Shown: positions 1 through 64,000 of the stretch, in pieces
Layout: each line of letters opens with the position of its first letter
Numbering within the stretch: position 1 is the first letter of the stretch
NCBI GenBank assembly: GCA_017501245.1
Contig: JAFVXI010000026.1
Coordinates: forward strand, 30,932 to 94,931
Direction of reading: 5' to 3'
DNA: 64,000 nt
From: Clostridia bacterium
GTDB taxonomy: Bacteria; Bacillota; Clostridia; Oscillospirales; CAG-272
Made by a program: the position numbers and the translations under genes
The notes under the pieces: model-generated
Told to the model about the DNA's origin: nothing
The model's input: only the letters and a program-made list of their open reading frames with translations
Databases searched by the model: none

Positions 1-2
1 CC

Positions 3-1049
3 GTAAACGAGAGCTCTGCAATAGTTATTCCCGCAGACGGCGCAGTTACCGTTTGCAGCGGTCAGGCATCTTATGACTACTGCCTTGTACAGAACTCTCT
101 TCCTCAGAGCCGTATCGCTATCCTTCCCGAGATTGGTGAGGTAAGCGGATTTGAGTACGACACCGAGGGACAGCTTGACTTCGCAGAGCTCTTTGCACAG
201 GTTAAGGCTGAGCACCCCGGCATTAAGAGAATTGGCTTTATCGGCAGACTTATCTTCCCCTCAATCATTATGAAGAAGCTTGAGAAGGTATTCCCCGACG
301 CTGACATTGTTGACTTTGACGACGTTCACTACGAGCAGAGAATAATCAAGAGCGCAGCCGAGATTGAGTGCCTCAAGACCAACTGGGAGATGGTTAGCGA
401 GATGTTCACTAACGTCGTTCCCAAGATTGAGGTTGGCATGACCGAAAGACACATCGAGGGTATGTTTGAGGCAGAGATGATGCGTCTTGGCGCAGAGAGC
501 TACGTTCAGTCCTTCGCTCCTATGGTAGCGACCGGCCCTAAGAACTCCTACATAAGCATGTGCAGAAACACTCTCAGAAAGATTGAGGAGAGCGAGATTA
601 TCAACCTTGCGGCAGGCGTTTGCTACGAGGGATACAACGGAATTACCTGTAGCCCCCTTGTTCTTGGAGCAATTCCCCAGAAGATTAAGGACGCTGTAAG
701 CTGCGCTTACGAGGCTCTTAACTACGCATCTGCAAAGATGGCTCCCGGCACTCCCTGTGACGTAGTTCTTAATGCATACACCGATTACCTCACCAAGTAC
801 GGTTACATCGATTATTGTCCTTACGGAAGCCTTCACAGCACCGGTATGCTCGAGTGCGAGGCTCCTATCTTCTCGGTTGCTAACAAGAGAGTTATCGAGG
901 AGAATATGGCAATCTGCATCGACGCTTACTTCAAGGGTATGGAGTGGGGCTCGTTCCGTATTGAAGACTGCTACCTCATCGGTGCAAACGGCGCAAAGCG
1001 TATGACCACCTACAACGATAAGGCATTGCCCAAGATTTTCAAATTCTAA
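3..1049 (+). CDS. M24-family pita-bread fold protein (creatinase / Xaa-Pro peptidase-like), 5' end cut by the window edge
   Basis: Frame 3 is open from nt 3, so the ORF-track Met at 270 is internal. The C-terminal half shows M24-like motifs (RIIKSAAEIE, LHSTGMLECEAP, FRIEDCYLIG). The upstream part resembles a creatinase/prolidase N domain. Confidence 0.8.
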   Translation, partial: VNESSAIVIPADGAVTVCSGQASYDYCLVQNSLPQSRIAILPEIGEVSGFEYDTEGQLDFAELFAQVKAEHPGIKRIGFIGRLIFPSIIMKKLEKVFPDADIVDFDDVHYEQRIIKSAAEIECLKTNWEMVSEMFTNVVPKIEVGMTERHIEGMFEAEMMRLGAESYVQSFAPMVATGPKNSYISMCRNTLRKIEESEIINLAAGVCYEGYNGITCSPLVLGAIPQKIKDAVSCAYEALNYASAKMAPGTPCDVVLNAYTDYLTKYGYIDYCPYGSLHSTGMLECEAPIFSVANKRVIEENMAICIDAYFKGMEWGSFRIEDCYLIGANGAKRMTTYNDKALPKIFKF

Positions 1050-1061
1050 GGAGATTTTAAA

Positions 1062-1430
1062 ATGGAAAAGGGAAAAAACAATTGGGTCTTCTGTGACGGA
1101 TACCTTCCCCCTCACGGCAATGACCCCGAGTTCGAGGGCCACGAGGCTCTTATGATAACCAACCTTAACGATAAGACCGCAAATATAGAGCTTACCTTCA
1201 TCTTCGAGGACAGAGAGCCCGAGAAGGACATCAAGGTTACTCTTGACGGTATGAGAACCACTTGCATACGTCTTGACAAGCCTCTCGGCGACAAGGGCTT
1301 TATGCTTGGTGAGTCTGTTCAGTACACCGTTTGGGTACAGAGCGACGTTCCCGTTTGCGCTTGCTTTGGCAGACTTGACGTCCGTCAGACAAATATGTCT
1401 TATTACAGCGTAGAGGGATATTCTTTCTAA
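1062..1430 (+). CDS. ASRT-family protein (Anabaena sensory rhodopsin transducer-like, PF07100-type), copy A
   Basis: 122 aa. Motifs W-x4-DGYLPPHGNDPE, GHEALMI, IELTFIFEDREP, RTTCIRLD and QSDVPV..GRLDVRQ line up with ASRT/TM1070 as I recall them. AAGGAG overlaps the upstream stop, with a 12-nt gap. Confidence 0.8.
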   Translation: MEKGKNNWVFCDGYLPPHGNDPEFEGHEALMITNLNDKTANIELTFIFEDREPEKDIKVTLDGMRTTCIRLDKPLGDKGFMLGESVQYTVWVQSDVPVCACFGRLDVRQTNMSYYSVEGYSF

Positions 1431-1446
1431 TCTAATCAAAACAAAT

Positions 1447-1487
1447 GAGCCGCTTCCTCATTCCGAGGTCACGGCTCGTTTTTTTAT
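1447..1487. terminator. Hairpin with flanking T/A runs between convergent genes (probably bidirectional terminator)
   Basis: GAGCCG(1447-1452)...CGGCTC(1472-1477) with inner CCTC/GAGG pairing, followed by GTTTTTTTATT. The reverse strand is also T-rich after the stem. Confidence 0.5.
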
Positions 1488-2341
1488 TGTATGGTTTTTT
1501 GGTATGCAGACGGGGTTAATCCTATATGCTTCTTGAAAACCTTGGTAAAATAGGTCGGACTTTCGAATTTCAGTTGATTGGAAACAGAGGAGGGGGAGGC
1601 GCTCTCGCGCAGAAGCTCCTTTGCGCGCTGTATCTTCAGCTCTGTGTAATACTTCATAATAGAAGTGCCCGTGTTTTTCTTGAAAACGTTGTTTAAGAAG
1701 GTTTTGCTGTAAAAGGTATGTCGGCAAATGTCATCGAGCGTTATTCGTGCCTCCACGTTTTTCTTTAAAATGATAATTATATCATTTACGAGAGTGCTTT
1801 CAAACTCAACGCTGTTCATCACCATTTTAATATCGCTGCTTTGGTTTATAATATCGCGAGTCAGGTGTATGAGAAGCCTTTCTATGTTGTTTTCAACCAG
1901 CTGCTGCGCGCCAAAGGTGGGAGTGTCAAGAAGCTTAAGACGCCTCTCAAAAGGAAATGAAAAGGCTTTTTTAGACTCGCTAAGTATATCAGATACCAGA
2001 ACCCTTGAATTTTTGTCAAGGGATATTTTTTTATCGAAAACCGCAAGTATTTCCGAATTACTGCGGAAGCAAACGATGAATATAGCGGCGGGAGTGGCCT
2101 TTACTGCGGAATAGTAGTGCCGTGTCTGTCGGGGAATGAGCATAAAATCGCCTTGGTTCAAGACGGTTTCCTTTCCGTTCATGATGCACTTGATTTTTCC
2201 GCTGTCAATATAGGCAAACTCGTAAAAATCGTGCACTTCCTCAGGATAAGAAAAGTTAGAGGAGGTATCAAGATATTCTACGGTTATCAAGTTTTTAACG
2301 GATATGATTTTGTTTATCTGGTAGTTAAAATATTTCTTCAT
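1484..2341 (-). CDS. AraC-family transcriptional regulator with N-terminal cupin-type sensor domain
   Basis: C-terminal HTH_AraC signature (FYSKTFLNNVFKKNTGTSIMKYYTELKIQRAKELL...FESPTYFTKVFKKHIGLTPSAY). I prefer the ATG at 2341 because AAGGAAG lies 10 nt upstream. The GTG at 2350 has no usable spacing. Confidence 0.85.
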   Translation of the reverse strand: MKKYFNYQINKIISVKNLITVEYLDTSSNFSYPEEVHDFYEFAYIDSGKIKCIMNGKETVLNQGDFMLIPRQTRHYYSAVKATPAAIFIVCFRSNSEILAVFDKKISLDKNSRVLVSDILSESKKAFSFPFERRLKLLDTPTFGAQQLVENNIERLLIHLTRDIINQSSDIKMVMNSVEFESTLVNDIIIILKKNVEARITLDDICRHTFYSKTFLNNVFKKNTGTSIMKYYTELKIQRAKELLRESASPSSVSNQLKFESPTYFTKVFKKHIGLTPSAYQKTIQ

Positions 2342-2483
2342 ATCTACCACTCTTCCTTTATGCTATTTCATAATGAGTATAGCATACTTTTAGATCGTTT
2401 TCAAGCAATTTTGAAAAAAAGAGAAAAAATCGAATAGAAATTCAAATATTTTATTTTTTACCATTTTTGACACATTTTTTCCC

Positions 2484-2513
2484 TTGTTAATAAAAGCATG
2501 TAAATGTTATAAT
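2484..2513 (+). promoter_or_regulatory. SigA-type promoter candidate for the M81/M24/ASRT operon
   Basis: TTGTTA(2484-2489), 18 nt, TATAAT(2508-2513) with an extended -10 TGt. It lies in the AT-rich divergent region shared with the AraC gene. Confidence 0.5.
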
Positions 2514-2550
2514 TCAATTAGATAAACATAAAGTTTCAAAGGAGAAGGAT

Positions 2551-3951
2551 ATGGATATTATTATTGCCTCTTATCAATGCGAGTCTAACACTCTTGCAAC
2601 GCATCACCCAGGCAAAGAAGACTTTGAATATGCCGCCGGAGATGCCGTTTCGAGAAAGCTTGCCGTAACCGAGCTGTTTGAGAGGGAGGGCTTCACGGTC
2701 ATTCCTTCGATATACGCCGACGCGCTTCCCTCGGGTACTGTCGAGCAGGATATTCACGCATATTATTCCGAGCAGATTTTAGATACTGTCAGAGCCAACC
2801 CCGACGCCCACGGCGTATTTATCTTCTTCCACGGTAGTATGGAGGTTGACGGAATTGGAAGCGGAGAGCTCGATATTCTGAAGAAAATTCGCAAGATACT
2901 TAAAAATAAAAGCGCACTCATCGCCATCAGCCTTGACGCGCACGCTAATATAACCGACGAGCTCTGCGACTACGCCGACATTATCAGCGGATTTAAGACG
3001 ATACCTCACGTCGATCAGGCGGAGTGTCAGAGAAGATCTGCTGAGGCACTTTGCTACTGTCTCAAAAACTCGGTTAAGCCCTACTCGTATATGCAGAGAG
3101 TGCCCTTCTTACTTAAAAACGATACAGTTCAGACGGGATACGAGCCTCTTAAGAGCCTTATTGAAGAAACCAAACGCCTCGAGAGCACCGAGGATATACT
3201 TTGCGCGAACCTCTTCCTCGGTCACTGTTGGATAGACGCACCCAACACCTCTGCCTCCACGCTCGTAACCGCCTTGAAGCCCGAGGTAGCGCGCGACGTT
3301 GCAAAGGAGCTTGCAGTCAAGCTTTGGAACACAAGACGCGACTATAAGTTCACGGTTGAAGCCGAAGAGCCCGAGGAGTGCGTAAAGCGTGCTATCGAGG
3401 GCAAGGAGAGAAGAATATTCATTACCGACAGCGGAGATAACACCACCGCAGGAGCAGAGGGTGACACAACCGGAATACTTGAGCTCTTGCTTGCCGAAAA
3501 GCCCGAAAAGAAGGTCTGCGTTGCAGGTATAACCGATTTTGATACCGTTGACGGTCTTTGGAGCTGTGCTGACGGAGCGCAGGTTGAGCTTAAGAAGCTC
3601 GGCGTTTCGGGAGTCGTTAAGGCTCACGGTAAGGTTCTCGGCTGGACGGGAGAGTGCCTGGGACGCAGCCTTGCGGTTACCGTCGGAAACATCGACGTTA
3701 TATTCACCGACCTTCGCAGCTCCTACACGAGAAAGGAAAGCTTCGACGCCGCAAACGTCGATCTCCTCGCGTACGAGATAGTCGTAGTAAAGCTCGGCTA
3801 TCTTTTCACCGCCTTGAAGCCCTACGCCGACAGAGAGCTCTTCGCTCTTTCAGAGGGCTCTAGCTGTGTTGAGCTTAAAAAGCTCGGACTGAAGAGAATT
3901 CTTCGTCCTATGTTCCCACTTGACGAGTTTGAGTTTGACCCCTATAAATAA
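2551..3951 (+). CDS. M81-family (MlrC / microcystinase C-like) metallopeptidase
   Basis: 466 aa. N-terminal CESNTL (HETNTF-like), SLDAHAN and ITDSGDNTTAG motifs are typical of DUF1485 + MlrC_C proteins. AAGGAGAAGG SD. Confidence 0.75.
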   Translation: MDIIIASYQCESNTLATHHPGKEDFEYAAGDAVSRKLAVTELFEREGFTVIPSIYADALPSGTVEQDIHAYYSEQILDTVRANPDAHGVFIFFHGSMEVDGIGSGELDILKKIRKILKNKSALIAISLDAHANITDELCDYADIISGFKTIPHVDQAECQRRSAEALCYCLKNSVKPYSYMQRVPFLLKNDTVQTGYEPLKSLIEETKRLESTEDILCANLFLGHCWIDAPNTSASTLVTALKPEVARDVAKELAVKLWNTRRDYKFTVEAEEPEECVKRAIEGKERRIFITDSGDNTTAGAEGDTTGILELLLAEKPEKKVCVAGITDFDTVDGLWSCADGAQVELKKLGVSGVVKAHGKVLGWTGECLGRSLAVTVGNIDVIFTDLRSSYTRKESFDAANVDLLAYEIVVVKLGYLFTALKPYADRELFALSEGSSCVELKKLGLKRILRPMFPLDEFEFDPYK

Positions 3952-3985
3952 AATAAAAAACAAAATTATATAAAGGAGAAAAATC

Positions 3986-5157
3986 ATGGCTTATTACAAC
4001 AAACAGGAAACCGAAAAGAGAGTAGCGAAGGTTGTTGAGCTTCTTAACGAGAAGGACACCGATATTGCTATTATCTACTTTGACGAGCTTAACGTTGCTA
4101 ACGGCTGGTATCTTACCGGTTGGTGCGGACAGTTCGAGAAGGGTGCGGTTCTCGTAGGAAGAGATGGAACTACCATGCTTCTTGGCGGACCCGAGAGCGA
4201 GCCCTTTGCAAAGCAAGACTCGGCTATCACCGACGTACGTTGCTTCCCCGTATTTATGGTTCCCGACGAGGAGTATCCTCTCGCAACCATCATTAGCTTC
4301 AGCGACCTTTTCGCAGAGCTTACTAAGAAATTCCCCGTAAAGAGAGTCGGACTTGTAGGCACTACCGATATGCCCTACGCAGTACACGAGGACCTCGTAC
4401 GCGGCTTCGTTGGCTGTGAGCTTGTTGACCTCACCGACGACTATCTCAAGTTCCGTTACATAAAGAGTACTGGGAGGTAGAGCAGGCGAGAGCGGCTACA
4501 AGACTTGCATGCAAGGCGTACAAGGCAATGGCAGAGAAGGTAAAGGCAGGCAATAAGGAGTACGAGGTAGCGGCAGCAGGCGAAACAGTTTGCCGTGAGA
4601 ACGGAGCTGACAGCTTTGCTTACAGAACCATCGTAGGAAGCGGAATTCGTTCAAACGCAGTAGTTCCTACCGCAACCAACAAGGTAATGCAGGACGGCGA
4701 GATGGTAATGCTTGGTATCGCTCCCCGTATCAACGGCTACGCAGGTACCTTTGGACATACCGTTCCCGTAAGCGGCGAGTACACTCCCGAGCAGAAGAAG
4801 TGCCTTATCGATATGATTGAGGTTATGAAGCTCACTAAGAGCATGCTCAAAATCGGTAACACCGGACGTCAGATAGACGAGGTCGGCAGAGCGCTTTACG
4901 AAAAGGGCGGTTACCTCAAGTATCTCGTTTGTCCCTTCGCACACACTATGGGACTTATGGAGGCAGAAGCACCCTTCTTCGGACCTAACAGCGACGACGC
5001 GCTTGAGAAGAATATGATAGTCAACGTTGACGTTTCCTTCTTCGGACACCCCACTCTTCACGGACTTCGCGTAGAGACCTGCTACGTTATCACCGAGAAC
5101 GGCGCAGAGCCCCTTTGTCCTGAGTTTGAGGAAGAGCTTTTCAACTACGTAAAGTAA
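3986..5157 (+). pseudogene. M24-family pita-bread fold gene, copy B, interrupted by a frame change (frame 2 to frame 1) near 4462-4480
   Basis: ORFs 3986..4480 and 4528..5157 are the N and C halves of one M24-like protein. Frame 1 already reads KEYWEVEQARAATRLACKAYKAMAEKV from 4462. This completes the family motif R-x-IKS-xx-E-x-E that copy A has as RIIKSAAEIE. A single missing base or a -1 slip restores one 390-aa ORF. Confidence 0.75.
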
Positions 5158-5176
5158 TTTTAAAGGAGAAACAGAA

Positions 5177-5539
5177 ATGAACGGAAAGAAAAACTGGGTA
5201 TTTTGCGACGGTGACCTTCCTCCTCACGGAGATAATCCCGACTTCCTCGGCCACGAGGCGCTTATGATAACGAACGTAGGCAAAAAGGACGCAAAGATTC
5301 GCATCAAGGTAATCTTCGAGGATAAAGAGCCCTACGATAACATTACGATAGACCTCGGAGCAGAGAGAACCACCTGCCTTCGACTTGACTATCCTATCGG
5401 CAAGGAGCAGTATCAGATTCCCTTTGGTCAGTACGCGCTCCATATTAAGTCGAACGTTCCCGTTTGCGCTTGCTTTGGCAGACTTGACGTCCGTCAGACC
5501 AATATGGCTTATTACAGCCTTAGCGGATACGCGTTTTAA
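5177..5539 (+). CDS. ASRT-family protein (sensory rhodopsin transducer-like), copy B
   Basis: 120 aa paralogue of 1062..1430 (NWVFCDGDLPPHGDNPDF, GHEALMITN, NVPVCACFGRLDVRQTNMAYYS). AAGGAG SD, 19 nt after the upstream stop. Confidence 0.8.
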   Translation: MNGKKNWVFCDGDLPPHGDNPDFLGHEALMITNVGKKDAKIRIKVIFEDKEPYDNITIDLGAERTTCLRLDYPIGKEQYQIPFGQYALHIKSNVPVCACFGRLDVRQTNMAYYSLSGYAF

Positions 5540-5552
5540 TTGAATATCAGAA

Positions 5553-5593
5553 GAGCCAAGACCTCGAAAGAAGTCTTGGCTCGGTTTTTGTTT
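5553..5593 (+). terminator. Rho-independent terminator of the M81/M24/ASRT operon
   Basis: GAGCCAAGAC(5553-5562), 10-nt loop, GTCTTGGCTC(5573-5582), then GGTTTTTGTTTG. Confidence 0.8.
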
Positions 5594-5652
5594 GTAGGGA
5601 GTTGCGTCCCGCCCTATCTTTCGGGGTGCAACGCCATGCTTGCAAACGAGGC

Positions 5653-6072
5653 CTATGTATTTTTTGTTTTTCTTACAACCTGTGTTTTTGCGATGGAATC
5701 ACCTAAGCGTTTGCCTTTGTTAACTAAAACAACAATGCCTTCAATCTGCACGATTACATATGTAACGTTTCTCAATATCAAACTTCCAAAAGATGCTTTT
5801 TCTCCGGTTTCGGAATTTTGAATTGTCAGCCCACAGATAAGTTTACCCAGACTTCTTCTTCCAAACAAGCAATCCTTGAATAAACAATATAGAGGTAACC
5901 ATGCAAGCCCCATAAGGAATCCCGCAGAACTTAACATCTTGATGCTTGGATAAAGTAGGTATTCAGGGTTGCTTCCGGGGCCGTAGAACATAAGCACCAT
6001 GGCAACACCGAACATAATATTCCAGTCAATTACAAATGCGAAAAATCTTCGAATGAGAAGCTTAAAGTCCAT
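5653..6072 (-). CDS. RDD-family membrane protein
   Basis: 139 aa with RRFFAFVIDW, GRRSLGKLICGL and RLGDSIAKTQVV (the R..D..D pattern) and 3 hydrophobic segments. It is visibly more AT-rich than its neighbours. Confidence 0.7.
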   Translation of the reverse strand: MDFKLLIRRFFAFVIDWNIMFGVAMVLMFYGPGSNPEYLLYPSIKMLSSAGFLMGLAWLPLYCLFKDCLFGRRSLGKLICGLTIQNSETGEKASFGSLILRNVTYVIVQIEGIVVLVNKGKRLGDSIAKTQVVRKTKNT

Positions 6073-6103
6073 ATTTTACCACCTTTCCATTTGCTTATAT
6101 CTT

Positions 6104-6132
6104 ATTATACCACAAATTTGTAAATATTTCAA
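6104..6132 (-). promoter_or_regulatory. SigA-type promoter of the RDD gene
   Basis: On the minus strand: TTGAAA(6132-6127), 17 nt, TATAAT(6109-6104) with TGg extended -10. GGTGG SD upstream of the ATG at 6072. Confidence 0.6.
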
Positions 6133-6171
6133 ATCTTTCGCAAGTTCAAATCTGTCTACAGCCCCGAAATG

Positions 6172-6344
6172 AATGAAATCGTGCGTTGCACGATGAAATC
6201 CGAGCGAGGCGCGGATGAAATCTTCGGCGTGTCGCCTTAGATGAAATTAAATCCGTCCTACCTCTCCCCGCAAAGCGGGATTTCATCACGAAGTGCTTTC
6301 ATCCCGCATTAGTGGGATTTATCCCGTCCGTAAGGACGGATTTA
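6172..6344. repeat. Array of short ATC-stem-loop-stem-GAT hairpins / periodic GATGAAATC motif in two inverted blocks
   Basis: Plus-strand motif copies sit at 6172, 6192, 6214 and 6240 (aATGAAATC, GATGAAATC x2, GATGAAATT). The reverse complement (GATTTCATC-like) sits at 6278, 6296, 6316 and 6338. Individual hairpins are 6178-6194, 6198-6216, 6220-6242, 6267-6279, 6301-6318 and 6321-6341, each with a different stem sequence. Confidence 0.7.
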
Positions 6345-6348
6345 GTTG

Positions 6349-6380
6349 AAAAAAGCACTTGCCGAGGCAAGTGCTTTTTT
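6349..6380 (-). terminator. Rho-independent terminator directly after tRNA-Gln (symmetrical, could act in both directions)
   Basis: A6 run, AGCACTTGC(6354-6362), loop CGAG, GCAAGTGCT(6367-6375), T6 run. On the minus strand it starts 1 nt after the tRNA CCA end. Confidence 0.85.
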
Positions 6381-6381
6381 C

Positions 6382-6456
6382 TGGCAGGGGTAGCTGGATT
6401 CGGACCAACGAATAAAGGAGTCAAAGTCCTTTGCCTTACCACTTGGCGATACCCCT
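6382..6456 (-). tRNA. tRNA-Gln (anticodon UUG), CCA encoded
   Basis: The reverse complement reads AGGGGTATCGCCAAGTGGTAAGGCAAAGGACTTTGACTCCTTTATTCGTTGGTCCGAATCCAGCTACCCCTGCCA. It has a 7-bp acceptor stem and anticodon loop CUUUGAC, and closely resembles E. coli tRNA-Gln. Confidence 0.93.
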
Positions 6457-6470
6457 GTATTTACCCTAGC

Positions 6471-6499
6471 ATTATATCATATTTGTTTTTCTATGTCAA
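6471..6499 (-). promoter_or_regulatory. Consensus SigA promoter of tRNA-Gln
   Basis: On the minus strand: TTGACA(6499-6494), 17 nt, TATAAT(6476-6471). The tRNA 5' end lies 14 nt downstream. Confidence 0.75.
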
Positions 6500-6568
6500 T
6501 AGAAATATTCTTATCGCATACCACGTAGATAAAATGAGAAGAGCTTTCAAGTTTTGCTATATAGCTTG

Positions 6569-6598
6569 TTGACAATACGTATGTCTTTATGCTATTAT
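6569..6598 (+). promoter_or_regulatory. SigA-type promoter candidate upstream of the EamA transporter gene (about 170-nt leader)
   Basis: TTGACA(6569-6574), 18 nt, TATTAT(6593-6598). Confidence 0.5.
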
Positions 6599-6770
6599 TT
6601 CACTATAAAATAATTAAAGAGCAGGGCGACGATATCTATGCAGTATAGCACGGGCTATCGCTGCCTGCATTGATCAAAAAGCAACAAAAACTATCACAAA
6701 ACAAAGATTTTTCCCATCAAGGTACATATATACTATAATCCCGTCGGGAAATCTCGGAAAAAGAAAGCAT

Positions 6771-7667
6771 ATGAAACGATTATCATTCCTGAAGCTGATA
6801 TCCTCGATGGCAATCTTCGGAACCATCGGCATATTCGTAAGATTTATTGATTTTGGCAGAGGCTTTATCGCTTCGTCAAGGGGCATAATCGGCGCACTGT
6901 TTCTCCTAGCGCTGGCGCTTATATTAAAGAAAAAGCCATCCCTCGCCGCCATAAAAGCAAATTTACCTATTCTCCTGATATCCGGCGCCGCCATAGGCAT
7001 CAACTGGATCCTGCTTTTTGAATCCTATTCGTACACCACGATTGCGGCATCGACTCTATGCTACTATATGGCGCCGGTTATAGTTATCCTGCTGTCGCCC
7101 ATATTCTTAAAGGAGCGCCTGACGGCAAAAAAGCTGATATGCGTCACGGTCGCAATAGTCGGTGCACTGTTTGTCAGCGGCATTCTTGAGAGCGGATTTG
7201 GCACAGGTGGAGCTCTCGGCTGCATATTAGCCCTTGGGGCTGCGGCCTTTTATGCTTCCGTTATTATATTAAATAAGAAGCTAAAGGACATCTCCCCCTA
7301 CGACACGACGGTCGTTCAACTCCTCGTTGCAGGCATCGTCGTCCTGCCATATGCCGCTTTTGCAGAGGACAACAACCTTTTTGAGGCTGAGCCTATCGAG
7401 CTATTACTGATCCTGGTCGTCGCTATCGTTCACACCGGCATCGCCTATGCGCTATACTTCTCCTCGATCAGGGAATTAAAGACCGAAACCGTTGCTATCT
7501 TCAGCTATCTTGATCCCGTTGTCGCCGTTTTATTATCGATCGCACTATCCGAGCCCATGTCGCCCCTTATGGCGGTTGGCTCGCTCCTGATCATCATCTC
7601 CCTCGTTGCCGTCGAGCTGCCATTCGGCAAAGGCAAAGAGCGTAATAATGACGATGTCAATTACTAA
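6771..7667 (+). CDS. EamA/DMT-superfamily transporter
   Basis: 298 aa with about 10 hydrophobic segments and two EamA-like halves (GINWILLFESYSYTTIAASTL..., HTGIAYALYFSSIRELK). Confidence 0.8.
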   Translation: MKRLSFLKLISSMAIFGTIGIFVRFIDFGRGFIASSRGIIGALFLLALALILKKKPSLAAIKANLPILLISGAAIGINWILLFESYSYTTIAASTLCYYMAPVIVILLSPIFLKERLTAKKLICVTVAIVGALFVSGILESGFGTGGALGCILALGAAAFYASVIILNKKLKDISPYDTTVVQLLVAGIVVLPYAAFAEDNNLFEAEPIELLLILVVAIVHTGIAYALYFSSIRELKTETVAIFSYLDPVVAVLLSIALSEPMSPLMAVGSLLIIISLVAVELPFGKGKERNNDDVNY

Positions 7668-7787
7668 AGCAGTATTAAGATAAGCCAAGTGGGGGATTTC
7701 GTCTTAGCGCGAATAGCAAGGCGCATTCCCCCTGATACAAAAAGAAAAAATACTCTCATCCAAGCAAAAATTATTTTGAAAAAACTA

Positions 7788-7816
7788 TTGACAAACCCTC
7801 AAGCTTCTGCTATAAT
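7788..7816 (+). promoter_or_regulatory. Consensus SigA promoter of the tRNA-Thr/tRNA-Tyr pair
   Basis: TTGACA(7788-7793), 17 nt, TATAAT(7811-7816). Confidence 0.75.
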
Positions 7817-7832
7817 ACTAAATGTTCGGTGC

Positions 7833-7907
7833 GCTGGTGTGGCTCAATGGCAGAGCAGCTGATTTGTAATCAGCAGGTTGTTGGTTCGACTCCGATCACC
7901 AGCTCCA
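7833..7907 (+). tRNA. tRNA-Thr (anticodon UGU), CCA encoded
   Basis: GCTGGTG...CACCAGC acceptor stem, anticodon arm GCTGA-TTTGTAA-TCAGC, T-loop TTCGACT, 75 nt. Confidence 0.92.
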
Positions 7908-7915
7908 TGATTAAT

Positions 7916-8000
7916 GGGGGAATTCCCGAGCGGCCAAAGGGGGCAGACTGTAAATCTGTTGTCACTGACTTCGCTGGTCCGAATCCAGCTTCCCCCACCA
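7916..8000 (+). tRNA. tRNA-Tyr (anticodon GUA), class II with long variable arm, CCA encoded
   Basis: GGGGGAA...TTCCCCC acceptor stem, anticodon loop CTGTAAA, long variable arm, 85 nt. It resembles E. coli tRNA-Tyr. Confidence 0.92.
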
Positions 8001-8003
8001 AAA

Positions 8004-8034
8004 ATTCTCGTTCCTCGGAACGAGAATTTTTTTT
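8004..8034 (+). terminator. Rho-independent terminator after the tRNA pair
   Basis: ATTCTCGTTC(8004-8013), loop, GAACGAGAAT(8018-8027), then T8. Confidence 0.85.
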
Positions 8035-8084
8035 ACCCTTATCATATCAATCGAGCATTTAATAAGTAAACAAGGAGGGGAAGC

Positions 8085-8927
8085 ATGGCGAAGAAAAGGT
8101 TTTCACGTATCTACGTTGAGATAACCAACGTATGCAACAGGTCCTGCTCATTCTGCCCAGGCACGGCGAGAGCACCCCGTATGCTCTCAGTCGATGAGTT
8201 TTCGATAATTGCCGAAAAAATATCACCCCTCACCGATTACGTTTATCTCCACGTTATGGGCGAGCCTCTGATGCACCCCGAGCTTTTTGATATCATCTCC
8301 ATAGCAAAATTGGGCGGCTTAAACGTCGCCATAACCACAAACGGAACGCTCCTCGGTGAGCTTTCAGAGGAGCTGATCTGCGCCAAGCCGTACAAGGTAA
8401 ACGTTTCTATACATAGCTTCGAGGAGGGCTCGACCGAAGAGTATCTCGAATATATAAACTCGGTTTTCAATTTTGCCGATAAAGCCTCTGATGCCGGCAT
8501 TCTCGTCACGCTCAGACTATGGAACAAGGGCTATGACGAGGGCAGAAACATAAACACTCTCGAGCTGATGAAGGCCAGATTTCCCGGTGAATGGGCGCTT
8601 GGTGTGCGGGGAGCCAGGATAAAGCATAAGCTTCATCTTGAGGAGGGCGAGCGCTTCTCCTGGCCGGATATGCGTGCCGAGCTGTTAGGCGATAGAGTAT
8701 TCTGCCACGGCCTCGGTGATCACGTGGCTATCCTCTCGGATGGAAGCATAGTTCCTTGCTGTCTTGATAGGGAAGGGGCGATAACCCTCGGGAACATCTT
8801 TAGTGATGACCCGTGTCAAGTTTTATCATCTCCGAGAGCCGAGGCGATCAGAAGCGGATTTAAGAATAAATGCGCAACGGAAGAGCTTTGCAAGCGTTGC
8901 GGATATGCAAGAAGATTTAAAATTTAA
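8085..8927 (+). CDS. Radical SAM protein with C-terminal SPASM-like Cys cluster
   Basis: CNRSCSFC (CxxxCxxC) at residues 17-24. C-terminal CCLDREG...C...C..C Cys-rich region. GGAGGGG SD. Confidence 0.8.
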   Translation: MAKKRFSRIYVEITNVCNRSCSFCPGTARAPRMLSVDEFSIIAEKISPLTDYVYLHVMGEPLMHPELFDIISIAKLGGLNVAITTNGTLLGELSEELICAKPYKVNVSIHSFEEGSTEEYLEYINSVFNFADKASDAGILVTLRLWNKGYDEGRNINTLELMKARFPGEWALGVRGARIKHKLHLEEGERFSWPDMRAELLGDRVFCHGLGDHVAILSDGSIVPCCLDREGAITLGNIFSDDPCQVLSSPRAEAIRSGFKNKCATEELCKRCGYARRFKI

Positions 8928-8973
8928 ACAATTTTGTAAATAAAAATTTGCTTTTTGGCAGAAAGGAGACCTT

Positions 8974-10164
8974 ATGAAGCTTAATCCGATGGATTTACCC
9001 GAAAAAGTTCTTTATATTATCAACGAGCTTAGGTCTGCGGGCTATCGTGCAGACGTCGTTGGCGGAGCCGTAAGGGATCATCTGCTCGGCAGATCCGCCC
9101 CCGATTATGATATCACAACCTCCGCAACACCGGGCGAGGTGAAGGCTGTTTTCTTCGACAAAAGGATAGTCGACACGGGCATAAAGCACGGAACGGTAAC
9201 GCTCGTCCTTGACCACGAGCCATACGAGATAACTACCTGGCGCCTTGACGGCGACTACCTTGACCACAGGCATCCCGACGGTGTCAGATTTACCGCATCT
9301 CTTGAGGAGGACCTCGCTCGCAGGGATTTCACCGTCAATGCGATATGCTATAATCCCTATGACGGATTTACCGATCTTTTCGGCGGCATGGATGATCTCG
9401 ACAACAAGGTTATCCGTGCGATAGGCGACCCAACACGCAGGTTTACGGAGGATGCACTGAGGATAATGAGAGCTATCCGCTTTTCGGCTACTCTGGGCTT
9501 TACTCTTGAAAAAGCTACGCTCGATGCGGCGATCTCGCAGAGGCACACGCTCGATAACGTCAGCCGTGAGCGGATTTTCACCGAGCTTAATAAGCTGTTT
9601 TCGGGCAGCTATTCCTATGACGTAGTAGCTGGTTGCCCCGAGATAATCAAAACCGCCGTCCCCGAGCTTCTGCACATTGATCTGCCCGAGCGTAGACTAT
9701 ATGATGCAGCTACACCAGAGCTTCGCATACTGTCGCTCTTTGCGCTCAGCACGACCGCCCCCGCCGAAGCCTTCGATGCTGCTTATCTTTCGCTTAAGAG
9801 CGATAAGGCGAGCAGAGAAAGAGGAAGGGCAATTCTCGATGCACTGTCCGAGCCTCGCCCGAGCGACGAATATTCCGCACTCAGGCTCCTCTCCTCCTTT
9901 GGAGTGGATGTCGCACAGGCCTCGGTCGAGCTGGGGATGATCCTTGGCAGAAGGGAAGAGGGGGATCTGCTTCGTATAAAAGAAGCGGTATATTCGGGCA
10001 AGCCTTATAAAATATCGATGCTGAGTGTCGGCGGCATTGATCTTATCAAAAAGGGCATCAAGGGCAAGGCGATCGGAGAGACGCTCTCTCATCTTCTCGA
10101 TCTTGTGATGCAGGGCAGACTCTCAAACGACGCTGCGAGTCTTTTATCGTATCTTGACGCTTAG
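8974..10164 (+). CDS. cca: CCA-adding tRNA nucleotidyltransferase (poly(A) polymerase head-domain family)
   Basis: VVGGAVRDHLLGRSAPDYDITT, GTVTLV, RRDFTVNAI and ALRIMRAIRFSATLGF motifs. Confidence 0.85.
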   Translation: MKLNPMDLPEKVLYIINELRSAGYRADVVGGAVRDHLLGRSAPDYDITTSATPGEVKAVFFDKRIVDTGIKHGTVTLVLDHEPYEITTWRLDGDYLDHRHPDGVRFTASLEEDLARRDFTVNAICYNPYDGFTDLFGGMDDLDNKVIRAIGDPTRRFTEDALRIMRAIRFSATLGFTLEKATLDAAISQRHTLDNVSRERIFTELNKLFSGSYSYDVVAGCPEIIKTAVPELLHIDLPERRLYDAATPELRILSLFALSTTAPAEAFDAAYLSLKSDKASRERGRAILDALSEPRPSDEYSALRLLSSFGVDVAQASVELGMILGRREEGDLLRIKEAVYSGKPYKISMLSVGGIDLIKKGIKGKAIGETLSHLLDLVMQGRLSNDAASLLSYLDA

Positions 10165-10222
10165 TGTCGCATTTTCCCATCCGTCATATAATGTACTATA
10201 TGCCGTATCGGGAGCAACACCT

Positions 10223-10942
10223 ATGAAAACCGAATTTTATACCCCGAGGGGCGCTTTAGTGATCGAGTCACTACCCGAGCGCCCTTCTTCTTTTTATTCC
10301 TTTGGCGATTCGCTCACTCTTTTTCTTTATCCATCCGAAAGAGCCGACCTTGAAGCAAAACTGATGGCCCCAAGCGGCGTTGAGCTGTATTCGCCGGTAG
10401 CCGCAACGCTCTATGCATCTCAGTACCTTTCCTACAGGGGTATACCTACCGAGGCGCTGACTCTCTGCACCTTAAATATGATAAGCGAGGTACCACTGCC
10501 AACTAAACCGCAGGATAAAAAGTGCTATAATACCTTTAAATGCAAACAATTATCGTCAAAATACGTCAATTTATCCGGAGGTATGCCCCATCTTGTCCAC
10601 ACTGTCGATTGCGGAACGAAAACGAGAGTGATAGAGGCTCCGGCGAGGGTCAATCTTCCTCATCAGCTTCTTTGCCGCCTTTTGGTTGTAGACGGCATGG
10701 ATGACTGCGTGCGCTCGATAGCCTTCAGAGGAGAGGGGCTGGTCTGGTATATGGCATCCACGGACGAGACTTTAACGGTTGACAGCGTCTTACCGTTAGC
10801 TCACGTTCTCTCAAAGCGGGGCATCGTCGGTGAGGTGACGGTTATCTGCCGTGGGGAGAGCTTCTCCTTTTATATTGCCGAGCCTCGGGATAGATACATT
10901 TATTTGCCTGCGATAAAACTTGACTACGTGCGTAAATTATGA
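10223..10942 (+). CDS. Hypothetical protein (no family recognised)
   Basis: The ORF runs 10154..10942. I prefer the ATG at 10223 (GGGAG 8 nt upstream). I could not place any motif, and a faint DapF/PhzF-like feel is not supportable. Confidence 0.55.
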   Translation: MKTEFYTPRGALVIESLPERPSSFYSFGDSLTLFLYPSERADLEAKLMAPSGVELYSPVAATLYASQYLSYRGIPTEALTLCTLNMISEVPLPTKPQDKKCYNTFKCKQLSSKYVNLSGGMPHLVHTVDCGTKTRVIEAPARVNLPHQLLCRLLVVDGMDDCVRSIAFRGEGLVWYMASTDETLTVDSVLPLAHVLSKRGIVGEVTVICRGESFSFYIAEPRDRYIYLPAIKLDYVRKL

Positions 10943-10978
10943 TAGAATAAAGGACGTTAAAGATTACGGAGGGCTGCT

Positions 10979-12727
10979 ATGGCTTTTGATGCGTGTATGA
11001 TGCGGGCTGTGCTCGGCGAATTCAGTAGAGAGCTTCCCGATGCGAAAATTGAAAAGGTTCTTGAGCCGCAGAGCTGTGAGATAGATCTCGTTCTGAAGTC
11101 GGGCAGGCGTCAGCGCAGGCTGGTGTTTAACGTTGGCCCCAACGCTCCCCGTCTTCAGCTCTCGGACGTGCAAAAGGAAAATCCCTTGAAGGCGCCGATG
11201 TTCTGTATGCTTTTAAGGAAATACCTGCTCGGCGCAAGGATCGTCGGCTCGGAGCAGCTCGGCTTTGACCGTATTGCCGTATTTACTGTTGCCTGCTATG
11301 ACGAGATGGGCTTCCCCACGACTAAAAAGATCATCTGCGAGATAATGGGCAAGTATGCAAACCTTATTATAACAGACTCCTCCGACAAGGTCCTCGGAGC
11401 TATGAAGATCATTGATTTTGCGGCAAGCACGATAAGGCAGGTCCTCCCCGGACTTAAGTATCAGATCCCCGCTTGTCCTGACAGGATCTCGCCGATCGAC
11501 GCTACCCGTGCCGAGTTTTTGTCGTTCTTTGACTCCTTTAGCGGTGAGCGGACGGCTGAAAAATTCATCACCTCCACCTTCTCGGGCATCTCAACGCAGG
11601 TTGCGCACGAGCTCGTCTTTCGCACTGCGGGCGCCATCGACGTTTCAGCTCGGGATATAGACCGTGAGCGCTTCTGCTCAGTCTTTTTTGAGTGGCAGGA
11701 CCTCCTCCTCTCCGAGCGCTACGAGCCTACCGTCGTCATCGATAAGGAGGGAAAGCCCGTCGATTACTGTTATATGGATATCACCTATCTCGGTGATAGC
11801 GTTTCTAAAAAGCATTACGCCTCCCTCGCCGAGATGTTCGACGATTACTACGCCGAGCGCGACAGGCTTGAGCGCATCAGGCATAGAGCAAAGGATATCG
11901 TCACCCTGGTTTCAAATGCAAAGGCGAGGACGGAGAGAAAGCTTGCGATCCAGAGAGAGGCGTTACGAGAGAGCGCAAGAGGCGAGGAATACAAGCGAAA
12001 GGGCGACCTTATCACCGCAAACATATATATGCTCTCCCGAGGTATGACCTCTTTTGACACCGTCGATTATTATGACGAAAATTGCCCTACCGTAACGGTT
12101 GAGCTTGATTCAAGGCTTTCCCCCAGCGCAAACGCACAAAGGATGTACAAGCTGTATAACAAGGCAAAAACCGCCAAGGAGGTGCTCACCTCGCAGATTT
12201 CTCTCTGGGAAAAGGAGCTTGAATACCTCGATAGCGTCGAGGGCTTTATCTCGAGGGCGGCGTGCGAGGAGGATCTCGTTCTTTTGAGGGACGAGCTTTA
12301 CCGCTCGGGATATGCGTCAAGGATGAAAAGCTATCAGCCCGCAAAGCAGCTGAAGGCAAAGCCTATGCGCTTCGTCACCTCGGGCGGCTATCCGGTCCTC
12401 GTCGGCAGAAACAATATTCAAAACGATCAGCTCACCTTTAAAATAGCAGAGAAGACCGATATCTGGTTCCACACCAAGGATATTCCCGGCTCTCACGTCA
12501 TAATGCAGACGGGTGGGGAGGAGCCCTCCGCCGAGGACTACACCGAGGCGGCGGCCATAGCCGCTTACTACTCCAAGGCAACCTCGGATCTCGTCGCCGT
12601 AGACTACACGGAGGTGAAAAATATCAAGAAGCCACAGGGCTCAAAGCCCGGCTTCGTTACCTACAAGACCAACTATACGGCATTCGTTAAGCCTATGTCG
12701 GGAGAGGAAAATGTAAATAATGGTTGA
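10979..12727 (+). CDS. rqcH: NFACT-family ribosome quality control protein (RqcH / FbpA-like)
   Basis: 582 aa. N-terminal NFACT-N pattern (FDACMMRAVLGEF...KIEKV.EPQ..E..L), a central coiled coil, and C-terminal DIWFHTKDIPGSHVIMQ (NFACT-R/DUF814). Confidence 0.85.
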   Translation: MAFDACMMRAVLGEFSRELPDAKIEKVLEPQSCEIDLVLKSGRRQRRLVFNVGPNAPRLQLSDVQKENPLKAPMFCMLLRKYLLGARIVGSEQLGFDRIAVFTVACYDEMGFPTTKKIICEIMGKYANLIITDSSDKVLGAMKIIDFAASTIRQVLPGLKYQIPACPDRISPIDATRAEFLSFFDSFSGERTAEKFITSTFSGISTQVAHELVFRTAGAIDVSARDIDRERFCSVFFEWQDLLLSERYEPTVVIDKEGKPVDYCYMDITYLGDSVSKKHYASLAEMFDDYYAERDRLERIRHRAKDIVTLVSNAKARTERKLAIQREALRESARGEEYKRKGDLITANIYMLSRGMTSFDTVDYYDENCPTVTVELDSRLSPSANAQRMYKLYNKAKTAKEVLTSQISLWEKELEYLDSVEGFISRAACEEDLVLLRDELYRSGYASRMKSYQPAKQLKAKPMRFVTSGGYPVLVGRNNIQNDQLTFKIAEKTDIWFHTKDIPGSHVIMQTGGEEPSAEDYTEAAAIAAYYSKATSDLVAVDYTEVKNIKKPQGSKPGFVTYKTNYTAFVKPMSGEENVNNG

Positions 12728-13298
12728 CTTAACAGGGCTTCATAAGCATTTTTTGCTCGAGCATTTATCCGAGGGTGATGTAGCCGTTGATTTCACGATG
12801 GGCAACGGAAACGACACGCTCTTCCTTTCGAGGACGGTCGGAGAGGAGGGAAGAGTATACGCCTTTGATATCCAAGAGGAGGCGCTCATCTCGACCGAGT
12901 CTCACCTGAAGGAAAACGGCGCCCCCGATAATTACACTCTCATCTGCGCCTCTCACCATAGAGTAAAGGAGTTTGTCAAGGAGCCGATCAAGGCAGGCGT
13001 GTTTAATCTCGGCTATCTTCCGAGAAGCGGTAAAAAGGCAGTCACGACGATGCGTGAAACGACCTTCCCTGCGGTAAAGGCGGCGCTTGAGCTTCTTGCA
13101 CCCGACGGAGCGCTTATAGTTGCCATCTATCCGGGTCACGAGGAGGGCGCCCTCGAGGGCGAGATGCTCAGGGACTATTTCAAGACGTTATCCCGCTTCC
13201 GCATCTGTGCGTCGGAGTTTCACATTTTGAATTCTCCTACCTCACCGTATTTCTACCTCCTCGAAAAGAGCGCTAAGGCTTCGTTCGGTGAGATATAA
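12720..13298 (+). CDS. mnmM: YtqB/MnmM-like SAM-dependent tRNA (mnm5s2U34) methyltransferase (PF06962-type)
   Basis: DFTMGNGNDTLFLSRTVGEEGRVYAFDIQEEA and GVFNLGYLPRSGKKAVTT closely match B. subtilis YtqB as I recall it. It overlaps the rqcH stop by 8 nt. Confidence 0.75.
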   Translation: MVDLTGLHKHFLLEHLSEGDVAVDFTMGNGNDTLFLSRTVGEEGRVYAFDIQEEALISTESHLKENGAPDNYTLICASHHRVKEFVKEPIKAGVFNLGYLPRSGKKAVTTMRETTFPAVKAALELLAPDGALIVAIYPGHEEGALEGEMLRDYFKTLSRFRICASEFHILNSPTSPYFYLLEKSAKASFGEI

Positions 13299-13405
13299 GA
13301 TATACGTTAGGCAAAAGGAACAACTGTTCTTTTATCGCATTGTGCTAAATAAACAAACTTATTTGAAAAATATTAAGAAAACTCATTAAGCCTGTCAAAT
13401 ATCGG

Positions 13406-13434
13406 TTGACTTATAATTTTATTAATGGTAAAAT
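13406..13434 (+). promoter_or_regulatory. SigA-type promoter of the 698-aa secreted protein gene
   Basis: TTGACT(13406-13411), 17 nt, TAAAAT(13429-13434) with TGg extended -10. Confidence 0.6.
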
Positions 13435-13470
13435 GTTTCTGTACTATTTTTTGAAACGGAGATTTAATTT

Positions 13471-15567
13471 ATGAAAAGATTATCGAGGTTTGTCGCCTTG
13501 CTTCTTCTCATGGCTCTTATCGTATCTGCGATCCCGGCGGTCGTATCGGCGGAGGATTCCGCCCCTGTCGACGGCAGTAACGAGGAGCTTGACGTCCCCA
13601 CTGTTATTCCCGACAGCGAGGATACCGAAAATAAGACCAGAGTTCAGATCTACAACGAGCAGGGCTTTAATTTCCCCGAGGAGGGCGATCTTACCGTGCC
13701 TAAGTTCAAGCTCGTTTACGAGGATGGCACTGAGGAGATCTTCTATGACACCGCTATGATGTCCCGCAGTGCGAAGACTGCCCCCAGCGGAACTACACTC
13801 GTTCTTCTTTCGGATCTTTATCAGTCTGTCGACTATGTAAATAAGGTTTATAACGAGACGGGTCTTCATCCGCTTATGTCCTTCACCTTTGACGATCAGA
13901 GGACTCTCGGCTTTGACTTTGCGGGCCACACGATCTTCTCCGAGTATAAGCAGGCATTCTTCCAGTCCGACAAGCTTGGAACTCTGAATATATATTCCTC
14001 CCTCCCCGGCGCAAAGCTTATCTGCCTTGAGCAGGGCACGACAAAGGGCGGCAGCATCGCTAACAGCAACGGCGGCTCCACCGTTACCATTGGTAAGTTC
14101 GGCGACTATCCCGGCTCCAATCTCTCCACCTATTCCGCGGGTGGCGTAGGCACGGGAAGCTCTTCCACGCTTATCGTTGAAGGTATCTCTATGTACCGTG
14201 TTGCGACCGACTACGTTTCCTTCTTCTCCTTCTCGGGATCGGGTTCCACGCATTTATATAAGGATGCTCGTCTGTTCGGCGTTGGAAGATATCTCCAGTT
14301 TGCCTGCCGTGAGGACGGTACGGGCAGAGCGGGTAGCGTTCACGGAAACGTCGGCACCTTTGAAAACTGCGTTATTTCCAACATCGGCTCCCCCGGAGTC
14401 GTTGCAGGCTCCTTCTTCCGTTATATGGCGGATGACAACGAGCTGCATTTCAAGAAGACCATCTTCGATCAGGTCTCCTTTAATTGTGATAAGTATTACG
14501 AACACGAGAGCGTCACTGACTTCGACGGCACTCCCCTTCTTCCCAACAAGACGGCAAGGATAACCCTCGATAAGGACTGCACCTACAATCAGGTTCCCGA
14601 CGTTTTAGGCATTTACGGCCTCGCTCCCTCCAGCTCGAAGTATGCGATGTTCGAGTTCCCCGAGCTTACGCCTCTTTACGGCATGAGCGAAAGCGTGCCC
14701 GAATTCATTATGGCTAACGGTCTTGTTAACAACGTTTATACCTTCATCACCGACGAGGCGTTCATCACTGAAAACGGCTATCGCAACATAGTCTTTGAGG
14801 ATCTCACCGCAAACGGCGAGGATATCTCGGGAATGTTTGCTCTGCCTTATCTCGGCTATGAGGAGGACGTCGTTGAGGTTACCTGGAGCTTCCAGGGCGC
14901 TTCCTACAACGAGCAGGAGCTTTGGGTAAAGGGCTATCAGCCCGTCCCCTACAGACTTGACATACCCGAGGACAACGACTATATCAAGTACGTTATCGAG
15001 CAGGTATACGAGGACGAGGAGTCTGCGCTCTATTCCATCTCCCCCGAGGTGGATCTTACCTTCAAGATCAACTACACGTTTGCAAATCAATTGCTTATAA
15101 ATGTTTACATTCCGATGCTTGAGGACTTCCCCCTCGAGAGGATAGTAAACAGAATCACGATCGCGGGAACCACAAAGAAGCTTGCAGATATCCGCAACGA
15201 AAAGGATAACGTCGTTGAGATCGGCGGCGCAAGCTATTATAAGGTTTCGGCACCGGTCGAGTTCTCGAGAGTCACGGATTTCTTCTACGTTAACGTTGAT
15301 ATCCCGAGCGGCACCGCATCGACCTTCTCCGTTTCTAAAAAGATTGAGCTTGCCAAGGAGCTTGTAGCGCTCCTCGATTCCGAGGATGCACAGCTCAAGG
15401 CGAATATGGAGGAGGCTCTCGTCTACATAGTTAAGAACACTGCGGTTGCAGGTGCCATCACGGGCATCTCCAAGGTCGTTAACGAGAGGTTTGCCGACAA
15501 GCTCGTCAAGGAGGAGCCCAAGGAGGAGCCTAAAGAGGAGAGCTTCTTCGATAAGCTCTTCAAGTGA
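13471..15567 (+). CDS. Secreted protein of unknown function (signal peptide, KEEPKEEPKEE tail)
   Basis: N-terminal MKRLSRFVALLLLMALIVSAIPAVVSA-ED signal peptide. No motif recognised. Codon usage resembles the ribosomal protein genes. Confidence 0.75.
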   Translation: MKRLSRFVALLLLMALIVSAIPAVVSAEDSAPVDGSNEELDVPTVIPDSEDTENKTRVQIYNEQGFNFPEEGDLTVPKFKLVYEDGTEEIFYDTAMMSRSAKTAPSGTTLVLLSDLYQSVDYVNKVYNETGLHPLMSFTFDDQRTLGFDFAGHTIFSEYKQAFFQSDKLGTLNIYSSLPGAKLICLEQGTTKGGSIANSNGGSTVTIGKFGDYPGSNLSTYSAGGVGTGSSSTLIVEGISMYRVATDYVSFFSFSGSGSTHLYKDARLFGVGRYLQFACREDGTGRAGSVHGNVGTFENCVISNIGSPGVVAGSFFRYMADDNELHFKKTIFDQVSFNCDKYYEHESVTDFDGTPLLPNKTARITLDKDCTYNQVPDVLGIYGLAPSSSKYAMFEFPELTPLYGMSESVPEFIMANGLVNNVYTFITDEAFITENGYRNIVFEDLTANGEDISGMFALPYLGYEEDVVEVTWSFQGASYNEQELWVKGYQPVPYRLDIPEDNDYIKYVIEQVYEDEESALYSISPEVDLTFKINYTFANQLLINVYIPMLEDFPLERIVNRITIAGTTKKLADIRNEKDNVVEIGGASYYKVSAPVEFSRVTDFFYVNVDIPSGTASTFSVSKKIELAKELVALLDSEDAQLKANMEEALVYIVKNTAVAGAITGISKVVNERFADKLVKEEPKEEPKEESFFDKLFK

Positions 15568-15665
15568 TCGGATAGATATATCTCATAGATCATATAAGCC
15601 GTTAAGGCGGGGTATGTCGTATTGCGTCCTACGCTAAATCGACATACGCTCTGCCGAAAGCAAAA

Positions 15666-15702
15666 GGGCGAGGAGTCATTAAAGCTCCTCGCCCTTATTT
15701 AT
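15666..15702. terminator. Bidirectional Rho-independent terminator between convergent genes
   Basis: GGGCGAGGAG(15666-15675), 9-nt loop, CTCCTCGCCC(15685-15694), flanked by CAAAA and TTATTTATT. Confidence 0.75.
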
Positions 15703-15723
15703 TATAATCAATTGATAAAAAAC

Positions 15724-16521
15724 TTACTTTATAAAGCCGTTCAGCTTAAACCATTCTACGGCTCTCGGAGCCCACGACGTCATATACTCCTCGCCGACAA
15801 ACCTCTCGTCGTTAACGACAAGTCCAATGCCGTGTCTGCCTCTGGGGTATATGTGCGTTTCCTGCGAGATGCCAAGCTCTAATAGGCGCATGGAATATTT
15901 CAGAGTGTTTGCCGCATTAACGACCTTATCGCCCTCGCAGTGCCACATGAAGCAGATGGGAGTTTTCTCGTCTGCGATCAAGGCGGGTGCAAACGCAGGC
16001 CATTTTGTCTTATATTCCTCCTCACCGAGCAGGCGGATAAATGAGCCCGGGTGACCCTCGGGATCTAACACGGGGTAGCAGAGAACCTGTGCGTTAGGGG
16101 TAGGATCAACGTCATCGATGGCATCAACGCCTTCGCCCTCGATAGCAGCTCTATACGTAGAAACGAGAGCGGCAAGATGCCCGCCTGCCGATGAGCCCAT
16201 AACGGCGATCTTGTCGGGGTCTACGCCAAACTGCTCGCAGTTCGCTCTGACGTATCTTACGCCTCTTCTCGCATCAAGCAGCTCACAGGGGAAGAGGTCG
16301 GGGTTGGTGCGGTAATGCACGACGAAGCAGTGGAAGCCCTCCTTGCTGAAATACTCAGCATAGCCCTCGCCCTCGTGCTTAGCACGGTGTGAGTAACCGC
16401 CTCCGGCAAATATCACGATCGCCGCCTGTGACGGCTTCTCGGACGGATAATAGGTCATATAGGGGACGTGACCCCCAAGCATAGTTAGCGGAACGCTGTC
16501 CCAAAGCTGAATATCCTTCAT
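15724..16521 (-). CDS. Alpha/beta hydrolase (esterase/lipase-like)
   Basis: GGGYSHRAKHEGEGYA oxyanion-type region and nucleophile elbow GSSAGGH. I prefer the ATG at 16521 (GGAGG 5 nt upstream) over the ORF-track start at 16614. Confidence 0.8.
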   Translation of the reverse strand: MKDIQLWDSVPLTMLGGHVPYMTYYPSEKPSQAAIVIFAGGGYSHRAKHEGEGYAEYFSKEGFHCFVVHYRTNPDLFPCELLDARRGVRYVRANCEQFGVDPDKIAVMGSSAGGHLAALVSTYRAAIEGEGVDAIDDVDPTPNAQVLCYPVLDPEGHPGSFIRLLGEEEYKTKWPAFAPALIADEKTPICFMWHCEGDKVVNAANTLKYSMRLLELGISQETHIYPRGRHGIGLVVNDERFVGEEYMTSWAPRAVEWFKLNGFIK

Positions 16522-16564
16522 AAGAACCTCCATAAAGTGTAAATTATTGATATAAGAAAGTGTC

Positions 16565-17368
16565 TTAGCCTGCATCCGGTCGCTCATCCTCGACGTCCCC
16601 GTCGGGAGTCTCACTCAAGTCCCGTATAGACCTTCCTCCACGGAAGAGTAACGTATGAGTCAGGATCCACAAGAGAAGAACGAAAACAAAATCCCAGACG
16701 ATGGAGAGTATAACGTCGCCTCCAAGCGACGAGCCCTTGTCGATAATGGTAAAGACCGTATTTACGATGACGGTGACGAGCTGCTTAAGTATCGATCCCG
16801 TAGCCAGAAGTGCGATAGCCGCAGAAAAGGCGTTTCCAACGTCGAATCTCGGAGCCTCACTTGCGGCATCCTTAAGCTGATCGGCAACGCTCACTCCCGT
16901 TTTCTTGTACCTCACGAATGCAGGCAAACAAGCTAGTGCTGAAACGAACAATACTTCAAAAATGTAAACTATTATTATGAAAAGTGATAAAGGAAGCAGC
17001 AAAAGCAGGGCTTCCACGGTGTCGTATCCGGTCGAAATGAATGACATATAATAGTGGGGCACCAGATATACGAGCCTCGAAAACGAGAGGACGGAGGAGG
17101 TTATCAGTGCGTCCTTGACGCCGCCGCTCGCCAGGGCGTTTACCGTCCTTAACGCAAGATAGCCAAGTGCGATGACGTCTACGGCTACGACGGCCATATT
17201 GGCAAAAAGACCGATACCCGAGAGAGCTTGTGCATCAAGCTTGACAGCACCCGAAAAAACAGCGTCTCTCAGTAGGTAGACGAGATGCTCGATGCCATAC
17301 TGAACGGCAAATAATATGAGGAAGAAGGCTATGCCTCCCAGCACTTTTTTTATCTTTTCCTTAAGCAT
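16565..17368 (-). CDS. Multi-pass membrane protein, unknown function
   Basis: 267 aa with about 6 hydrophobic segments. AAGGAG SD 8 nt upstream of the ATG. Confidence 0.65.
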   Translation of the reverse strand: MLKEKIKKVLGGIAFFLILFAVQYGIEHLVYLLRDAVFSGAVKLDAQALSGIGLFANMAVVAVDVIALGYLALRTVNALASGGVKDALITSSVLSFSRLVYLVPHYYMSFISTGYDTVEALLLLLPLSLFIIIVYIFEVLFVSALACLPAFVRYKKTGVSVADQLKDAASEAPRFDVGNAFSAAIALLATGSILKQLVTVIVNTVFTIIDKGSSLGGDVILSIVWDFVFVLLLWILTHTLLFRGGRSIRDLSETPDGDVEDERPDAG

Positions 17369-17398
17369 CGCAAAAACTCCTTAGCTAATAACAAGGTC

Positions 17399-17427
17399 AT
17401 TTTAGCATAAAGGAGACCTCAAATCAA
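17399..17427 (-). promoter_or_regulatory. SigA-type promoter of the membrane protein gene
   Basis: On the minus strand: TTGATT(17427-17422), 17 nt, TAAAAT(17404-17399) with TGc extended -10. Confidence 0.55.
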
Positions 17428-17510
17428 GAGGTCGGAGCAAATTTTCACCTCTTCGGACCTTATCGGCAAAGAAACGGAGGATATAATTGAAACTTTTTGC
17501 AAATTACCTC

Positions 17511-17539
17511 TTGACAATTAACGCATCGTGTGCTAATAT
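17511..17539 (+). promoter_or_regulatory. SigA-type promoter of rpsB-tsf
   Basis: TTGACA(17511-17516), 17 nt, TAATAT(17534-17539), followed by a structured leader of about 115 nt. Confidence 0.65.
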
Positions 17540-17661
17540 AATATATGCGTGTTTTATGCGCAATAAAAATACACACGCAGCGAGTGTGTGAGTCGCCGGT
17601 GCTCGGAATCGGGTCGCGCCTCTGTGTCGCTGCGGTGGAAAAAACCAAGGAGGAACATAAA

Positions 17662-18393
17662 ATGTTCGAAATTACTATCAAGCAGCTGCTTGAAGCGGGC
17701 GTTCACTTCGGTCACCCCACCAAGAAGTGGAACCCCAAGATGGCTGAGTACATCTTTACTCAGAGAAACGGTATTCACATCGTAGACCTTCAGAAGACCG
17801 TTAAGAAGTTCGAGGAGGCTTACAACTTTGTTGCCGAGCTTGCTCAGGAGGGCGGCACCGTTCTCTTCATCGGTACTAAGAAGCAGGCAGCCGAGACCGT
17901 TAAGGAAGAGGCTGGCAGATGCGGCATGTACTACACCAACGTTCGTTGGCCCGGCGGTATGCTCACCAACTTCCAGACTATCCGTAAGTCCATCAAGCGC
18001 CTTAAGGATCTTGAGAAGATGCAGGCAGACGGAACCTTCGATCTTCTTCCCAAGAAGGAAGTAGCTAAGAAGCTTAAGGAGATCGAGGATCTTGAGAAGT
18101 CCTACGGCGGTATCAAGGATATGGACACCCTTCCTTCCTGCGTATTTGTTGTAGACACCCGCAAGGAGAGAAACGCTGTTCTCGAGGCTAAGAAGCTTGG
18201 CATTCCCGTAGTTGCAATCGTTGACACTAACTGTGATCCCGACGATGCTGACTACATCATCCCCGGTAACGATGACGCTATCCGCGCTATCAAGCTTATC
18301 GCCGGCGCTCTTGCTGATGCTGTTATCGCAGCTCGCGGCGGTGCTGACGAGGTTGCTGTTGAGGCAGAGGCTGACGAGACCGTTTCCGAGTAA
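17662..18393 (+). CDS. rpsB: 30S ribosomal protein S2
   Basis: [27 protein letters not shown]... AGGAGG SD 6-7 nt upstream of the ATG at 17662. The ORF-track start at 17545 is an upstream in-frame extension. Confidence 0.95.
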
Positions 18394-18429
18394 TTTAACC
18401 CTTCGATTAAAATTTAAGGAGATATTAAA

Positions 18430-19350
18430 ATGGCTGAGATTAGTGCAAAGGCCGTTGCCGAGCTCAGAAAGCAGACCGGCTGCGGCATGATGGACTGCAA
18501 GAATGCTCTTAAGGACGCTAACGGCGATTTCGAGGCAGCTGTAAAGCTTCTTCGTGAGAAGGGCATGGCTGCAACCGCAAAGAAGGCTGACAGAATTGCA
18601 GCTGAGGGACTCGTTGATATCATGACTATCGGCGACGTTACCGCTATGGTTGAGGTTAACTCCGAGACCGACTTCGTTGCTAAGAATGCGATCTTCCAGG
18701 AGTTCGTTAAGAACGTTCTTAAGACCGTTATCGTAAACAAGCCCGCTGATGTTGAGGCTCTTCTTGCTTGCAAGATGGCTGACGGCGAGGGCACCGTTGC
18801 AGAGGCTCTCACCGAGCATACCTACAAGATCGGCGAGAAGCTTTCTATCCGTCGCTTCGTTATCGTTGACGGCGTTGTTTCCACCTACATCCACGGTCTT
18901 GGTAACACCGGTGTTATCATCAACTTCGAGACCGACGTTGCAGAGAAGGACGGCTTTGCAGAGTGCGCAAAGAACATCGCTCTTCAGGTAGCTGCTATGT
19001 CCGTTGCTTACCTTGACAAGGAGTCCGTTCCCGCATCCGTTCTCGCTGAGGAGAAGAGCATCCTCATCAAGCAGATGCAGCAGGATCCCAAGATGGCAAA
19101 CAAGCCCGAGCAGGTTCTCGCTAAGATCGTTGAGGGCAAGCTTGGTAAGTTCTATGAGAACAACTGCCTTCTTGAGCAGGCTTACGTTAAGGACGATTCT
19201 CTTTCCGTTGCTAAGTACGTTGCAGGCGTTGCAAAGGAGCTTGGCGGCTCTATCAAGGTTATCGGCTTTGTTCGTTACGACAAGGGCGAGGGTATTGAGA
19301 AGAGAGAGGACGATCTCGCAGCTGAGGTTGCTAAGATGGTTCAGGGCTGA
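18430..19350 (+). CDS. tsf: Translation elongation factor Ts
   Basis: MAEISAKAVAELRKQTGCGMMDCKNALKDANGDFEAAVKLLREKG (UBA-like N-terminus) and a typical EF-Ts core. Confidence 0.95.
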   Translation: MAEISAKAVAELRKQTGCGMMDCKNALKDANGDFEAAVKLLREKGMAATAKKADRIAAEGLVDIMTIGDVTAMVEVNSETDFVAKNAIFQEFVKNVLKTVIVNKPADVEALLACKMADGEGTVAEALTEHTYKIGEKLSIRRFVIVDGVVSTYIHGLGNTGVIINFETDVAEKDGFAECAKNIALQVAAMSVAYLDKESVPASVLAEEKSILIKQMQQDPKMANKPEQVLAKIVEGKLGKFYENNCLLEQAYVKDDSLSVAKYVAGVAKELGGSIKVIGFVRYDKGEGIEKREDDLAAEVAKMVQG

Positions 19351-19366
19351 TAGCCCCTTGATAAAA

Positions 19367-19395
19367 GGAGCAGGACTCGTTCCTGCTCCTTTTTC
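19367..19395 (+). terminator. Rho-independent terminator after tsf
   Basis: GGAGCAGGA(19367-19375), loop CTCGT, TCCTGCTCC(19381-19389), then TTTTTC. Confidence 0.85.
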
Positions 19396-19495
19396 TATGC
19401 CCTGAAGCCTCGTCTTTTGCGCCTTTTTGTGTATTTTACATAAAATATATAGTTTATTTTGTACTTGCTCATAGCCTTTTATTTAAATAAACGCC

Positions 19496-19524
19496 TTGAC
19501 AACCTAAACCGTGGATGTTATACT
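19496..19524 (+). promoter_or_regulatory. SigA-type promoter of the LRR lipoprotein gene
   Basis: TTGACA(19496-19501), 17 nt, TATACT(19519-19524) with TGt extended -10. Confidence 0.6.
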
Positions 19525-19590
19525 ATTTTATGTAATAGTATATTATGCGCGAGCGTTATCATTACCAACACTCAAGAAAGGTAAGTTATT

Positions 19591-21327
19591 ATGAGAAAGA
19601 TTTTTGTTTTACTCATCTCTGTGATGCTGGTGCTTGTATGTGCAGTTTCCTTCAGCGCGTGCAGCATTGCTGATCTTGCGGGCGTCGTTGACCTCGTTAT
19701 CGGTGCATCTCAGGATAAAGCAACAAATGATGGAGATGGCGACGTTGTATTTGACACCACGTCGGATAGCGAGTACGGTGAGGGAGTATCCATCCCCGTT
19801 ATTGAGGCGCCCGATCCCAATCCCGCTACCGAGGGCGTGATTTTCGCTCTCAATAATGACGGAACGGCGTATAAGGTGCTTGGCTACGCTCCTTATTACG
19901 TTTCCTCGAAGCTTGAGGTGGTTCCCGTTGACGTTTACGTTCCTTATTCCTATCGCGGTCTGCCCGTCGTTGAGGTAGCTCACGATGCGTTCGGTGATAA
20001 GGATATCAAGTCCGTCACCCTTCCTTGGACCCTTCTCAAGATCGGCGAGACTGCGTTCAGAGATTGCTCTGTCCAGACCATAAATATGCCTGCTTCCGTA
20101 GTAGAGATCGCTGCTGATGCCTTTATGGGCGCATCTAAGCTCTCTGCCATCAACCTTGAGGGCGAGGGCAAGTATTCCGTTGTTGGAAACGCCCTTGTAG
20201 AGGACGGCGTTAAGATCGTCCGCGGTCTTGGTGACGTAGTTATCGGTGAAGAGATCAGCGAGATCGGCGCATATGCGTTCGACGGATGCTCGGCTCTTAC
20301 CTCTATCGAGGTTCCCGCTACTGTGACAGCTATCGGCCAGAGAGCGTTCACAAACTGTAAGGCTCTTACCTCCGTTGTTATCAACGCAGAGATCCCCGCA
20401 CTTGCTAATAATCTCTTTGACGGCTGCTCTGCACTTGAGTCGGTTTCCTATCCCGAGTCGGTTACCGAGATTGGCTTTGCGGCATTCCGCAGCACCGGCC
20501 TCAAGAGCTACGTCATTCCCGCTTCTATCACCGATATAGGCGCCTCCGCATTCGAGGGCTGCCACCTCCTTTCCACCGTTGAGTTCGCAGGAAACAACGT
20601 TAAGGAGATCGGCGGTAGCGCGTTTGAGAGCTGTATTCGCCTTAAGAGCGTTGTCATCCCCGAGGGCGTTACGCTCATCGGTGGCAGAGCGTTTGCTGAG
20701 TGCGCATCTCTTTCCTATCTTAAGCTTCCCGAAACCGTTCAGACGCTCGGTGGCGCCCTTCTCGCAAGATGCGTCAAGCTCAGATATCTGTTTGTGCCCA
20801 AGAGCGTTGTCAACGTTGGCGGCTATGTTGCATACGGCTGCGGCGAGGATCTTATGCTCTTCACCGATCTTGGCTATGAGGGCACCGGCTGGTCAGGTAA
20901 CTGGAGGGTCAGATACGTTTCAAACGGACTTATGAGCGGAAATCCTCCCGCTGAGTCCTTCTACCTCAGCATCAAGTTTGGCATTCAGTTCCTTAAGCCC
21001 GATGCAGACGGTAGCTGCGGTTCGATTACCACCCCTGCTATGAACAGCTCTCAGAGCGCAGGCTATATTTATAACGCCTTTGCAGCTGAGACTCTGACCA
21101 TCACCTCCGACAAGGAGAATCAGAAATTCGAAATCTCGGTTTACGGCGAGGACGCAAGCGTAACCAGCTATACCCTTTCCGGCGCAGGCGAGCTTCAGCC
21201 CATCTCCCTTGGGGCGGGTGATCTCGTTTACGTTAAGGTCTCGGTCAACAACCTTCAGCTTGACCTCGCAGGCAAGGAGATCAAGGAGCCCGCTTCCTTC
21301 TCCGCTGTTATCGCAGCAGCTGAATAA
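19591..21327 (+). CDS. BspA-type leucine-rich repeat (LRR_5-like) surface lipoprotein
   Basis: Lipobox VSFSAC. Repeated about 23-aa units of the form xIxxIGxxAFxxCxxLxSVxIP. C-terminal non-repeat domain. Confidence 0.8.
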   Translation: MRKIFVLLISVMLVLVCAVSFSACSIADLAGVVDLVIGASQDKATNDGDGDVVFDTTSDSEYGEGVSIPVIEAPDPNPATEGVIFALNNDGTAYKVLGYAPYYVSSKLEVVPVDVYVPYSYRGLPVVEVAHDAFGDKDIKSVTLPWTLLKIGETAFRDCSVQTINMPASVVEIAADAFMGASKLSAINLEGEGKYSVVGNALVEDGVKIVRGLGDVVIGEEISEIGAYAFDGCSALTSIEVPATVTAIGQRAFTNCKALTSVVINAEIPALANNLFDGCSALESVSYPESVTEIGFAAFRSTGLKSYVIPASITDIGASAFEGCHLLSTVEFAGNNVKEIGGSAFESCIRLKSVVIPEGVTLIGGRAFAECASLSYLKLPETVQTLGGALLARCVKLRYLFVPKSVVNVGGYVAYGCGEDLMLFTDLGYEGTGWSGNWRVRYVSNGLMSGNPPAESFYLSIKFGIQFLKPDADGSCGSITTPAMNSSQSAGYIYNAFAAETLTITSDKENQKFEISVYGEDASVTSYTLSGAGELQPISLGAGDLVYVKVSVNNLQLDLAGKEIKEPASFSAVIAAAE

Positions 21328-21343
21328 TTTATTTGATCTACTC

Positions 21344-21382
21344 AGAGATCGACAGGCTTTTTCCTGTCGATCTCTTTTTTTG
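21344..21382 (+). terminator. Rho-independent terminator
   Basis: AGAGATCGACAGG(21344-21356), loop CTTTTT, CCTGTCGATCTCT(21363-21375), then T7. Confidence 0.85.
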
Positions 21383-21462
21383 CTTCTTCTTTTCCCTTGC
21401 TCGTCATATCCTTTATTATATATATTAACGCCGTATATCTGCGGCAACGGTCAGGTGATGGT

Positions 21463-23046
21463 ATGACGAGAAGAAATCGCTTTATCTATAATGGAATCGT
21501 AATGAGCACCGTAGGAATACTCTTAAGAGGCATAACTCTTGCCTTTGGCGTGTATCTGTCGCACAGGATCGGGGCGGAGGGTGTCGGCTTAAACACGCTT
21601 ATCATGAGCGTCTACGGCTTTGCTCTCACCTTCGCAACCTCGGGCATATCACTTACGGTAACAAAGCTTGTTGCTTCTCACATAGGCGAGGGCAGGGAAG
21701 AGGAGATCCGCAAGACGCTATCGGGTGCGGCACTCTATTCGCTGGCGTTTTCCTTGGCAGCCACGCTCGTTCTGGCGGGCTTCTCAGGCTTTTTTGCGAC
21801 CGTATGCATCAAGGACGCAAGAGCAATAATGCCCTTGCAGATATTGTCTCTTTCGCTTATTCCATCGGCAGTCATCGGTATAATAAACGGATATTTCGTC
21901 GCCATAAGAAGGATAGGGTTCAGCTCGGCTGTTTCGCTCTTCGGTCAGCTGATGAGAATAGCCTTGACCGTGCTGATCCTTATGGGGGCCGAGAGCGGTG
22001 ACGTGGAGGGCTCGGTCTTTGCCCTTTGCATCAGTGCAACGCTGTCGGAGCTATCTGCGATGCTCCTCGGGCTCGTCCTCTTCCTTATTAATATTGCCGG
22101 AGCAGGCGGAAGGCTCAAGGGCAAAAGGGGAGCTAACGTCAAGGCCGTGGCGGAAATGGCGCTCCCCCTATCTGCATCAGCATACATAAGGTCGGGTCTT
22201 CTTTCCGTCGAGCATAATATCATACCCGAGCGGCTGAGAAAAGGAGGGCAGAGCCCGTCGCAGGCTCTGTCCTCCTTCGGAACTATGCACGGCATGGCGC
22301 TGCCGATGATAACCTATCCAATGACCCCCCTCACCTCATTTGGCTCGCTGCTTTTGCCCGAGTTCGCTGAAGCGGAGGCAAATAAAAACAGTGCAAGGCT
22401 TTCTCGTATAGCAAGAGAGGCGATATCGGCGACGCTATCCTATTCCGTGCTTTGCGCTACGCTGATGTATATCTTCTCGGAGGACCTCGGCTATGCGTTT
22501 TATAACTCCTATCGCGTAGGCTATTTTATATCCATACTTGCGCCGATAATACCGATAATGTATGCCGATCACGTCGTGGACTCCATGCTTAAGGGGATCG
22601 GAGAGCAGGTCTATTCCATGTGGGTAAACATCATAGACTCAGCGCTCTCCGTCGCTCTCGTATGGCTGCTGATCCCGGTTATGGGCATCGAGGGCTATGC
22701 AGTGGTCATTATCGTAATGGAGCTTTTCAACTTCTTTTTATCGCTCCATCGCCTTTTGCACCGCATAGTGCTTAAGCTTGATCCGATCAGGTCCTTACTG
22801 ATTCCTCTTTTATGCGCAGGCATTTCCGCTATGGCGGTGAGTCACCTGTTTGCCTCAGGGTCAACTCTGCCCGTATGGTGCCTGGTTTTAAAACTAATAT
22901 TTACATTATGCATGTATTTTGCTCTATATATCCCCGCATCGTGCTTATATTCAAAGCTCGCCTCAAGAGGTCATAAATGCGGCAACCATCATAGCGCAAT
23001 AACCGAAGATCAAAAGAAAGGCGCTTCGTCTCGGACCCGCCAGTGA
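21463..23046 (+). CDS. MOP-superfamily flippase (SpoVB / polysaccharide biosynthesis protein-like)
   Basis: About 14 hydrophobic segments. The N-terminus RNRFIYNGIVMSTVGILLRGITLAFGVYLSHRIGAEGVGL is typical of SpoVB-like proteins. I prefer the ATG at 21463. Confidence 0.75.
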   Translation: MTRRNRFIYNGIVMSTVGILLRGITLAFGVYLSHRIGAEGVGLNTLIMSVYGFALTFATSGISLTVTKLVASHIGEGREEEIRKTLSGAALYSLAFSLAATLVLAGFSGFFATVCIKDARAIMPLQILSLSLIPSAVIGIINGYFVAIRRIGFSSAVSLFGQLMRIALTVLILMGAESGDVEGSVFALCISATLSELSAMLLGLVLFLINIAGAGGRLKGKRGANVKAVAEMALPLSASAYIRSGLLSVEHNIIPERLRKGGQSPSQALSSFGTMHGMALPMITYPMTPLTSFGSLLLPEFAEAEANKNSARLSRIAREAISATLSYSVLCATLMYIFSEDLGYAFYNSYRVGYFISILAPIIPIMYADHVVDSMLKGIGEQVYSMWVNIIDSALSVALVWLLIPVMGIEGYAVVIIVMELFNFFLSLHRLLHRIVLKLDPIRSLLIPLLCAGISAMAVSHLFASGSTLPVWCLVLKLIFTLCMYFALYIPASCLYSKLASRGHKCGNHHSAITEDQKKGASSRTRQ

Positions 23047-23682
23047 GCATTCGGGTATCATCTCCGAGGAGATTACGTAAAGCATCGTTCCACCGGCAAA
23101 CGCAAGGACGAAGGGCAAGAGGGGGGCGGCTACACCGCCTGCGGCATAGCCGACAAATGTGCCTAAGACCTCGGCGACGCCCCCTGCGAGGGTCAGTATT
23201 ATCGCCTTCGCCGGCTTGACACCCGAGCTCACCATAGGGAAAACGGTTATCATCCCCTCCGGCACGTTGTGTATGGCTATCCCGATGGCAACCAGCAGAC
23301 CTCCGTGCGTATCACCCGTGCCAAACCCTATTCCCGCTGCGATCCCCTCGGGCAGATTGTGTATAGCCATCGCTATCGCAAAGAGAATGGCTGATCGAAG
23401 CCCCTTTCCGCCATTATCGGTTGGTAAAAGCCGCTCCGTCAAATATAAAAATGCGGCACCCGAAAACATGCCGACAATTCCGAGAAAGCAGCTAAAGCCG
23501 TCAGCGTCGTCGAATGCGGGAGCTATAAGACTGCTGACAGCGGCAGCAAGCATAACCCCGGCGGCAAAGGAGCATATAGCTTCGCTATGCCGCCGTGCCC
23601 CGGAGCGAAAAAGATAGCCGAGGATGGCGCCAAGCACCGTCGCACCTCCTACGCCGGCGGCACAAATTATTAAAGTTTGCAT
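22963..23682 (-). CDS. ZIP-family (ZupT-like) divalent metal transporter
   Basis: AIHNLPEGIAAG and AIHNVPEGM signatures. I prefer the ATG at 23682 (AAGGAAG SD). The 3' end overlaps the convergent flippase ORF by 84 nt. Confidence 0.8.
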   Translation of the reverse strand: MQTLIICAAGVGGATVLGAILGYLFRSGARRHSEAICSFAAGVMLAAAVSSLIAPAFDDADGFSCFLGIVGMFSGAAFLYLTERLLPTDNGGKGLRSAILFAIAMAIHNLPEGIAAGIGFGTGDTHGGLLVAIGIAIHNVPEGMITVFPMVSSGVKPAKAIILTLAGGVAEVLGTFVGYAAGGVAAPLLPFVLAFAGGTMLYVISSEMIPECSLAGPRRSAFLLIFGYCAMMVAAFMTS

Positions 23683-23700
23683 ATTTCTTCCTTTAAACGA

Positions 23701-23745
23701 TAAAAAAAGGACTGCCGTGAGCATTGCTCTTTTGACAGTCCTTTT
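23701..23745 (-). terminator. Rho-independent terminator after the CNNM gene
   Basis: On the minus strand: AAGGACTG ... CAGTCCTT (8 bp, branched loop containing GAGCA/TGCTC) followed by T7. The ZIP SD follows within about 10 nt. Confidence 0.6.
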
Positions 23746-23760
23746 CTTTTTTTAATTCTA

Positions 23761-25056
23761 TTATTCTTCTGTTTCGGCAGCGTCGTCGTCAGCCTCGTCA
23801 TCCTCGCTCACGCGCGTGTCAAGGATATGAAGATTCTCGATCCTTCTGCCCTCCATTTTAAGAACCTTAACGGTGAGACCGAGAGCCTCAAAGCTATCTC
23901 CCTCCTCAGCGATCTTGCCGAGGATGTCCATAGCCCATCCGTTAACGGTCATAGCATCGGACTCCTCCTCGCCCTCAGGCAGCTCGATATCCAATTCGTC
24001 AAACAGCTTGTCGATATTAGCCTTGCCCGACACTATGTATTCCTTTTCCGAGATCTGCTTGATCTCCTCGACGATCTCGTCATGCTCATCCCAGATCTCG
24101 CCGACGATCTCTTCGATTATATCCTCGAGAGTCACGATGCCGGCAGTGGATCCGTATTCGTCCGAAACGACGGCAAGATGCAGCTGCTTTTCCTGTAGAT
24201 CCTTAAGCAGATCGTTTATCTTCTGCGTCTTCGTGACGAAGATAATGGGCTTAACGATCTCGGATATAGGCGTATCCGTGTGATAGCATTCGGTGAAGAA
24301 GTCCTTATAATATACTATGCCGGTGATGTTATCCAGGTCACTCTCGTAGATCGGAATTCTCGAGTAGCCCGATTCGGCGTAAACCTTCGCAAGCTCCTCC
24401 TTCGAAACGTCGCTTCTCACGGCAGTGATATCAATTCTGGGGGTCAGGATCTCGCTGACCTCCATATCGTTGAACTCAATGGCACTCTTGATCAGCGTAC
24501 CCTCCTCCTCGTCAAGGCCTCCGTCCTCCTCAGCCTCCTCGATGATGGAGATGAGCTCCTCCTCGGTCATGCCCTTGTCGTCGTCATTCTTAAAGATCTT
24601 GGAAAGGAACTTCTGAAGACCTCTGAAGATGATGCTGATGGGCCAGAGCACGATGCGCAGCAAATTGATCAACGGAGCGGAGAACATTGAGAACTTCTCG
24701 GGGAACTGCTTTGCCAGCGTCTTAGGTACGATCTCGCCGAAGGTAAGCACGATAAGCGTCATAACGACGGTCGAGAGCGTTGTGGAGAGTCCCTCGTTTC
24801 CTACGATCCACATAGCGAATAAGAGTGTCGCAAGTGAGGATGCAAGTATATTTACGATGTTGTTTCCAATGAGAATGGTTGAGATAAGGGTGTCGTAATT
24901 CTCAGAGAGCTTAAGCACCAGCTCGGCGCGCTTGTTTCCCTTTTCTGCGATATTTTTCATCCTGATCCTGTTGAAGGTAGAGAATGCAGTCTCGGTAGCC
25001 GAGAAATATGCAGACATGACCACACAGCAGAGTACGATGACTAACATTATTTCCAT
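23761..25056 (-). CDS. CNNM/CorB-family transporter (DUF21 TM domain + CBS pair + CorC_HlyC), hemolysin-family annotation type
   Basis: 431 aa. N-terminal DUF21 pattern (SAYFSATETAFSTFNRIRM...GNNIVNI...GEIVPK), a CBS pair region, and C-terminal CorC_HlyC (TVNGWAMD...G...V.V..M.GRRI). Confidence 0.85.
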   Translation of the reverse strand: MEIMLVIVLCCVVMSAYFSATETAFSTFNRIRMKNIAEKGNKRAELVLKLSENYDTLISTILIGNNIVNILASSLATLLFAMWIVGNEGLSTTLSTVVMTLIVLTFGEIVPKTLAKQFPEKFSMFSAPLINLLRIVLWPISIIFRGLQKFLSKIFKNDDDKGMTEEELISIIEEAEEDGGLDEEEGTLIKSAIEFNDMEVSEILTPRIDITAVRSDVSKEELAKVYAESGYSRIPIYESDLDNITGIVYYKDFFTECYHTDTPISEIVKPIIFVTKTQKINDLLKDLQEKQLHLAVVSDEYGSTAGIVTLEDIIEEIVGEIWDEHDEIVEEIKQISEKEYIVSGKANIDKLFDELDIELPEGEEESDAMTVNGWAMDILGKIAEEGDSFEALGLTVKVLKMEGRRIENLHILDTRVSEDDEADDDAAETEE

Positions 25057-25183
25057 TTTCGTTCGATTTTTCTTGTTTTTCCCGCTTTCTCGGGAAATTT
25101 AAAGCCTTTCTTGTTTATAAATATTCCGTGCAAAATCACGGTGGATAACGGTGCGGGGAGTGGGGAAGGGAAATTAAGACAAG

Positions 25184-25230
25184 CAAAAAAAGGCATAGCC
25201 ATACCCCCGTCCGAGAGTGCGGCTGTGCCT
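25184..25230 (-). terminator. Intrinsic terminator (attenuator) inside the CNNM leader, 6 nt after the small ORF stop
   Basis: On the minus strand: AGGCACAGCC(25230-25221), 20-nt loop, GGCTATGCCT(25200-25191), then T run to 25184. There are 9 Watson-Crick pairs plus one C.A mismatch. The loop is larger than in ideal terminators. Confidence 0.55.
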
Positions 25231-25235
25231 GTATA

Positions 25236-25286
25236 TTAACGTATATTAGCGGTGTGACAAGTGTCCGCGTCCGCGTCGTCGTCCAT
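25236..25286 (-). CDS. 16-codon Asp-rich small/leader ORF (MDDDADADTCHTANIR)
   Basis: GGAGG(25296-25292), 5-nt spacer, then ATG GAC GAC GAC GCG GAC GCG GAC ACT TGT CAC ACC GCT AAT ATA CGT TAA. A consensus promoter lies upstream and a terminator downstream. The ORF is too short for the ORF track. Confidence 0.55.
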   Translation of the reverse strand: MDDDADADTCHTANIR

Positions 25287-25339
25287 TTCTTCCTCCAAAA
25301 AAATGCTTTACTGTATCCTGCAAAGCGTTACTGGCAGTT

Positions 25340-25368
25340 ATTATATCATATCCTCTCCGACTTGTCAA
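25340..25368 (-). promoter_or_regulatory. Consensus SigA promoter driving the small ORF and the CNNM leader
   Basis: On the minus strand: TTGACA(25368-25363), 17 nt, TATAAT(25345-25340). Confidence 0.65.
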
Positions 25369-25431
25369 GCCCATTTTCAAAAAGCCTTCGATATTAACCG
25401 TTTGTTAACCGACGGATTTTCGTTATCCGCA

Positions 25432-25460
25432 TTGACATTCACGTGTCGTTCGTGTATAAT
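25432..25460 (+). promoter_or_regulatory. Consensus SigA promoter of the ABC exporter operon
   Basis: TTGACA(25432-25437), 17 nt, TATAAT(25455-25460). Confidence 0.65.
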
Positions 25461-25527
25461 AACTAGATAGATAGTATGATCTTTCACCTATGGTGAAAGC
25501 TTGCGTAAAGAAAAAGAAAGGACAAAA

Positions 25528-27285
25528 ATGCTGAAAACGTTACTTAAGAGCGTCAGAGAATATAAGCTCGTTACGATACTGACGCCCCTGCTTGTGTTTT
25601 TTGAGATAATCATCGAGTGCATCATCCCGATGGTCATCGCCGAGCTTGTCAATAAGCTCCAGTCTGAGAGCGGAATGCGCATAGAGGATATCCTCGCCTA
25701 TGGCGGCGTGGTCGTCGTTCTCGCCATTCTTTCGCTCGCCTTTGGCGCCCTCGCCGGTCTCACCTGCTCGACGGCGTCCTGCGGCTTTGCCAAAAATCTC
25801 AGAAGAGATATGTTCGTTGCGACTCAGGGCTTCTCATTTGAGAACATAGACAGGTTTTCAACCTCCTCGCTCGTCACGAGGCTCACCACTGACGTCACCA
25901 ACGTTCAGCACGCCTTTATGATGATCACGAGGATGGCTGTCAGAGCCCCCTTCATGTTTATCTTCGCTATAATTATGGCGTTCATTATGGGAGGACCTAT
26001 GGCATGGATCTTCGTCGTAGTCGTTCCGATCCTCCTCACCGTCCTCATCCTCGTCATTAAAAGCGTTATGCCTCTTTTCAAGAAGGTTTTCAAGAAGTAC
26101 GATAAGCTTAACGCCTCCGTCCAGGAGAACGTAAAGGGCATCAGAGTTATCAAATCCTTCGTGAGAGAGGACTACGAGGAGGAGAAGTTTGCCCGCGCAT
26201 CCGAGGAGGTCTGCCGTGACTTCACCCGTGCCGAGCGCATCCTCGTTATCCAGAATCCCACGATGCAGCTCTGCCTTAACATCGTTATGGTTTTCGTCCT
26301 CTCCTTTGGCTCCTATATGGTAGTTTCCTCGGGCGGCGAGGCTCTTGGTGTCGGCCATCTGTCTGCGCTCCTGACTTACGGATTTATGATCCTCTCCAGC
26401 CTTATGTCGCTCTCGATGATCTTCGTTATGCTCACTATGGCGACCGAGTCGGGCAGGAGAATAGCTGAGGTCCTTCTTGAAAAGCCCGCACTCTCCGAGC
26501 CTGCCGATCCCGTCCTCGCCGTTAAGGACGGCTCGATAGACTTCGACGGCGTTTTCTTCAAGTATTCCCAAAATGCCGAGCGCTTCGTCCTCTCGGATAT
26601 AGATCTTCATATCGCCTCGGGCGAGACGATAGGCATCATCTCGGGCACCGGCGCATCGAAAACCACGCTAATCCAGCTTATCAGCCGTCTTTACGACGTG
26701 ACCGAGGGCTCGGTCAGGGTCGGCGGCGTCGACGTAAGAGACTACGACCTCGAGACCTTAAGAGATAATGTTGCGGTCGTCTTACAGAAAAACCTTCTGT
26801 TCTCGGGCACCATCGCAGAAAACCTCAGGTGGGGAGACCCGAACGCAACTCTTGACGAGATAAAGGAGGCGTGCAGGCTTGCCGCCGCCGACGGCTTCGT
26901 CGAGTCCTTCCCCGATCAGTACGATACGTATATAGAGCAGGGCGGAGCAAACGTATCCGGCGGTCAGAAGCAGAGGCTCTGTATTGCCCGTGCGCTCTTA
27001 AAGCGACCTAAGATCCTCATTCTCGACGACTCTACCTCTGCGGTAGACACCGAGACGGATGCACGCATCCGTGCCGCAATGCGTGAGTATATCCCCGAAA
27101 CAACTAAGATTATAATTGCCCAGAGAATATCCTCGGTTGAGGATGCCGATAGGATCATCGTTCTCGAGAGCGGAAGGATCAGCGCCATAGGCACTCACGC
27201 CGAGCTCATCCGTTCCTCCGAGATCTACCGCGATATCTATCTCTCGCAGAACAAGGCAGGAGTCGAGGAGGTAGCAAATGGGTAG
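25528..27285 (+). CDS. ABC exporter, fused permease/ATPase, subunit 1 of a heterodimeric pair
   Basis: Six-TM domain followed by an NBD (GTGASKTT Walker A, VSGGQKQRLCIARAL signature, ILILDDSTSAVD Walker B). I prefer the ATG at 25528 over the TTG at 25501. Confidence 0.85.
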   Translation: MLKTLLKSVREYKLVTILTPLLVFFEIIIECIIPMVIAELVNKLQSESGMRIEDILAYGGVVVVLAILSLAFGALAGLTCSTASCGFAKNLRRDMFVATQGFSFENIDRFSTSSLVTRLTTDVTNVQHAFMMITRMAVRAPFMFIFAIIMAFIMGGPMAWIFVVVVPILLTVLILVIKSVMPLFKKVFKKYDKLNASVQENVKGIRVIKSFVREDYEEEKFARASEEVCRDFTRAERILVIQNPTMQLCLNIVMVFVLSFGSYMVVSSGGEALGVGHLSALLTYGFMILSSLMSLSMIFVMLTMATESGRRIAEVLLEKPALSEPADPVLAVKDGSIDFDGVFFKYSQNAERFVLSDIDLHIASGETIGIISGTGASKTTLIQLISRLYDVTEGSVRVGGVDVRDYDLETLRDNVAVVLQKNLLFSGTIAENLRWGDPNATLDEIKEACRLAAADGFVESFPDQYDTYIEQGGANVSGGQKQRLCIARALLKRPKILILDDSTSAVDTETDARIRAAMREYIPETTKIIIAQRISSVEDADRIIVLESGRISAIGTHAELIRSSEIYRDIYLSQNKAGVEEVANG

Positions 27286-29188
27286 TCAGAAAATGAAATC
27301 CAAGGCGAAAAAGGGAACGATGGCAAGGCTCATCAAAACCGTCTTTTCCTTCTATCCCCGTATGCTGCCGCTCACTCTTATGTGCATCGCCTTTGCGGCA
27401 ATAATTTCGACCCTACCGTCGATCTTCCTTCAAAACATCATCGGTCTTGTAACCGACGCACTCGACACGGGTAAGGGCTGGGATGAGATCTCCTCGTCCG
27501 TTTTCAGCTTCGTTATCATCCTCGTGTGCTTATACGCAGTATCTCTCACGTCGGGCTTCCTTTGGAATCAGCTTATGGCTGTCATCACTCAGGGGACGCT
27601 TAAAAAGCTCCGTGATAAAATGTTCAACAAGATGGAGAGACTCCCCGTCAAGTATTTCGACACGAACAATCACGGCGATATTATGAGCCATTATACCAAC
27701 GATATAGACACGCTGCGCCAGGTGGTCTCTCAAAGCCTTCCTCAGCTCGTTATGTCAAGTATTGTTGTCATTTCGTTGCTAATTATAATGGTATACTTCT
27801 CACTTTGGATGACTCTCGTAGTTCTCGTCGGTGTGTTTGCGATGCTGTTCGTAACCAAGAAGATAGGCGGAGGCTCGGCTCGACACTTCATCCGTCAGCA
27901 GGTGGCTATCGGAAGGGCTGAGGGCTTCATTGAGGAGACCATCCACGGACAGAAGGTAGTCAAGGTCTTTTGCCACGAGGAGGCGTCGATTTCCGATTTC
28001 GACAAGGTAAACGACGAGCTGTTCCGCGAGGCAGACAGGGCAAACAAGTATGCAAACACCCTCGGACCTATCCTTAATAATATAGGAAACGTTCTTTACG
28101 TTATCGTTGCGATAGCGGGTGGCATTATGTGTCTCCTTATCCCCGAGTATAACGTGTCGCTCTCCGGTCTTGCCTTCTCGGTTGCCGTCGTCGTCCCCTT
28201 CCTTAATATGACCAAGCAGTTCACCGGCTCGGTCAACCAGGTTTCCCATCAGATCAATTCGGTAGTTATGGGACTTGCAGGCGCATCCAGGATCTTCGAT
28301 CTTCTTGATGAGGAGGAGGAAAAGGACGAGGGCTACGTAACTCTCGTTGACGCAGAGTACGTAAACGGCGAGCTCACCGAATGCGATCACCACACAGGCA
28401 TATGGGCGTGGAAGCATCCGCATAAGGAAACGGGCGAGACAACCTACGTGCTGCTTCAGGGTGACGTCAGATTTACAGAGGTCGACTTTGAGTATGAGCC
28501 GGGAAAGCCCGTACTTAAAAACATAACCCTCTACGCCGAGCCGGGTCAGAAGGTCGCCTTCGTTGGCGCCACCGGTGCAGGAAAGACGACCATCACGAAC
28601 CTCATCAACCGCTTTTACGATATCGCCGATGGCAAGATCCGCTACGACGGCATCAATATCAACAAGATATCCAAGAGAGCGCTCAGGCGCTCGCTCGGCA
28701 TCGTCCTCCAGGACACTAACCTCTTCACAGGAACGGTTATGGACAATATTCGCTACGGCAAGCTTGAGGCATCCGACGAGGAGTGCATCGAAGCGGCTCG
28801 TCTCGTAGGCGCAGACGATTTCATCACGAGGATGCCCAAGGGCTATGCAACCGAGATAACCAACAACGGCGCAAATCTCTCGCAGGGTCAGCGTCAGCTT
28901 ATAGCGATTGCAAGAGCCGCTGTTGCCGATCCTCCGGTAATGATCCTCGACGAGGCAACCTCCTCGATAGACACGAGGACCGAGTCGATAGTTCAAAGAG
29001 GTATGGACACGCTTATGAAGGGCAGGACGGTGTTCGTCATAGCTCATAGGCTCTCAACGGTAAAAAATTCCGATGTTATTATGGTTCTAGACCACGGTGA
29101 GATCATCGAGCGAGGAAGCCACGATGATCTGATCGAAAAGAAGGGACAGTATTATAAGCTTTACACAGGAGCCTTTGAGCTCGAATAA
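27278..29188 (+). CDS. ABC exporter, fused permease/ATPase, subunit 2
   Basis: GATGAGKTT, LSQGQRQLIAIARA and VMILDEATSSID motifs. Overlaps subunit 1 by 8 nt. Confidence 0.85.
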   Translation: MGSQKMKSKAKKGTMARLIKTVFSFYPRMLPLTLMCIAFAAIISTLPSIFLQNIIGLVTDALDTGKGWDEISSSVFSFVIILVCLYAVSLTSGFLWNQLMAVITQGTLKKLRDKMFNKMERLPVKYFDTNNHGDIMSHYTNDIDTLRQVVSQSLPQLVMSSIVVISLLIIMVYFSLWMTLVVLVGVFAMLFVTKKIGGGSARHFIRQQVAIGRAEGFIEETIHGQKVVKVFCHEEASISDFDKVNDELFREADRANKYANTLGPILNNIGNVLYVIVAIAGGIMCLLIPEYNVSLSGLAFSVAVVVPFLNMTKQFTGSVNQVSHQINSVVMGLAGASRIFDLLDEEEEKDEGYVTLVDAEYVNGELTECDHHTGIWAWKHPHKETGETTYVLLQGDVRFTEVDFEYEPGKPVLKNITLYAEPGQKVAFVGATGAGKTTITNLINRFYDIADGKIRYDGININKISKRALRRSLGIVLQDTNLFTGTVMDNIRYGKLEASDEECIEAARLVGADDFITRMPKGYATEITNNGANLSQGQRQLIAIARAAVADPPVMILDEATSSIDTRTESIVQRGMDTLMKGRTVFVIAHRLSTVKNSDVIMVLDHGEIIERGSHDDLIEKKGQYYKLYTGAFELE

Positions 29189-29198
29189 AGGAGGCAGT

Positions 29199-29690
29199 AT
29201 GAGCCCGGGATGCTCGTTTACAGGACATAGAAATATCGATCCTATGCACAAGCGGCATCTCGAGCCGCTTCTCGACCGTGCTATCGCATATGCGTATAAC
29301 GAGGGCTGCAGAGACTTTTATCTCGGTGGTGCCGTAGGCTTTGACACGGTGGCTGCAAGGCAGGTCTTAGCCTTCAAGCTTTCCTATCCGGACGTGCGGC
29401 TGCATCTGGTATTGCCCTGCCGTGATCAGACGGATAATTGGAGCTTTATGGCGGCGGATATGTACGACTATCTTCTCTCGCAGGCGGATAGCGTCGAGTA
29501 TACGAGCGAAAGATATACGAAGGGCTGCATGCTGAAGAGAAACAAAAGGCTCGCAGAGCTTGGCGACATCGTTATCGCCTATCTCGGCCACGGCAGAAGC
29601 GGCGCATCACAGACCGTAAGGCTTGCTGAGGAGCTGGGAAGGCGCATCTATAATCTGTATCCAACCTTGGATAAATATGCAGGCAGATAG
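29199..29690 (+). CDS. SLOG-fold DUF1273 (YpsA-like) protein
   Basis: CSFTGHR...GCRDFYLGGAVGFDTVAARQVL...LVLPCRDQ...W...RNKRL pattern. AGGAGG SD. I prefer the ATG at 29199, 10 nt after the ABC stop. Confidence 0.7.
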   Translation: MSPGCSFTGHRNIDPMHKRHLEPLLDRAIAYAYNEGCRDFYLGGAVGFDTVAARQVLAFKLSYPDVRLHLVLPCRDQTDNWSFMAADMYDYLLSQADSVEYTSERYTKGCMLKRNKRLAELGDIVIAYLGHGRSGASQTVRLAEELGRRIYNLYPTLDKYAGR

Positions 29691-29695
29691 CCTGA

Positions 29696-29732
29696 AGGCG
29701 TCGGAGCGTGTCTTCGGCGCCTCTTTTTTTAT
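29696..29732 (+). terminator. Rho-independent terminator of the ABC/SLOG operon
   Basis: AGGCGTCGGA(29696-29705), 7-nt loop, TTCGGCGCCT(29713-29722), then CTTTTTTTATT. Confidence 0.8.
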
Positions 29733-30033
29733 TCGTAACCTCCCCTGCCTTCGCCGCCCATCCACGCTAAGGATAAAAAAGACCCAGCACCTATTGACGG
29801 TGTAAAAAAATGAGAGAGTCAACAGATAGGATGCCCAAAAGCACGAGCGTGCTTATCCTACACGTGTGACGTGCGCTCGCGCGATAATAAATAATGAAGG
29901 GAAAAATCATAGAGGTGCGCAATATACGGCAAAAAGCAGCAGGGAAGCGTGACTTTTAAGCGCCGTTTTTTAGTTATTATCCCCGATCCTTAAATAGGCG
30001 TGAAAATTTTTTAAAAAAGTTTTTAAAAATCTA

Positions 30034-30062
30034 TTGACAAACAGACTTTAATGTTGTATAAT
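30034..30062 (+). promoter_or_regulatory. Consensus SigA promoter of the amino-acid ABC importer operon
   Basis: TTGACA(30034-30039), 17 nt, TATAAT(30057-30062). Confidence 0.65.
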
Positions 30063-30119
30063 GATAACACTTTAACAGGCTAAAGCGCTAAAGCGAGCCA
30101 ACAAGAAAGGAATAAAAAA

Positions 30120-30923
30120 ATGAAAAAGCTTATCACACTCGTACTCACCGCTGCGTTGCTTCTCGCTTCGCTCTTTACCTTCGCATCCTGCGAAAATCCT
30201 AATCCCGAGGACACCCTCGTTTGCGGTGTCACCCCCGTTCCCGGACTTAACGAGCAGCTCCCCGACGGAAGCTGGACCGGCTTTGACACTGAGTTTGCTA
30301 TGGCAGTTGCCGAGAAGCTCGGTATGAAGATCAAGTTCGTTGAGATCAACTGGGAGCAGAAGTATAACGAGGTCAATTCCGGTGCCATCGACGCTATCTG
30401 GAACGGCTTTACCGCTAACTCCTCCGACGACGGCGTTGCCCGCAAGGATCTTGTAGATTTCTCCTACGGCTATATGCTTAATCAGCAGTGCATCGTAGTT
30501 AAAAAGGATAGAGTAGAAGAGTTTGTAGACGAGGCTGCCCTTGAAGGCAAGAAGGCTTGCGCAGAGAGCGGAAGCGCCGGTCAGGCATACGCTGAGAGCG
30601 TTACCGATGAGGCAAAGGTTGAGGGTGCGTCCACTCAGCTTGCAACCTTCCTTGAGGTCAGCTCCGGAGCAGTTGACTTTGCAGTAGTAGATATCGTTCT
30701 TGCGCAGAACGTATGCGGCAAGGGTGACTATGAGGATCTTGCTATCGTCGAGGCGATCGAGCTTGAGTCCGAGGTCTATGCTGTAGGCTTCAAGAAGAAC
30801 AGCGAGCTTACCGCTAAGGTAAATGCCGCTATCCTTGAGCTCGAGGAGGACGGAACTCTTGCAGCTCTTGCAGAGAAGTACGGCTTCGAGAACGTCGTCA
30901 AGGTTATGAAGACCTTCGAGTAA
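30120..30923 (+). CDS. Amino-acid ABC transporter substrate-binding lipoprotein (family 3 SBP)
   Basis: Lipobox TFASC. FDTEFAMAVAEKLGMKIKFVEINWE...AIWNGFT is typical of polar amino-acid SBPs. Confidence 0.85.
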   Translation: MKKLITLVLTAALLLASLFTFASCENPNPEDTLVCGVTPVPGLNEQLPDGSWTGFDTEFAMAVAEKLGMKIKFVEINWEQKYNEVNSGAIDAIWNGFTANSSDDGVARKDLVDFSYGYMLNQQCIVVKKDRVEEFVDEAALEGKKACAESGSAGQAYAESVTDEAKVEGASTQLATFLEVSSGAVDFAVVDIVLAQNVCGKGDYEDLAIVEAIELESEVYAVGFKKNSELTAKVNAAILELEEDGTLAALAEKYGFENVVKVMKTFE

Positions 30924-30948
30924 TTATTAAGGAATAAAGGAAGATAAT

Positions 30949-31593
30949 ATGGGTTTTTGGGAAGTCACGCAGTCCCTCGTATCAGGACTCGGGAACACCT
31001 GCTTAATATTTGCGCTAACACTCGTGTTAGCGCTTCCTTTAGGTTTGGTGATATCCTTCGGTTCTATGTCGAGCTTCAAGCCGCTCGCATATTTGGTTAA
31101 GATCATCGTCTGGATCGTCAGAGGAGTTCCTCTGATGCTCCAGGTCATCGTCATATATTACGTTCCGGGTATGCTTCTGGGCGTTCCCGTATTCAGCAGA
31201 TTCGTTGCGGTCATCGTCTCCTTCGTTATCAATTACGCCTGCTACTTCTCCGAGATCTACCGAGGCGGAATAGAGAGCATACCCAAGGGGCAGTACGAGG
31301 CGGGCAAGGTGCTTGGTCTTTCTCGCACGCAGGTGTTCTTTAAGGTCGTTCTTATGCAGGTCGTAAAGCGCATTATGGCGCCTATGTCAAATGAGGTAAT
31401 CACCCTCATCAAGGACACGGCGCTCGCCAGAGTAATTATGGTCGTTGAGATCATCCAGGCGGCGCAGAATTACGCAGCCTACGGTCTAATGTGGCCGCTG
31501 TTCTACACGGCTGTATTCTATCTCGCATACGTAGGTATCCTGACTCTCTTGTTCGGATATCTTGAAAAGAAGCTTGATTATTATAAGGCGTAA
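30949..31593 (+). CDS. Amino-acid ABC transporter permease (His/Glu/Gln/Arg/opine family)
   Basis: 214 aa with 5 TM segments and an EAA-like loop (IESIPKGQYEAGKVLGLSRTQVFFKVVL). Confidence 0.85.
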   Translation: MGFWEVTQSLVSGLGNTCLIFALTLVLALPLGLVISFGSMSSFKPLAYLVKIIVWIVRGVPLMLQVIVIYYVPGMLLGVPVFSRFVAVIVSFVINYACYFSEIYRGGIESIPKGQYEAGKVLGLSRTQVFFKVVLMQVVKRIMAPMSNEVITLIKDTALARVIMVVEIIQAAQNYAAYGLMWPLFYTAVFYLAYVGILTLLFGYLEKKLDYYKA

Positions 31594-31602
31594 GGGGGAA
31601 GC

Positions 31603-32388
31603 ATGCCGTTACTTGAAGTTAAGAATTTAAGAAAAAGCTTTGGCGAAAACGAGGTGCTGAAGGGCGTTTCCTTTACTCTCGACGGCGGCGAGGTCTTATC
31701 CGTCATCGGAGCGTCGGGAGGCGGTAAAACAACCCTCCTTCGCTGCCTCAATTTCCTAGAGGTTCCCGACGGGGGAGAGATCCTCGTCAACGGAGAGCGT
31801 GTTTTCTATATAGACGATGAAACGGGAAAGCCCGTTACCGTGCCCGGAGTGCAGAACATAATGGGCATGGTCTTTCAGCAGTTCAATCTCTTTCCTCAGT
31901 ATAGCGTAAAGGAAAACCTGACCCTTGCCCCCATCCTCCACGCCAAAAGCGATAAGCGTCGCTTTAAGGAAAATAAGCGTGAGATATTAGGGGAAATAGA
32001 CAAGAGGGCAGACGAGATTCTGTCCGTCGTAGGCCTTACTGACAAGGCAGCTTCCTATCCCGGCTTCCTCTCGGGAGGTCAGCAGCAGAGGGTCGCTATC
32101 GCAAGAGCGCTTATGCTCTCTCCAGAGGTACTGTTCTTCGACGAGCCGACCTCCTCCCTTGACCCCGAGCTGACGGGCGAGGTGCTAAAGGTCATAAAGG
32201 GGTTAAAGTCCCACGAGCGTGCCATGGTCGTGGTAACGCACGAGCTTGAGTTTGCGCGCGCAGTATCGGATAAGGTCATTTTTATGGCAGACGGCGTTAT
32301 CGTCGAGCAGGGGCCACCCTCTGCAGTGTTTGATAATCCTCAGTCGGAAAAGACTATGGCTTTCCTCAACAGATCAGAAGCTTACTGA
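31603..32388 (+). CDS. Amino-acid ABC transporter ATP-binding protein
   Basis: GASGGGKTT, LSGGQQQRVAIARAL and LFFDEPTSSLDPE motifs. Confidence 0.9.
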   Translation: MPLLEVKNLRKSFGENEVLKGVSFTLDGGEVLSVIGASGGGKTTLLRCLNFLEVPDGGEILVNGERVFYIDDETGKPVTVPGVQNIMGMVFQQFNLFPQYSVKENLTLAPILHAKSDKRRFKENKREILGEIDKRADEILSVVGLTDKAASYPGFLSGGQQQRVAIARALMLSPEVLFFDEPTSSLDPELTGEVLKVIKGLKSHERAMVVVTHELEFARAVSDKVIFMADGVIVEQGPPSAVFDNPQSEKTMAFLNRSEAY

Positions 32389-32408
32389 CAACTATTATTG
32401 TCATTTAA

Positions 32409-32437
32409 GGGCGACAATGCGTGAGTCGCCCTTTTTC
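32409..32437 (+). terminator. Rho-independent terminator
   Basis: GGGCGAC(32409-32415), 9-nt loop, GTCGCCC(32425-32431), then TTTTTC. Confidence 0.75.
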
Positions 32438-32496
32438 CTTTGTCGAAAAGCGCTATAAGCTAATCGCCGTTTTGAGAATAAAAATGCCCCGGATTA

Positions 32497-32526
32497 TTGA
32501 CCGGGTGCGGCATCGGATGCTATAAT
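32497..32526 (+). promoter_or_regulatory. SigA-type promoter
   Basis: TTGACC(32497-32502), 18 nt, TATAAT(32521-32526) with TGc extended -10. Confidence 0.6.
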
Positions 32527-32572
32527 CAAAGCCGATAAAAAAGCTCTGTGCTATTCCAAAAGGAGGATGCTT

Positions 32573-33277
32573 ATGCAGTTTTCGGATCTGGTATTCGGGC
32601 GGCTCGACCTTGCTTTGATCATCGGAGAGGCGGAGGCGGTGCTGAACGGCGCTATCGCACATCCGGCAGTCTCTCCCGTAGTCGATGCCGTTGGTGGATA
32701 TCTGGAGGATGCCCCGCCGGTATTGCTTATCATCTTGCTCGTTTCGTCATTTTTGCTTTGCCTGTTTGGCAGCCGTCTGATAAAGCTGCTGATTCGGTTG
32801 GTATTTTTCATCCTCGGCTACGTCATCGGCGCATCGCTTGTTGCAGGGCTTCTTCTGCCGTCAGCTCCCATCCCATTTTGCATTCTCATCGGCGTCATCC
32901 TTGCGCTCTTGCTGTCCGTGGCATCGGGGCTGCTCTTTCCTCTTGCACTCACGCTGAGCGGAGGGGGTGGTATGTATATTATGGTTATTTACGGCGTTCT
33001 TTTTCCTCAGCTACGATGCATGGTTCCCGTCGCTATCGTAGGCTTTGGCCTAGGGGTGCTTTTATCGATTATTTTCTACGACTATATAATTGCTTTGCTT
33101 ACGGCGGTGGCGGGTGCTTATTCCTCGGCTGTTATACTGAGCGCATTCCTTGACTACGCATCCTACGGTATATCAGAAACCGCTCTTGCGCTGATCCTTT
33201 CTCTCGCCGCCTTCGTTATCCAGATCGCCTTCTATCAAAGAAAGAAAAAAAGCAAGCAGCAATCTCACCAGCTCTGA
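32573..33277 (+). CDS. Multi-pass membrane protein (DUF4203-like?), unknown function
   Basis: About 6 hydrophobic segments and a KKKSKQQ tail. I prefer the ATG at 32573 (AGGAGG 6 nt upstream) over 32567. Confidence 0.6.
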   Translation: MQFSDLVFGRLDLALIIGEAEAVLNGAIAHPAVSPVVDAVGGYLEDAPPVLLIILLVSSFLLCLFGSRLIKLLIRLVFFILGYVIGASLVAGLLLPSAPIPFCILIGVILALLLSVASGLLFPLALTLSGGGGMYIMVIYGVLFPQLRCMVPVAIVGFGLGVLLSIIFYDYIIALLTAVAGAYSSAVILSAFLDYASYGISETALALILSLAAFVIQIAFYQRKKKSKQQSHQL

Positions 33278-33310
33278 ATAGACCATCCCTCCGCCGCAGC
33301 CGTCTTTTAC

Positions 33311-33339
33311 TTGACAGCGCTATCCTTTTATGCTAAACT
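33311..33339 (+). promoter_or_regulatory. SigA-type promoter of the GH28 gene
   Basis: TTGACA(33311-33316), 17 nt, TAAACT(33334-33339) with TGc extended -10. Confidence 0.55.
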
Positions 33340-33405
33340 ATCTCTTGACGGATCGGCAGCTCACGCCTTTTCCGACTCTGCTTTTATGAATAAACAGGAG
33401 AGGCT

Positions 33406-34770
33406 ATGTTTAATATCAAGGATTACGGTGCGGTCGGCGACGGTTCGACGCTCGATTCACACGCTATACAAATAGCAATAGACGCAGCCGGCGGAGCCGG
33501 TGGAGGAACGGTTTATATCCCCGAGGGCAAGTACCTTTGCGGAACGATGCATATGAGATCAAACGTGCACGTATGGCTCGACAAGGGCGCAACCATCCTC
33601 GGAAGCAAGGATCACACCGATTTTGATCCGTATGAGGATAACCCCTCAAACGCACTGTACCAGGATAGGAGCCACAGCTATTTCCATCACAGCCTCTTCC
33701 ACGCCGATGGCGCAAACGACATCGCCATTACGGGCTATGGAAAGATTGATATGCAGTCCGCTTGGGAGGATCTCGAGTTTACCGAGTTTGGCGACGGCGA
33801 GGAGAAGGGCGTGAAGTGGTGCAGGGGAGCCAAGGCGATAGCCTTCAAGGAATGCACGAACGTCGTGATCAGAGATCTCGTCATCAGACACGTCACCGAT
33901 CTCGCAGTTTACGTCGCCGGATGTGAAAACGTGACGATCTCCGGGCTTAATATATTTACTCACGTTGACGGCATCAGCCCCGACTCCTGCAAGAACGTAA
34001 CTATTTCTGACTGTATAGTTGACTCGGGCGACGATGCCATCGTTCCCAAATGCTCTTATACGCTCGGCCGCTTCAAGGCTATGGAAAATCTAACGATTTC
34101 AAACTGCACCTGCAGAAGCTCGGCATCGGCGATAAAGTTCGGCACCGAATCAAACTCTGCATACATCAACACCACCGTCACGGGCTGCACGGTATACGAC
34201 ACGGGCCTTGAGGGAATCTTCATTATGACCTCGGACGGAGCAAGAGTTGAAGGGCTCTCTATCTCGAACGTCACACTGAAAAACGTCGCTCAGCCGATAG
34301 CAATAATAGTAACCGACAGAGCGAGAGGCCCTGAGGGAACGAAGGTTGGCTCTATCTCAAACGTTGCGATCTCAAACGTCATTATCACCGGCCCGTATTG
34401 GGATGAGGTGGTCGAAACGATGGCGCAAAATTCCGCTGATTATTACAGTAATAGCCTCACTAAGCCCTTTATTCCAATGCCGATTTTTATATCCGGCCTT
34501 GAGGATAGCGTCATTAGAAATCTCAGCCTGTCAAACGTGATATTCGACGCTCCCGGAGGGGGCAGAGAAGAGGATCGATCGGTCTTTATTCCCGAGGTCC
34601 GCACCGAATATCCTATGGTCTTAAGCTACGCATCCGTAGCCCCCGCATACGGAATGTATGCACGCTTCGTGGATGGTCTCAGGCTCTACAACGTCGCCTT
34701 CTCGACCGTTAAGCCGGATGCGAGAGAGCCCATCGTACTTGAGCGCGTTACGGGATATAAGATGGTTTGA
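33406..34770 (+). CDS. Glycoside hydrolase family 28 (polygalacturonase-like), no signal peptide
   Basis: FNIKDYGAVGDGSTLDSHAIQIAID, DGISPDSCKNVTISDC and DSGDDAIVPK are the parallel beta-helix GH28 motifs. Confidence 0.85.
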   Translation: MFNIKDYGAVGDGSTLDSHAIQIAIDAAGGAGGGTVYIPEGKYLCGTMHMRSNVHVWLDKGATILGSKDHTDFDPYEDNPSNALYQDRSHSYFHHSLFHADGANDIAITGYGKIDMQSAWEDLEFTEFGDGEEKGVKWCRGAKAIAFKECTNVVIRDLVIRHVTDLAVYVAGCENVTISGLNIFTHVDGISPDSCKNVTISDCIVDSGDDAIVPKCSYTLGRFKAMENLTISNCTCRSSASAIKFGTESNSAYINTTVTGCTVYDTGLEGIFIMTSDGARVEGLSISNVTLKNVAQPIAIIVTDRARGPEGTKVGSISNVAISNVIITGPYWDEVVETMAQNSADYYSNSLTKPFIPMPIFISGLEDSVIRNLSLSNVIFDAPGGGREEDRSVFIPEVRTEYPMVLSYASVAPAYGMYARFVDGLRLYNVAFSTVKPDAREPIVLERVTGYKMV

Positions 34771-34795
34771 CCGTTTAATATAATGTAAATAAAAA

Positions 34796-34829
34796 AGATG
34801 GCATAGCCTCCGCTAAGCCATCTTTTTTG
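34796..34829. terminator. Bidirectional Rho-independent terminator between convergent genes
   Basis: A6, AGATGGC(34796-34802), 13-14-nt loop, GCCATCT(34817-34823), T6. Confidence 0.75.
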
Positions 34830-34888
34830 CTAAACAAGTTAACTTTTATTTACAAAACCGTTGTTAATTTAAAGAAAAACTGCAGCTT

Positions 34889-35707
34889 TTACATCTGCCT
34901 TTTATATTTTGCCGGAGAATATCCCGTCTGCTTTTTGAATTCTCGGCTGAAATACGAGGCGCTTGCAAAGCCCGACCTTTGTGCCAGCTCCTCGACCGAC
35001 ACAGCCCCCGAGTGCATAAGCTCGATCGCATATTCGATCCTACGTAGCCTGACGTATTCGCTAACGGTAACTCCGAGCGACGAATGAAAGCTTCGGTAAA
35101 GCGCACTCTTTGAAACGCCCGCACCTCTCGCTATCGCGGAAACCGAAAGATCGCCGTCGAGGTTTTCGGATACGTAGCGGATAGCCTTTTCTATATTGTC
35201 GTCGAAGCTAGGCTCTAAGAGCTTTTCTAGCAGGATATATTTTGCCAGCATTATTGCGACGTTGACGGTGCTCTCTATTCGTGCATCGCTAAACACTGGT
35301 ATGCTCTCGTAGTAACGCCCGATCCTCTCGCGCTCTCCCTCCGGATATCGGGAAAGATCCGGTCGGGCTTGAGTATATCCCGGTGTCTTAAGACATCCGA
35401 AGATGATATAGCCGATTATCACGTCGTCGTAGAAGAGCGGAACGGCAACGTTTACAAGCCCTGCGTGGCAGACCGTCATCTCCGCCTTTTTGCTCTCACG
35501 GCATTTTTTTAGCAGCTCCTCGTCAGACATATGGCACGCCGCCTCTCCCGTCACCCTTTGGACAGCCTCGCAGTAGGGCAGCCTCTGTACCGTCCTGCCT
35601 CCCGCGGGCGAAAGGTCGGGCTTCAGTATTCCGATCTCTATCCCCGTAGCCTGGCGGAAGTCGTCCAGTGCGCTCCTTAGCTTCTCGGCATCGTAGTTGA
35701 CCTGCAT
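34889..35707 (-). CDS. AraC-family regulator with N-terminal PocR-type sensor domain
   Basis: The N-terminus (FRQATGIEIGILKPD...YCEAV...C...VCHAGLVNVAVPLFYDDVIIGYIIFG) is PocR-like. The C-terminal HTH_AraC region reads SASYFSREFKKQTGYSPAKY. Confidence 0.8.
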   Translation of the reverse strand: MQVNYDAEKLRSALDDFRQATGIEIGILKPDLSPAGGRTVQRLPYCEAVQRVTGEAACHMSDEELLKKCRESKKAEMTVCHAGLVNVAVPLFYDDVIIGYIIFGCLKTPGYTQARPDLSRYPEGERERIGRYYESIPVFSDARIESTVNVAIMLAKYILLEKLLEPSFDDNIEKAIRYVSENLDGDLSVSAIARGAGVSKSALYRSFHSSLGVTVSEYVRLRRIEYAIELMHSGAVSVEELAQRSGFASASYFSREFKKQTGYSPAKYKRQM

Positions 35708-35781
35708 AACGCATCTCCTCTCACCGTCTTTCGTTATTTATTATAAAAAACTCCCGCAAATTTGTCAATAGTTTCCACGAC

Positions 35782-35813
35782 GTGGGAATATAGTTCATAA
35801 AAGTGGGAAGATA
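35782..35813. promoter_or_regulatory. Direct repeat GTGGGAA(T/G)ATA x2 spaced 21 bp: candidate AraC-type operator
   Basis: GTGGGAATATA(35782-35792) and GTGGGAAGATA(35803-35813) lie in the divergent region between the PocR-AraC gene and 35872..36495. The spacing equals two helical turns. Confidence 0.4.
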
Positions 35814-35871
35814 ACCTCTTTTCTTCCGAGACAGGATATATTATAATTATTGTAGAAAGGAGATATGGCAT

Positions 35872-36495
35872 ATGAATGAAATTTTGCTTCTGGAAAAGCG
35901 CATCCTCGTAGACGAGTCGCCCGTGGTTTTATCCTATTCCCCTGATGAGAATTGGGAAAAGTATTTTGAAAATATGTGCGGCAACTGGTATGAGAAGGAC
36001 GGATATCTTATCGGCAGCGAGCCCGAAAACAAGGGCGGTATTCTTCTCACAAGGGAGAGCTATCCCTATGACGTTATGCTCAGCTTCACGGTCAAAAGCG
36101 TCCTGCCCGCAACACGCGACCTTAACGCTGTGTTTGCCGTAGAGTGGGATCACGATGCAAATTACCTTAAGCGCGCCTATATCTCCGGCGTAAACGGATG
36201 GTATGACGGAAAGTCGGGCATCGAGCGCTTTCCCGAGGACGAGTTAAGGGTGCTCACCCCCTCCTACGCCTATACACCCGGCGAGGAGATCAGGATAACC
36301 ACCGGCTCGGTCGAGGGTCACGCATTTTTAATGGTCAACGGCGAGCTGATCATCGAGATGGTCGACAACAGAGATTCCATCAAGGGTGGCAGAGTCGGCT
36401 TCTCACCTTACTCAACCGTTCTCGCCATAAAGGATATCGAGATAAGGAAGATAAGCTGGCAGAGGCGTGAGCAGAGCTACATTCCCGAGTTCTGA
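35872..36495 (+). CDS. ConA-like lectin/glucanase-fold protein (DUF1961/YesU- or DUF1080-like)
   Basis: 207 aa. The GNWYEKDGYLIG...GGILLTRESYPYDVMLSF pattern resembles these families. The assignment is tentative. Confidence 0.5.
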   Translation: MNEILLLEKRILVDESPVVLSYSPDENWEKYFENMCGNWYEKDGYLIGSEPENKGGILLTRESYPYDVMLSFTVKSVLPATRDLNAVFAVEWDHDANYLKRAYISGVNGWYDGKSGIERFPEDELRVLTPSYAYTPGEEIRITTGSVEGHAFLMVNGELIIEMVDNRDSIKGGRVGFSPYSTVLAIKDIEIRKISWQRREQSYIPEF

Positions 36496-36568
36496 GTGCA
36501 TCCTTCATCTCAGAGCATTTAAATAATACGTATCAAACACTATAAACATATTCATAAGGAGGCCTATT

Positions 36569-37879
36569 ATGGCAAAGCAGACAAGCGATTTCAGATATAA
36601 CACGGGAGAAACCAGAGTGCCCTGGGCTGCCGTCGGAGAAAACTATAACGTTAACGATCTTATGGAGGTCATCCGTTTCCTGATGCAGGGCGAGGGCGAG
36701 GAGTATAACAAGGCGCTCGAGGCAGTGTGGGAGCAGGTCAAAAAGCTCGATCTCCTCTCATCCCCTCCCGGCAAGCTCTCGCTCGGCAACAAGGTCACCG
36801 AGGCAGAGGCTGCCTGCAACGAGTATCTCGGCACCGACAGCTCCACCTTCGTTATGAATGCGACGGCAGGCTTCGAGATCGCATATAAGTATGCAAACCT
36901 CAAGCCCGGCGACGAGGTCATCGTCCCCGCCATCACCTTCGTGGCTACTATGGCGTATCCCCTCTCCATCGGCGCAAAGCTCGTCTTTGCCGACGTCGAT
37001 CCGAGGACCATCAATATGGATCCCGAGGACGTCAAGAGAAAGATAACCGACAAGACCAAGATGATCGTTCCCGTTCATATCGGCGGCTATCCCGTTGATA
37101 TGGATCCCATAATGGAGATCGCACGTGAGCGTGGCATAATCGTCCTCGAGGATGCGGCGCACGCCTTCGGAGCAGAGTATAAGGGCAGAAAGATCGGAAC
37201 GATCGGTGATTTTGCGGGCTTCTCGCTCCACGAGGTCAAAAACATAACCTCCTTCGGCGAGGGCGGAATTCTCACCTCCACCATCCCCGGCTACGGTCCC
37301 GAGCTTAAGCGCGCACGCTTCCTCGGCCTCGATTTTTCCTGCCCCATCAAGGATTGGCTCTATAACATCACGCCCATCCCCGGCAAGGAGGAGCCCTTCG
37401 TGCCCGGAAACTCCTCGGCTACGGAGATCCAGGCGCTCGGTCTTTCGCTTCAGATAAAGAGAAACGAGCAGATCATCGCAAAGCGCCGCCGTGCAGCAGA
37501 GTATCTCACCAAGAGATTTGCCGAGAACGACGCCATCATCGCCCAGGATCTCGGAAGCGAGGACATCAAGCCCACCTTCCATCTTTATCTTCTTCAGATC
37601 GATCCCGCACGCGCAGGCGGCGATATCCAGACGCTCAAGGCAAAGCTTACCGAAAAGGGCGTAACTCAGATCGCTCACTTCGGCCCTCTCTACCGCTTCA
37701 GAATAGTTGAGGAGATGGGCTACGACCCCGACGAGATCGCTCTCACCTGCCCGAATTGCGAGGAGGTGTTCTACAAGCGCTTCACTCATCTGCCTCTTTA
37801 CGGCCTCTCGGACGAGCAGCTTGAGTATATGGCGGACGCAGTCCTCGAGTCGGTAAAGGAGATGCAGGAGGGAAGATGA
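36569..37879 (+). CDS. DegT/DnrJ/EryC1/StrS-family PLP-dependent aminotransferase/dehydratase
   Basis: VIVPAITFVATMAYPLSIGAKLVFADVDPRT, VPVHIGGYPVDM, LEDAAHAFGAEYKGRKIG and FSLHEVKNITSFGEGG (Lys in the HEVKN motif). Confidence 0.8.
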   Translation: MAKQTSDFRYNTGETRVPWAAVGENYNVNDLMEVIRFLMQGEGEEYNKALEAVWEQVKKLDLLSSPPGKLSLGNKVTEAEAACNEYLGTDSSTFVMNATAGFEIAYKYANLKPGDEVIVPAITFVATMAYPLSIGAKLVFADVDPRTINMDPEDVKRKITDKTKMIVPVHIGGYPVDMDPIMEIARERGIIVLEDAAHAFGAEYKGRKIGTIGDFAGFSLHEVKNITSFGEGGILTSTIPGYGPELKRARFLGLDFSCPIKDWLYNITPIPGKEEPFVPGNSSATEIQALGLSLQIKRNEQIIAKRRRAAEYLTKRFAENDAIIAQDLGSEDIKPTFHLYLLQIDPARAGGDIQTLKAKLTEKGVTQIAHFGPLYRFRIVEEMGYDPDEIALTCPNCEEVFYKRFTHLPLYGLSDEQLEYMADAVLESVKEMQEGR

Positions 37880-37990
37880 TCCATTGAGGGCGCATCCCGT
37901 ATGAGCAGCTCTCGGATCCGAGTGCAAGTCGTGAAGCTCTTTTCAGGGGCACTTGAATCCGATTTTAGCAACAATTATTTGCATATTACA

Positions 37991-38022
37991 GGGTCGAGCC
38001 GCAAAAGGCTCGGCCCTTTTTG
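37991..38022 (+). terminator. Rho-independent terminator
   Basis: GGGTCGAGCC(37991-38000), loop GCAAAA, GGCTCGGCCC(38007-38016), then TTTTTG. Confidence 0.8.
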
Positions 38023-38137
38023 TTTTCTTTTTTCCTATTTTTTAATTCGCACGTCGGCATGATTGCACGGAAATAAAAGATGATAAAGGCTTAAAAAACG
38101 CATCCTGTCAAAAATTGTTATTCTTCGGGAAAATCTA

Positions 38138-38166
38138 TTGACTTTGTAATAATAATATTGTAAAAT
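38138..38166 (+). promoter_or_regulatory. SigA-type promoter of the split transketolase genes
   Basis: TTGACT(38138-38143), 17 nt, TAAAAT(38161-38166). Confidence 0.55.
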
Positions 38167-38223
38167 ATTTAATAGTATTAAAAAGCATACGCACCCGAAG
38201 GTGCGTGCGTGATGGAGGATCAA

Positions 38224-39063
38224 ATGCAAGAAGCAAAGATACTTGAGTTAAAGCGTATTGCCAACAACATTCGTATAGGCATCATCGAGGGTGTCTATAA
38301 TGCGGGATGCGGCCATCCGGGAGGATCTCTCTCGATCGCTGATATCCTTGCATATCTCTATTTTGAGCATATGAACGTTAAGGTCGATGACCCCCGCTGG
38401 GAGGATAGAGACCGCTTCGTTCTCTCGAAGGGACACACCGCCCCCGCTCTTTATGCAACGCTCGCTGAGCGCGGCTTCTTCCCCAAGGAGGAGCTTAAGA
38501 CCTTCAGAAAGACTGCATCGAGGCTCCAGGGTCACCCCGATATGAAGGGCGTTCCCGGCGTAGATATGTCGACCGGCTCGCTCGGCCTCGGCTTCTCCGC
38601 AGCCTGCGGAATGGCTCTTTCGGCTAAGGTTTACGGCAAGGATTACAGAACCTACGCTATCCTTGGCGACGGTGAGAGCGAGGAGGGTCAGGTATGGGAG
38701 GCAGCTATGTTTGCCGCTCACTACAAGCTTGATAACCTCGTTGCTATCCTCGACCTCAACGGTCTTCAGATCGACGGCCCCATCGCCGAGGTTATGAATC
38801 CCGCACCCCACGATGAGAAGTTCCTTGCCTTCGGCTGGAACGTCATCACCATCGATGCTCACAACTTTGAAGAGATCGACGCAGCGTTCAAGGCCGCTAA
38901 GGAGTGCAAGGGTAAGCCCACCGTTATTATCGCTAAGTCGGTAAAGGGAAAGAACGTTTCCTATATGGAGAACAAGTGCGAGTGGCACGGTCAGGCTCCT
39001 AAGGAGGATCTCTATAAGGTAGCTATCGCAGAGCTTGAGGCGATAGCGGAAGGTTTGAGGTGA
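38224..39063 (+). CDS. Transketolase, N-terminal subunit (split type)
   Basis: GHPGGSLSIADILAYLYF, RDRFVLSKGHTAPALYA and GDGESEEGQVWEA motifs. I prefer the ATG at 38224 (GGAGG 5 nt upstream). Confidence 0.9.
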   Translation: MQEAKILELKRIANNIRIGIIEGVYNAGCGHPGGSLSIADILAYLYFEHMNVKVDDPRWEDRDRFVLSKGHTAPALYATLAERGFFPKEELKTFRKTASRLQGHPDMKGVPGVDMSTGSLGLGFSAACGMALSAKVYGKDYRTYAILGDGESEEGQVWEAAMFAAHYKLDNLVAILDLNGLQIDGPIAEVMNPAPHDEKFLAFGWNVITIDAHNFEEIDAAFKAAKECKGKPTVIIAKSVKGKNVSYMENKCEWHGQAPKEDLYKVAIAELEAIAEGLR

Positions 39064-39068
39064 TAAAA

Positions 39069-40019
39069 ATGGCAGATAAAAGAGCTACAAGAGAGAGCTA
39101 CGGCAGAGCACTTGCCGAGCTTGGCGATAAGTATGATTTCCTCGTCTTTGACGCTGACCTTGCTGCAGCAACCAAGACGGGTATGTTCAAGAAGAAGTTC
39201 CCCGAGAGGTTCTTCGATTGCGGTATAGCTGAGGGCAATATGATGTGCGTTGCGGCAGGCGTTGCCTCGACGGGCAAGAAGGTGTTTGCATCCTCCTTCG
39301 CAATGTTTGCTTCGGGCAGAGCCTATGAGCAGGTCAGAAACTGCATCGGCTACCCCCACATCCACGTTATCATCGGTGCTACCCACGCAGGCATCACCGT
39401 TGGCGAGGACGGTGCTACCCATCAGTGCATCGAGGACTTTGCTCTTATGAGAGCCATCCCCGGCATGACCGTTCTTTCCCCCGCTGATGACACCGAGGCG
39501 TTCGCAGCCGTTGAGGCGGCTATCAATCACGATGGCCCCGTCTATATGCGATTCGGCAGATACGCCGTTCCGGATCTCACCCCCGAGCTTGTTAAGGATT
39601 ATAAGTTCGAGATCGGCAAGGGCGTTGTTTACAGAGAGGGAAGCGACGTTACTATCTTCGCTACCGGATATATGACTCACCTTGCAGTCGAGGCTGCGGA
39701 TATGCTTCTCGCAGAGGGCATCAAGGCTGAGGTCATCAACATCCACACCATCAAGCCCATCGACAGTGAGCTTATCCTCAAGTCGGTTGCAAAGACCGGC
39801 TGTGCGGTAACTGCAGAGGAGCACACCGTCATCGGCGGACTCGGAGATTCTGTAGCGAGCGTAACGAGCGCAGCCTGCCCCGTCCCCGTAATGAAGGTCG
39901 GAGTTGAGGACGTGTTCGGCAAGTCGGGTCAGGTCCCCGAGCTTCTTGAGATCTACGGTCTCACCGCTGCCAACATCGCCGCTAAGGCAAAGGCGGCTAT
40001 CGCACTCAAGTCTAAGTGA
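39069..40019 (+). CDS. Transketolase, C-terminal subunit (split type)
   Basis: RESYGRALAELG, FFDCGIAEGNMMCVAAG and GEDGATHQCIEDFALMRAIPGM motifs. I prefer the ATG at 39069, with the GTG at 39060 as an alternative. Confidence 0.9.
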   Translation: MADKRATRESYGRALAELGDKYDFLVFDADLAAATKTGMFKKKFPERFFDCGIAEGNMMCVAAGVASTGKKVFASSFAMFASGRAYEQVRNCIGYPHIHVIIGATHAGITVGEDGATHQCIEDFALMRAIPGMTVLSPADDTEAFAAVEAAINHDGPVYMRFGRYAVPDLTPELVKDYKFEIGKGVVYREGSDVTIFATGYMTHLAVEAADMLLAEGIKAEVINIHTIKPIDSELILKSVAKTGCAVTAEEHTVIGGLGDSVASVTSAACPVPVMKVGVEDVFGKSGQVPELLEIYGLTAANIAAKAKAAIALKSK

Positions 40020-40031
40020 TTTTTCCGGGGG

Positions 40032-40736
40032 TTGACAGTGAAAAGAGTACTACTTAAGCTTTCCGGCGAGGCTCTTGCAAACGGCAAGAACGGAATTTAC
40101 GATCATAGCTTCGTTGATAGAGTGGCTTCCGCACTTCATAATGCGGTCAAGGACGGTTATCAGATAGCCGTCGTAGTAGGAGCAGGAAACATCTGGCGCG
40201 GCAGGCAGGGCGGCAATATGGATCGCACCGATGCCGACAGGATGGGCATGCTCGCCACGGTCATCAACGCCATCTGCCTTAAGGACGCCCTTGTCAGGGA
40301 CGGTGTAGGCGCCGTCGTTATGACCTCCGTGCCTATGTCTCCCTTTGCCGAGCCCTATTCGGCTGAGGCGGCGGTCGCACATCTTGAGGCGGGCAGAGTT
40401 GTCGTTCTCGGCGCAGGCCTTGGAATTCCCTTCCTCTCAACTGACACGACCGGTGCGGTCAGAGCCAAGGAGATGGCGGCAGATGCTATGCTCATGGCAA
40501 AGAACGTTGATTACATATACACCGCAGACCCCAGAGTAGACCCCGAGGCTAAACGGCTTGAGAAGGTTGCGGCATCTACCGTCCTCAGCATGAATCTCAA
40601 GGCGATAGACGCAACGGCAACAGCCTTCTGCCTCTCGGTCGGCATGCCTATTATGGTCTTCGGACTCAAGGATCCCGAGGATATTACCAGGGCGATCCGA
40701 GGCGAGAAGGTCGGAACGGTCGTTACCCCCGATTGA
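40032..40736 (+). CDS. pyrH: UMP kinase
   Basis: KRVLLKLSGEAL and VVVGAGNIWRG motifs. The start is TTG at 40032 or GTG at 40038, only 12 nt after the transketolase stop. Confidence 0.9.
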   Translation: MTVKRVLLKLSGEALANGKNGIYDHSFVDRVASALHNAVKDGYQIAVVVGAGNIWRGRQGGNMDRTDADRMGMLATVINAICLKDALVRDGVGAVVMTSVPMSPFAEPYSAEAAVAHLEAGRVVVLGAGLGIPFLSTDTTGAVRAKEMAADAMLMAKNVDYIYTADPRVDPEAKRLEKVAASTVLSMNLKAIDATATAFCLSVGMPIMVFGLKDPEDITRAIRGEKVGTVVTPD

Positions 40737-40768
40737 TCTATAAATTTGAAAATTAAGGAGTTACAAAT

Positions 40769-41323
40769 ATGAAGCTCGATACCAAAGATTTCGAAGCAAG
40801 AATGAAAAAGACCATCGCTGCTTACAGCGACAATCTTTCTACCATCAGAGCGGGCAGGGCTAATCCCGACGTCCTCAAGAGGATCACCGTAGATTACTAC
40901 GGCTCGCCCACACCCATCTCCTCCATCGCAGAGATCAAGGTAGCAGATGCACGCACCATTACCATCACCGCATGGGATAAGTCGATTATGAGAGGCATCG
41001 AGAAGGCTATCCTTACATCCGATCTCGGCATCAACCCGCAGAACGACGGCTCTGTCATCCGTCTTTCCTTCCCCCCCACCACCGAGGAGCGCCGCCGCGA
41101 GCTTTCTAAGCAGATCTCCAAGATGGGCGAGGATGCTAAGGTCGCTATCCGCAATATCCGCAGAGACGCTACCGACACCATTAAGAGTATGAAGAAGAAT
41201 TCCGAGATGACCGAGGATGAGGCTAAGTCCAGCGAAAAGAGCGTTCAGGACCTCACCGATAAGTACGTCAAGGAGGTCGACACCGTTACCGCTGCTAAAA
41301 CCAAGGAGATCATGGAGATCTGA
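40769..41323 (+). CDS. frr: Ribosome recycling factor
   Basis: 184 aa with LSTIRAGRANPDVL, INPQNDG..IRLSFPPTTEERRREL and RNIRRDA motifs. Confidence 0.95.
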   Translation: MKLDTKDFEARMKKTIAAYSDNLSTIRAGRANPDVLKRITVDYYGSPTPISSIAEIKVADARTITITAWDKSIMRGIEKAILTSDLGINPQNDGSVIRLSFPPTTEERRRELSKQISKMGEDAKVAIRNIRRDATDTIKSMKKNSEMTEDEAKSSEKSVQDLTDKYVKEVDTVTAAKTKEIMEI

Positions 41324-41341
41324 TCCCGTTAGGAGATATAA

Positions 41342-42067
41342 GTGAAAAATGATAAGCTTCCTTTGCCCAAGATCGATTCGCGCCTTAATTCCATCGGAAT
41401 TATCATGGACGGAAACGGCAGATGGGCAAAGAAAAGATTACTGCCTCGCTCCGCAGGGCACGTCGCAGGCGCAAAGATAATTAAGCAGGTCCTCTCCGAC
41501 CTTCGTGAGATGGGTGTCCATCACGTCACCCTCTACGCCTTCTCTACCGAGAATTGGAAGAGATCCAAGGAGGAGGTAGACGGGCTTATGGAGCTGTTCT
41601 ACAAGTACCTTGACGAGCAGGTCCTTGGCGCACTCAGAAGCGACAAGAGCTTTGGCGTGCGCATCATAGGGGATAAGTCCGGGCTTCCCGAGCGCCTTCG
41701 GAGGAAGTGCATCGAGGTCGAAGAGGCGTCGGGCGACAGAGAGTTTATCTGCAACGTTGCGATCAACTACGGAGGCAGAGACGAGATCCTCATGGCAGCA
41801 AACGCCGCATTCCGCGAGCGAGGCGGTGAGATCACCAAGGAGGACCTCGAGAGGCATCTGTATACCTCGCATTCTCCCGACCCCGATCTCATTATCAGGA
41901 CAGGAGGGGAGAACAGGGTCTCCAACTTCCTTTTGTGGCAGGGGGCTTATTCCGAGCTTCACGTCACAAGCACTCTATGGCCGGATTTCGGCAGAGCCGA
42001 TATCATCAAGGCCGTTGAGGATTTTTATTCCAGGCAAAGGCGCTACGGCGGCGTAATAGAGGAGTAG
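41342..42067 (+). CDS. uppS: Isoprenyl transferase (undecaprenyl diphosphate synthase)
   Basis: IIMDGNGRWAKKR, LYAFSTENWKRS and RTGGENRVSNFLLWQ motifs. GTG start with AGGAG 6 nt upstream. Confidence 0.92.
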   Translation: MKNDKLPLPKIDSRLNSIGIIMDGNGRWAKKRLLPRSAGHVAGAKIIKQVLSDLREMGVHHVTLYAFSTENWKRSKEEVDGLMELFYKYLDEQVLGALRSDKSFGVRIIGDKSGLPERLRRKCIEVEEASGDREFICNVAINYGGRDEILMAANAAFRERGGEITKEDLERHLYTSHSPDPDLIIRTGGENRVSNFLLWQGAYSELHVTSTLWPDFGRADIIKAVEDFYSRQRRYGGVIEE

Positions 42068-42119
42068 CTCTATAATTTTCAGCCGATGCTCGAGATATTC
42101 TCGTCCTTGAAAGGGTAAA

Positions 42120-42986
42120 ATGAAAACTAGAATTATTACAGCGGCGATATTTGCCGCAGTCTGTATACCGATACTTCTCTTGTCGGAATATATAGTCTTC
42201 CCGATAGCTTTGGCGATCTTTTCGCTCATATCGGTTATGGAGCTGCTTCGTGTTTTCGGACTTCACAGGTCCTACCTCGTTGCCGCCCCTTCATATGGTC
42301 TTGCGCTCCTTTTGCCCTTCTTTGCATATAAGGATTTTTCAGGGTGGTTCGTGGGCATCTTCGGCAGTGAGCCTGCGTTTGCTTATCTTACGTTCTCATC
42401 CACGTTGATGTTCTTATTCCTTCTCTATATGGCGTTTGCTTCGGTGTTCGCAAGGGGCAAGCTTGAGGTTAAGGATATCTCTATCGGCTTTATGTCGGTG
42501 GTGTATATCGTAATAGCCTTCGTCTCCTGCGTCGTCCTCCGCTATATGGATTACGGCTTCTACCTGATCATCCTCGTCGTTATTATCGCCTGGGGCAACG
42601 ACATCTCGGCTTACTTCGTCGGCACGATCTTCGGAAAGCATAAGCTCATCCCCGAGGTCAGCCCGAAGAAGACGGTCGAGGGGGCTATCGGCGGCGTTAT
42701 TCTCGCCGCAGGACTCAGCGCACTCTTCGCATTTATCGTTACACTCTTTGACAAGTCGGTCAAGGTCAATTACCTGTCGCTCGTTATTATGGCGCTCGTT
42801 CTTGCCGTGATCTCGATCCTTGGCGATCTCTTTGCATCGACGATAAAGAGGCAGTATGGCGTTAAGGACTTCGGCACGGTTCTGCCCGGCCACGGTGGTA
42901 TGATAGACAGATTTGATTCTATAATAGCTATCAGCACCCTTACGGTGTTTATATGTATGGCGTTCCCGCCCTTCGTTGCGGTTTAA
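42120..42986 (+). CDS. cdsA: Phosphatidate cytidylyltransferase
   Basis: Polytopic protein. C-terminal signature SPKKTVEGAIGG...STIKRQYGVKDFGTVLPGHGGMIDRFDS. Confidence 0.9.
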   Translation: MKTRIITAAIFAAVCIPILLLSEYIVFPIALAIFSLISVMELLRVFGLHRSYLVAAPSYGLALLLPFFAYKDFSGWFVGIFGSEPAFAYLTFSSTLMFLFLLYMAFASVFARGKLEVKDISIGFMSVVYIVIAFVSCVVLRYMDYGFYLIILVVIIAWGNDISAYFVGTIFGKHKLIPEVSPKKTVEGAIGGVILAAGLSALFAFIVTLFDKSVKVNYLSLVIMALVLAVISILGDLFASTIKRQYGVKDFGTVLPGHGGMIDRFDSIIAISTLTVFICMAFPPFVAV

Positions 42987-43012
42987 GAGCGACCTGACTT
43001 TTGAAATTTGCG

Positions 43013-43044
43013 AAAACCGTCGCGGGAGCTTCTGCGACGGTTTT
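43013..43044 (+). terminator. Hairpin after cdsA (weak terminator candidate)
   Basis: AAAACCGTCGC(43013-43023)/GCGACGGTTTT(43034-43044). Only four U residues, and they are part of the stem. Confidence 0.35.
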
Positions 43045-43093
43045 CACACCAAATGAGATTTTCGCACGTTGATTTTGGCGTGCGGGAGGTTTT

Positions 43094-44257
43094 ATGAGTG
43101 AGAAAATTATCGGCGTTCTGGGTGCCACGGGCTCCGTAGGTACACAGGCGCTTGACGTAGCCAGAGAGAGGGGCTATAAGGTGGACCTCCTCTTTGGTAA
43201 TAAAAATATAACTAAGATGGAGTCGCTTGCCCGTGAGTTTTCGCCGGCAAGGGTAGTTATGGCAAGCGAGGCTGCCGCCTCCTCGCTGAGGCTCGCCCTC
43301 AAGGACACAGCCACCAAGGTCCTCGGAGGCAGGGATGCGCTTGGCGAGGCGATAGCTCTATCGAGTGCCGAAACGGTAGTAAACGCCGTCTCGGGCTCGG
43401 ACGGTCTGTTGCCGACTCTTGAGGTTATCGAAAGCGGCAAAAGGCTCGCCCTTGCAAACAAGGAGTCGCTCGTCGTCGCAGGCGATATCGTTATGGAGAG
43501 CGCACGCCAAAGAGGAGCGCAGATCCTCCCCGTAGACAGCGAGCATTGCGCTATCTTCCAGTCCATGATGTCGGGCAGCCACGGCGAGATCAAGAGCATT
43601 ATCCTCACCGCCTCGGGCGGCCCTTTCAGGGATAAGAGCATCGAGGAGCTTGAGTCCGTCACCCTTGAGGACACCCTCGCCCATCCCACCTGGTCTATGG
43701 GGCAGAGGATAACCGTGGATTCAGCAACCCTTATGAACAAGGGCTTTGAGATAATCGAGGCAGTGCATCTCTTTGGCATTCCCGAGGATGCGATAAAGGT
43801 CGTCGTCCACAGAGAGAGCATACTTCATTCAGCGGTAGAATACATTGATAACAGTATTATCGCCGAGATGTCCGTGCCCGATATGAGGATGTGCGTTCAG
43901 TACGCCGTCGATTTCCCCGAGCGCAAGAGCGGGGTAGCAGCTCCGCTTGATCTCGCCGCCATCGGCAGGCTGAGCTTTGAGGAGCCCAGGCTCGACGCCT
44001 TTCCTCTCCTCTCGCTTGCCCGCTGCGCAATTTTCGAGGGCGGAGCTATGCCCGCAGTGCTGAACGCTGCAGACGAGGTTGCGGTTGCCGCCTTCCTTCG
44101 CGGCGAGCTTCGCTTTGCGGATATAGCACGTGTTGTCGAGTCGACCTATCTTAAGCTTGGTGAAGCGGCAGAAATCACCGATCTCGGCGGGATCCTTTCT
44201 ATGGATCTCGAGGCCAGAGCCGCAGCAAAGGAAGCGGTGAAGGCAATAATCGCATAA
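43094..44257 (+). CDS. dxr: 1-deoxy-D-xylulose 5-phosphate reductoisomerase
   Basis: GATGSVGTQALDV, LANKESLV, DSEHCAIFQ and ILTASGGPFR motifs. Confidence 0.93.
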   Translation: MSEKIIGVLGATGSVGTQALDVARERGYKVDLLFGNKNITKMESLAREFSPARVVMASEAAASSLRLALKDTATKVLGGRDALGEAIALSSAETVVNAVSGSDGLLPTLEVIESGKRLALANKESLVVAGDIVMESARQRGAQILPVDSEHCAIFQSMMSGSHGEIKSIILTASGGPFRDKSIEELESVTLEDTLAHPTWSMGQRITVDSATLMNKGFEIIEAVHLFGIPEDAIKVVVHRESILHSAVEYIDNSIIAEMSVPDMRMCVQYAVDFPERKSGVAAPLDLAAIGRLSFEEPRLDAFPLLSLARCAIFEGGAMPAVLNAADEVAVAAFLRGELRFADIARVVESTYLKLGEAAEITDLGGILSMDLEARAAAKEAVKAIIA

Positions 44258-44275
44258 CTTTTTTTGGAGAAATAA

Positions 44276-45343
44276 ATGTTTGATACCCTGATTACAATCC
44301 TCGTGTCCCTTTTAGCGTTTGGCTTTCTTATCTTCATCCACGAATTTGGTCACTTTATCACCGCTCGCATCTTCGGCGTTACGGTAACGGAGTTTTCTAT
44401 CGGCATGGGCCCTAAGCTCATGTGGTACGATTCAAAGAAGAGCGGAACCAGATATAGCCTTGCGATGCTACCTATTGGTGGCTTCGTAGCTATGGCGGGT
44501 GAGGACGGGGAGTCCGATGACCCCAACGCATTCAATAAAAAGCCCGCCTGGCAGCGCTTTATCATAACTGCGGCAGGCGCATTCGTCAACATCGTTTTCG
44601 GCTTTCTTGCTATGTTCCTCATCGTCGGAATGATCAAGATCGGCGGCACGACCGTCGGCAGATTCAGCACGAACGAGGAGATGCTCGAGATGGGCGAGAG
44701 CGTTGATCTCACCGACCGCACGAGCTCGGTCCTCAAGGTGGGTGACGTTATCCTCTCCGTTGAGGGCAAAAAGGTCTATATCGCCGACGAGCTTTCCTAT
44801 GAAATTATGAGGCACGGAGATAAGCCAGTTGATCTCGTCATAGAGAGGGATGGCGTGGTAATGGAGCTTAACGACGTCTCCTTCCCCAAGGTCACAGACC
44901 AGGGGCAGGTGTTCGGTGTCCTTGATTTCCGTGTCTACGAAAAGGAAAAGACCTTCGGCAACTTCTTCTCGATCTCATTCAGAAAGACGGGGCTCGTGCT
45001 TCGTATGTGCTGGGAGTCGATATTCGATCTTATCACGGGCAGATATAGCTTTGCGGCAGTTTCGGGCCCCGTTGGTATATCGGGGGCGATAGGCGATGCC
45101 TTCAGCGCAGGCTTCCTCTCGCTTTTAAATATTATTGTAATAATCAGCATCAACCTCGGCTTTATGAACCTTCTGCCCATCCCCGCTCTTGACGGCGGCA
45201 GGCTGATCGTACTTTTCGTCGAGATGGTGTTCAGAAAAAAGCTTCCCGAGCGTGTGGAGGCTATGATAAACACCGTCGGTCTTGCCATCCTTCTCGGCCT
45301 CTCGGTATTAATAATGGTAAAGGATATATTCACCCTCTTCTGA
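44276..45343 (+). CDS. rseP: RIP site-2 metalloprotease (M50, RseP/RasP-like)
   Basis: HEFGHFITARIFGV (HExxH), a PDZ-like middle region, and C-terminal NLLPIPALDGG. Confidence 0.9.
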   Translation: MFDTLITILVSLLAFGFLIFIHEFGHFITARIFGVTVTEFSIGMGPKLMWYDSKKSGTRYSLAMLPIGGFVAMAGEDGESDDPNAFNKKPAWQRFIITAAGAFVNIVFGFLAMFLIVGMIKIGGTTVGRFSTNEEMLEMGESVDLTDRTSSVLKVGDVILSVEGKKVYIADELSYEIMRHGDKPVDLVIERDGVVMELNDVSFPKVTDQGQVFGVLDFRVYEKEKTFGNFFSISFRKTGLVLRMCWESIFDLITGRYSFAAVSGPVGISGAIGDAFSAGFLSLLNIIVIISINLGFMNLLPIPALDGGRLIVLFVEMVFRKKLPERVEAMINTVGLAILLGLSVLIMVKDIFTLF

Positions 45344-45359
45344 CGGGAGAAAGGACGGT

Positions 45360-46454
45360 ATGCTTATGGCAAACAGGAGAGCATCGAGCAGCGTTAAAGT
45401 CGGCTCGCTTACGATAGGCGGCGGCGCTCCTATACTCATACAGTCGATGACCAACACGGACACGCACGACCTTGTCGCAACACTCGAGCAGGCAAAAAGA
45501 CTTGAGGCGGCAGGCTGTGATATCCTGCGAATAACCGCTCCCGACGTCGAATCGGTAAGAACCTTTGAATATCTTAAGGCAAGCGGCATAAGCATGCCCC
45601 TCGTCGCTGACGTCCACTTCAGCCATAAGATCGCCGTCGCCTTAGCAAACAGCGGCGTAGATAAGATCAGGATAAACCCCGGAAACATCGGTGACGAGAC
45701 GGGCGTCAGAGCGGTAGCAGAGGCATGCCGCAGGAATAACGTTCCTATCAGAATAGGCGTTAACTCCGGCTCGGTCGAGCGCTCGATCCTCGAGAAGCAC
45801 GGCGGCCCGACCCCTGAGGCGCTCGTGGAGAGCGCACTCTATCACGCCTCCTTGCTCGAAAAATATGATTTTCATGATATAGTCCTATCCGTCAAGGCGT
45901 CAGGTGTCCGTGATATGATAGCGGCAAACAGGCTCCTCGCCGAGAGGACGAGCTATCCCATTCACCTCGGCGTAACCGAGGCGGGAGGAGGTGACGAGGC
46001 TCTCGTTAAGTCTGCGATAGGCATCGGCACGCTGCTTTCCGAGGGCATAGGCGACACGGTGAGAGTGTCGCTCACGGCGGATCCCGTGGATGAGATCTCA
46101 GCTGCTAAAAAGATCCTCGGCGCACTCGGACTTGACAAAAGCCCGGGGATGGATATAGTAGCCTGCCCGACCTGCGGCAGAACGAGGATAGATCTTATCG
46201 GCATGCTCGCAGATTTTAAGCGCCGTGCCGAGGAGTGCGGTTTGACCTCCTTGCCCGTCAAGGTCGCCCTTATGGGCTGTGCGGTAAACGGACCGGGTGA
46301 GGCACGTGAATGCGATATAGGCATCGCAGGCGGTGACGGAGTTGGACTCCTATTCAAGCACGGAGAGATAGTAAAAAAGCTCCCCGAGCGCGAGCTCGTG
46401 GACAGCTTGATCGCAGAGCTTCTGATAATGAAGAAAAACTCAGCGCAAAATTAA
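45360..46454 (+). CDS. ispG: 4-hydroxy-3-methylbut-2-enyl diphosphate synthase
   Basis: IQSMTNTDT, RINPGNIG, HLGVTEAG and ACPTCGRT...GC.VNGPGE motifs. Confidence 0.93.
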   Translation: MLMANRRASSSVKVGSLTIGGGAPILIQSMTNTDTHDLVATLEQAKRLEAAGCDILRITAPDVESVRTFEYLKASGISMPLVADVHFSHKIAVALANSGVDKIRINPGNIGDETGVRAVAEACRRNNVPIRIGVNSGSVERSILEKHGGPTPEALVESALYHASLLEKYDFHDIVLSVKASGVRDMIAANRLLAERTSYPIHLGVTEAGGGDEALVKSAIGIGTLLSEGIGDTVRVSLTADPVDEISAAKKILGALGLDKSPGMDIVACPTCGRTRIDLIGMLADFKRRAEECGLTSLPVKVALMGCAVNGPGEARECDIGIAGGDGVGLLFKHGEIVKKLPERELVDSLIAELLIMKKNSAQN

Positions 46455-46467
46455 CAGGAAGGACTAA

Positions 46468-49400
46468 ATGATGGCAGAGAGAAAGACCTTTTTCGACGTC
46501 TTTACGAGATATCAGCCAACGGAAGAAAAAAGAGCGCTCTTGCTCCGTGCTACCGAGGTTAAATTCAAATATAGCAGGGAGCCGCAGCTGCGCTTTGAGA
46601 TAGAGCTGTTTTTCCCCTTCCACGAGGATGCGGAGCTTATTTATGAGATAGAGGACGAGTGCCGACTGCTTTACGAGGCGGCGTCCTTTAAGATCATACC
46701 CCATTTCCCCGAGCGTGAGTTTGATATATCGAGATTTGGCGAGATAACCTTTGAGGCGGCTCAGTGCGGAGCGATAACCCACGGCTTCTTCAACGGCGCA
46801 AAATATAACGACGACGGCGAGACCGTCGAGATCTCCATACCCTTTAATGAGATAGGCATAGATTTCGTCAGAAACGCAAACACCGAAACCATACTATCGA
46901 ATATTCTTAAGTCAAGATACGGTATCGACCGCAAGGTCAGAATTACCGAGTCGGCAGACGCCGAGCAGTTCTCAAGAGGAGTTGAGGCTTGGCGCCATGA
47001 GGTGCTTATCGAGGCTGAGAGGGAAGGGCTTGAGCGTGTCAGGCAGGAGCGTGCGGCAGAGGCTCAGCGCAAGCTTGAGATCGAGCAGCAGGATCCTCAT
47101 TACGGCTTTGAAAAGAAGGCGGGCATCTCCTCTCTCTCGGGCAAAAACTCCGTGCTTGGCGAGCATATCTACCGTATGGGTGCATCCACCTATAACGTGG
47201 AGGGCGCCTCCGTAATAGTCGGAAATGATTTTGACCTTATCGAGCCTACGCCTCTATCAGAGCTTGGTAAATCCGGCTCCGCAACCGTATTTCTCGGGAC
47301 GGTCTATTCGGTCGAGTATAAGGAGACCAGAGGTGGCGATAAATTCAGCTGTACGATAGGCTTCTCGGACGGAGCCTGCGGTGCCACGGCAAGAAAAATG
47401 GAGACCCCCGAGGGTCTCGACTGGGTAAAGGGGCTGAAGCCCGGAACCCACGTTGCCGTATTCGGTAAAGCAAGAAGAGATAAATTTGACAACGAATACG
47501 TGATAGATCTTCGCGCAATGAAGAAGATCAAAAAGCAGGAGCGCACCGATGACGCTGAGGAAAAGAGGGTAGAGCTTCACCTGCACACCAATATGTCGCA
47601 GATGGATGCGATCATCACACCGAAGGAGCTTGTCGACACGGCGATCCGCTGGGGTCACAAGGCTATCGCCGTTACCGATCACGGAAACGTTCAGTCCTTC
47701 CCCGAGGTCATGCTCGCCGTCGAAAAGGCGGAGAAGGCGGGTCAGGGACCGCTCAAGGTCCTCTACGGTATGGAGGCTTATTTCGTAAACGACACGGCAA
47801 AATGCATCTTCGGCAAGTATTATCCCGCCTTTGAAGACGAGATGGTCGTTTTCGATATAGAAACCACGGGTCTGTCAAACAAGACCTCAAAGATCATCGA
47901 GATCGGCGCAGTAAAGATCAAAAACGGCGAGATAATCGACAGAATGGACATCTTCGTCGACCCCGAGTGCCCGATTCCCGAGCAGATAACCGTCCTCACC
48001 TCGATAACCGATGAGATAGTCAAGGGCGCACCGAAGGAGAGGGAGGCCCTCGAGATCTTCTTCCGCTTCGTCGGTGACGATATGCTCATCGCCCATAACG
48101 CAAACTTTGATGCGGGCTTCATCCGCGTTGCCGCCGAAAGGCAGGGCATGCCCTTTAATAACACCTATCTTGACACGGTAGGTCTTTCAAGGTACGTAAA
48201 TCCCGAGCTTACCAAGCATAAGCTCAACATCATAGCAGATCACTATAATATAGTTCAAGAGCATCACCACAGAGCAGACGACGACGCAGAGGTCCTTGCC
48301 AGGATCTTCTTCGTTATGCTCGACAGGCTTCGCTCGGAGGGCGTCAACACCTTCCCCGCGATGATCGACGCTATGAGTGAAAACACCGATCCCTTAAAGC
48401 TCCGCCCCTATCATATGATCCTCTTTGCAAAGAATAAGGACGGCTTAAAGAATCTCTACAAGCTCATCTCTGCGAGCTATCTTGATTATTACCACAGGTT
48501 TCCGAGAATACCAAAGACCGTTCTCGAGGAATATCGCGAGGGTCTTATCGTCGGCTCCGCCTGTGAGGCGGGAGAGCTGTACCGTGCCATCCTCGACGGC
48601 AGGAGCGAGCAGGAGATTGAGGAGATAGCCGAGTTCTATGACTATCTTGAGATCCAGCCCCTCGGCAACAACCGCTTCCTCATCGAGGATCCAAAGGTCG
48701 AGAACGTGCGCTCGGATGATGATCTTATAGCAATAAACAAGCATATCTACGAGCTTGGCAAAAAGCTTGGCAAGCCCGTCTGCGCAACCTGCGACGCCCA
48801 TTTCATAAACGAGGAGGACGAGATCTACCGTAGGATCCTCCTTGCCGGAATGAAGTTCAAGGATGCGGACAAGCCTACTCCCATCTGGCTCAGAAACACC
48901 GACGAGATGCTCGCCGAGTTTGCCTATCTCGGAGAGGATATATGCCGCGAGGTCGTAATCACAAACCCAAATATGATCGCCGATATGTGCGAGGTGATGA
49001 GGCCTATCCCCGAGGGCAGATACGAGCCCGATCTTCCCGGAGCTAAGGAGGAGCTTACCGAATCCTGCTGGCGAAGAGCGCACGAGTGGTATGGCGACGA
49101 GCTGCCTAAGATCGTTGAGGAGAGGCTCGAAAAGGAGCTTAACTCCATTATCAAAAACGGATTTGCCGTTCTTTATATGATCGCCGTCAAGCTCGTTGCC
49201 TATTCCGAGAGCCTTGGCTATCTCGTAGGCTCGAGAGGCTCGGTCGGATCCTCCTTCGTAGCTACGATGTCGGGCATCTCCGAGGTCAATCCCCTCAAGC
49301 CGCATTACAGATGCTTAAAGTGCCGCCACAGTGAGTTTATTCTCGACGGCTCGGTTGGCTCGGGCTTCGACCTCGAGGACAAGCGTTGTCCCGTCTGCGG

Positions 49401-50895
49401 CGAATGGATGTATCAGGACGGCCACGATATCCCGTTTGAAACCTTCCTCGGCTTCTACGGCGACAAGTCCCCCGATATAGACCTGAATTTCTCGGGTGAC
49501 GTCCAAGGCAAGGTCCATAAGTACACCGAGGAGCTGTTCGGAAAGGGACAGGTCTTCCGTGCGGGAACGACTACCGGCCTTGCTGATAAGACCGCGTGGG
49601 GCTATATCAACAAATACCTCGAGGAGCGCAGGATAACCATCCCCAAGGCCCAGATCGCATATATGGTAACCAGGATCATGGGAATCAAAAAGACGACGGG
49701 TCAGCATCCCGGCGGCATCATAGTCGTTCCTAAGGAATACGATATCTACGATTTCACGCCTGTTCAGCATCCCGCCGACGATCCTAAGTCGGATATCATA
49801 ACCACACACTTCCAGTTTACTTATCTTCACGATACGATCCTTAAGCTTGACGAGCTTGGCCACGATATTCCGACAAAATATAAGATGCTCGAGAACTACA
49901 CGAACACCAGCGTCCTCGACGTTAAGATGAACGACAGAGCCGTCTACGAGCTCTTTGCATCGACGAAGCCTCTTAAGATCAAGCCGGAAGATATCGGCGG
50001 CTGCCTGCTCGGCACCTACGGCATCCCCGAGATGGGAACGAAGTTCATCCAGCAGGTTCTTCTTGACGCAAAGCCTAAAAACTTCGCCGACCTCGTTCAG
50101 ATATCCGGCCTTACTCACGGAACCGACGTCTGGCTCGGAAACGCTCAGGAGCTTATCAAAAACGGCACCTGCACGATATCCGAGGTTGTTGGAACGAGAG
50201 ACGGTATCATGATATACCTTATGGATCACGGCATGGACAATTCTATGTCCTTCAAGATCATGGAGGACGTAAGAAAGGGCAAGGGCTTAAAGCCCGAGTA
50301 CGAGGCTGCGATGCTCGAGCACGGCGTGCCCGAGTGGTATATCTGGTCTTGTAAAAAGATCAAGTACATGTTCCCGAAGGCGCACGCAGCCGCTTACGAT
50401 ATGTCGGCTATCAGACTTGGTTGGTATAAGATATATTATCCTATGGAGTTCTACGCCGCATTTCTAACCGTAGCTCCCGGCGGCTTCGACGGAGAGATCG
50501 CCGCTAAGGGCTATAACGGCGTTAACGAGGCTATCGGAGCCCTTGAAGCAAAGGGCAACGAGGCGACAGCAAAGGATAACGCCCAGCTCACGACCTTCTA
50601 CCTCGTCAGAGAGGCGATGGCAAGAGGCGTTGAGTTCCTCGGTGTCGATCTTCATAAGTCGGATGCAAAAGCCTTCCTGCCCGAAAATGGCAAGATAAGA
50701 ATGCCCTTTAACTCTCTGCCCGAGCTTGGTGACACTGCGGCGGAAAAGATCGTCGAAACGAGGGATAACTACGAGATCCTGTCCATAGAAGAGCTGAAGC
50801 TCAAGGCAGGCCTCAGCACCAAGATCATCGAGATCTTAAGGCGAAACGGCGTCCTCGACAAGCTCACCGAAACAAATCAGCTCTCGTTCTTCTGA
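46468..50895 (+). CDS. polC: DNA polymerase III alpha subunit, PolC type (with internal 3'-5' exonuclease)
   Basis: 1475 aa. PHP domain (VELHLHTNMSQMD), DEDDh exonuclease (VVFDIETTGLS ... HNANFDAGF ... HRADDDA), Zn-finger CxxC...CPVCG, and the polymerase core. Confidence 0.95.
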   Translation: MMAERKTFFDVFTRYQPTEEKRALLLRATEVKFKYSREPQLRFEIELFFPFHEDAELIYEIEDECRLLYEAASFKIIPHFPEREFDISRFGEITFEAAQCGAITHGFFNGAKYNDDGETVEISIPFNEIGIDFVRNANTETILSNILKSRYGIDRKVRITESADAEQFSRGVEAWRHEVLIEAEREGLERVRQERAAEAQRKLEIEQQDPHYGFEKKAGISSLSGKNSVLGEHIYRMGASTYNVEGASVIVGNDFDLIEPTPLSELGKSGSATVFLGTVYSVEYKETRGGDKFSCTIGFSDGACGATARKMETPEGLDWVKGLKPGTHVAVFGKARRDKFDNEYVIDLRAMKKIKKQERTDDAEEKRVELHLHTNMSQMDAIITPKELVDTAIRWGHKAIAVTDHGNVQSFPEVMLAVEKAEKAGQGPLKVLYGMEAYFVNDTAKCIFGKYYPAFEDEMVVFDIETTGLSNKTSKIIEIGAVKIKNGEIIDRMDIFVDPECPIPEQITVLTSITDEIVKGAPKEREALEIFFRFVGDDMLIAHNANFDAGFIRVAAERQGMPFNNTYLDTVGLSRYVNPELTKHKLNIIADHYNIVQEHHHRADDDAEVLARIFFVMLDRLRSEGVNTFPAMIDAMSENTDPLKLRPYHMILFAKNKDGLKNLYKLISASYLDYYHRFPRIPKTVLEEYREGLIVGSACEAGELYRAILDGRSEQEIEEIAEFYDYLEIQPLGNNRFLIEDPKVENVRSDDDLIAINKHIYELGKKLGKPVCATCDAHFINEEDEIYRRILLAGMKFKDADKPTPIWLRNTDEMLAEFAYLGEDICREVVITNPNMIADMCEVMRPIPEGRYEPDLPGAKEELTESCWRRAHEWYGDELPKIVEERLEKELNSIIKNGFAVLYMIAVKLVAYSESLGYLVGSRGSVGSSFVATMSGISEVNPLKPHYRCLKCRHSEFILDGSVGSGFDLEDKRCPVCGEWMYQDGHDIPFETFLGFYGDKSPDIDLNFSGDVQGKVHKYTEELFGKGQVFRAGTTTGLADKTAWGYINKYLEERRITIPKAQIAYMVTRIMGIKKTTGQHPGGIIVVPKEYDIYDFTPVQHPADDPKSDIITTHFQFTYLHDTILKLDELGHDIPTKYKMLENYTNTSVLDVKMNDRAVYELFASTKPLKIKPEDIGGCLLGTYGIPEMGTKFIQQVLLDAKPKNFADLVQISGLTHGTDVWLGNAQELIKNGTCTISEVVGTRDGIMIYLMDHGMDNSMSFKIMEDVRKGKGLKPEYEAAMLEHGVPEWYIWSCKKIKYMFPKAHAAAYDMSAIRLGWYKIYYPMEFYAAFLTVAPGGFDGEIAAKGYNGVNEAIGALEAKGNEATAKDNAQLTTFYLVREAMARGVEFLGVDLHKSDAKAFLPENGKIRMPFNSLPELGDTAAEKIVETRDNYEILSIEELKLKAGLSTKIIEILRRNGVLDKLTETNQLSFF

Positions 50896-50976
50896 TAAAT
50901 AATCATCCGAGCGCTACCCATAGCGGCGGCGCTCGGAACTAATAAATGATCGTTTTATGTAAATAAAACTTGACTT

Positions 50977-51303
50977 TTATGAGATGAAGAGCAATAAAAG
51001 CAGCATCAGAGCGCATTCCTTATCCCCTTCCTTTGAAAAGAGGAGAAAGAGTGCCGTTCCGCCGATCAGCAATTCCTCAATGCCGAATTTCATGTTCTTC
51101 AAGAGCGGCAGACCTTTAAACGCACCTATCCCTGAGGAAAACAGGCTGCCAAGGAAACCCGAGACGGGTGCGGCGTCGTTGCCTTTCTTTTCCTCTTCCT
51201 CCTCGGGAGGCGGTGCGGCTATATGCTCGGGCTCCATCATAGTTCCGCTGTAGCCCTCCGGCAGGCTGATCCTTTCCTCTTCATCATAGCTACGGGTATA
51301 CAT
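50977..51303 (-). CDS. Small hypothetical protein with acidic/Pro-rich N-half and C-terminal hydrophobic anchor
   Basis: 108 aa. The last gene of three translationally coupled small ORFs, with a TAATG overlap at 51301-51305. Confidence 0.55.
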   Translation of the reverse strand: MYTRSYDEEERISLPEGYSGTMMEPEHIAAPPPEEEEEKKGNDAAPVSGFLGSLFSSGIGAFKGLPLLKNMKFGIEELLIGGTALFLLFSKEGDKECALMLLLLLFIS

Positions 51304-51611
51304 TATATCTTACCTCTCGTTACGTCGAGGATGTCTGCGATGCTTATCATTGCGTCGATTGCTCTCGCTCTTTCCTCGGATAGATAGGGCTTCATTGCGT
51401 TCGCAAGTGTTATTCTGTTTTTACGTCGGCTTGAGATGCTGTGCGCAGGCTCCGTCCTTTCTTCGCTGGGCGCCTCTGCCACCACCTCTTCGGTCACGGC
51501 ACCTCCGTCGCTATCGCTTCGGTTATCCGCCATTTTCTTTATCTCGGAAATCAGCGTCGGGTTTTCCATTATCATGCTTACGATAGACCCGATATCAGCC
51601 GTGTCAGCCAT
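51303..51611 (-). CDS. Small hypothetical protein (102 aa)
   Basis: Middle ORF of the trio, with TAATG overlaps at both ends. No motif recognised. Confidence 0.55.
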   Translation of the reverse strand: MADTADIGSIVSMIMENPTLISEIKKMADNRSDSDGGAVTEEVVAEAPSEERTEPAHSISSRRKNRITLANAMKPYLSEERARAIDAMISIADILDVTRGKI

Positions 51612-51835
51612 TATCTGTTATCCCCCTTATATTTGTTCATTAGTCTGAGTGCGTCAGACATAGTTAGCTTCAGGTCCCCCGAGAGCGCTTTGCGCACCTT
51701 TTCCAAGTCCTCGTGCTGCGGAGTATTCTCCGGGAGCTTGAAGCCGTGGCTTCCCGCAAGCCCCCTAATCGCCTTCCACAATTCGTCGTCATTAAGGCGG
51801 CTAAGCTCGCCGAGCTTTTCTTTGCCTATCTTCAT
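51611..51835 (-). CDS. Small hypothetical protein (74 aa)
   Basis: First ORF of the trio. AGGGAG SD 9 nt upstream of the ATG at 51835. Confidence 0.55.
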   Translation of the reverse strand: MKIGKEKLGELSRLNDDELWKAIRGLAGSHGFKLPENTPQHEDLEKVRKALSGDLKLTMSDALRLMNKYKGDNR

Positions 51836-51900
51836 TAAACGTATCTCCCTTCATATATTCGTTATCAGCATATGACGGGGAGATAAGAAAGGTTCTCGTT

Positions 51901-53874
51901 ATGTATATGCCACCTCCCATGCATCGCAGGCCGCCATCCGACGGCATCGAAAAGCCAAAGGGCATAAAAGATCTGCCTCGCTATTGGTTTCAACGTGCTA
52001 AGGGCTTTTTCTCGAGGCTGTTCTATATAATCGGACTTGTCAGACGTGCGGCACCTCTGATGCTTGTTTTTATGGCACTGCTTTGCATTCTCGACGGTGT
52101 TCTTCCCGTCGTCGGTGCGTTTATCTCGCGCGATCTCTTAAACGTCATAGCAGAGCTTATCGGTCAGCGTCAGCTCGGCATTTTACCCGACGACGTCCTG
52201 GAGGCGCTCTCTCCGCTTATCTTCTTATTTATTCTTAACGTCGTCTATCTGTTCTTTAAAAAGGTTCTCTCGCGCTTAAACACTATGGTCACGGGTATCT
52301 CGGGCGAGCTTGTCGTCAACTATATCAAGATGATGATATTAAAGAAGGCCAAGACGGTGGATCTTTCCTCTTTCGATCGCCCCGAGTTCTATGAAAAGCT
52401 AGAGAACGCAAACAGGGAAGCGTCGATGCGCCCTCTGCACATCCTCTCCGCAACCTTCAGCGTTATCAGTGCTCTGATCAGTGCCGTATCCTTCGTTATA
52501 GTTCTTATCGGGCTCAGTCCTATCGCTCCGATAATTATCCTTTTAGCCTCAATTCCCGGCGCTATTGTAAACTTTTATTATCGAAATCGCAACTTCAGAT
52601 ACATCAGGCATCATTCTAAGGATCGCCGCGAGATGAATTACTATTCATCTATAATGGTCGACAAGGACATGGCTAAGGAGATCAAGATCCTCGGCCTCGC
52701 CGACACCTTTATTGCAAAATACGAGCGTGTTTTCAAAAGATATTATAAGGGGCTGAAGGGGCTTATCCTCAGGGAGGGCGTAGTGCAGATCATCGTCGGG
52801 CTCGTCTCCACGGTCGTTAACTGTGCGCTCCTCGCTTACATAGCCTACAACGTTATTTTCCTTGACGGACTTATCGGTGATTATTCGCTCTATTCGGGAG
52901 CTATATCCTCTATCGGAGGCTACGTTACCACTCTTCTTACGGCAACTGCGACCATCTACGAGGGCACGCTGTTTATCGACAACGTTATGACCTATATGAA
53001 GGAGCCCTCGAGGATCGTCGCTCCCCCTGAGGCAAAGCTACCCGTTAAGGGCGGCTCTCACGTCATCGAATTCGAAAACGTCAGCTTTATGTATCCCGGC
53101 ACCGATCGCTACGTGCTTAAAAACGTTGATCTGCGCTTCGATGCAGGCGAGTCGGTTGTTCTCGTCGGTCTTAACGGCGCAGGCAAAACGACCCTTATTA
53201 AGCTCCTCACGAGGCTCTACGATCCCACTGAGGGACGCATACTTCTCGATGGCGTTGATCTTCGCTCCTATGATCCCGAGGCGCTTTACGATCTGTTTGG
53301 CATCATCTTCCAGGATTACGGCAAATATGCCGAAACTGCGGGCGAAAACATCAGGCTTGGCGATGCAGACCGTGAGTATGACGAGGGCGAGGTGTCCGTC
53401 GCTGCTAAAATGGGCGGTGCGCATCCCTTTATCTCCGAGCTTCCGGACGGTTACGATACGCCGCTTACACGCCTGTTTGAAGAAAACGGCATAGAGCTTT
53501 CCGGCGGTCAGTGGCAGAAGATCTCGGTCTCCAGAGCCTTCTTCAAGGAGTCTGACATCCTCATCCTCGATGAGCCTACCGCATCCCTCGACCCCCTTGC
53601 GGAGCAGGAGGTGTTCAATCAGTTTGCAGCCCTCTCTAAGAACAAAACGACAATATTCGTTTCTCACAGGCTCTCGAGCGCCGTCAGCGCAAGCAAGATC
53701 GTCGTCATTGACAACGGTGAGATCGCCGAGGTCGGAAACCATAAGGAGCTTATGGCAAAGGGCGGAAAGTATTACACGCTCTTCTCGGTTCAGGCAAAGA
53801 GATATACCGGCGAGGACGTTGGCGAAAACGAGCGTTACGCTCAGCGCTTTATAGAAGAGAAGCGCGGGGAGTGA
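51901..53874 (+). CDS. ABC exporter, fused permease/ATPase
   Basis: TM domain followed by an NBD (GLNGAGKTT, LSGGQWQKISVSRAF, ILILDEPTASLD). Confidence 0.85.
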   Translation: MYMPPPMHRRPPSDGIEKPKGIKDLPRYWFQRAKGFFSRLFYIIGLVRRAAPLMLVFMALLCILDGVLPVVGAFISRDLLNVIAELIGQRQLGILPDDVLEALSPLIFLFILNVVYLFFKKVLSRLNTMVTGISGELVVNYIKMMILKKAKTVDLSSFDRPEFYEKLENANREASMRPLHILSATFSVISALISAVSFVIVLIGLSPIAPIIILLASIPGAIVNFYYRNRNFRYIRHHSKDRREMNYYSSIMVDKDMAKEIKILGLADTFIAKYERVFKRYYKGLKGLILREGVVQIIVGLVSTVVNCALLAYIAYNVIFLDGLIGDYSLYSGAISSIGGYVTTLLTATATIYEGTLFIDNVMTYMKEPSRIVAPPEAKLPVKGGSHVIEFENVSFMYPGTDRYVLKNVDLRFDAGESVVLVGLNGAGKTTLIKLLTRLYDPTEGRILLDGVDLRSYDPEALYDLFGIIFQDYGKYAETAGENIRLGDADREYDEGEVSVAAKMGGAHPFISELPDGYDTPLTRLFEENGIELSGGQWQKISVSRAFFKESDILILDEPTASLDPLAEQEVFNQFAALSKNKTTIFVSHRLSSAVSASKIVVIDNGEIAEVGNHKELMAKGGKYYTLFSVQAKRYTGEDVGENERYAQRFIEEKRGE

Positions 53875-53945
53875 ACGGCTCGTCGCATCCGTCCGTGTCA
53901 CGAGCCGGATGCTCGTATTATTGGTACTCAAAGCAAATAAAAAAA

Positions 53946-53997
53946 AGACCCATCGGCTCCGCACGAAAAAGCTGTGCGGATCGATAGGGTCTTTTTA
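53946..53997. terminator. Bidirectional terminator between convergent genes
   Basis: A8 run, AGACCC(53946-53951) ... GGGTCT(53987-53992) with inner CCGCAC/GTGCGG pairing, then TTTTTATT. Confidence 0.7.
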
Positions 53998-53998
53998 T

Positions 53999-55855
53999 TC
54001 AGGCAACGTTAATGCCCTCGTCAAGCTCGGTCTTATAGTATCTTCCCGTCATATAGAAGAACAGCTCGTTGCTGATGTCGTCGAGCAGCCCGTCCTTGAA
54101 GGGAGATGAAAGCCCGGCCTCGCCAAGTGTTAAGAGGAAGGATTCCTCGCCGTCTCTGTATATGATCTTTTTATATGCACCAACTCCTGCGCCTTTCTCT
54201 TTATATTCTGAAAGGAATATCTCAAGAGACGGCACGATGGACGTCGCATATGACTGAACGTACATAGGGGCGATGAACATATGAGGGATGAGGACCGATG
54301 AGATGGAATATGTAGCAGTCGTTCCAAGCATCTCGCCTACGGTCTCGTTGACGAGCTGGTTAAGAGATGCCTCGTTTACGTTATCTTTTCCAAGCTCGTA
54401 AACGGCATGCTCGATCGCAGCATACATAGACTGGAAGATAAGCACCTCAAGAGCGTTCCTCATAGCGGTGTATTTAAGATATTTGAACACCGTTTTATTA
54501 GACACGTCTTTAGCATAGATAAGGCTAAGAAGCTCATAGCTCTGACTGCAGGTCTCGGCGATTTCGAGCGAAGAAGCCGAACTATTGTTTACATAATAGT
54601 CGATAAAGTGCCCAAACTCGTGTGCTATCGTGGCAAAATCATCAAGAGTGCCGGCAGTGGTAACGAAGATGAACGGCGACGTATTCGTATATAAATAGGT
54701 TGTAAAAGCATTGTCAAAGCGTGTCTCGCCGGCGGACTGGATATCGTAAAGCTTGTGCTGAAGCATATACGAGAATATCTCGCCAAACTCTCCATCGATG
54801 GTGCCCGAAAGGCCGTGAAGAGTGTTAATTATGGTGTTGTGCTGACGCTTTTGTGATTGTGCCGTCTGAAAATAGGGATTAAAATAGGAGAGCGAAAGCT
54901 CGTTATATACCGGTACGACGTACTCTGATATATCCTCGATAAAGGATCTGAGATCCTTCGAGGTGTAGTCGTAGCCAAGCGTGCCGTAGGCAAGCTCGGT
55001 ATAGCTGTCGTATCCGAAAGCATCCGCAAGCTCATATCTCACTTTAACGATGTCGATGTAGATATCCGTCATATACGCTCTCGACGCAAGATCGTTCAGG
55101 TTAGCAAGGTAAAAGGCGTAGTTAGGATAGCTCGAGATCCTGTCCACGTGATTCTGATATGTGTCGGTAACACCTAAAAAAGATAAGGTTAGGTCGGTAA
55201 AATCGGGATTTCTGTAGCAGCTCTCCAGCCTTGCCTCCTCCGTCATAAGAGCTACAACCTCGTCGGAATACCTTCCTCCGTCGGAATACTCGCTGATATC
55301 CGAGGTGAAGTATTCCTCCTCAAACCTATCCTTATGCACAGACTGTGCACACGCAACGAAAAGCTGCTCGATAGAGCGTGAGAATCGTGCGGAATTAGTG
55401 GACAGATATTCGTATTCCCCCGCCCAATAATCATTCGAGGTGTCCTTGTAGCTGTAGATCTCGGAGAGCGAATACATTGAGTAAAAGGTGTTGTATTTAA
55501 GCTCGAGGGAATTGATTACGGCGAGCTGCTCTTCAAAGGGAACTGTATTTTCATTAATCAGCGCGCAAGCCTCTTCAAACTCAGCGCAATATGCGTCAAT
55601 GTCAGGGCGCGAGTAATCGAGGGCGTAAAGCTCAAAGTCGCGTGTTCCCCTGCCGTAGTCCTTGTATTCGGGAACGATGATACCGTTCTTATCGTATTCG
55701 GGCTTATCCTCGTCATCCGGAGTGTCGGGATTTTCGGGGGGGATTACGTCACCATCGTCGGGGTCCTCGTTATCGGGTGTTGAGCATGCAGCCATTGAAA
55801 GAAGACAGGTGCATAGTAAAAGTAATATGAGAAATGCCGAGATCAGCCTTCGCAT
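53999..55855 (-). CDS. M3-family (oligoendopeptidase F-like) metallopeptidase with lipoprotein signal
   Basis: Lipobox LSMAAC. HEFGH zinc motif in TIAHEFGHFIDYY. The size and layout are PepF-like. Confidence 0.7.
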   Translation of the reverse strand: MRRLISAFLILLLLCTCLLSMAACSTPDNEDPDDGDVIPPENPDTPDDEDKPEYDKNGIIVPEYKDYGRGTRDFELYALDYSRPDIDAYCAEFEEACALINENTVPFEEQLAVINSLELKYNTFYSMYSLSEIYSYKDTSNDYWAGEYEYLSTNSARFSRSIEQLFVACAQSVHKDRFEEEYFTSDISEYSDGGRYSDEVVALMTEEARLESCYRNPDFTDLTLSFLGVTDTYQNHVDRISSYPNYAFYLANLNDLASRAYMTDIYIDIVKVRYELADAFGYDSYTELAYGTLGYDYTSKDLRSFIEDISEYVVPVYNELSLSYFNPYFQTAQSQKRQHNTIINTLHGLSGTIDGEFGEIFSYMLQHKLYDIQSAGETRFDNAFTTYLYTNTSPFIFVTTAGTLDDFATIAHEFGHFIDYYVNNSSASSLEIAETCSQSYELLSLIYAKDVSNKTVFKYLKYTAMRNALEVLIFQSMYAAIEHAVYELGKDNVNEASLNQLVNETVGEMLGTTATYSISSVLIPHMFIAPMYVQSYATSIVPSLEIFLSEYKEKGAGVGAYKKIIYRDGEESFLLTLGEAGLSSPFKDGLLDDISNELFFYMTGRYYKTELDEGINVA

Positions 55856-55981
55856 TAGTCCTCCTGTGCCGCCGGGCGGAATTAATATAGTATAATTATA
55901 ATATTTTTTGTAGGCTCAGTCATTATAAAATGTGATAATAATTTGTAAATAAAATGTAAAAGAGGTGGAAATAGCTGACGG

Positions 55982-56944
55982 TCAGATAAGCTCGCTTCGC
56001 CCAAGGCCTGCTGCGCCAATGATACCTGCGTCGTTTCCAAGTGCCGCACACATAACTTTGGTCTTGACGGATCCGCCGTGGGCGTACTGCTCCTTTTCTA
56101 CTATCAAAGATAGGGGGCGTGTCAGGTTTTCGCCCTCTCCGCTGATTCCACCACCTATAAGGATGAGCTCAGGCTGAAAGATATTTATTATGTTAGTGAT
56201 GCCCGTAGCCAGATAGGAAATATATTCGTCGACGAGCTTTATTGCCTCTGCGTCACCCTCTCTTGCGCATAAAAAGGGCGTCCTGGCGGAAAGCTTTTTA
56301 TATTCGCTCATTTTGGTATAGGTGCCGATGCCATCAAGCTCCGAAAGGCGCTCGCCAAGCATTCTCTTAAGTGCGCTCGCAGAGGAGTACTGCTCCCAGC
56401 AGCCTCGCCTGCCGCATGCGCAGGGGCGTCCTCCATGTACGATGACTGTGTGGCCAAGCTCTGTGCCCGCATCGTTTATACAGCCGGAAAAGATCCTTCC
56501 GTTCATGATTACGCCACCGCCAACGCCTGTTCCGAGCGTGATCATGATCAGCGATCCTGCGCCTCTGCCGGCACCCGCAAGAGCCTCGCCAAGCGCCGCA
56601 GCATTAGCGTCGTTAACGATCAGAACCTTTTCGATATTGATATACTTTTTGAAGGATTCACGGAGCTTTAAGCCCGAAAATGTCAAGTTTGGTGTGCATT
56701 CCACGACACCGTCCTTAGCATTTACTGCCCCGGGCACGGTTATCCCGACGTAATCTATATCGGACAGCTTCAGCCCGTTCCGCTCTATGATGGCAGCTGT
56801 GTTATCCGCCATGTCCTTCACGATGAGCTGAGGGTCTCGGCTCGCTCCCGTCCTGACGGATAGCTTGTCGATCATATTCAGCTCCACGTCACACAGTCCT
56901 ATCGCTATGTTCGTTCCTCCGAGATCGATTCCAATAGTATACAT
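55982..56944 (-). CDS. ROK-family sugar kinase (glucokinase-like)
   Basis: IGIDLGGTNIAIG, LGTGVGGGVI and GHTVIVHGGRPCACGRRGCWEQY (ROK Zn motif). Confidence 0.88.
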   Translation of the reverse strand: MYTIGIDLGGTNIAIGLCDVELNMIDKLSVRTGASRDPQLIVKDMADNTAAIIERNGLKLSDIDYVGITVPGAVNAKDGVVECTPNLTFSGLKLRESFKKYINIEKVLIVNDANAAALGEALAGAGRGAGSLIMITLGTGVGGGVIMNGRIFSGCINDAGTELGHTVIVHGGRPCACGRRGCWEQYSSASALKRMLGERLSELDGIGTYTKMSEYKKLSARTPFLCAREGDAEAIKLVDEYISYLATGITNIINIFQPELILIGGGISGEGENLTRPLSLIVEKEQYAHGGSVKTKVMCAALGNDAGIIGAAGLGRSELI

Positions 56945-57097
56945 CAGACGTCTCCTTGTGTTGATTTTTTAGAGTGTGATTTCCTTTTCTCAATTATAGC
57001 CTTATATCAATTCTTTGTCAAGCACAGCTTTTTGCCACGATGTTGTTTCCGTTCATAAAAAATTAACATAATTTAACGCCTTTTTTTCTCACACGTA

Positions 57098-57126
57098 TTG
57101 AAAAGAACACTAAAATGGTATACAAT
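57098..57126 (+). promoter_or_regulatory. SigA-type promoter of nifS-nifU(-mnmA)
   Basis: TTGAAA(57098-57103), 17 nt, TACAAT(57121-57126). Confidence 0.5.
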
Positions 57127-57175
57127 AATCACGGAAATAAAAAGTCAATTAATATAAAAGGAAGTAGAAAAAAGT

Positions 57176-58363
57176 ATGGCAAGATTTGTTTATGCCGACA
57201 ATGCCGCTACGACCGCCCCCTCTCCCGAGGTCATCAGTGCTATGTCCTCCGTGTTTGAAACCGCTTGGGGCAACCCCTCGAGCCAGCACAGCAAGGGTTA
57301 TGAGGCAAAGGAGCTTGTCGACGGCGCTAGAGCTAAGATCGCTAAGATCCTTGGCTGCTCGGCAAATGAGATATATTTTACCTCCTGCGGAACCGAGTCT
57401 GATAACTGGGCTATCAAGGGCGCCGCTTACAGGATGCGTAAAAAGGGAAGAGATCACATCGTAACGACTAAGATCGAGCACCACGCCGTTTTAAACACCT
57501 GTGCAGCGCTTGAGGCCGAGGGCTTCTCGGTGACTTACGTAGGCGTTGACGAGCAGGGAAGAGTTCTTCTTGATGAGCTTCGTGAGGCTGTTACCGAGCG
57601 CACGGCTCTCGTTTCCGTAATGTATGCAAACAACGAGATCGGAACGCTTCAGCCTATCGACGAGGTCGTAAGGATCGCACACGAAAAGGGTGCGCTCGCC
57701 TTCACCGATGCCGTTCAGGCTATCGGAAACGTTGAGATAAACGTAAAGGAGCTTGGCGTAGATATGCTCGCCCTCTCGGGTCATAAGATCCACGCCCCTA
57801 AGGGTATTGGGCTTCTCTACGTCCGTAAGGGGCTCTCGATCACCAACCTTATCGACGGTGGCGGTCAGGAGCGCAGACGCCGCGGAGGAACCGAAAACGT
57901 CGCATACATCGTAGCTCTCGCAAAGGCTCTTGAGATCGCAACAGAGCGCATCCCCGAGCTTGACCGTGTCAGAGCGATGAGAGACAGGCTTATCGAGGGA
58001 CTTTTGGCGATCCCTTATTCCAAGCTTAACGGTCATCCCACCGAGAGGCTTGCGGGAAACGTAAATATCGGCTTCGAGTGCATCGAGGGCGAGAGCATTT
58101 TGATGTGGCTTGATATGGCGGGCATCTGCGCCTCCACCGGCTCGGCTTGCTCCTCTGCATCTCTTGAGCCCTCACACGTCCTGCTCGCAATTGGCGTCCC
58201 TCACGAAAAGGCGCACGGCTCTATCCGTCTCTCGCTTTCGCACGAAAACACCGATGAGGACGTAGATTATATTTTAGAGACCCTTCCTCCTATCATCGAG
58301 AGGCTTCGCAAGATGAGCCCCCTGTGGGAGGAAATTGAAAGAAAAGAAAGACTTACTAAGTAA
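57176..58363 (+). CDS. nifS: Cysteine desulfurase (NifS type)
   Basis: YADNAATT, SGHKIHAPKGIGLLYV (PLP Lys) and GSACSS (active-site Cys) motifs. Confidence 0.92.
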   Translation: MARFVYADNAATTAPSPEVISAMSSVFETAWGNPSSQHSKGYEAKELVDGARAKIAKILGCSANEIYFTSCGTESDNWAIKGAAYRMRKKGRDHIVTTKIEHHAVLNTCAALEAEGFSVTYVGVDEQGRVLLDELREAVTERTALVSVMYANNEIGTLQPIDEVVRIAHEKGALAFTDAVQAIGNVEINVKELGVDMLALSGHKIHAPKGIGLLYVRKGLSITNLIDGGGQERRRRGGTENVAYIVALAKALEIATERIPELDRVRAMRDRLIEGLLAIPYSKLNGHPTERLAGNVNIGFECIEGESILMWLDMAGICASTGSACSSASLEPSHVLLAIGVPHEKAHGSIRLSLSHENTDEDVDYILETLPPIIERLRKMSPLWEEIERKERLTK

Positions 58364-58375
58364 AGGAAAACGGTT

Positions 58376-58798
58376 ATGCAGTATAGCGAAAAGGTAATGG
58401 ATCATTTCACAAATCCGAGAAACGTCGGTGAGATCGAGGATGCAAGCGGCGTTGGCGTCGTTGGAAACGCTAAGTGCGGAGATATTATGAAGATCTATCT
58501 TAAGATAGATGAGAACGATATTATTACAGATTGCAAGTTCAAGACCTTCGGCTGCGGTGCAGCTATTGCAACCTCCTCTATGGCAACCGAGCTTATCAAA
58601 GGTCACACCGTCAAGGAGGCTCTCGAGCTTACGAACAGCGTCGTCGTAGAGGCTCTCGAGGGGCTTCCTCCCGTCAAGGTCCACTGCTCGGTGCTTGCCG
58701 AGGAGGCGGTCAAGAATGCGATTGCCGATTACTACAACAAGATCGGTCGACCCATCGATTTTGAGGTCGTATCCGACGAGCACGAGGACGAGGACTGA
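58376..58798 (+). CDS. nifU: Fe-S cluster scaffold protein (NifU/IscU type)
   Basis: GNAKCGDIM, FKTFGCGAAIATSS and PPVKVHCSVLAE (three conserved Cys). Confidence 0.92.
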   Translation: MQYSEKVMDHFTNPRNVGEIEDASGVGVVGNAKCGDIMKIYLKIDENDIITDCKFKTFGCGAAIATSSMATELIKGHTVKEALELTNSVVVEALEGLPPVKVHCSVLAEEAVKNAIADYYNKIGRPIDFEVVSDEHEDED

Positions 58799-58814
58799 TC
58801 ACGGTCATCATTAC

Positions 58815-58844
58815 AGGGCTGCGCTATGCAGCCCTTTCATTTCT
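58815..58844 (+). terminator. Hairpin plus T-rich tract between nifU and mnmA (partial terminator?)
   Basis: AGGGCTGC(58815-58822), loop GCTAT, GCAGCCCT(58828-58835), then TTCATTTC. Confidence 0.45.
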
Positions 58845-58859
58845 CTATGAAAGGAGTGG

Positions 58860-59900
58860 ATGGCTTTTATGAAGATGATCGTTGGAATGAGCGGTGGAGT
58901 AGACAGCAGCTACACGGCCCGCAAGCTCCTCTCTGAGGGCAATGAGGTTATAGGCGCGTTCCTCGCAATGCACGGCTTCGCTGAGGCGGATGCAGCGCAA
59001 AATGCCGCAAGCAGAATAGGTATTGAGCTATACACTCTTGACTGTATGGAACGCTTTGACAGCGTAGTTAAAGCGAACTTTGTTGGTGAGTATCTTGCGG
59101 GCAGAACACCCAATCCTTGTATAATATGTAACCCGAATGTAAAGTTTAGTTCGCTTTTAGAACTATCTGACCGACTCGGAGCCGATAAAATCGCAACCGG
59201 GCACTACGCCCGTGTGATCACGACGGACAAGTATGGCACAGTGAAAAAGCTCATAGCGATGGCAAATGACCGCTCCAAGGATCAGAGCTATATGCTATAT
59301 CGCCTGACGCCCGAAATAATAGACAAGCTCTATCTGCCTCTCGGAGAGATGACTAAGTCTGAGGTAAGGGATGAGCTGACAAGGCTTGGCTTATCAGACC
59401 TTGATAAAAAGGATAGTCAGGAGATCTGCTTTATCCCCGATGACGATTACGTTTCGTATATTGAGTCTAAGGTGGGCAGATCGGAGGCGGGAAGCTTTAT
59501 AGATGAAGAGGGCAGAGTGCTTGGTCGGCATTCTGGAATAATTAATTATACGGTAGGTCAACGTAAGGGGCTTGGCATCTCGCTTGGCGAACGTATGTTT
59601 GTAACCGAGATAGACGCTAAGGCAAACACCGTCCGCCTCGGTAGACGCCCGACAGAGAGCGATCGCGTAGAGCTGTTCAATATGGTTATGCACGTTCCCG
59701 CCGAGGTTGTTGAAGGCTTGGATACACTGTCGGTTAAGCTTCGTTATGCACAAAGCACCGTTCCTTGCAGGATAAGATTTATGCAGGGGGGCAGAGCAGA
59801 GCTTATCCTCTCCGAGCCCGCAAGGTCGGTGACACCGGGGCAATCCGCAGTCGTTTACGATGGAGAGACTGTTGTTTGCGGCGGTATAATTTGTAAATAA
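58860..59900 (+). CDS. mnmA: tRNA 2-thiouridine(34) synthase
   Basis: VGMSGGVDSS PP-loop, NPCIICN, GADKIATGHYAR and KDQSYMLY motifs. The start is ATG at 58860 or 58869. Confidence 0.92.
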   Translation: MAFMKMIVGMSGGVDSSYTARKLLSEGNEVIGAFLAMHGFAEADAAQNAASRIGIELYTLDCMERFDSVVKANFVGEYLAGRTPNPCIICNPNVKFSSLLELSDRLGADKIATGHYARVITTDKYGTVKKLIAMANDRSKDQSYMLYRLTPEIIDKLYLPLGEMTKSEVRDELTRLGLSDLDKKDSQEICFIPDDDYVSYIESKVGRSEAGSFIDEEGRVLGRHSGIINYTVGQRKGLGISLGERMFVTEIDAKANTVRLGRRPTESDRVELFNMVMHVPAEVVEGLDTLSVKLRYAQSTVPCRIRFMQGGRAELILSEPARSVTPGQSAVVYDGETVVCGGIICK

Positions 59901-59924
59901 ATTGTTAACTTTGTACTTTTTCAA

Positions 59925-59981
59925 GGGCATAGCAAGTGTGAGAAAAGTATTGTTTCTCTCACAAGCTTTGCCCCTTTTTTT
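59925..59981 (+). terminator. Rho-independent terminator after mnmA
   Basis: Long imperfect hairpin GGGCA...TGTGAGA...TCTCACA...TGCCC followed by T7 (59975-59981). Confidence 0.75.
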
Positions 59982-60347
59982 GTTCCCAAAAAGCTCTCAG
60001 ACGGTGTAAAAACGGGATGTTTTATCGCCAAATCAGCCACCTGCGGAGCGTAGAAAAAAACGCTTTAATTTTATGCATAATATACAAAATACGACCTTGC
60101 ATACTATAAAAACCGACATAAAATCTGTTTTCCGGGTAAGGTAAACTAAATTTACATATCGAGTATCAAAATAATCAAAAAACTACCGAAAACCTTGAAA
60201 AAACCTAGTAAACATAAATTACATTTGGTTATTTTTGCGATCTTTGTTTTCTTTTGAGCGTAAATAAATGATTACATTAACCATAAAATGGAATTTCCAC
60301 TCTTCCTATTTCTAATTTTTGCGCACGCCCTGCGCCTTAAATCATTA

Positions 60348-60377
60348 TTGACTTTTTAAGGTAAAATATGTTATAAT
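60348..60377 (+). promoter_or_regulatory. SigA-type promoter of the giant SBP-like gene
   Basis: TTGACT(60348-60353), 18 nt, TATAAT(60372-60377) with TGt extended -10. The 5' UTR is about 130 nt and contains a long hairpin (60412-60457). Confidence 0.6.
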
Positions 60378-60510
60378 CCTTTGTGCATATAGGTTTTTAA
60401 ATAATTGTAATGTCATCATCTTGGCGCCTCAGTACGAGCACAGACGCCACGGTGATGCTATTGCAGTTTCCCGGAAACCTTAATTATCGCAAATTTTGGA
60501 GGATTCAGGA

Positions 60511-63500
60511 ATGAAGAACAAACTGTTTCAGAAAGTGTTGTGTTTGATCCTTTCTGTAACGCTTCTGCTCGGCTCAATGGGGCTTACGGTCTCCGCAACG
60601 TCCCTTAAGTATGATCCTAACGAGCGAAATCCCTACAAGGCTACCACCCTTGAGGAGATGCAGTCCCTCGTTGGAACGCTTCCTTACGCCGAGTACAGCG
60701 CAAACAACGCGGGTGTTAAGCCCGGTCCCTACGTCTTGAAGCTCGACGTTACTAACTTTACCGAGGCTACCAACAGCGAGATCAAGGTAGTTAAGGACAG
60801 CGAGGTTGTGTCGAACGCCATCACACAGGACGGCAGCAACTGGGTTGATTTTGATTACGATGCCAATGCGGGCAGCTCGATCTATCTGCCTTCTACCGGC
60901 TCGGTCACCTGGTCTTTAAAGGTAGGTGAGAACGCCGAGGGCATCTCCGAGGCAGGTCTCTATTACATAAAGATCGAGTATTTCAGCTGTATCACCCCCG
61001 AGAGCAGCGTCTCTCCCATCGAGCGTGGCTTCCTTATTAATGGAAAGATCCCCTTCTCCGAGGTCGCAAGCATCTCGCTTGACAAGACCTGGACGTTCGA
61101 TTATATCTCGTCTGAGACCACCGACGCTCCCGGCGAGCCCGATAGCTACGACGTGGACTATGTATGGGGCAACGGTCACGATTCATATCAGAAGATAGTT
61201 ACCTCCGTTGTGGACGGCAAGAAGACCGTTACGACCTACACCCTCTCGCAGGACATTATCGGAAACTCGATGTCTCCCGGAGCAGAGGCGACTCCCTCTT
61301 GGTCTACCTACTATCTCCAGGATGAGACGGGTTACCATTCCGGTAACTTTGCTTTCAATCTCATAGAGGGCGACCATCAGATCACCTTCCGCGCCGAGAG
61401 AGATCCCGTCATCATTAAGTCCATCGAGTTCGTTCCCGCTGAGAACGCTGAGGAGACTAAGAGCTACGAGGAATATCTCAAGGAGCACGAGTCCCTTGCC
61501 GACAAGGATGCGTCCTCCGGCGATATCATCTTCATCGAGGCGGAGTTCCCCGATGCAGTTTCCGACTCCTCCGTTTCTCCCTCCAATGATAATACCTCTC
61601 CCGTAAACTCTCCCGTAGTTTCGGGAACTCAGCTTTACAACGTTATCGGCGAGACCGGCTTCAGCTCCATCGGCCAGTGGGCTTCCTATAAGTTCAAGGT
61701 CACCGATTCCGGCTTCTATAATCTCGGTATGAGATTTAAACAGAGCGTCCTGCAGGGTATGTTCGTCTGCCGCACCCTCAAGCTTTCCGGCGGTGAGTAT
61801 GGCGAGGGCGGAACCGCAACCGTTCCCTTTGACGAGGCATACAACCTCAAGTTCGACTACAGTGATAACTGGCAGAGCAGCTACGTCACCGACGGTGAGC
61901 AGGTGTTCAGGTTCTACTTTGAGGAGGGCGTTGAATATACGATGTACCTTGAGTGCTCGCTCGGTACGTTAAAGGAATACATCCAGGCTGCAGAGAACGC
62001 ACTTTTAGAGGTCAACGCCGCTTACCTCCGTATTCTCCAGCTTACAGGAACCGACCCCGATGAAAACAGCGACAGCTACAACTTCATGGAGGTCATGCCC
62101 GACGTTCTTATCACCATTCTCGAGCAGGCGGTAGCCCTGGAGCAGGCGCATAAGAGCCTCAAGGAGATCTGCGGAACCAACGGTCAGCATATCGCAACTC
62201 TTGAAACCATTTACACCCTCTTCGATAAGGTCGGATCTAAAAACGGTGAGAACATCGCCGCAAACCTCTCGACCCTTAAGTCCTACCTCGGTACTCTCGG
62301 TACCTGGATCAACGATTCCAAGTCAAGCACGGTGATGGTCGACTCCATCGTCGTCGCTCCTATGAAGGTCGTTGACGGTGAGCTTAAGGAGGATGAGTCA
62401 AAGCTGCCAAGAGTTGAGGCAAACTTCTTTGAGTCCATCTGGTTTGAGATAGTTGCCTTCTTCTCCTCCTTCTTCATCGATTACGATAAGATGGGCGTTA
62501 CCGCCGAGATTGAAGAGAATATCGAGCATATCGACGTTTGGCTCGCATCCGGTAGAGACCAGTCGCAGATCTGGCGTACTATGATCGACGCTCAGGGCGG
62601 CTTCACCGATAAGACCGGTGTTTCGGTTGCTCTTAAGCTCGTCACGGGTGGCACGCTTCTGCCCTCGATCCTCTCGAGAAAGGGTCCCGACGTCTATCTC
62701 GGTCTCGGCTCCGCCGAGGTCATTAACTACGCTATTCGTGATGCCGTCCTCGGTGTAAACGGTCTTGAGCCCAGATTCACCGACGAGCAGAACGCTATCT
62801 TCACGACAGAGCGCTACACCTACAAGAATGCCGACGGTACGTTCGAGACGACTCTTACGCCTATCGATGGCAAGGAAGTTAGCTTCACAACTCTACCTTT
62901 TAATAAACTTATAGTTGATGAGTACGGCGAGGAGATATTCTCCAAGGCGGCTCTTGACACCGTTATGATCTCTCCCGGTATCGAAAAGGATGAGAACGGA
63001 AAGATCACGGCGCTTCCCGCAGTTTGTTACGGCCTTCCCAGGACGATGCAGTTTGCGATGATGTTCTACCGTATGGACGTTCTTGCAGACCTCGGCCAGG
63101 AGGTTCCCGAGTCCTGGGATGATCTGCTTTCGATCCTTCCCGTTCTCCAGGCAAACAACATGCAGATCGGCGTCAGCTACGTATCCGCACTTGACTTCAT
63201 GATCTATCAGGAAGGCGGAAACATGTGGAAGTACACCGACACCGACCGTTACGACGCCGCATATGCAGGCGCAGCGATCGACATCGATTCCGAGGTTGCT
63301 CTTGCGGCCTTCGACTTCACCTGCCGCCTTTACAGCGATTATTCCTTCCCCGTAAGCTACGATGCTGCTAACCGTTTCAGAACCGGTGAGATGCCCATCC
63401 TTATCGGCTCCTATGCAGACCTTTATAACCAGCTTGTCGTCTATGCGACCGAGATCGCCGGACTCTGGGAGTTCTGCTCGCTTCCCGGCTCTTACAGAGA

Positions 63501-63999
63501 GGAAACCGGTGAGTTCAACTATAACTCCCTCGCTCAGGTCACCGCAACTATTATTCTTAACGGCTGTGAAAGCAGAGGAAACCTTCTTCCCGCATGGCAG
63601 TTTATGCAGTGGGAGACTGCGGCAGAGCAGTCTGCCGAGTTCGGTAACAGAATAGTTGCTATCATGGGTCCCTCGGCTAAGTACGAGACGGCAAACCTTA
63701 ATGCGATCGACGACCTCTCCTGGACCGCCAGCGAGAAGGAGGCTATTATGAACCAGATGGATCATATGTCCTCTATCGTCAACTATCCCGGCTCTTACAT
63801 CATCTCCAGATACGTTTCCTTCGCATTCCTTGACGCAGTAAACAACGATGCAAACGCAATTGACGCAATGAGATCCTACATCGGCGCTATCAACTCCGAG
63901 ATCGAGCGTAAGCGTGCAGAGTTCGGCCTCTGGGTTCCCACCGAGGAAGAGCCTGTTCCGCCCGAGAAGGAAACCTACAAACCGCCCGTGCAGCAGTAA
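60511..63999 (+). CDS. Very large secreted protein: about 640-aa unknown N-terminal region, a hydrophobic segment, and a C-terminal family-1 extracellular solute-binding-like domain
   Basis: Signal peptide MKNKLFQKVLCLILSVTLLLGSMGLTVSA-TS (no lipobox). The C-terminal half (DVWLASGRDQSQIWRTMID...KGPDVYLG...) resembles sugar ABC SBPs. I prefer the ATG at 60511 (GGAGG 8 nt upstream). The stop is at 63997-63999. Confidence 0.75.
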   Translation: MKNKLFQKVLCLILSVTLLLGSMGLTVSATSLKYDPNERNPYKATTLEEMQSLVGTLPYAEYSANNAGVKPGPYVLKLDVTNFTEATNSEIKVVKDSEVVSNAITQDGSNWVDFDYDANAGSSIYLPSTGSVTWSLKVGENAEGISEAGLYYIKIEYFSCITPESSVSPIERGFLINGKIPFSEVASISLDKTWTFDYISSETTDAPGEPDSYDVDYVWGNGHDSYQKIVTSVVDGKKTVTTYTLSQDIIGNSMSPGAEATPSWSTYYLQDETGYHSGNFAFNLIEGDHQITFRAERDPVIIKSIEFVPAENAEETKSYEEYLKEHESLADKDASSGDIIFIEAEFPDAVSDSSVSPSNDNTSPVNSPVVSGTQLYNVIGETGFSSIGQWASYKFKVTDSGFYNLGMRFKQSVLQGMFVCRTLKLSGGEYGEGGTATVPFDEAYNLKFDYSDNWQSSYVTDGEQVFRFYFEEGVEYTMYLECSLGTLKEYIQAAENALLEVNAAYLRILQLTGTDPDENSDSYNFMEVMPDVLITILEQAVALEQAHKSLKEICGTNGQHIATLETIYTLFDKVGSKNGENIAANLSTLKSYLGTLGTWINDSKSSTVMVDSIVVAPMKVVDGELKEDESKLPRVEANFFESIWFEIVAFFSSFFIDYDKMGVTAEIEENIEHIDVWLASGRDQSQIWRTMIDAQGGFTDKTGVSVALKLVTGGTLLPSILSRKGPDVYLGLGSAEVINYAIRDAVLGVNGLEPRFTDEQNAIFTTERYTYKNADGTFETTLTPIDGKEVSFTTLPFNKLIVDEYGEEIFSKAALDTVMISPGIEKDENGKITALPAVCYGLPRTMQFAMMFYRMDVLADLGQEVPESWDDLLSILPVLQANNMQIGVSYVSALDFMIYQEGGNMWKYTDTDRYDAAYAGAAIDIDSEVALAAFDFTCRLYSDYSFPVSYDAANRFRTGEMPILIGSYADLYNQLVVYATEIAGLWEFCSLPGSYREETGEFNYNSLAQVTATIILNGCESRGNLLPAWQFMQWETAAEQSAEFGNRIVAIMGPSAKYETANLNAIDDLSWTASEKEAIMNQMDHMSSIVNYPGSYIISRYVSFAFLDAVNNDANAIDAMRSYIGAINSEIERKRAEFGLWVPTEEEPVPPEKETYKPPVQQ

Positions 64000-64000
64000 A

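Follow-up and report, generated by a model that had tools for sequence, protein, structure and literature searches.

A 2009 study by De Souza, Iyer and Aravind (PMC2739507) places proteins of the ASRT/TM1070 family (PF07100) in the 'ASRAH' superfamily and predicts that they bind sugars; the gene contexts described there include isomerase/aldolase/kinase sets, ABC transporters, amylase, pyruvate decarboxylase and dehydratase. The Anabaena ASRT binds and loops DNA in vitro (PMC8660804). Among hydrolases of interest here, PTER is an N-acetyltaurine amidohydrolase (PMC11374699). We compared with such systems a locus in a 64,000-nucleotide stretch of DNA (the window) from an uncultured gut Clostridia bacterium, where the end of one catabolic operon (A) and the whole of a second (B) each carry an M24-family gene followed by an ASRT gene. 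In our surveys of genomes and metagenomes the pairing came back at about 120 loci, mostly amid sugar-utilisation genes, and our literature search found no paper that describes it. The features of the locus are as follows.

3..1049, + strand: M24a, C-terminal 348 of 398 residues, Creatinase_N and pita-bread (M24) domains (PF00557, 7e-30)
1062..1430, + strand: ASRT1, 122 aa (PF07100, 7e-27)
1345..1409, + strand: 65-nt tract, copy 1, within ASRT1 (DNA alignment, blastn)
1443..1481, both strands: bidirectional intrinsic terminator (RNA fold, T-runs on either side)
1484..2341, - strand: AraC-family regulator with cupin sensor and HTH_18 (HTH_18 1.4e-18, Cupin_2 3.9e-10, AraC_binding 1.4e-9)
2342..2550, no strand: putative AT-rich control region between divergent genes, containing the two promoter-like sites below (consensus scan only)
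2404..2376, - strand: promoter-like site (consensus scan only)
2484..2513, + strand: promoter-like site TTGTTA-18-TATAAT with TG (consensus scan only)
2551..3951, + strand: M81-family (MlrC-like) protein, 466 aa, gene 1 of operon B (DUF1485 9.7e-68, MlrC_C 1.5e-25)
3986..5157, + strand: M24b, frameshifted (Creatinase_N 3e-7 in the 5' ORF, Peptidase_M24 1.9e-32 in the 3' ORF)
5177..5539, + strand: ASRT2, 120 aa (PF07100, 3.9e-25)
5454..5518, + strand: 65-nt tract, copy 2, within ASRT2 (DNA alignment, blastn)
5553..5595, + strand: intrinsic terminator of operon B (hairpin 5553..5582, U-tract to 5595)

A preliminary description made from the DNA letters had proposed an uncharacterised catabolic module here, and our results support this. 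ORF calling placed the reading frames where that description had them, except that M24b is broken by a frameshift and that only 348 of the 398 codons of M24a lie inside the window edge; a full-length 398-aa orthologue of M24a is encoded in contig L001 and as protein P0389. The genes are real (Pfam E-values 1e-25 to 1e-68), and the M24, cupin-AraC and M81/MlrC domains named beforehand were all matched. The M24a stop lies 12 nt from ASRT1 and the M24b stop 19 nt from ASRT2. As had been reported, a GGAG (Shine-Dalgarno) motif overlaps the first stop (TAAGGAG) and stands just 3' of the second, and the M24-ASRT pair in each operon is probably translationally coupled. The strong terminator said to close the unit was also recovered: the U-tract follows a GC-rich stem of 10 bp whose extension is capped by GAAA, and the fold (-21.9 kcal/mol, z -3.5) was equalled in 0 of 200 shuffles. 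Where ASRT1 and the AraC gene converge, the hairpin that separates them folds at -21.0 kcal/mol on the + strand (z -5.7) and at -20.8 kcal/mol on the - strand (z -4.3). The AraC gene diverges from the M81 operon, an arrangement also present in L001-L003, L092 and L102-L109. Operon A extends 5' beyond the window start, and in relatives it has its own AraC gene upstream.

Using a crude codon adaptation index (CAI) with rpsB, tsf and frr as reference genes, we obtained the top values among the non-reference genes scored for M24a (0.61), ASRT1 (0.59) and M24b (0.54-0.55), level with transketolase; ASRT2 (0.48), M81 (0.41) and AraC (0.32) scored lower. This bias is consistent with high expression. 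The earlier remark that ATA codons are hardly used fails for ASRT1.

The M24b frame breaks at about position 4468 and meets a stop at 4478-4480, which leaves ORFs at 3986..4480 and 4528..5157 (start of the 3' ORF at 4459/4528). Contig L003, which shares 99.96% identity with the window across 5.3 kb, has AGCGAC in place of AGTAC, and an intact M24b of 390 aa is encoded in L001-L003. The frameshift is either a strain-specific pseudogene mutation or an assembly error; given the broken M24b, operon B may be decaying in this genome.

We then mapped the metal ligands of Pyrococcus furiosus prolidase (D209/D220/H284/E313/E327) onto the M24 proteins. The equivalent positions read A/I/H/D/E in M24a and G/T/H/D/E in M24b. 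Across all 57 M24a and 114 M24b sequences, D209 is replaced by A or G (M24a) or by G (M24b), and D220 by I or V (M24a) or by T (M24b), while H284 and E327 are retained and E313 is changed to Asp in 57/57 and 114/114. By this alignment both Asp ligands are lost and a His/Asp/Glu triad is kept, so that two of the five metal ligands are missing. Because both Asp ligands are lost, the proteins, labelled 'aminopeptidase P family protein' in public databases, are not canonical Xaa-Pro or methionyl peptidases. Creatinase is metal-free, and by analogy the M24 enzyme may work with one metal or with none at all. An AF2 model of the M24a orthologue P0389 (pLDDT 82) had prolidases, creatinases and the ectoine hydrolase EutD as its nearest folds.

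The two gene pairs had been described as diverged paralogue sets. This relatedness was overstated for the M24 proteins: with only 23% identity, M24a and M24b are, judged from their sequences, two old lineages, and a recent duplication is rejected. ASRT1 and ASRT2, in contrast, share 60% identity, in part because of a 65-nt tract that is identical between the two genes at 63 of 65 positions, every synonymous site included. Synonymous sites of this block showed no unusual conservation across 73 species, and the tract is probably a product of gene conversion. Both are true PF07100 members (Pfam search, 7e-27 and 4e-25), as the preliminary description had recognised, and small beta-sandwich proteins. 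ASRT1 matched 2ii7 (7e-17) and 1nc7 (5e-14) by sequence, and the same two folds were the sole significant matches of its AF2 model. Its pocket motif, defined after PMC2739507, is GHEALMITN, with Met at the position of TM1070 Cys29. Seven polar residues (D12, H27, E28, N34, R65, Y88 and R104) are near-invariant throughout the family, whatever the neighbouring genes. Among 150 family representatives listed, of which the multidomain ones were checked, we found no M24-ASRT fusion; a natural fusion of ASRT to a Mac/hexapeptide sugar acetyltransferase does occur (P0140).

Two neighbourhood surveys addressed the linkage. In the first, anchored on ASRT and comprising 73 testable species genomes, M24a lay directly upstream of ASRT1 in 61 (median gap 12.5 nt), and in 3 more the same operon had the order M24a-PTE-ASRT1. 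An ASRT of the same subfamily stood without an adjacent M24 in 9/73 loci; in one of these it came straight after M81, and the settings also included GH20, GH39, a giant CBM protein and others. ASRT thus cannot be an obligate subunit of M24. The second survey was anchored on M24b, blind to ASRT, and covered 55 testable loci, with ASRT directly adjacent in 45 (40 downstream, 5 upstream) and none nearby in 8; gene order was variable. Where at least 1.9 kb was available on each of the two flanks, 25 of 26 loci had ASRT and 22 of 26 had M81. The pairing was kept in five of six informative ASRT lineages at only 36-47% identity (P0129, P0132, P0133, P0136 and P0141), whose M24 partners share 25-67% identity. 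With 419 clusters in 1.84 billion representatives, ASRT is a rare family, and the probability of chance adjacency is therefore negligible. The M24-ASRT adjacency is strongly conserved and not due to chance, in agreement with the original proposal. Mirror-tree correlations between M24b and ASRT (r 0.65-0.76) were no higher than that between M24b and M81 (0.85).

Each pair has a second hydrolase: M81 for pair B, and for pair A a PTE/PTER-like enzyme whose gene, in relatives, sits immediately upstream of the part covered by the window. M81 accompanied M24b in 43/80 loci, many of which are too short to reveal it. Regulators of the surveyed loci are of the AraC or LacI type (LacI in 15 loci), and CUT2-type sugar ABC parts were present as ATPase in 13, permease in 10 and binding protein in 7 loci. 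Frequent neighbours also included GH20-like proteins (GH20b/DUF4838), Mac-type acetyltransferases and PIG-L deacetylases; further sugar-linked genes encode SDRs, rhaM, sugar permeases, a NagB-like protein, GHL6, GDSL esterases and CUT1 systems. We saw no peptide transporter of the Opp/Dpp type at any of the surveyed loci. In operon A the conserved core contains no transporter and no glycoside hydrolase, and the recurrent 263-aa partner of that core matched no recognisable family; the substrate class is read from the variable neighbours.

Taken together, we suggest, at a probability of roughly 0.45, that these cytoplasmic cassettes free sugar derivatives of amide-linked groups, ASRT being a ligand-binding partner of the M24 enzyme. 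An imported sugar derivative with amide-linked substituents would act as inducer of the AraC regulator, and the two hydrolases would take off the substituents one after the other. ASRT would bind the sugar part of substrate or product and, in presumed physical contact, could serve as a specificity or regulatory partner to M24. Against this we count the ASRT genes without an adjacent M24, the 8 M24b loci with no ASRT nearby, the variable gene order, the lack of an M24-ASRT fusion among the representatives checked, the mirror-tree values, the transporter-free core of operon A and the broken M24b. Since both M24 and M81 belong to the peptidases, a purely peptide substrate is also possible. The preliminary description had suggested peptide or amino-acid-derivative substrates, which fit less well than sugar-linked ones given LacI, monosaccharide-type ABC parts, GH20-like and PIG-L proteins, rhaM and acetyltransferases. 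M81 and then M24 would in that case cleave an unusual non-glycosylated peptide or N-acyl amino acid, with ASRT binding that ligand. MlrC, the sole characterised M81 member, does cleave unusual peptides, the M24 proteins are nearest in sequence to prolidases, N-acetyl amino-acid-like compounds are hydrolysed by PTER-type enzymes, and the core of operon A has neither a sugar transporter nor a glycoside hydrolase. We nevertheless regard this as improbable, since the accessory genes, CUT1 and CUT2 systems among them, are overwhelmingly sugar-related, Opp/Dpp-type transporters were seen at none of the surveyed loci and the dinuclear peptidase centre is dismantled.

It is somewhat unlikely, though a serious alternative, that ASRT is an independent small pathway enzyme or carrier (anomerase-like, isomerase-like or ligand-buffering) which adjoins M24 for co-expression only and forms no complex with it. 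The polar residues retained regardless of neighbours, the occurrence of the same subfamily beside GH20, GH39, M81 or transporters, and the variable order (ASRT upstream in 5 loci, behind PTE in 3) would all be explained, and ASRT often has rhaM-type mutarotase genes beside it, small accessories typical of sugar handling. Yet the literature found reports no catalytic activity for any ASRT protein, a second mutarotase-like function looks redundant where rhaM adjoins, and a tight, deep link to one M24 clade (median gap 12-15 nt) is what one more often sees for subunits. A role as DNA-binding transcriptional regulator of the operon would follow the in vitro behaviour of the Anabaena protein (PMC8660804), but is very improbable: every operon comes with a dedicated AraC or LacI of its own, ASRT stands last in a strongly codon-biased enzyme operon, with a CAI close to that of its enzyme partner (AraC only 0.32), and it has no recognisable DNA-binding domain, its fold resembling carbohydrate-binding modules. 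As for chance adjacency or an annotation artefact, we found nothing in favour and give it almost no weight; all Pfam matches are far above threshold, and the adjacency appears in more than 100 independent loci, in two differently anchored surveys, at identities as low as 36% for ASRT and about 25% for M24.

The M81 protein has both domains of microcystinase MlrC (7ylq, 9e-17; the other PDB match was 3iuu, 5e-23), but orthology was rejected (66 bits against an NCBIfam cut-off of 999), and it belongs to the family only as a distant member; unlike MlrC, it occurs in an anaerobic gut bacterium, and mlrA/mlrB were seen at none of the surveyed loci. In relatives, M24a-ASRT1 has a PTE-like partner that resembles PTER and other PHP-type phosphotriesterase-related amidohydrolases (best solved match 9efa, 2e-46), although its gene lies outside the window and two sub-types (identity classes of ~38% and ~66%) alternate among loci. 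Prolidases/Xaa-Pro aminopeptidases (M24B; P. furiosus 1pv9, P. horikoshii 1wy2) are the best sequence and structure matches of the M24 proteins, which differ in the ligand replacements common to all members examined and in reading HxxG(M/L)xExE(A/S)P for the HxGxxxHExP region. With creatinase (1chm, 1kp0) and EutD/DoeA (6twk) they share the Creatinase_N plus pita-bread architecture (TM-scores ~0.8), and with creatinase the departure from the canonical dinuclear peptidase site. They are nonetheless nearer to prolidases by sequence, fall far below the cut-offs of the NCBIfam DoeA models (1e-9 to 1e-12) and have an ASRT partner, unlike the creatinase and EutD systems. In the general inspection of neighbours, no genes of the ectoine or creatine pathways were noticed. 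According to the title of Mais et al. (2020), EutD acts in complex with a second amidohydrolase, the deacetylase EutE, an association analogous to M24 with PTE or M81 here. The window ASRTs are, like their family, single-domain beta-sandwich proteins of ~120 aa that match 2ii7 and 1nc7 in sequence and fold and keep the conserved W, the strand 2 H-E and the turn Asn. They differ from TM1070 in the pocket (C29 to Met, Gln100 to Cys) and from the Anabaena type in that the window has no rhodopsin-like ORF, as stated before (tblastn with a bacteriorhodopsin query, best E 3.7). The main neighbour here is a ligand-depleted M24 enzyme together with an M81 or PTE hydrolase, a context absent from those listed above from PMC2739507, and the sugar-related operons agree with the prediction made there for stand-alone ASRT proteins.

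The gene content claimed for the module was borne out by the ORF listing, the sequence and Pfam searches, and the Pfam scores of all six genes lay well over the cut-offs. M24a and M24b denote the pita-bread M24-like enzymes, and ASRT1 and ASRT2 the small PF07100 proteins paired with them.

3..1049, + strand: M24a (PF00557, 7e-30)
1062..1430, + strand: ASRT1 (PF07100, 7e-27)
1443..1481: bidirectional hairpin (z -5.7), at the end of both operon A and the convergent AraC gene
1484..2341, - strand: AraC regulator (cupin plus HTH, Pfam)
2342..2550: divergent region between AraC and M81-M24b-ASRT2, with promoter-like sites on both strands
2551..3951, + strand: M81/MlrC-like gene (DUF1485, 1e-67; MlrC_C, 1.5e-25)
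3986..5157, + strand: M24b (Creatinase_N plus PF00557, 1.9e-32), frame broken in the window
5177..5539, + strand: ASRT2 (PF07100, 4e-25)
5553..5595: terminator (fold -21.9 kcal/mol, z -3.5)

The preliminary description was right on the 12- and 19-nt gaps within the pairs and on the GGAG motifs that overlap or adjoin the upstream stops, and the strong terminator was recovered as well. M24a is truncated at the window edge, with 348 of its 398 codons present. In two related contigs that are 91% identical (L001 and L002) operon A extends further upstream and comprises AraC2, 234- and 263-aa proteins that are paralogous to each other and without a recognized family, a PTE-family protein, M24a and ASRT1. 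Homology to these loci ends just past the ASRT2 stop codon (window 5547 onward). Downstream lie RDD, tRNA-Gln and EamA genes in the window versus LRR, TilS-like, amidase and FtsK genes in L001/L002, indicating that the module occupies different chromosomal contexts among close relatives. Three tRNA genes are located 0.8-2.5 kb downstream from the module, namely tRNA-Gln(ttg) at 6382..6456 (-), tRNA-Thr(tgt) at 7833..7907 (+) and tRNA-Tyr(gta) at 7916..8000 (+). Two long antisense ORFs, at 261..1439 (-, 392 aa) opposite M24a/ASRT1 and at 17554..18894 (-, 446 aa) opposite rpsB, are probably artefacts of sense-strand codon usage and not genes; the latter took the place of rpsB when genes were called naively by longest ORF.

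M24b had been taken as one intact gene, which is not so in the window: its reading frame is lost at about 4468 and runs into a stop at 4478-4480. L003, a metagenome contig 99.96% identical to the window over 5.3 kb, differs exactly at the break (AGCGAC in L003 versus AGTAC in the window), and L001, L002 and L003 encode an intact 390-aa M24b. Either M24b became a pseudogene recently, or the break is an error of the assembly. A programmed frameshift was rejected, since there is no slippery heptamer and L003 keeps the frame. M24a and M24b share only 23% identity and ASRT1 and ASRT2 60%, an asymmetry due in part to a 65-nt tract in the 3' parts of the ASRT genes (1345..1409 and 5454..5518). Here 63/65 positions are identical, with all synonymous sites alike, while outside the tract the two genes are about 65% identical. 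Across 73 species the synonymous sites of this block are no more conserved than elsewhere, which led us to reject a nucleotide-level functional element; the tract looks like intragenomic gene conversion between the ASRT copies. The earlier remark on codon bias was largely right. Scored by a rough CAI whose reference set was rpsB, tsf and frr, M24a (0.61), ASRT1 (0.59) and M24b (0.54-0.55) ranked top of the non-reference genes, equal to transketolase; ASRT2 (0.48), M81 (0.41) and AraC (0.32) scored lower. The window's codon usage for the module genes suggests high expression.

The adjacency of ASRT and M24 genes recurred in two surveys and in distant lineages. An ASRT alignment searched against 185,579 species genomes gave 429 relatives, of which the best 80 were used. 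All 80 are MAGs, 75-91% identical and nearly all labeled gut Clostridia, from Oscillospiraceae, Acutalibacteraceae, Christensenellaceae, Lachnospiraceae and other families. Among the 73 loci with upstream room, drawn from these best 80 of 429, M24a lies immediately 5' of ASRT1 in 61 (median gap, 12.5 nt), the order is M24a-PTE-ASRT1 in three and AraC-M81-ASRT in one, and the remaining neighbors (8/73) include GH20, GH39, a giant CBM protein and a D-Ser-dehydratase-like protein. The conserved core of these type A modules, in which M24a-ASRT1 occurs with a PTE-family protein, is AraC2, (263-aa protein), PTE, M24a and ASRT1. At L022:8538-10369, an ASRT1-type gene (82% identical) comes straight after an M81 gene with no M24 between, which shows that ASRT partners can swap between type A modules and those of type B (M81-M24b-ASRT).

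The second survey was a metagenome scan anchored on M24b and blind to ASRT, which covered 80 loci at 56-95% identity. Where at least 420 nt were available on each side (n = 55), ASRT was directly downstream in 40 loci and directly upstream in 5 (45/55 directly adjacent), nearby in 2 and absent in 8; with at least 1.9 kb on each side, ASRT was found in 25/26 loci and M81 in 22/26. Three more M24b homologs on long contigs (66-85% identity) all have ASRT next door. Five distant ASRTs (P0129, P0132, P0133, P0136 and P0141; 36-47% identical to ASRT1) have an M24 of the same type directly upstream, and P0138, of another distant lineage, has no M24 gene in that position. PF07100 is rare (419 clusters in 1.84 billion representatives), and this rarity together with the recurrent adjacency indicates that the association is deep and non-random, in line with the initial view that the pairing was not chance. 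This shows that many ASRT lineages near ASRT1 are locked to one distinctive M24 clade.

A mirror-tree analysis gave r = 0.65-0.76 for M24b and ASRT, not above the 0.85 for M24b and M81, and thus no specific signal. When a midpoint-rooted NJ tree was built, the ASRT partners of M24a formed one tight clade and those of M24b were diverse and not monophyletic; simple co-divergence of ASRT and its partner is unsupported by this tree. Extra M24-like paralogs (26-31% identical) were seen beside the M24-ASRT pair at L066:7434-8522, L155:5799-7067, L157:5626-6798 and L174:1497-3879, and suggest that the M24 clade associated with ASRT is larger and comprises several sub-specificities.

M24a and M24b score 104.7 and 113.2 bits with PF00557 (cut-off 23). 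The AF2 model of P0389, a full-length M24a ortholog (pLDDT 82, pTM 0.83), most resembled prolidases and creatinases (TM-scores 0.73-0.81), with ectoine hydrolase EutD also among the closest. We mapped the metal ligands by aligning 57 M24a and 114 M24b sequences to the P. furiosus and P. horikoshii prolidases. Ligand D209 is A/G in M24a and G in M24b, D220 is I/V and T, respectively, and in both groups H284 is H, E313 is D and E327 is E, a pattern without exception (57/57 and 114/114). The five-ligand dinuclear set (D, D, H, E, E) is incomplete in every M24a and M24b aligned, and with the bridging Asp lost, the canonical dinuclear center cannot form. A metagenome set of 74 full-length M24 proteins reads G-[T/V]-H-D-E, and more distant ASRT-linked M24 proteins carry the same D and E with an 'ExE(A/S)P' motif. 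As judged from these alignments, M24a and M24b are members of the M24 fold and not canonical metallopeptidases, possibly with a single-metal (His/Asp/Glu) or metal-free site. None of the NCBIfam PepQ, aminopeptidase P and DoeA equivalogs came near its cut-off for either protein, with best scores of 81.6 and 90.8 bits for the Xaa-Pro dipeptidase/aminopeptidase P equivalogs (cut-offs 393-630) and 37-48 bits for the DoeA models (cut-offs 575-613). The public databases' name, 'aminopeptidase P family protein', is probably misleading for the ASRT-linked M24 clade.

ASRT1 and ASRT2 are PF07100 members, as had been recognized, at 94.2 and 88.6 bits (gathering score 25) over profile positions 2-118 of 119, and their sequences match those of the solved structures 2ii7 and 1nc7. 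The ASRT AF2 model (core pLDDT 72-92, termini poor) matched only 2ii7, 2ii8, 2ii9, 2iia and 1nc7 at E <1e-3, with CBMs next at E >0.08, and has the eight-stranded beta-sandwich fold of 2ii7/1nc7. The one broad functional analysis that our search turned up (PMC2739507) gives SHEshChhN, with a pocket His and Cys, as the strand-2 signature, and predicts that stand-alone ASRTs are sugar-binding sensors acting via protein-protein contacts in sugar operons; M24 is not mentioned in the text consulted. Strand 2 of ASRT1, ASRT2 and close relatives reads GHEALMITN, with the His, Glu and Asn kept and the pocket Cys replaced by Met, and their ligand probably differs from that of the Thermotoga protein TM1070. 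No rhodopsin-like ORF was found within the window, in agreement with the preliminary description, or among the called genes of related loci. Without a sensory rhodopsin as operon partner, the name 'transducer' is functionally inapplicable to ASRT1 and ASRT2. In P0140 (325 aa) a Mac/hexapeptide sugar O-acetyltransferase is naturally fused to an ASRT domain, which forms the C-terminal part, and free Mac-type acetyltransferase genes recur close to M24b-ASRT (5 loci).

Pfam matches in the 1484..2341 product (HTH_18, 67 bits; HTH_AraC, 52; Cupin_2, 40; AraC_binding, 38) confirmed the cupin-AraC assignment and identify an AraC/XylS regulator with a C-terminal double HTH and an N-terminal cupin ligand domain. 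Both domains expected of an M81/MlrC-like protein are present in the 2551..3951 product (DUF1485, 229 bits; MlrC_C, 90.9 bits), but the NCBIfam MlrC equivalog reaches 66 bits against a cut-off of 999; from its profile scores the protein is an M81 family member and not a microcystinase. Type B regulators are LacI in 15 loci and AraC in 17, and neighbors include CUT2-type monosaccharide ABC components (ATPase in 13 loci, permease in 10, binding protein in 7), GH20b/DUF4838, SDR, Mac acetyltransferase, MFS transporters, rhaM and CUT1 permeases. The best solved match of the type A PTE-family proteins is PTER, an N-acetyltaurine amidohydrolase (PMC11374699), and further type A neighbors are DUF4838, GDSL esterases, a PIG-L deacetylase, a NagB-like protein and GHL6. 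One distant lineage has the gene order SBP, PIG-L, M24, ASRT, GH9-N. A family of about 260 aa with 54 invariant columns accompanies PTE-M24a-ASRT1 in 11 loci (L001, where it is a tandem duplicate at 2101-2805 and 2874-3665, and L012, L017, L018, L026, L045, L048, L059, L061, L075 and L080), and a member probably lies just upstream of the window. The 263-aa family and the 712-, 713- and 817-aa partners matched no Pfam/NCBIfam family, and no PDB entry where searched.

No module protein has an obvious signal peptide, as judged by N-terminal sequences, and this together with the sugar-linked neighborhoods leads us to infer cytoplasmic cassettes. Such a cassette would strip imported sugar derivatives of amide-linked groups, with the M24-type hydrolase and a second amidohydrolase acting in sequence and ASRT binding the sugar part. 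That ASRT is a partner of the M24 enzyme is our leading reading, at a probability of about 0.45. Same-subfamily ASRT also occurs without an adjoining M24, which makes a role of ASRT as an independent pathway protein a serious rival, though a less probable one than the partner reading. DNA binding has been reported for the Anabaena ASRT (PMC8660804), but a role as DNA-binding regulator fits poorly with the ASRT gene position, the codon bias and the dedicated regulators already present. It is doubtful that ASRT is an obligate partner through which a metal-depleted M24 protein becomes a two-component hydrolase acting on sugar-amide conjugates.

Taken together, the M24-ASRT module is real and strongly conserved, and we found no description of it in the literature; our search returned no paper connecting ASRT/PF07100 to M24, M81 or PTE. 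It puts a known small-protein family into a new context, joined to a distinctive M24 clade that is probably mis-annotated. The structure of ASRT has been solved and its function unsettled since 2003-2007, and the sole general proposal, that of a sugar sensor, is computational. The pairing offers a concrete, testable handle and bears on ASRT function, on this M24 clade and on the almost uncharacterized M81 family. Close relatives of the module genes are present in many uncultured gut Clostridia, and this wide occurrence and the codon bias suggest a substrate that may be common and derived from the diet or the host. If the two-component hydrolase were true, it would be an unrecognized enzyme class, abundant among Clostridia of guts and fermenters, and the ASRT family would gain a first biochemical function.

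The Anabaena 'rhodopsin transducer' would, in that event, have been co-opted from a family of enzyme accessories. Creatinase was not retrieved by sequence search at E <=1e-5, and the likeness of creatinase and EutD to M24a is at fold level only. Ectoine hydrolase and its deacetylase reportedly work as a pair, and this pair is a formal analog of an M24 enzyme combined with a second amidohydrolase.

Follow-up and report, generated by a model that had tools for sequence, protein, structure and literature searches.

A leader ORF and a terminator precede a CNNM-type transporter gene

The window (the whole 64,000-nucleotide stretch of DNA that we analyzed) carries, on its minus strand, a gene for a CNNM/CorB-type transporter that is preceded by a promoter, a short open reading frame (sORF), and an intrinsic terminator (Table 1). 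The gene had been recognized in an earlier note from its apparent domains, and Pfam bears this out, with matches of the protein to CNNM, CBS, and CorC_HlyC at E values of 1e-52, 1e-15, and 2.5e-18, respectively. Among proteins of known structure, the nearest matches are archaeal CorB (7m1t, E = 3.6e-55) and the domains of TpCorC. In TpCorC, the residues that coordinate Mg2+ are Ser43, Ser47, Asn90, Gly129, and Glu130 (PMC7875539). The segments SAYFSATE, IGNNIVN, and FGEIVPK of the window's protein (SxxxS, GNN, and GE(I)xPK) align with the Mg2+ motifs of TpCorC, and all of the residues of the TpCorC Mg2+ site are retained. In NCBIfam, the protein did not reach the cutoff of any equivalog model; the models for PaeA and CorC both match below their cutoffs. 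Not every protein of the CNNM family is an Mg2+ exporter (PaeA exports polyamines), and that this one exports Mg2+ is what we infer.

Table 1. Features of the leader region and of the genes downstream, in the order of transcription (positions are those of the window).
Feature	Positions	Strand	Details
Sigma-70-type promoter	25340..25368	-	TTGACA 25368-25363; 17-nt spacer; TATAAT 25345-25340
5' hairpin + A + U7	25297..25326	-	7-bp stem 25326-25305; A + U7 25304-25297; adjoins the Shine-Dalgarno sequence
Shine-Dalgarno sequence (SD), GGAGG	25292..25296	-	5-nt spacer to ATG at 25286; read directly
Leader ORF, 16 codons + stop	25236..25286	-	encodes MDDDADADTCHTANIR; stop 25238-25236; read directly
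Proposed sensor part of leader ORF	codons 2-10, 25283-25257	-	DDDADADTC
Intrinsic terminator	25184..25230	-	hairpin 25230-25191, outer stem AGGCA.AGCCG / UGGCU.UGCCU + inner stem; U7 25190-25184
Terminator-CNNM spacer	25057..25183	-	127 nt from the U-run to the CNNM ATG at 25056
CNNM/CorB-type transporter, 431 aa	23761..25056	-	DUF21/CNNM transmembrane domain, CBS pair, CorC_HlyC
ZIP/ZupT-like transporter gene	22963..23724	-	directly 3' of CNNM; Pfam Zip, weak NCBIfam ZupT

The ZIP gene is probably co-transcribed with CNNM. It follows CNNM in only three of the loci (L001-L003). Its association with the leader is not conserved, and we rejected it as the leader's true target.

The earlier note had described the TTGACA-17-TATAAT promoter, the GGAGG with its 5-nt spacer, and the start, 16 codons, and stop of the ORF, and all of these positions are correct to the base. 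In a promoter scan, the promoter scored 12 of 12 and has an extended -10 (its spacer ends in TG-A, with the TG at 25348-25347). We examined 50 related leaders, and almost every one has TTGAC(A/T)-17-TAnnAT with the TG at the equivalent position. The predicted transcription start of the leader is near 25333. The codons of the leader ORF are ATG GAC GAC GAC GCG GAC GCG GAC ACT TGT CAC ACC GCT AAT ATA CGT TAA, and no other short ORF in the window combines an SD with an acidic N-terminus and an adjacent T-run. The pattern GGAGG-N4-9-ATGGAYGAYG has one match in the 64 kb, versus 0.00 expected.

The terminator hairpin begins 5 nt past the stop codon of the leader, i.e., at the sixth nucleotide (25230). 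This placement and the run of seven T had been noted before, but the hairpin is longer than was described and includes an inner stem (Table 1). Its predicted folding energy is -22.7 kcal/mol (z = -4.2 versus shuffles). The spacer between the terminator and CNNM contains a C-rich tract (~25170-25140), a conserved GAAAGG (25110-25105), and a small hairpin (25097-25078).

The leader accompanies CNNM in related Clostridia

Among the 80 genome loci that we retrieved, about 28 have the promoter-sORF-terminator unit directly 5' of the CNNM ortholog; this includes essentially all of the orthologs with more than ~60% identity. According to blastn, the block from the SD through the sORF to the terminator is the conserved part of the region upstream of CNNM. 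When we searched with the leader using nhmmer, we found one match per locus, always just 5' of CNNM. We also scanned metagenomes with a DNA pattern that is independent of CNNM. Of the 24 matches, 20 have an SD and an sORF that begins MDD..., and the four that lack an SD are chance matches. CNNM is present in all 17 of the pattern-found contigs that have room downstream, although related sequences are not independent and the counts therefore overstate the statistics. In total, the leader was found in dozens of gut Clostridia. Its linkage to CNNM is exclusive, and the leader unit is not a product of chance, for which conservation in relatives is the decisive evidence. An acidic sORF whose stop lies within about 10 nt of the terminator, or inside it, is thus conserved 5' of CNNM orthologs, and in close relatives the sORF is neither absent nor out of frame: it is conserved and its indels are in frame.

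The earlier note offered as its fallback that the leader is a tiny gene in its own right, complete with promoter and terminator. Such a gene would encode a small protein with a separate function, and CNNM would be transcribed from another promoter. A strong terminator and a spacer of 127 nt, as in the window, would suit such an arrangement, and the spacers of some relatives (e.g., L006 and L016) contain promoter-like hexamers. However, these hexamers are sporadic and are not conserved, and our promoter scan found no promoter-like site on the minus strand between the terminator and the start of CNNM in the window, which agrees with the earlier reading. Furthermore, the spacer is only 38-50 nt in L030, L025, and L063, which leaves no room for a separate CNNM promoter. 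We therefore rejected a second promoter in the spacer. An independent gene is also difficult to reconcile with the co-occurrence with CNNM (17 of 17 in the pattern scan), with a peptide of 13-28 amino acids whose C-terminal half is not conserved, or with the conserved geometry of stop codon and terminator that is described below. Overall, we consider the fallback to be very unlikely.

The leader ORF encodes a conserved acidic N-terminus

We compared 48 distinct homologous peptides. Their consensus is M-D-D-[GA]-[DA]-[GDA]-x-[TD]-C. At residues 2-9, 44% of the amino acids are Asp or Glu, 53% are Gly, Ala, Ser, Thr, Asn, or Cys, and 3% are others, with no Lys or Arg at all. From residue 11 to the end, just 4% are acidic and 60% are bulky or other. 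This C-terminal half is not conserved, and the peptides vary from 13 to 28 amino acids in length. The acidic run is followed by a conserved Cys (and often by His or Gln).

In most of the relatives, the SD is GGAGG and lies 4-5 nt 5' of the ATG. The SD and the ATG are retained in nearly all of the leaders (L024 and the Gemmiger variants start with GTG). The variant leader L028 is from Gemmiger gallinarum DSM 109015. The distance from ATG to Cys is 8, 9, or 10 codons, so these indels are in frame, and indels within the conserved part of the ORF are always multiples of three. The codon changes are synonymous or conservative: we saw TGT/TGC, GGC/GGT/GGA, and GCG/GCA/GCC, and for Ser, AGT as well as TCG. 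As judged from these patterns of change (SD and start kept, indels in frame, synonymous substitutions), the leader ORF is shown to be coding. A local hairpin within the sORF (GACGGG/CUUGUC) was rejected. In L009, L010, and L013, a synonymous change from TGT to TGC disrupts it, which is evidence for coding and not for structure.

The same data bear on whether the leader is instead a structured RNA, either a riboswitch or a leader to which a protein binds, with the ORF being incidental. In that case, the GAC repeats or GGA motifs might bind a regulator, or a ligand-dependent fold might control the terminator. Both ATGGACGACG and the arms of the terminator are highly conserved in their nucleotides, and GAC is strongly preferred over GAT for Asp (87:11). 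Also, L014 and L017 both keep an ACCGUA element, but not in the same frame, and this element complements the 3' arm of the terminator in many members. On the other hand, the distant leader families use GAT codons where the main family has GAC, so that Asp is kept while the nucleotides differ. The in-frame indels, the synonymous changes (including both kinds of Ser codon), the retention of the SD and start, and the loss of the only local hairpin through TGT-to-TGC point the same way, and RNAalifold recovers the terminator only. Rfam gave no relevant match for positions 24800-25600 at E values up to 10. Across the whole window, Rfam 15 reported only tRNAs at the gathering score, with no M-box and no yybP-ykoY, and the earlier statement that the leader is not an M-box is borne out. 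Nor did Rfam place a riboswitch 5' of CNNM in 20 distant CNNM loci. A structured RNA with an incidental ORF seems highly improbable to us.

The stop codon lies at the terminator, and no antiterminator was found

The terminator is supported by covariation. Of the 12 stem pairs, nine have changed on both sides, 86% of the cells are paired, and none of 500 shuffles equaled this, with the stem arms chosen by complementarity. The compensatory changes that were called for earlier are thus present. In an RNAalifold analysis of 29 aligned leaders, the terminator was the sole consensus structure.

To describe where translation ends relative to the terminator, we used a stem-anchored analysis, which replaced a comparison of frame lengths alone (that comparison discriminated weakly, and its detection of T-runs was unreliable). 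In all 48 leaders, the end of the stop codon falls in a range from 12 nt upstream of the 5' arm of the terminator to 26 nt inside it. In the other two frames, just 14 and 18 of the 48 leaders have a stop in this range. In 13 leaders, translation terminates at the UAG within GGCUUAGCC. As far as can be read from its layout, this geometry is consistent with the position of the ribosome deciding whether the terminator forms.

An attenuator of the trp type requires a competing antiterminator, and three approaches failed to identify one. RNAalifold of the 29 aligned leaders showed none. When we folded each transcript with its end placed before the 3' arm, the 5' arm stayed free and no competing structure appeared. 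Pairing between the 3' half of the sORF and the 5' arm of the terminator averaged -4.4 kcal/mol, versus -5.2 for shuffles, and was significant in none of the 48 leaders. Pairing of the same half with the 3' arm was slightly better than in shuffles and was significant in 8 of 48. One candidate, ACCGUA in the sORF with UACGGU in the 3' arm, was rejected as an antiterminator: it amounts to 5-6 bp, it is missing in L006, and it averages -7.4 kcal/mol versus -14.0 for the terminator. As there is no competing structure, we rejected a trp-type mechanism.

Other acidic leader families couple full translation to CNNM

Three further families of acidic leaders lie 5' of other CNNM orthologs, and in two of them, full translation of the sORF appears to be coupled to CNNM, by unmasking of the SD or by overlap of stop and start. 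In the MDDPSKRR family, the last codons of the sORF contain an anti-SD that is paired to the SD of CNNM. In the xSDDxAVPYHS family, the sORF traverses a terminator and ends 3 nt before the ATG of CNNM or overlaps it. On the basis of their layout, anti-SD unmasking and stop/start overlap can only permit positive coupling.

These families also bear on the direction of the response. By analogy to mgtL-mgtA, a ribosome that stalls or aborts in the acidic run, at low Mg2+, might turn CNNM ON, and the weak potential pairing of the 3' half of the sORF with the 3' arm of the terminator could provide a means. But this pairing is not competitive with the terminator, so neither arm is sequestered, and a ribosome that is stalled at codons 3-9 would sit more than 15 nt from the stem. 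Given the lack of a competing structure, we rejected this reverse polarity along with the trp-type mechanism. Since the other leader families permit positive coupling only, we give it very little credence.

A proposed mechanism

We propose that the leader is an attenuator in which completing the translation of the leader peptide turns CNNM ON (Table 1). A strong constitutive promoter would start the transcript, and the 16-codon ORF would be its first translatable element. By default, transcription would end at the terminator and CNNM would be OFF, because the terminator that follows the stop codon is predicted to be efficient and there is no alternative antiterminator. Only a ribosome that finishes the acidic ORF during synthesis of the terminator by RNA polymerase could cover the 5' arm at its base or pull it open; the hairpin would be blocked, and transcription would enter CNNM (and ZIP). 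The conserved N-terminus of acidic and small residues would be the sensor: while the nascent chain does not yet fill the exit tunnel, the ribosome would be prone to abort (intrinsic ribosome destabilization, or IRD), and more so when free Mg2+ is low. At high Mg2+, translation would be completed, the terminator would be read through, and more exporter would be made, because abortion driven by IRD is stronger at low free Mg2+. At low Mg2+, abortion or delay would lead to termination and no exporter.

We hold the parts of this model with different confidence. That a leader-peptide attenuator controls CNNM, with completed translation as the ON state, is very probable. Those parts of the earlier interpretation that computation can address all held up, including the comparison with relatives that the note had suggested. 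The earlier note had proposed this polarity, and it has gained from the lack of an antiterminator and from the two unrelated acidic families in which completed translation is coupled to CNNM. The full statement, which includes Mg2+ and IRD as the signal, we favor with moderate confidence. Blocking of the terminator by the ribosome, IRD on the leader peptide, and Mg2+ as the physiological signal are what we infer.

Destabilization by N-terminal sequences has been reported to worsen at low Mg2+, and the leader peptides (Asp and small residues, with nothing bulky or basic among the first nine) match the published N-terminal determinants (10.1101/2021.02.02.429294). The consensus MDDGDGNTC has three Asp in eight residues, which is fewer than in classical IRD runs, and neither the conserved Cys nor the bias towards GAC is explained by IRD.

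The mechanism has physical requirements as well. The ribosome would have to be within about 50 nt of RNA polymerase, and in Bacillus subtilis, transcription is reported to proceed uncoupled from translation. Where the stop codon is 5-12 nt upstream of the stem, the footprint of a terminating ribosome is large enough to reach just a few base pairs at the start of the stem, so occlusion would be marginal in those members.

The signal could be something other than free Mg2+ even if the attenuator and its polarity are as we propose. It might be the charging of Asp-tRNA or Gly-tRNA, the activity or the ATP/ADP state of an ABCF protein of the EttA/YfmR type, polyamines or other cations, or the general capacity of ribosomes; in that case, the substrate of CNNM might be a different cation or a polyamine. 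When acidic residues come early in a peptide, as in MgtL, EttA relieves pausing and drop-off (PMC11282234). Asp accounts for three to five of the first eight codons of the leaders, and the conserved Cys (and often His or Gln) that follows the acidic run suggests that more than charge is involved. The CNNM protein is below all equivalog cutoffs and the polyamine exporter model is among those that match; also, in the window, a ZIP metal importer is the next gene in the same operon. Against this, the CNNM protein retains every residue that coordinates Mg2+ in TpCorC, the partnership with ZIP is not conserved, the leader is tied to CNNM only and not to amino acid or energy genes, and it is specifically low Mg2+ that strengthens IRD in published work (10.1101/2021.02.02.429294). 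We consider a signal other than Mg2+ to be rather unlikely.

Considering all of the acidic families together, a broader possibility is that there is a widespread class of Mg2+-ON switches in gut Clostridia. In such switches, a leader of Asp and small residues would be subject to IRD, so that the pioneer ribosome finishes the peptide only if there is sufficient free Mg2+, and the exporter would be turned on by blocking the terminator, by unmasking the SD, or by re-initiation at an overlapping start codon. We regard this generalization as evenly balanced.

Comparison with known leaders

The leader resembles that of mgtL-mgtA from Salmonella and E. coli, which also has a short ORF whose acidic N-terminal nascent chain is the proposed sensor. 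In mgtL, whether translation is aborted or completed decides the transcription of the downstream gene for an Mg2+ transporter (10.1101/2021.02.02.429294; PMC11282234). The two leaders have no sequence similarity: MgtL begins with MEPDPT, whereas the main Clostridia family lacks proline. The readout differs as well, as mgtL uses a stem-loop switch that exposes a Rho site, while the Clostridia leader has an intrinsic terminator that the ribosome is proposed to occlude. mgtL controls an importer in Enterobacteria and the leader described here precedes an exporter-type CNNM gene in Clostridia; the apparent polarity is opposite, with completion presumably being the ON state.

The logic is the same as that proposed for ybeX/corC, which encodes a CorC-domain Mg2+/Co2+ efflux protein with an N-terminus of Asp and small residues. 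The N-terminus of E. coli YbeX/CorC (MSDDNSHSSDT) is proposed to cause IRD, with expression rising with Mg2+ (10.1101/2021.02.02.429294). High Mg2+ induces corC and mgpA of Salmonella, and the explanation that has been proposed is IRD at the N-terminus of CorC (PMC12421838). In ybeX/corC, however, the acidic stretch is within the protein and acts on its own translation, while in Clostridia it is in a separate ORF of 13-28 codons that would gate a terminator. Relative to the ybeX/corC arrangement, a separate leader ORF with a terminator adds amplification at the level of transcription. The N-termini of the CNNM proteins themselves showed no consistent acidic, YbeX-like pattern across the 80 loci.

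In layout, the leader resembles E. coli pyrBI and pyrE. There, a leader ORF ends beside or within an intrinsic terminator and an antiterminator hairpin is lacking. The polymerase reads through only if a ribosome is close enough behind it to keep the terminator hairpin from forming. The variable in pyrBI and pyrE is the speed of the polymerase (UTP-sensitive pausing) and the sequence of the peptide is irrelevant, whereas here the chemistry of the N-terminal peptide is conserved.

Another sORF upstream of a gene for a CorC-domain cation efflux protein is YoaL, which overlaps the start of yoaE/mgpA in E. coli and Salmonella; its translation raises downstream expression, and the downstream gene is induced by high Mg2+ (PMC12421838). 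YoaL is 52 amino acids long and basic (MDRHRRHFSIRPF...), without a terminator architecture, and we rejected any similarity of the leader peptide to E. coli YoaL. Aborted translation of an sORF between mgtC and mgtB of Salmonella is reported to control an Mg2+ transporter as well, and it differs in acting on translation initiation of an importer, via unfolding of the ribosome-binding site, in Enterobacteria (PMC8092293).

Implications for Mg2+ efflux

We found no description of this leader in open-access papers and preprints, which is not proof of absence and which agrees with the earlier note, whose author knew of no such leader in Firmicutes. Nor is any regulator of mpfA, yhdP, or corB described in these sources; as far as we found, they contain no mechanism for the regulation of Mg2+ efflux outside of Enterobacteria. 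The leader offers a concrete mechanism for this control in Clostridia that are very abundant in the gut and rumen. If the proposal is correct, then the destabilization of ribosomes by acidic nascent chains would act as a natural ON switch, the mirror image of mgtL, which would suggest that the ribosome itself is a general sensor of Mg2+. If the broader possibility holds as well, then Firmicutes would have a first mechanism for regulating their Mg2+ exporters, and sensing of Mg2+ by IRD would have arisen independently of the enterobacterial mgtL, with the polarity inverted, on at least three to four occasions before one gene family. The element is compact (~150 nt from promoter to terminator) and could be a portable part that responds to cations or to translation fidelity. 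More broadly, functional ORFs of 13-28 codons are missed by gene callers, but they can be recognized from the conservation of the SD and ATG, from in-frame indels, and from the geometry of stop codon and terminator.

Other features of the region

The leader ORF is unannotated in the window. Two ORFs that overlap the region, at 25261-25470 on the plus strand and 25488-25682 on the minus strand, have no match in Pfam and were treated as spurious. The 7-bp hairpin and U7 before the SD (25326-25297) are absent from the earlier note. This hairpin was scored as terminator-like in our promoter and terminator scan of the window. It is at the same place in most of the close relatives, with differing stem sequences, and is missing in distant relatives. 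It is possibly a 5' stabilizer, a pause site, or an enhancer of translation.

A conserved leader upstream of CNNM

The leader upstream of the CNNM gene is very probably a leader-peptide attenuator, and the ribosome-mediated attenuation proposed in the earlier note is strongly supported by comparative evidence. Reading the minus strand, we confirmed the position of every element that the note had described (see table). The terminator hairpin is present but stronger than claimed: an inner stem extends it, and its folding energy is -22.7 kcal/mol (z = -4.2 versus dinucleotide shuffles). A minus-strand scan found nothing promoter-like in the interval from the terminator to the start of CNNM, as the note had supposed. 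The pattern GGAGG-N4-9-ATGGAYGAYG occurs once in the window (0.00 expected), and the leader's short ORF (sORF) is the only one in the 64 kb that has a preceding Shine-Dalgarno sequence (SD), an acidic N-terminus, and an adjacent T-run.

A second small hairpin followed by U7, absent from the earlier note, lies directly 5' of the leader SD and is terminator-like in the scan. In close relatives its structure is kept while the stem sequences differ, and it is absent in distant ones. It might be a 5' stabilizer, a pause site, or a weak first terminator.

Positions of features in the window and at loci (L numbers) retrieved with the CNNM protein
Feature	Sequence	Position	Strand	Basis or remark
ZIP/ZupT-like metal importer gene	window	22963-23724	-	
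CNNM start codon ATG	window	25056	-	sequence read
GAAAGG, then hairpin UUUCCCG/CGGGAAA	window	25078-25110	-	23-50 nt upstream of CNNM ATG in the close clade
C-rich, G-poor tract CCCUUCCCCACUCCCCGCACCG	window	25140-25170	-	just after terminator
Terminator hairpin including inner stem; U7	window	25230-25191; 25190-25184	-	folding
sORF 3' half with ACCGUA	window	25236-25262	-	
Leader ORF, product MDDDADADTCHTANIR	window	ATG at 25286, stop 25238-25236	-	sequence read
SD GGAGG	window	25296-25292	-	sequence read
Second hairpin and U7	window	25326-25297	-	
Promoter TTGACA; 17-nt spacer; TATAAT	window	25368-25363; 25345-25340	-	promoter scan 12/12, TG extension
Divergent promoter	window	25432-25460	+	perfect, 12/12
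Two ABC exporter genes	window	25501-29188	+	ABC_membrane + ABC_tran, 594 and 636 aa
tRNA genes	window	6385-6456	-	
		7833-7904; 7916-7997	+	
MDDPSKRR...RAHFEL..LLKL (36-41 codons)	L041	1137-1262		
	L054	166-288		
	L058	2815-2937		
	L076	2539-2658		
	L077	2827-2937		
xSDDxAVPYHS family	L020	841-930		
	L026	2762-2914		
	L031	2848-2985		
	L037	323-460		
Gemmiger variant (M)ADIDADANPYCCI	L028	2710-2754		
	L036	2705-2749		
MNGDDSNKPPS...	L074	1524-1604		ends inside its terminator
RAGATH-18	L035	2745-2818		61 bits (gathering score 44.9)

A scan with the CNNM protein, using one genome per species, gave 80 loci (46-75% identity), all from Clostridia and mostly from ruminant and gut MAGs. In a blastn comparison, about 25 of the 80 loci matched the window's leader immediately 5' of CNNM, with conservation running from the SD through the end of the terminator. 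Read individually, the relatives' leaders show one and the same order: TTGAC(A/T)-17-TAnnAT comes first, in many cases with a hairpin after it; GGAGG then introduces a short ORF opening with ATG GAC GAC G..; and a terminator whose tail is UUUUUUUGCU separates this ORF from CNNM. The earlier note had suggested looking upstream of related CNNM genes for a D/E-rich sORF closely followed by a terminator; a profile of the leader matched at 28 of the 80 loci, exactly once each and always just upstream of CNNM. These 28 are essentially all of the orthologues above ~60% identity.

For a test of linkage that does not depend on CNNM, we scanned a metagenome collection with ATGGACGACG-N60-90-GCCTTTTTTTGC. 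Twenty of the 24 matches had GGAGG and an MDD... sORF. A CNNM orthologue was encoded downstream on all 17 of these contigs that had downstream sequence; the other three stop at the contig edge. The remaining four matches lack an SD, lie in unrelated contexts, and were set aside as chance matches.

Coding constraint on the leader peptide

Several features point to conservation of the sORF as coding sequence rather than at the RNA level, with the N-terminus as the conserved part. The consensus of 48 distinct peptides (13-28 residues) is M-D-D-[GA]-[DA]-[GDA]-x-[TD]-C-[QH]. The Cys codon lies 8, 9, or 10 codons from the ATG, which means that every indel preserves the frame. Synonymous variation, which the note had proposed to look for, is present: the Cys codon is TGT or TGC, Gly is GGC, GGT, GGA, or GGG, Ala is GCG, GCA, or GCC, and both AGT and TCG encode Ser at equivalent positions. 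Furthermore, the change from TGT to TGC breaks the sole recurrent local hairpin within the sORF, which speaks for the amino acid as the target of selection.

The constraint on the N-terminus is composition (acidic and small) and not exact sequence. Substitutions are mostly interchanges of Gly, Ala, Asp, and Thr. Across the 48 peptides, residues 2-9 are 44% Asp/Glu, 53% Gly/Ala/Ser/Thr/Asn/Cys, and 3% other, with no Lys or Arg; from residue 11 to the end, 4% are acidic and 60% are larger or basic. The C-terminal half varies in both sequence and length. Our model does not account for the conserved Thr/Asn-Cys after the acidic run, nor for the bias of GAC over GAT (87:11) in these sORFs.

Probable readout by the terminator

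For each of the 48 leaders, the end of the stop codon falls somewhere from 12 nt upstream of the terminator 5' arm to 26 nt inside it. The other two frames have this geometry in only 14 and 18 of the 48. Thirteen leaders use as their stop a UAG that lies within the conserved arm GGCUUAGCC. The compensatory stem changes anticipated in the note were seen in two ways. With stem arms located by complementarity, which qualifies the count, both sides changed in 9 of 12 pairs, with 86% of cells paired (0 of 500 shuffles equal). RNAalifold on an unbiased MAFFT alignment recovered the terminator helix, with compensatory changes in 5 of 9 pairs, and no other conserved structure.

We found no antiterminator. 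The 5' arm stays single-stranded in folds of transcripts that stop at the terminator loop. Pairing of the sORF 3' half with the 5' arm is -4.4 kcal/mol (-5.2 for shuffled sequences; significant in 0 of 48), and with the 3' arm it is slightly better than shuffled (-7.4 versus -5.9 kcal/mol), far weaker than the pairing of the arms with each other (-14.0 kcal/mol). Because there is no competing structure, the default state of the RNA is termination, and the sole conserved feature able to prevent it is a ribosome that has reached the sORF's end. A ribosome with a stop codon in the A site shields the ~12 nt that follow the codon's first base. In the window, a terminating ribosome would cover the first 4-5 nt of the stem, that is, the base pairs adjoining the U-tract, on which termination depends. 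It would have to keep pace with RNA polymerase over ~95 nt, and the model does not account for how. In three relatives (L030, L025, and L063), the spacer from terminator to ATG is 38-50 nt, too short to accommodate a separate promoter and ribosome binding site.

Many sORFs have ACCGUA in their 3' half, kept in differing frames (L014 and L017) and complementary to UACGGU of the terminator 3' arm. This pairing is too weak for an antiterminator, and the model does not account for the motif.

Other acidic leaders

CNNM orthologues without the main leader are often preceded by other short ORFs with an acidic N-terminus. The MDDPSKRR family is unrelated to the main leader and has two internal hairpins. 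Its final codons include an anti-SD that base-pairs with the SD of CNNM (better than shuffles in four of five), so translation through to the end would unmask the CNNM ribosome binding site. In the xSDDxAVPYHS family, the ORF continues through the terminator in L026 and L037; in L031 its end lies 3 nt short of the CNNM ATG, and in L037 it overlaps that ATG. In the Gemmiger variant, a very long terminator hairpin, with a 70-85-nt loop insertion, follows 5 nt later.

Thus, besides terminator occlusion, two architectures appear to couple full translation of an acidic ORF to CNNM: anti-SD unmasking and stop/start overlap. Readings in which completed translation does not turn CNNM on are hard to reconcile with these architectures. 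They also point to the acidic N-terminus (often DD-P) as the sensor shared by the leader families.

The proposed signal

N-terminal stretches rich in Asp, Glu, or Pro and small residues abort translation because the tunnel is still unfilled; the effect is offset by bulky residues and becomes stronger at low Mg2+ or when bL31 is lost (Chadani et al., 10.1101/2021.02.02.429294). E. coli ybeX/corC (MSDDNSHSSDT) shows such abortion, and higher Mg2+ was proposed to raise synthesis of the efflux protein (10.1101/2021.02.02.429294). In Salmonella, corC and mgpA are induced by high Mg2+ (PMC12421838).

The leader N-terminus has exactly the composition reported for abortion. The regulated protein has CNNM, CBS, and CorC_HlyC domains. 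Its closest matches are archaeal CorB and TpCorC, and it retains all the Mg2+-coordinating residues of the latter (Ser, Ser, Asn, Gly, and Glu). It falls under every NCBIfam equivalog cut-off, including those for PaeA and CorC. At high Mg2+, the sORF would be completed, the terminator read through, and more of the putative exporter made. Given the leader composition, the induction in Salmonella, and the kept Mg2+-site residues, this reading is coherent. Alternatively, another input could act on the early acidic residues, such as Asp-tRNA supply or EttA-type ABCF factors, which do act on such residues (PMC11282234). We lean modestly toward the full model with Mg2+, sensed through intrinsic ribosome destabilization (IRD), as a plausible signal that we infer from these data.

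Comparison with known systems

The leader resembles mgtL in the proposed sensing step. However, its peptide has no relation to MgtL, its terminator is of the intrinsic and not the Rho-dependent kind, and its proposed polarity is inverted. In the pyrBI and pyrE attenuators, a leader ORF directly adjoins the terminator, and an antiterminator is absent. The readout here is alike, but peptide chemistry is conserved here, unlike in the pyr leaders. The leader belongs to neither class. We also considered YoaL, the leader of E. coli yoaE/mgpA, but it is basic and unrelated. The leader has no match in Rfam 15, in agreement with the note's view that it is not an M-box, and no Firmicutes leader of this sort was described in the open-access papers and preprints covered by a full-text search. 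As a leader-peptide attenuator with IRD-type sensing, it would be new in its peptide family, combination of readouts, inverted polarity, host clade, and target gene.

Neighboring features

The importer gene directly after the putative exporter is probably on the same transcript. It is kept only in the three closest relatives (L001-L003), and the pairing of importer and exporter is odd. No good SD adjoins the CNNM start in the window. The upstream GAAAGG and hairpin are conserved in the close clade, and in distant relatives GAAAGGA is an SD at normal spacing; the element could be a split SD bridged by the hairpin or a further control element. The C-rich tract, also found in L021 but not conserved in other relatives, is rut-like or else complementary to the sORF's G-rich beginning. 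The divergent promoter lies back to back with the leader promoter and drives the two ABC exporter genes, the first of which is likewise divergent in L001 and L002. At gathering score, Rfam matched nothing in the window but the three tRNA genes. In L035, which is without an acidic leader, the Rfam RAGATH-18 match lies ~180 nt upstream of the CNNM gene.
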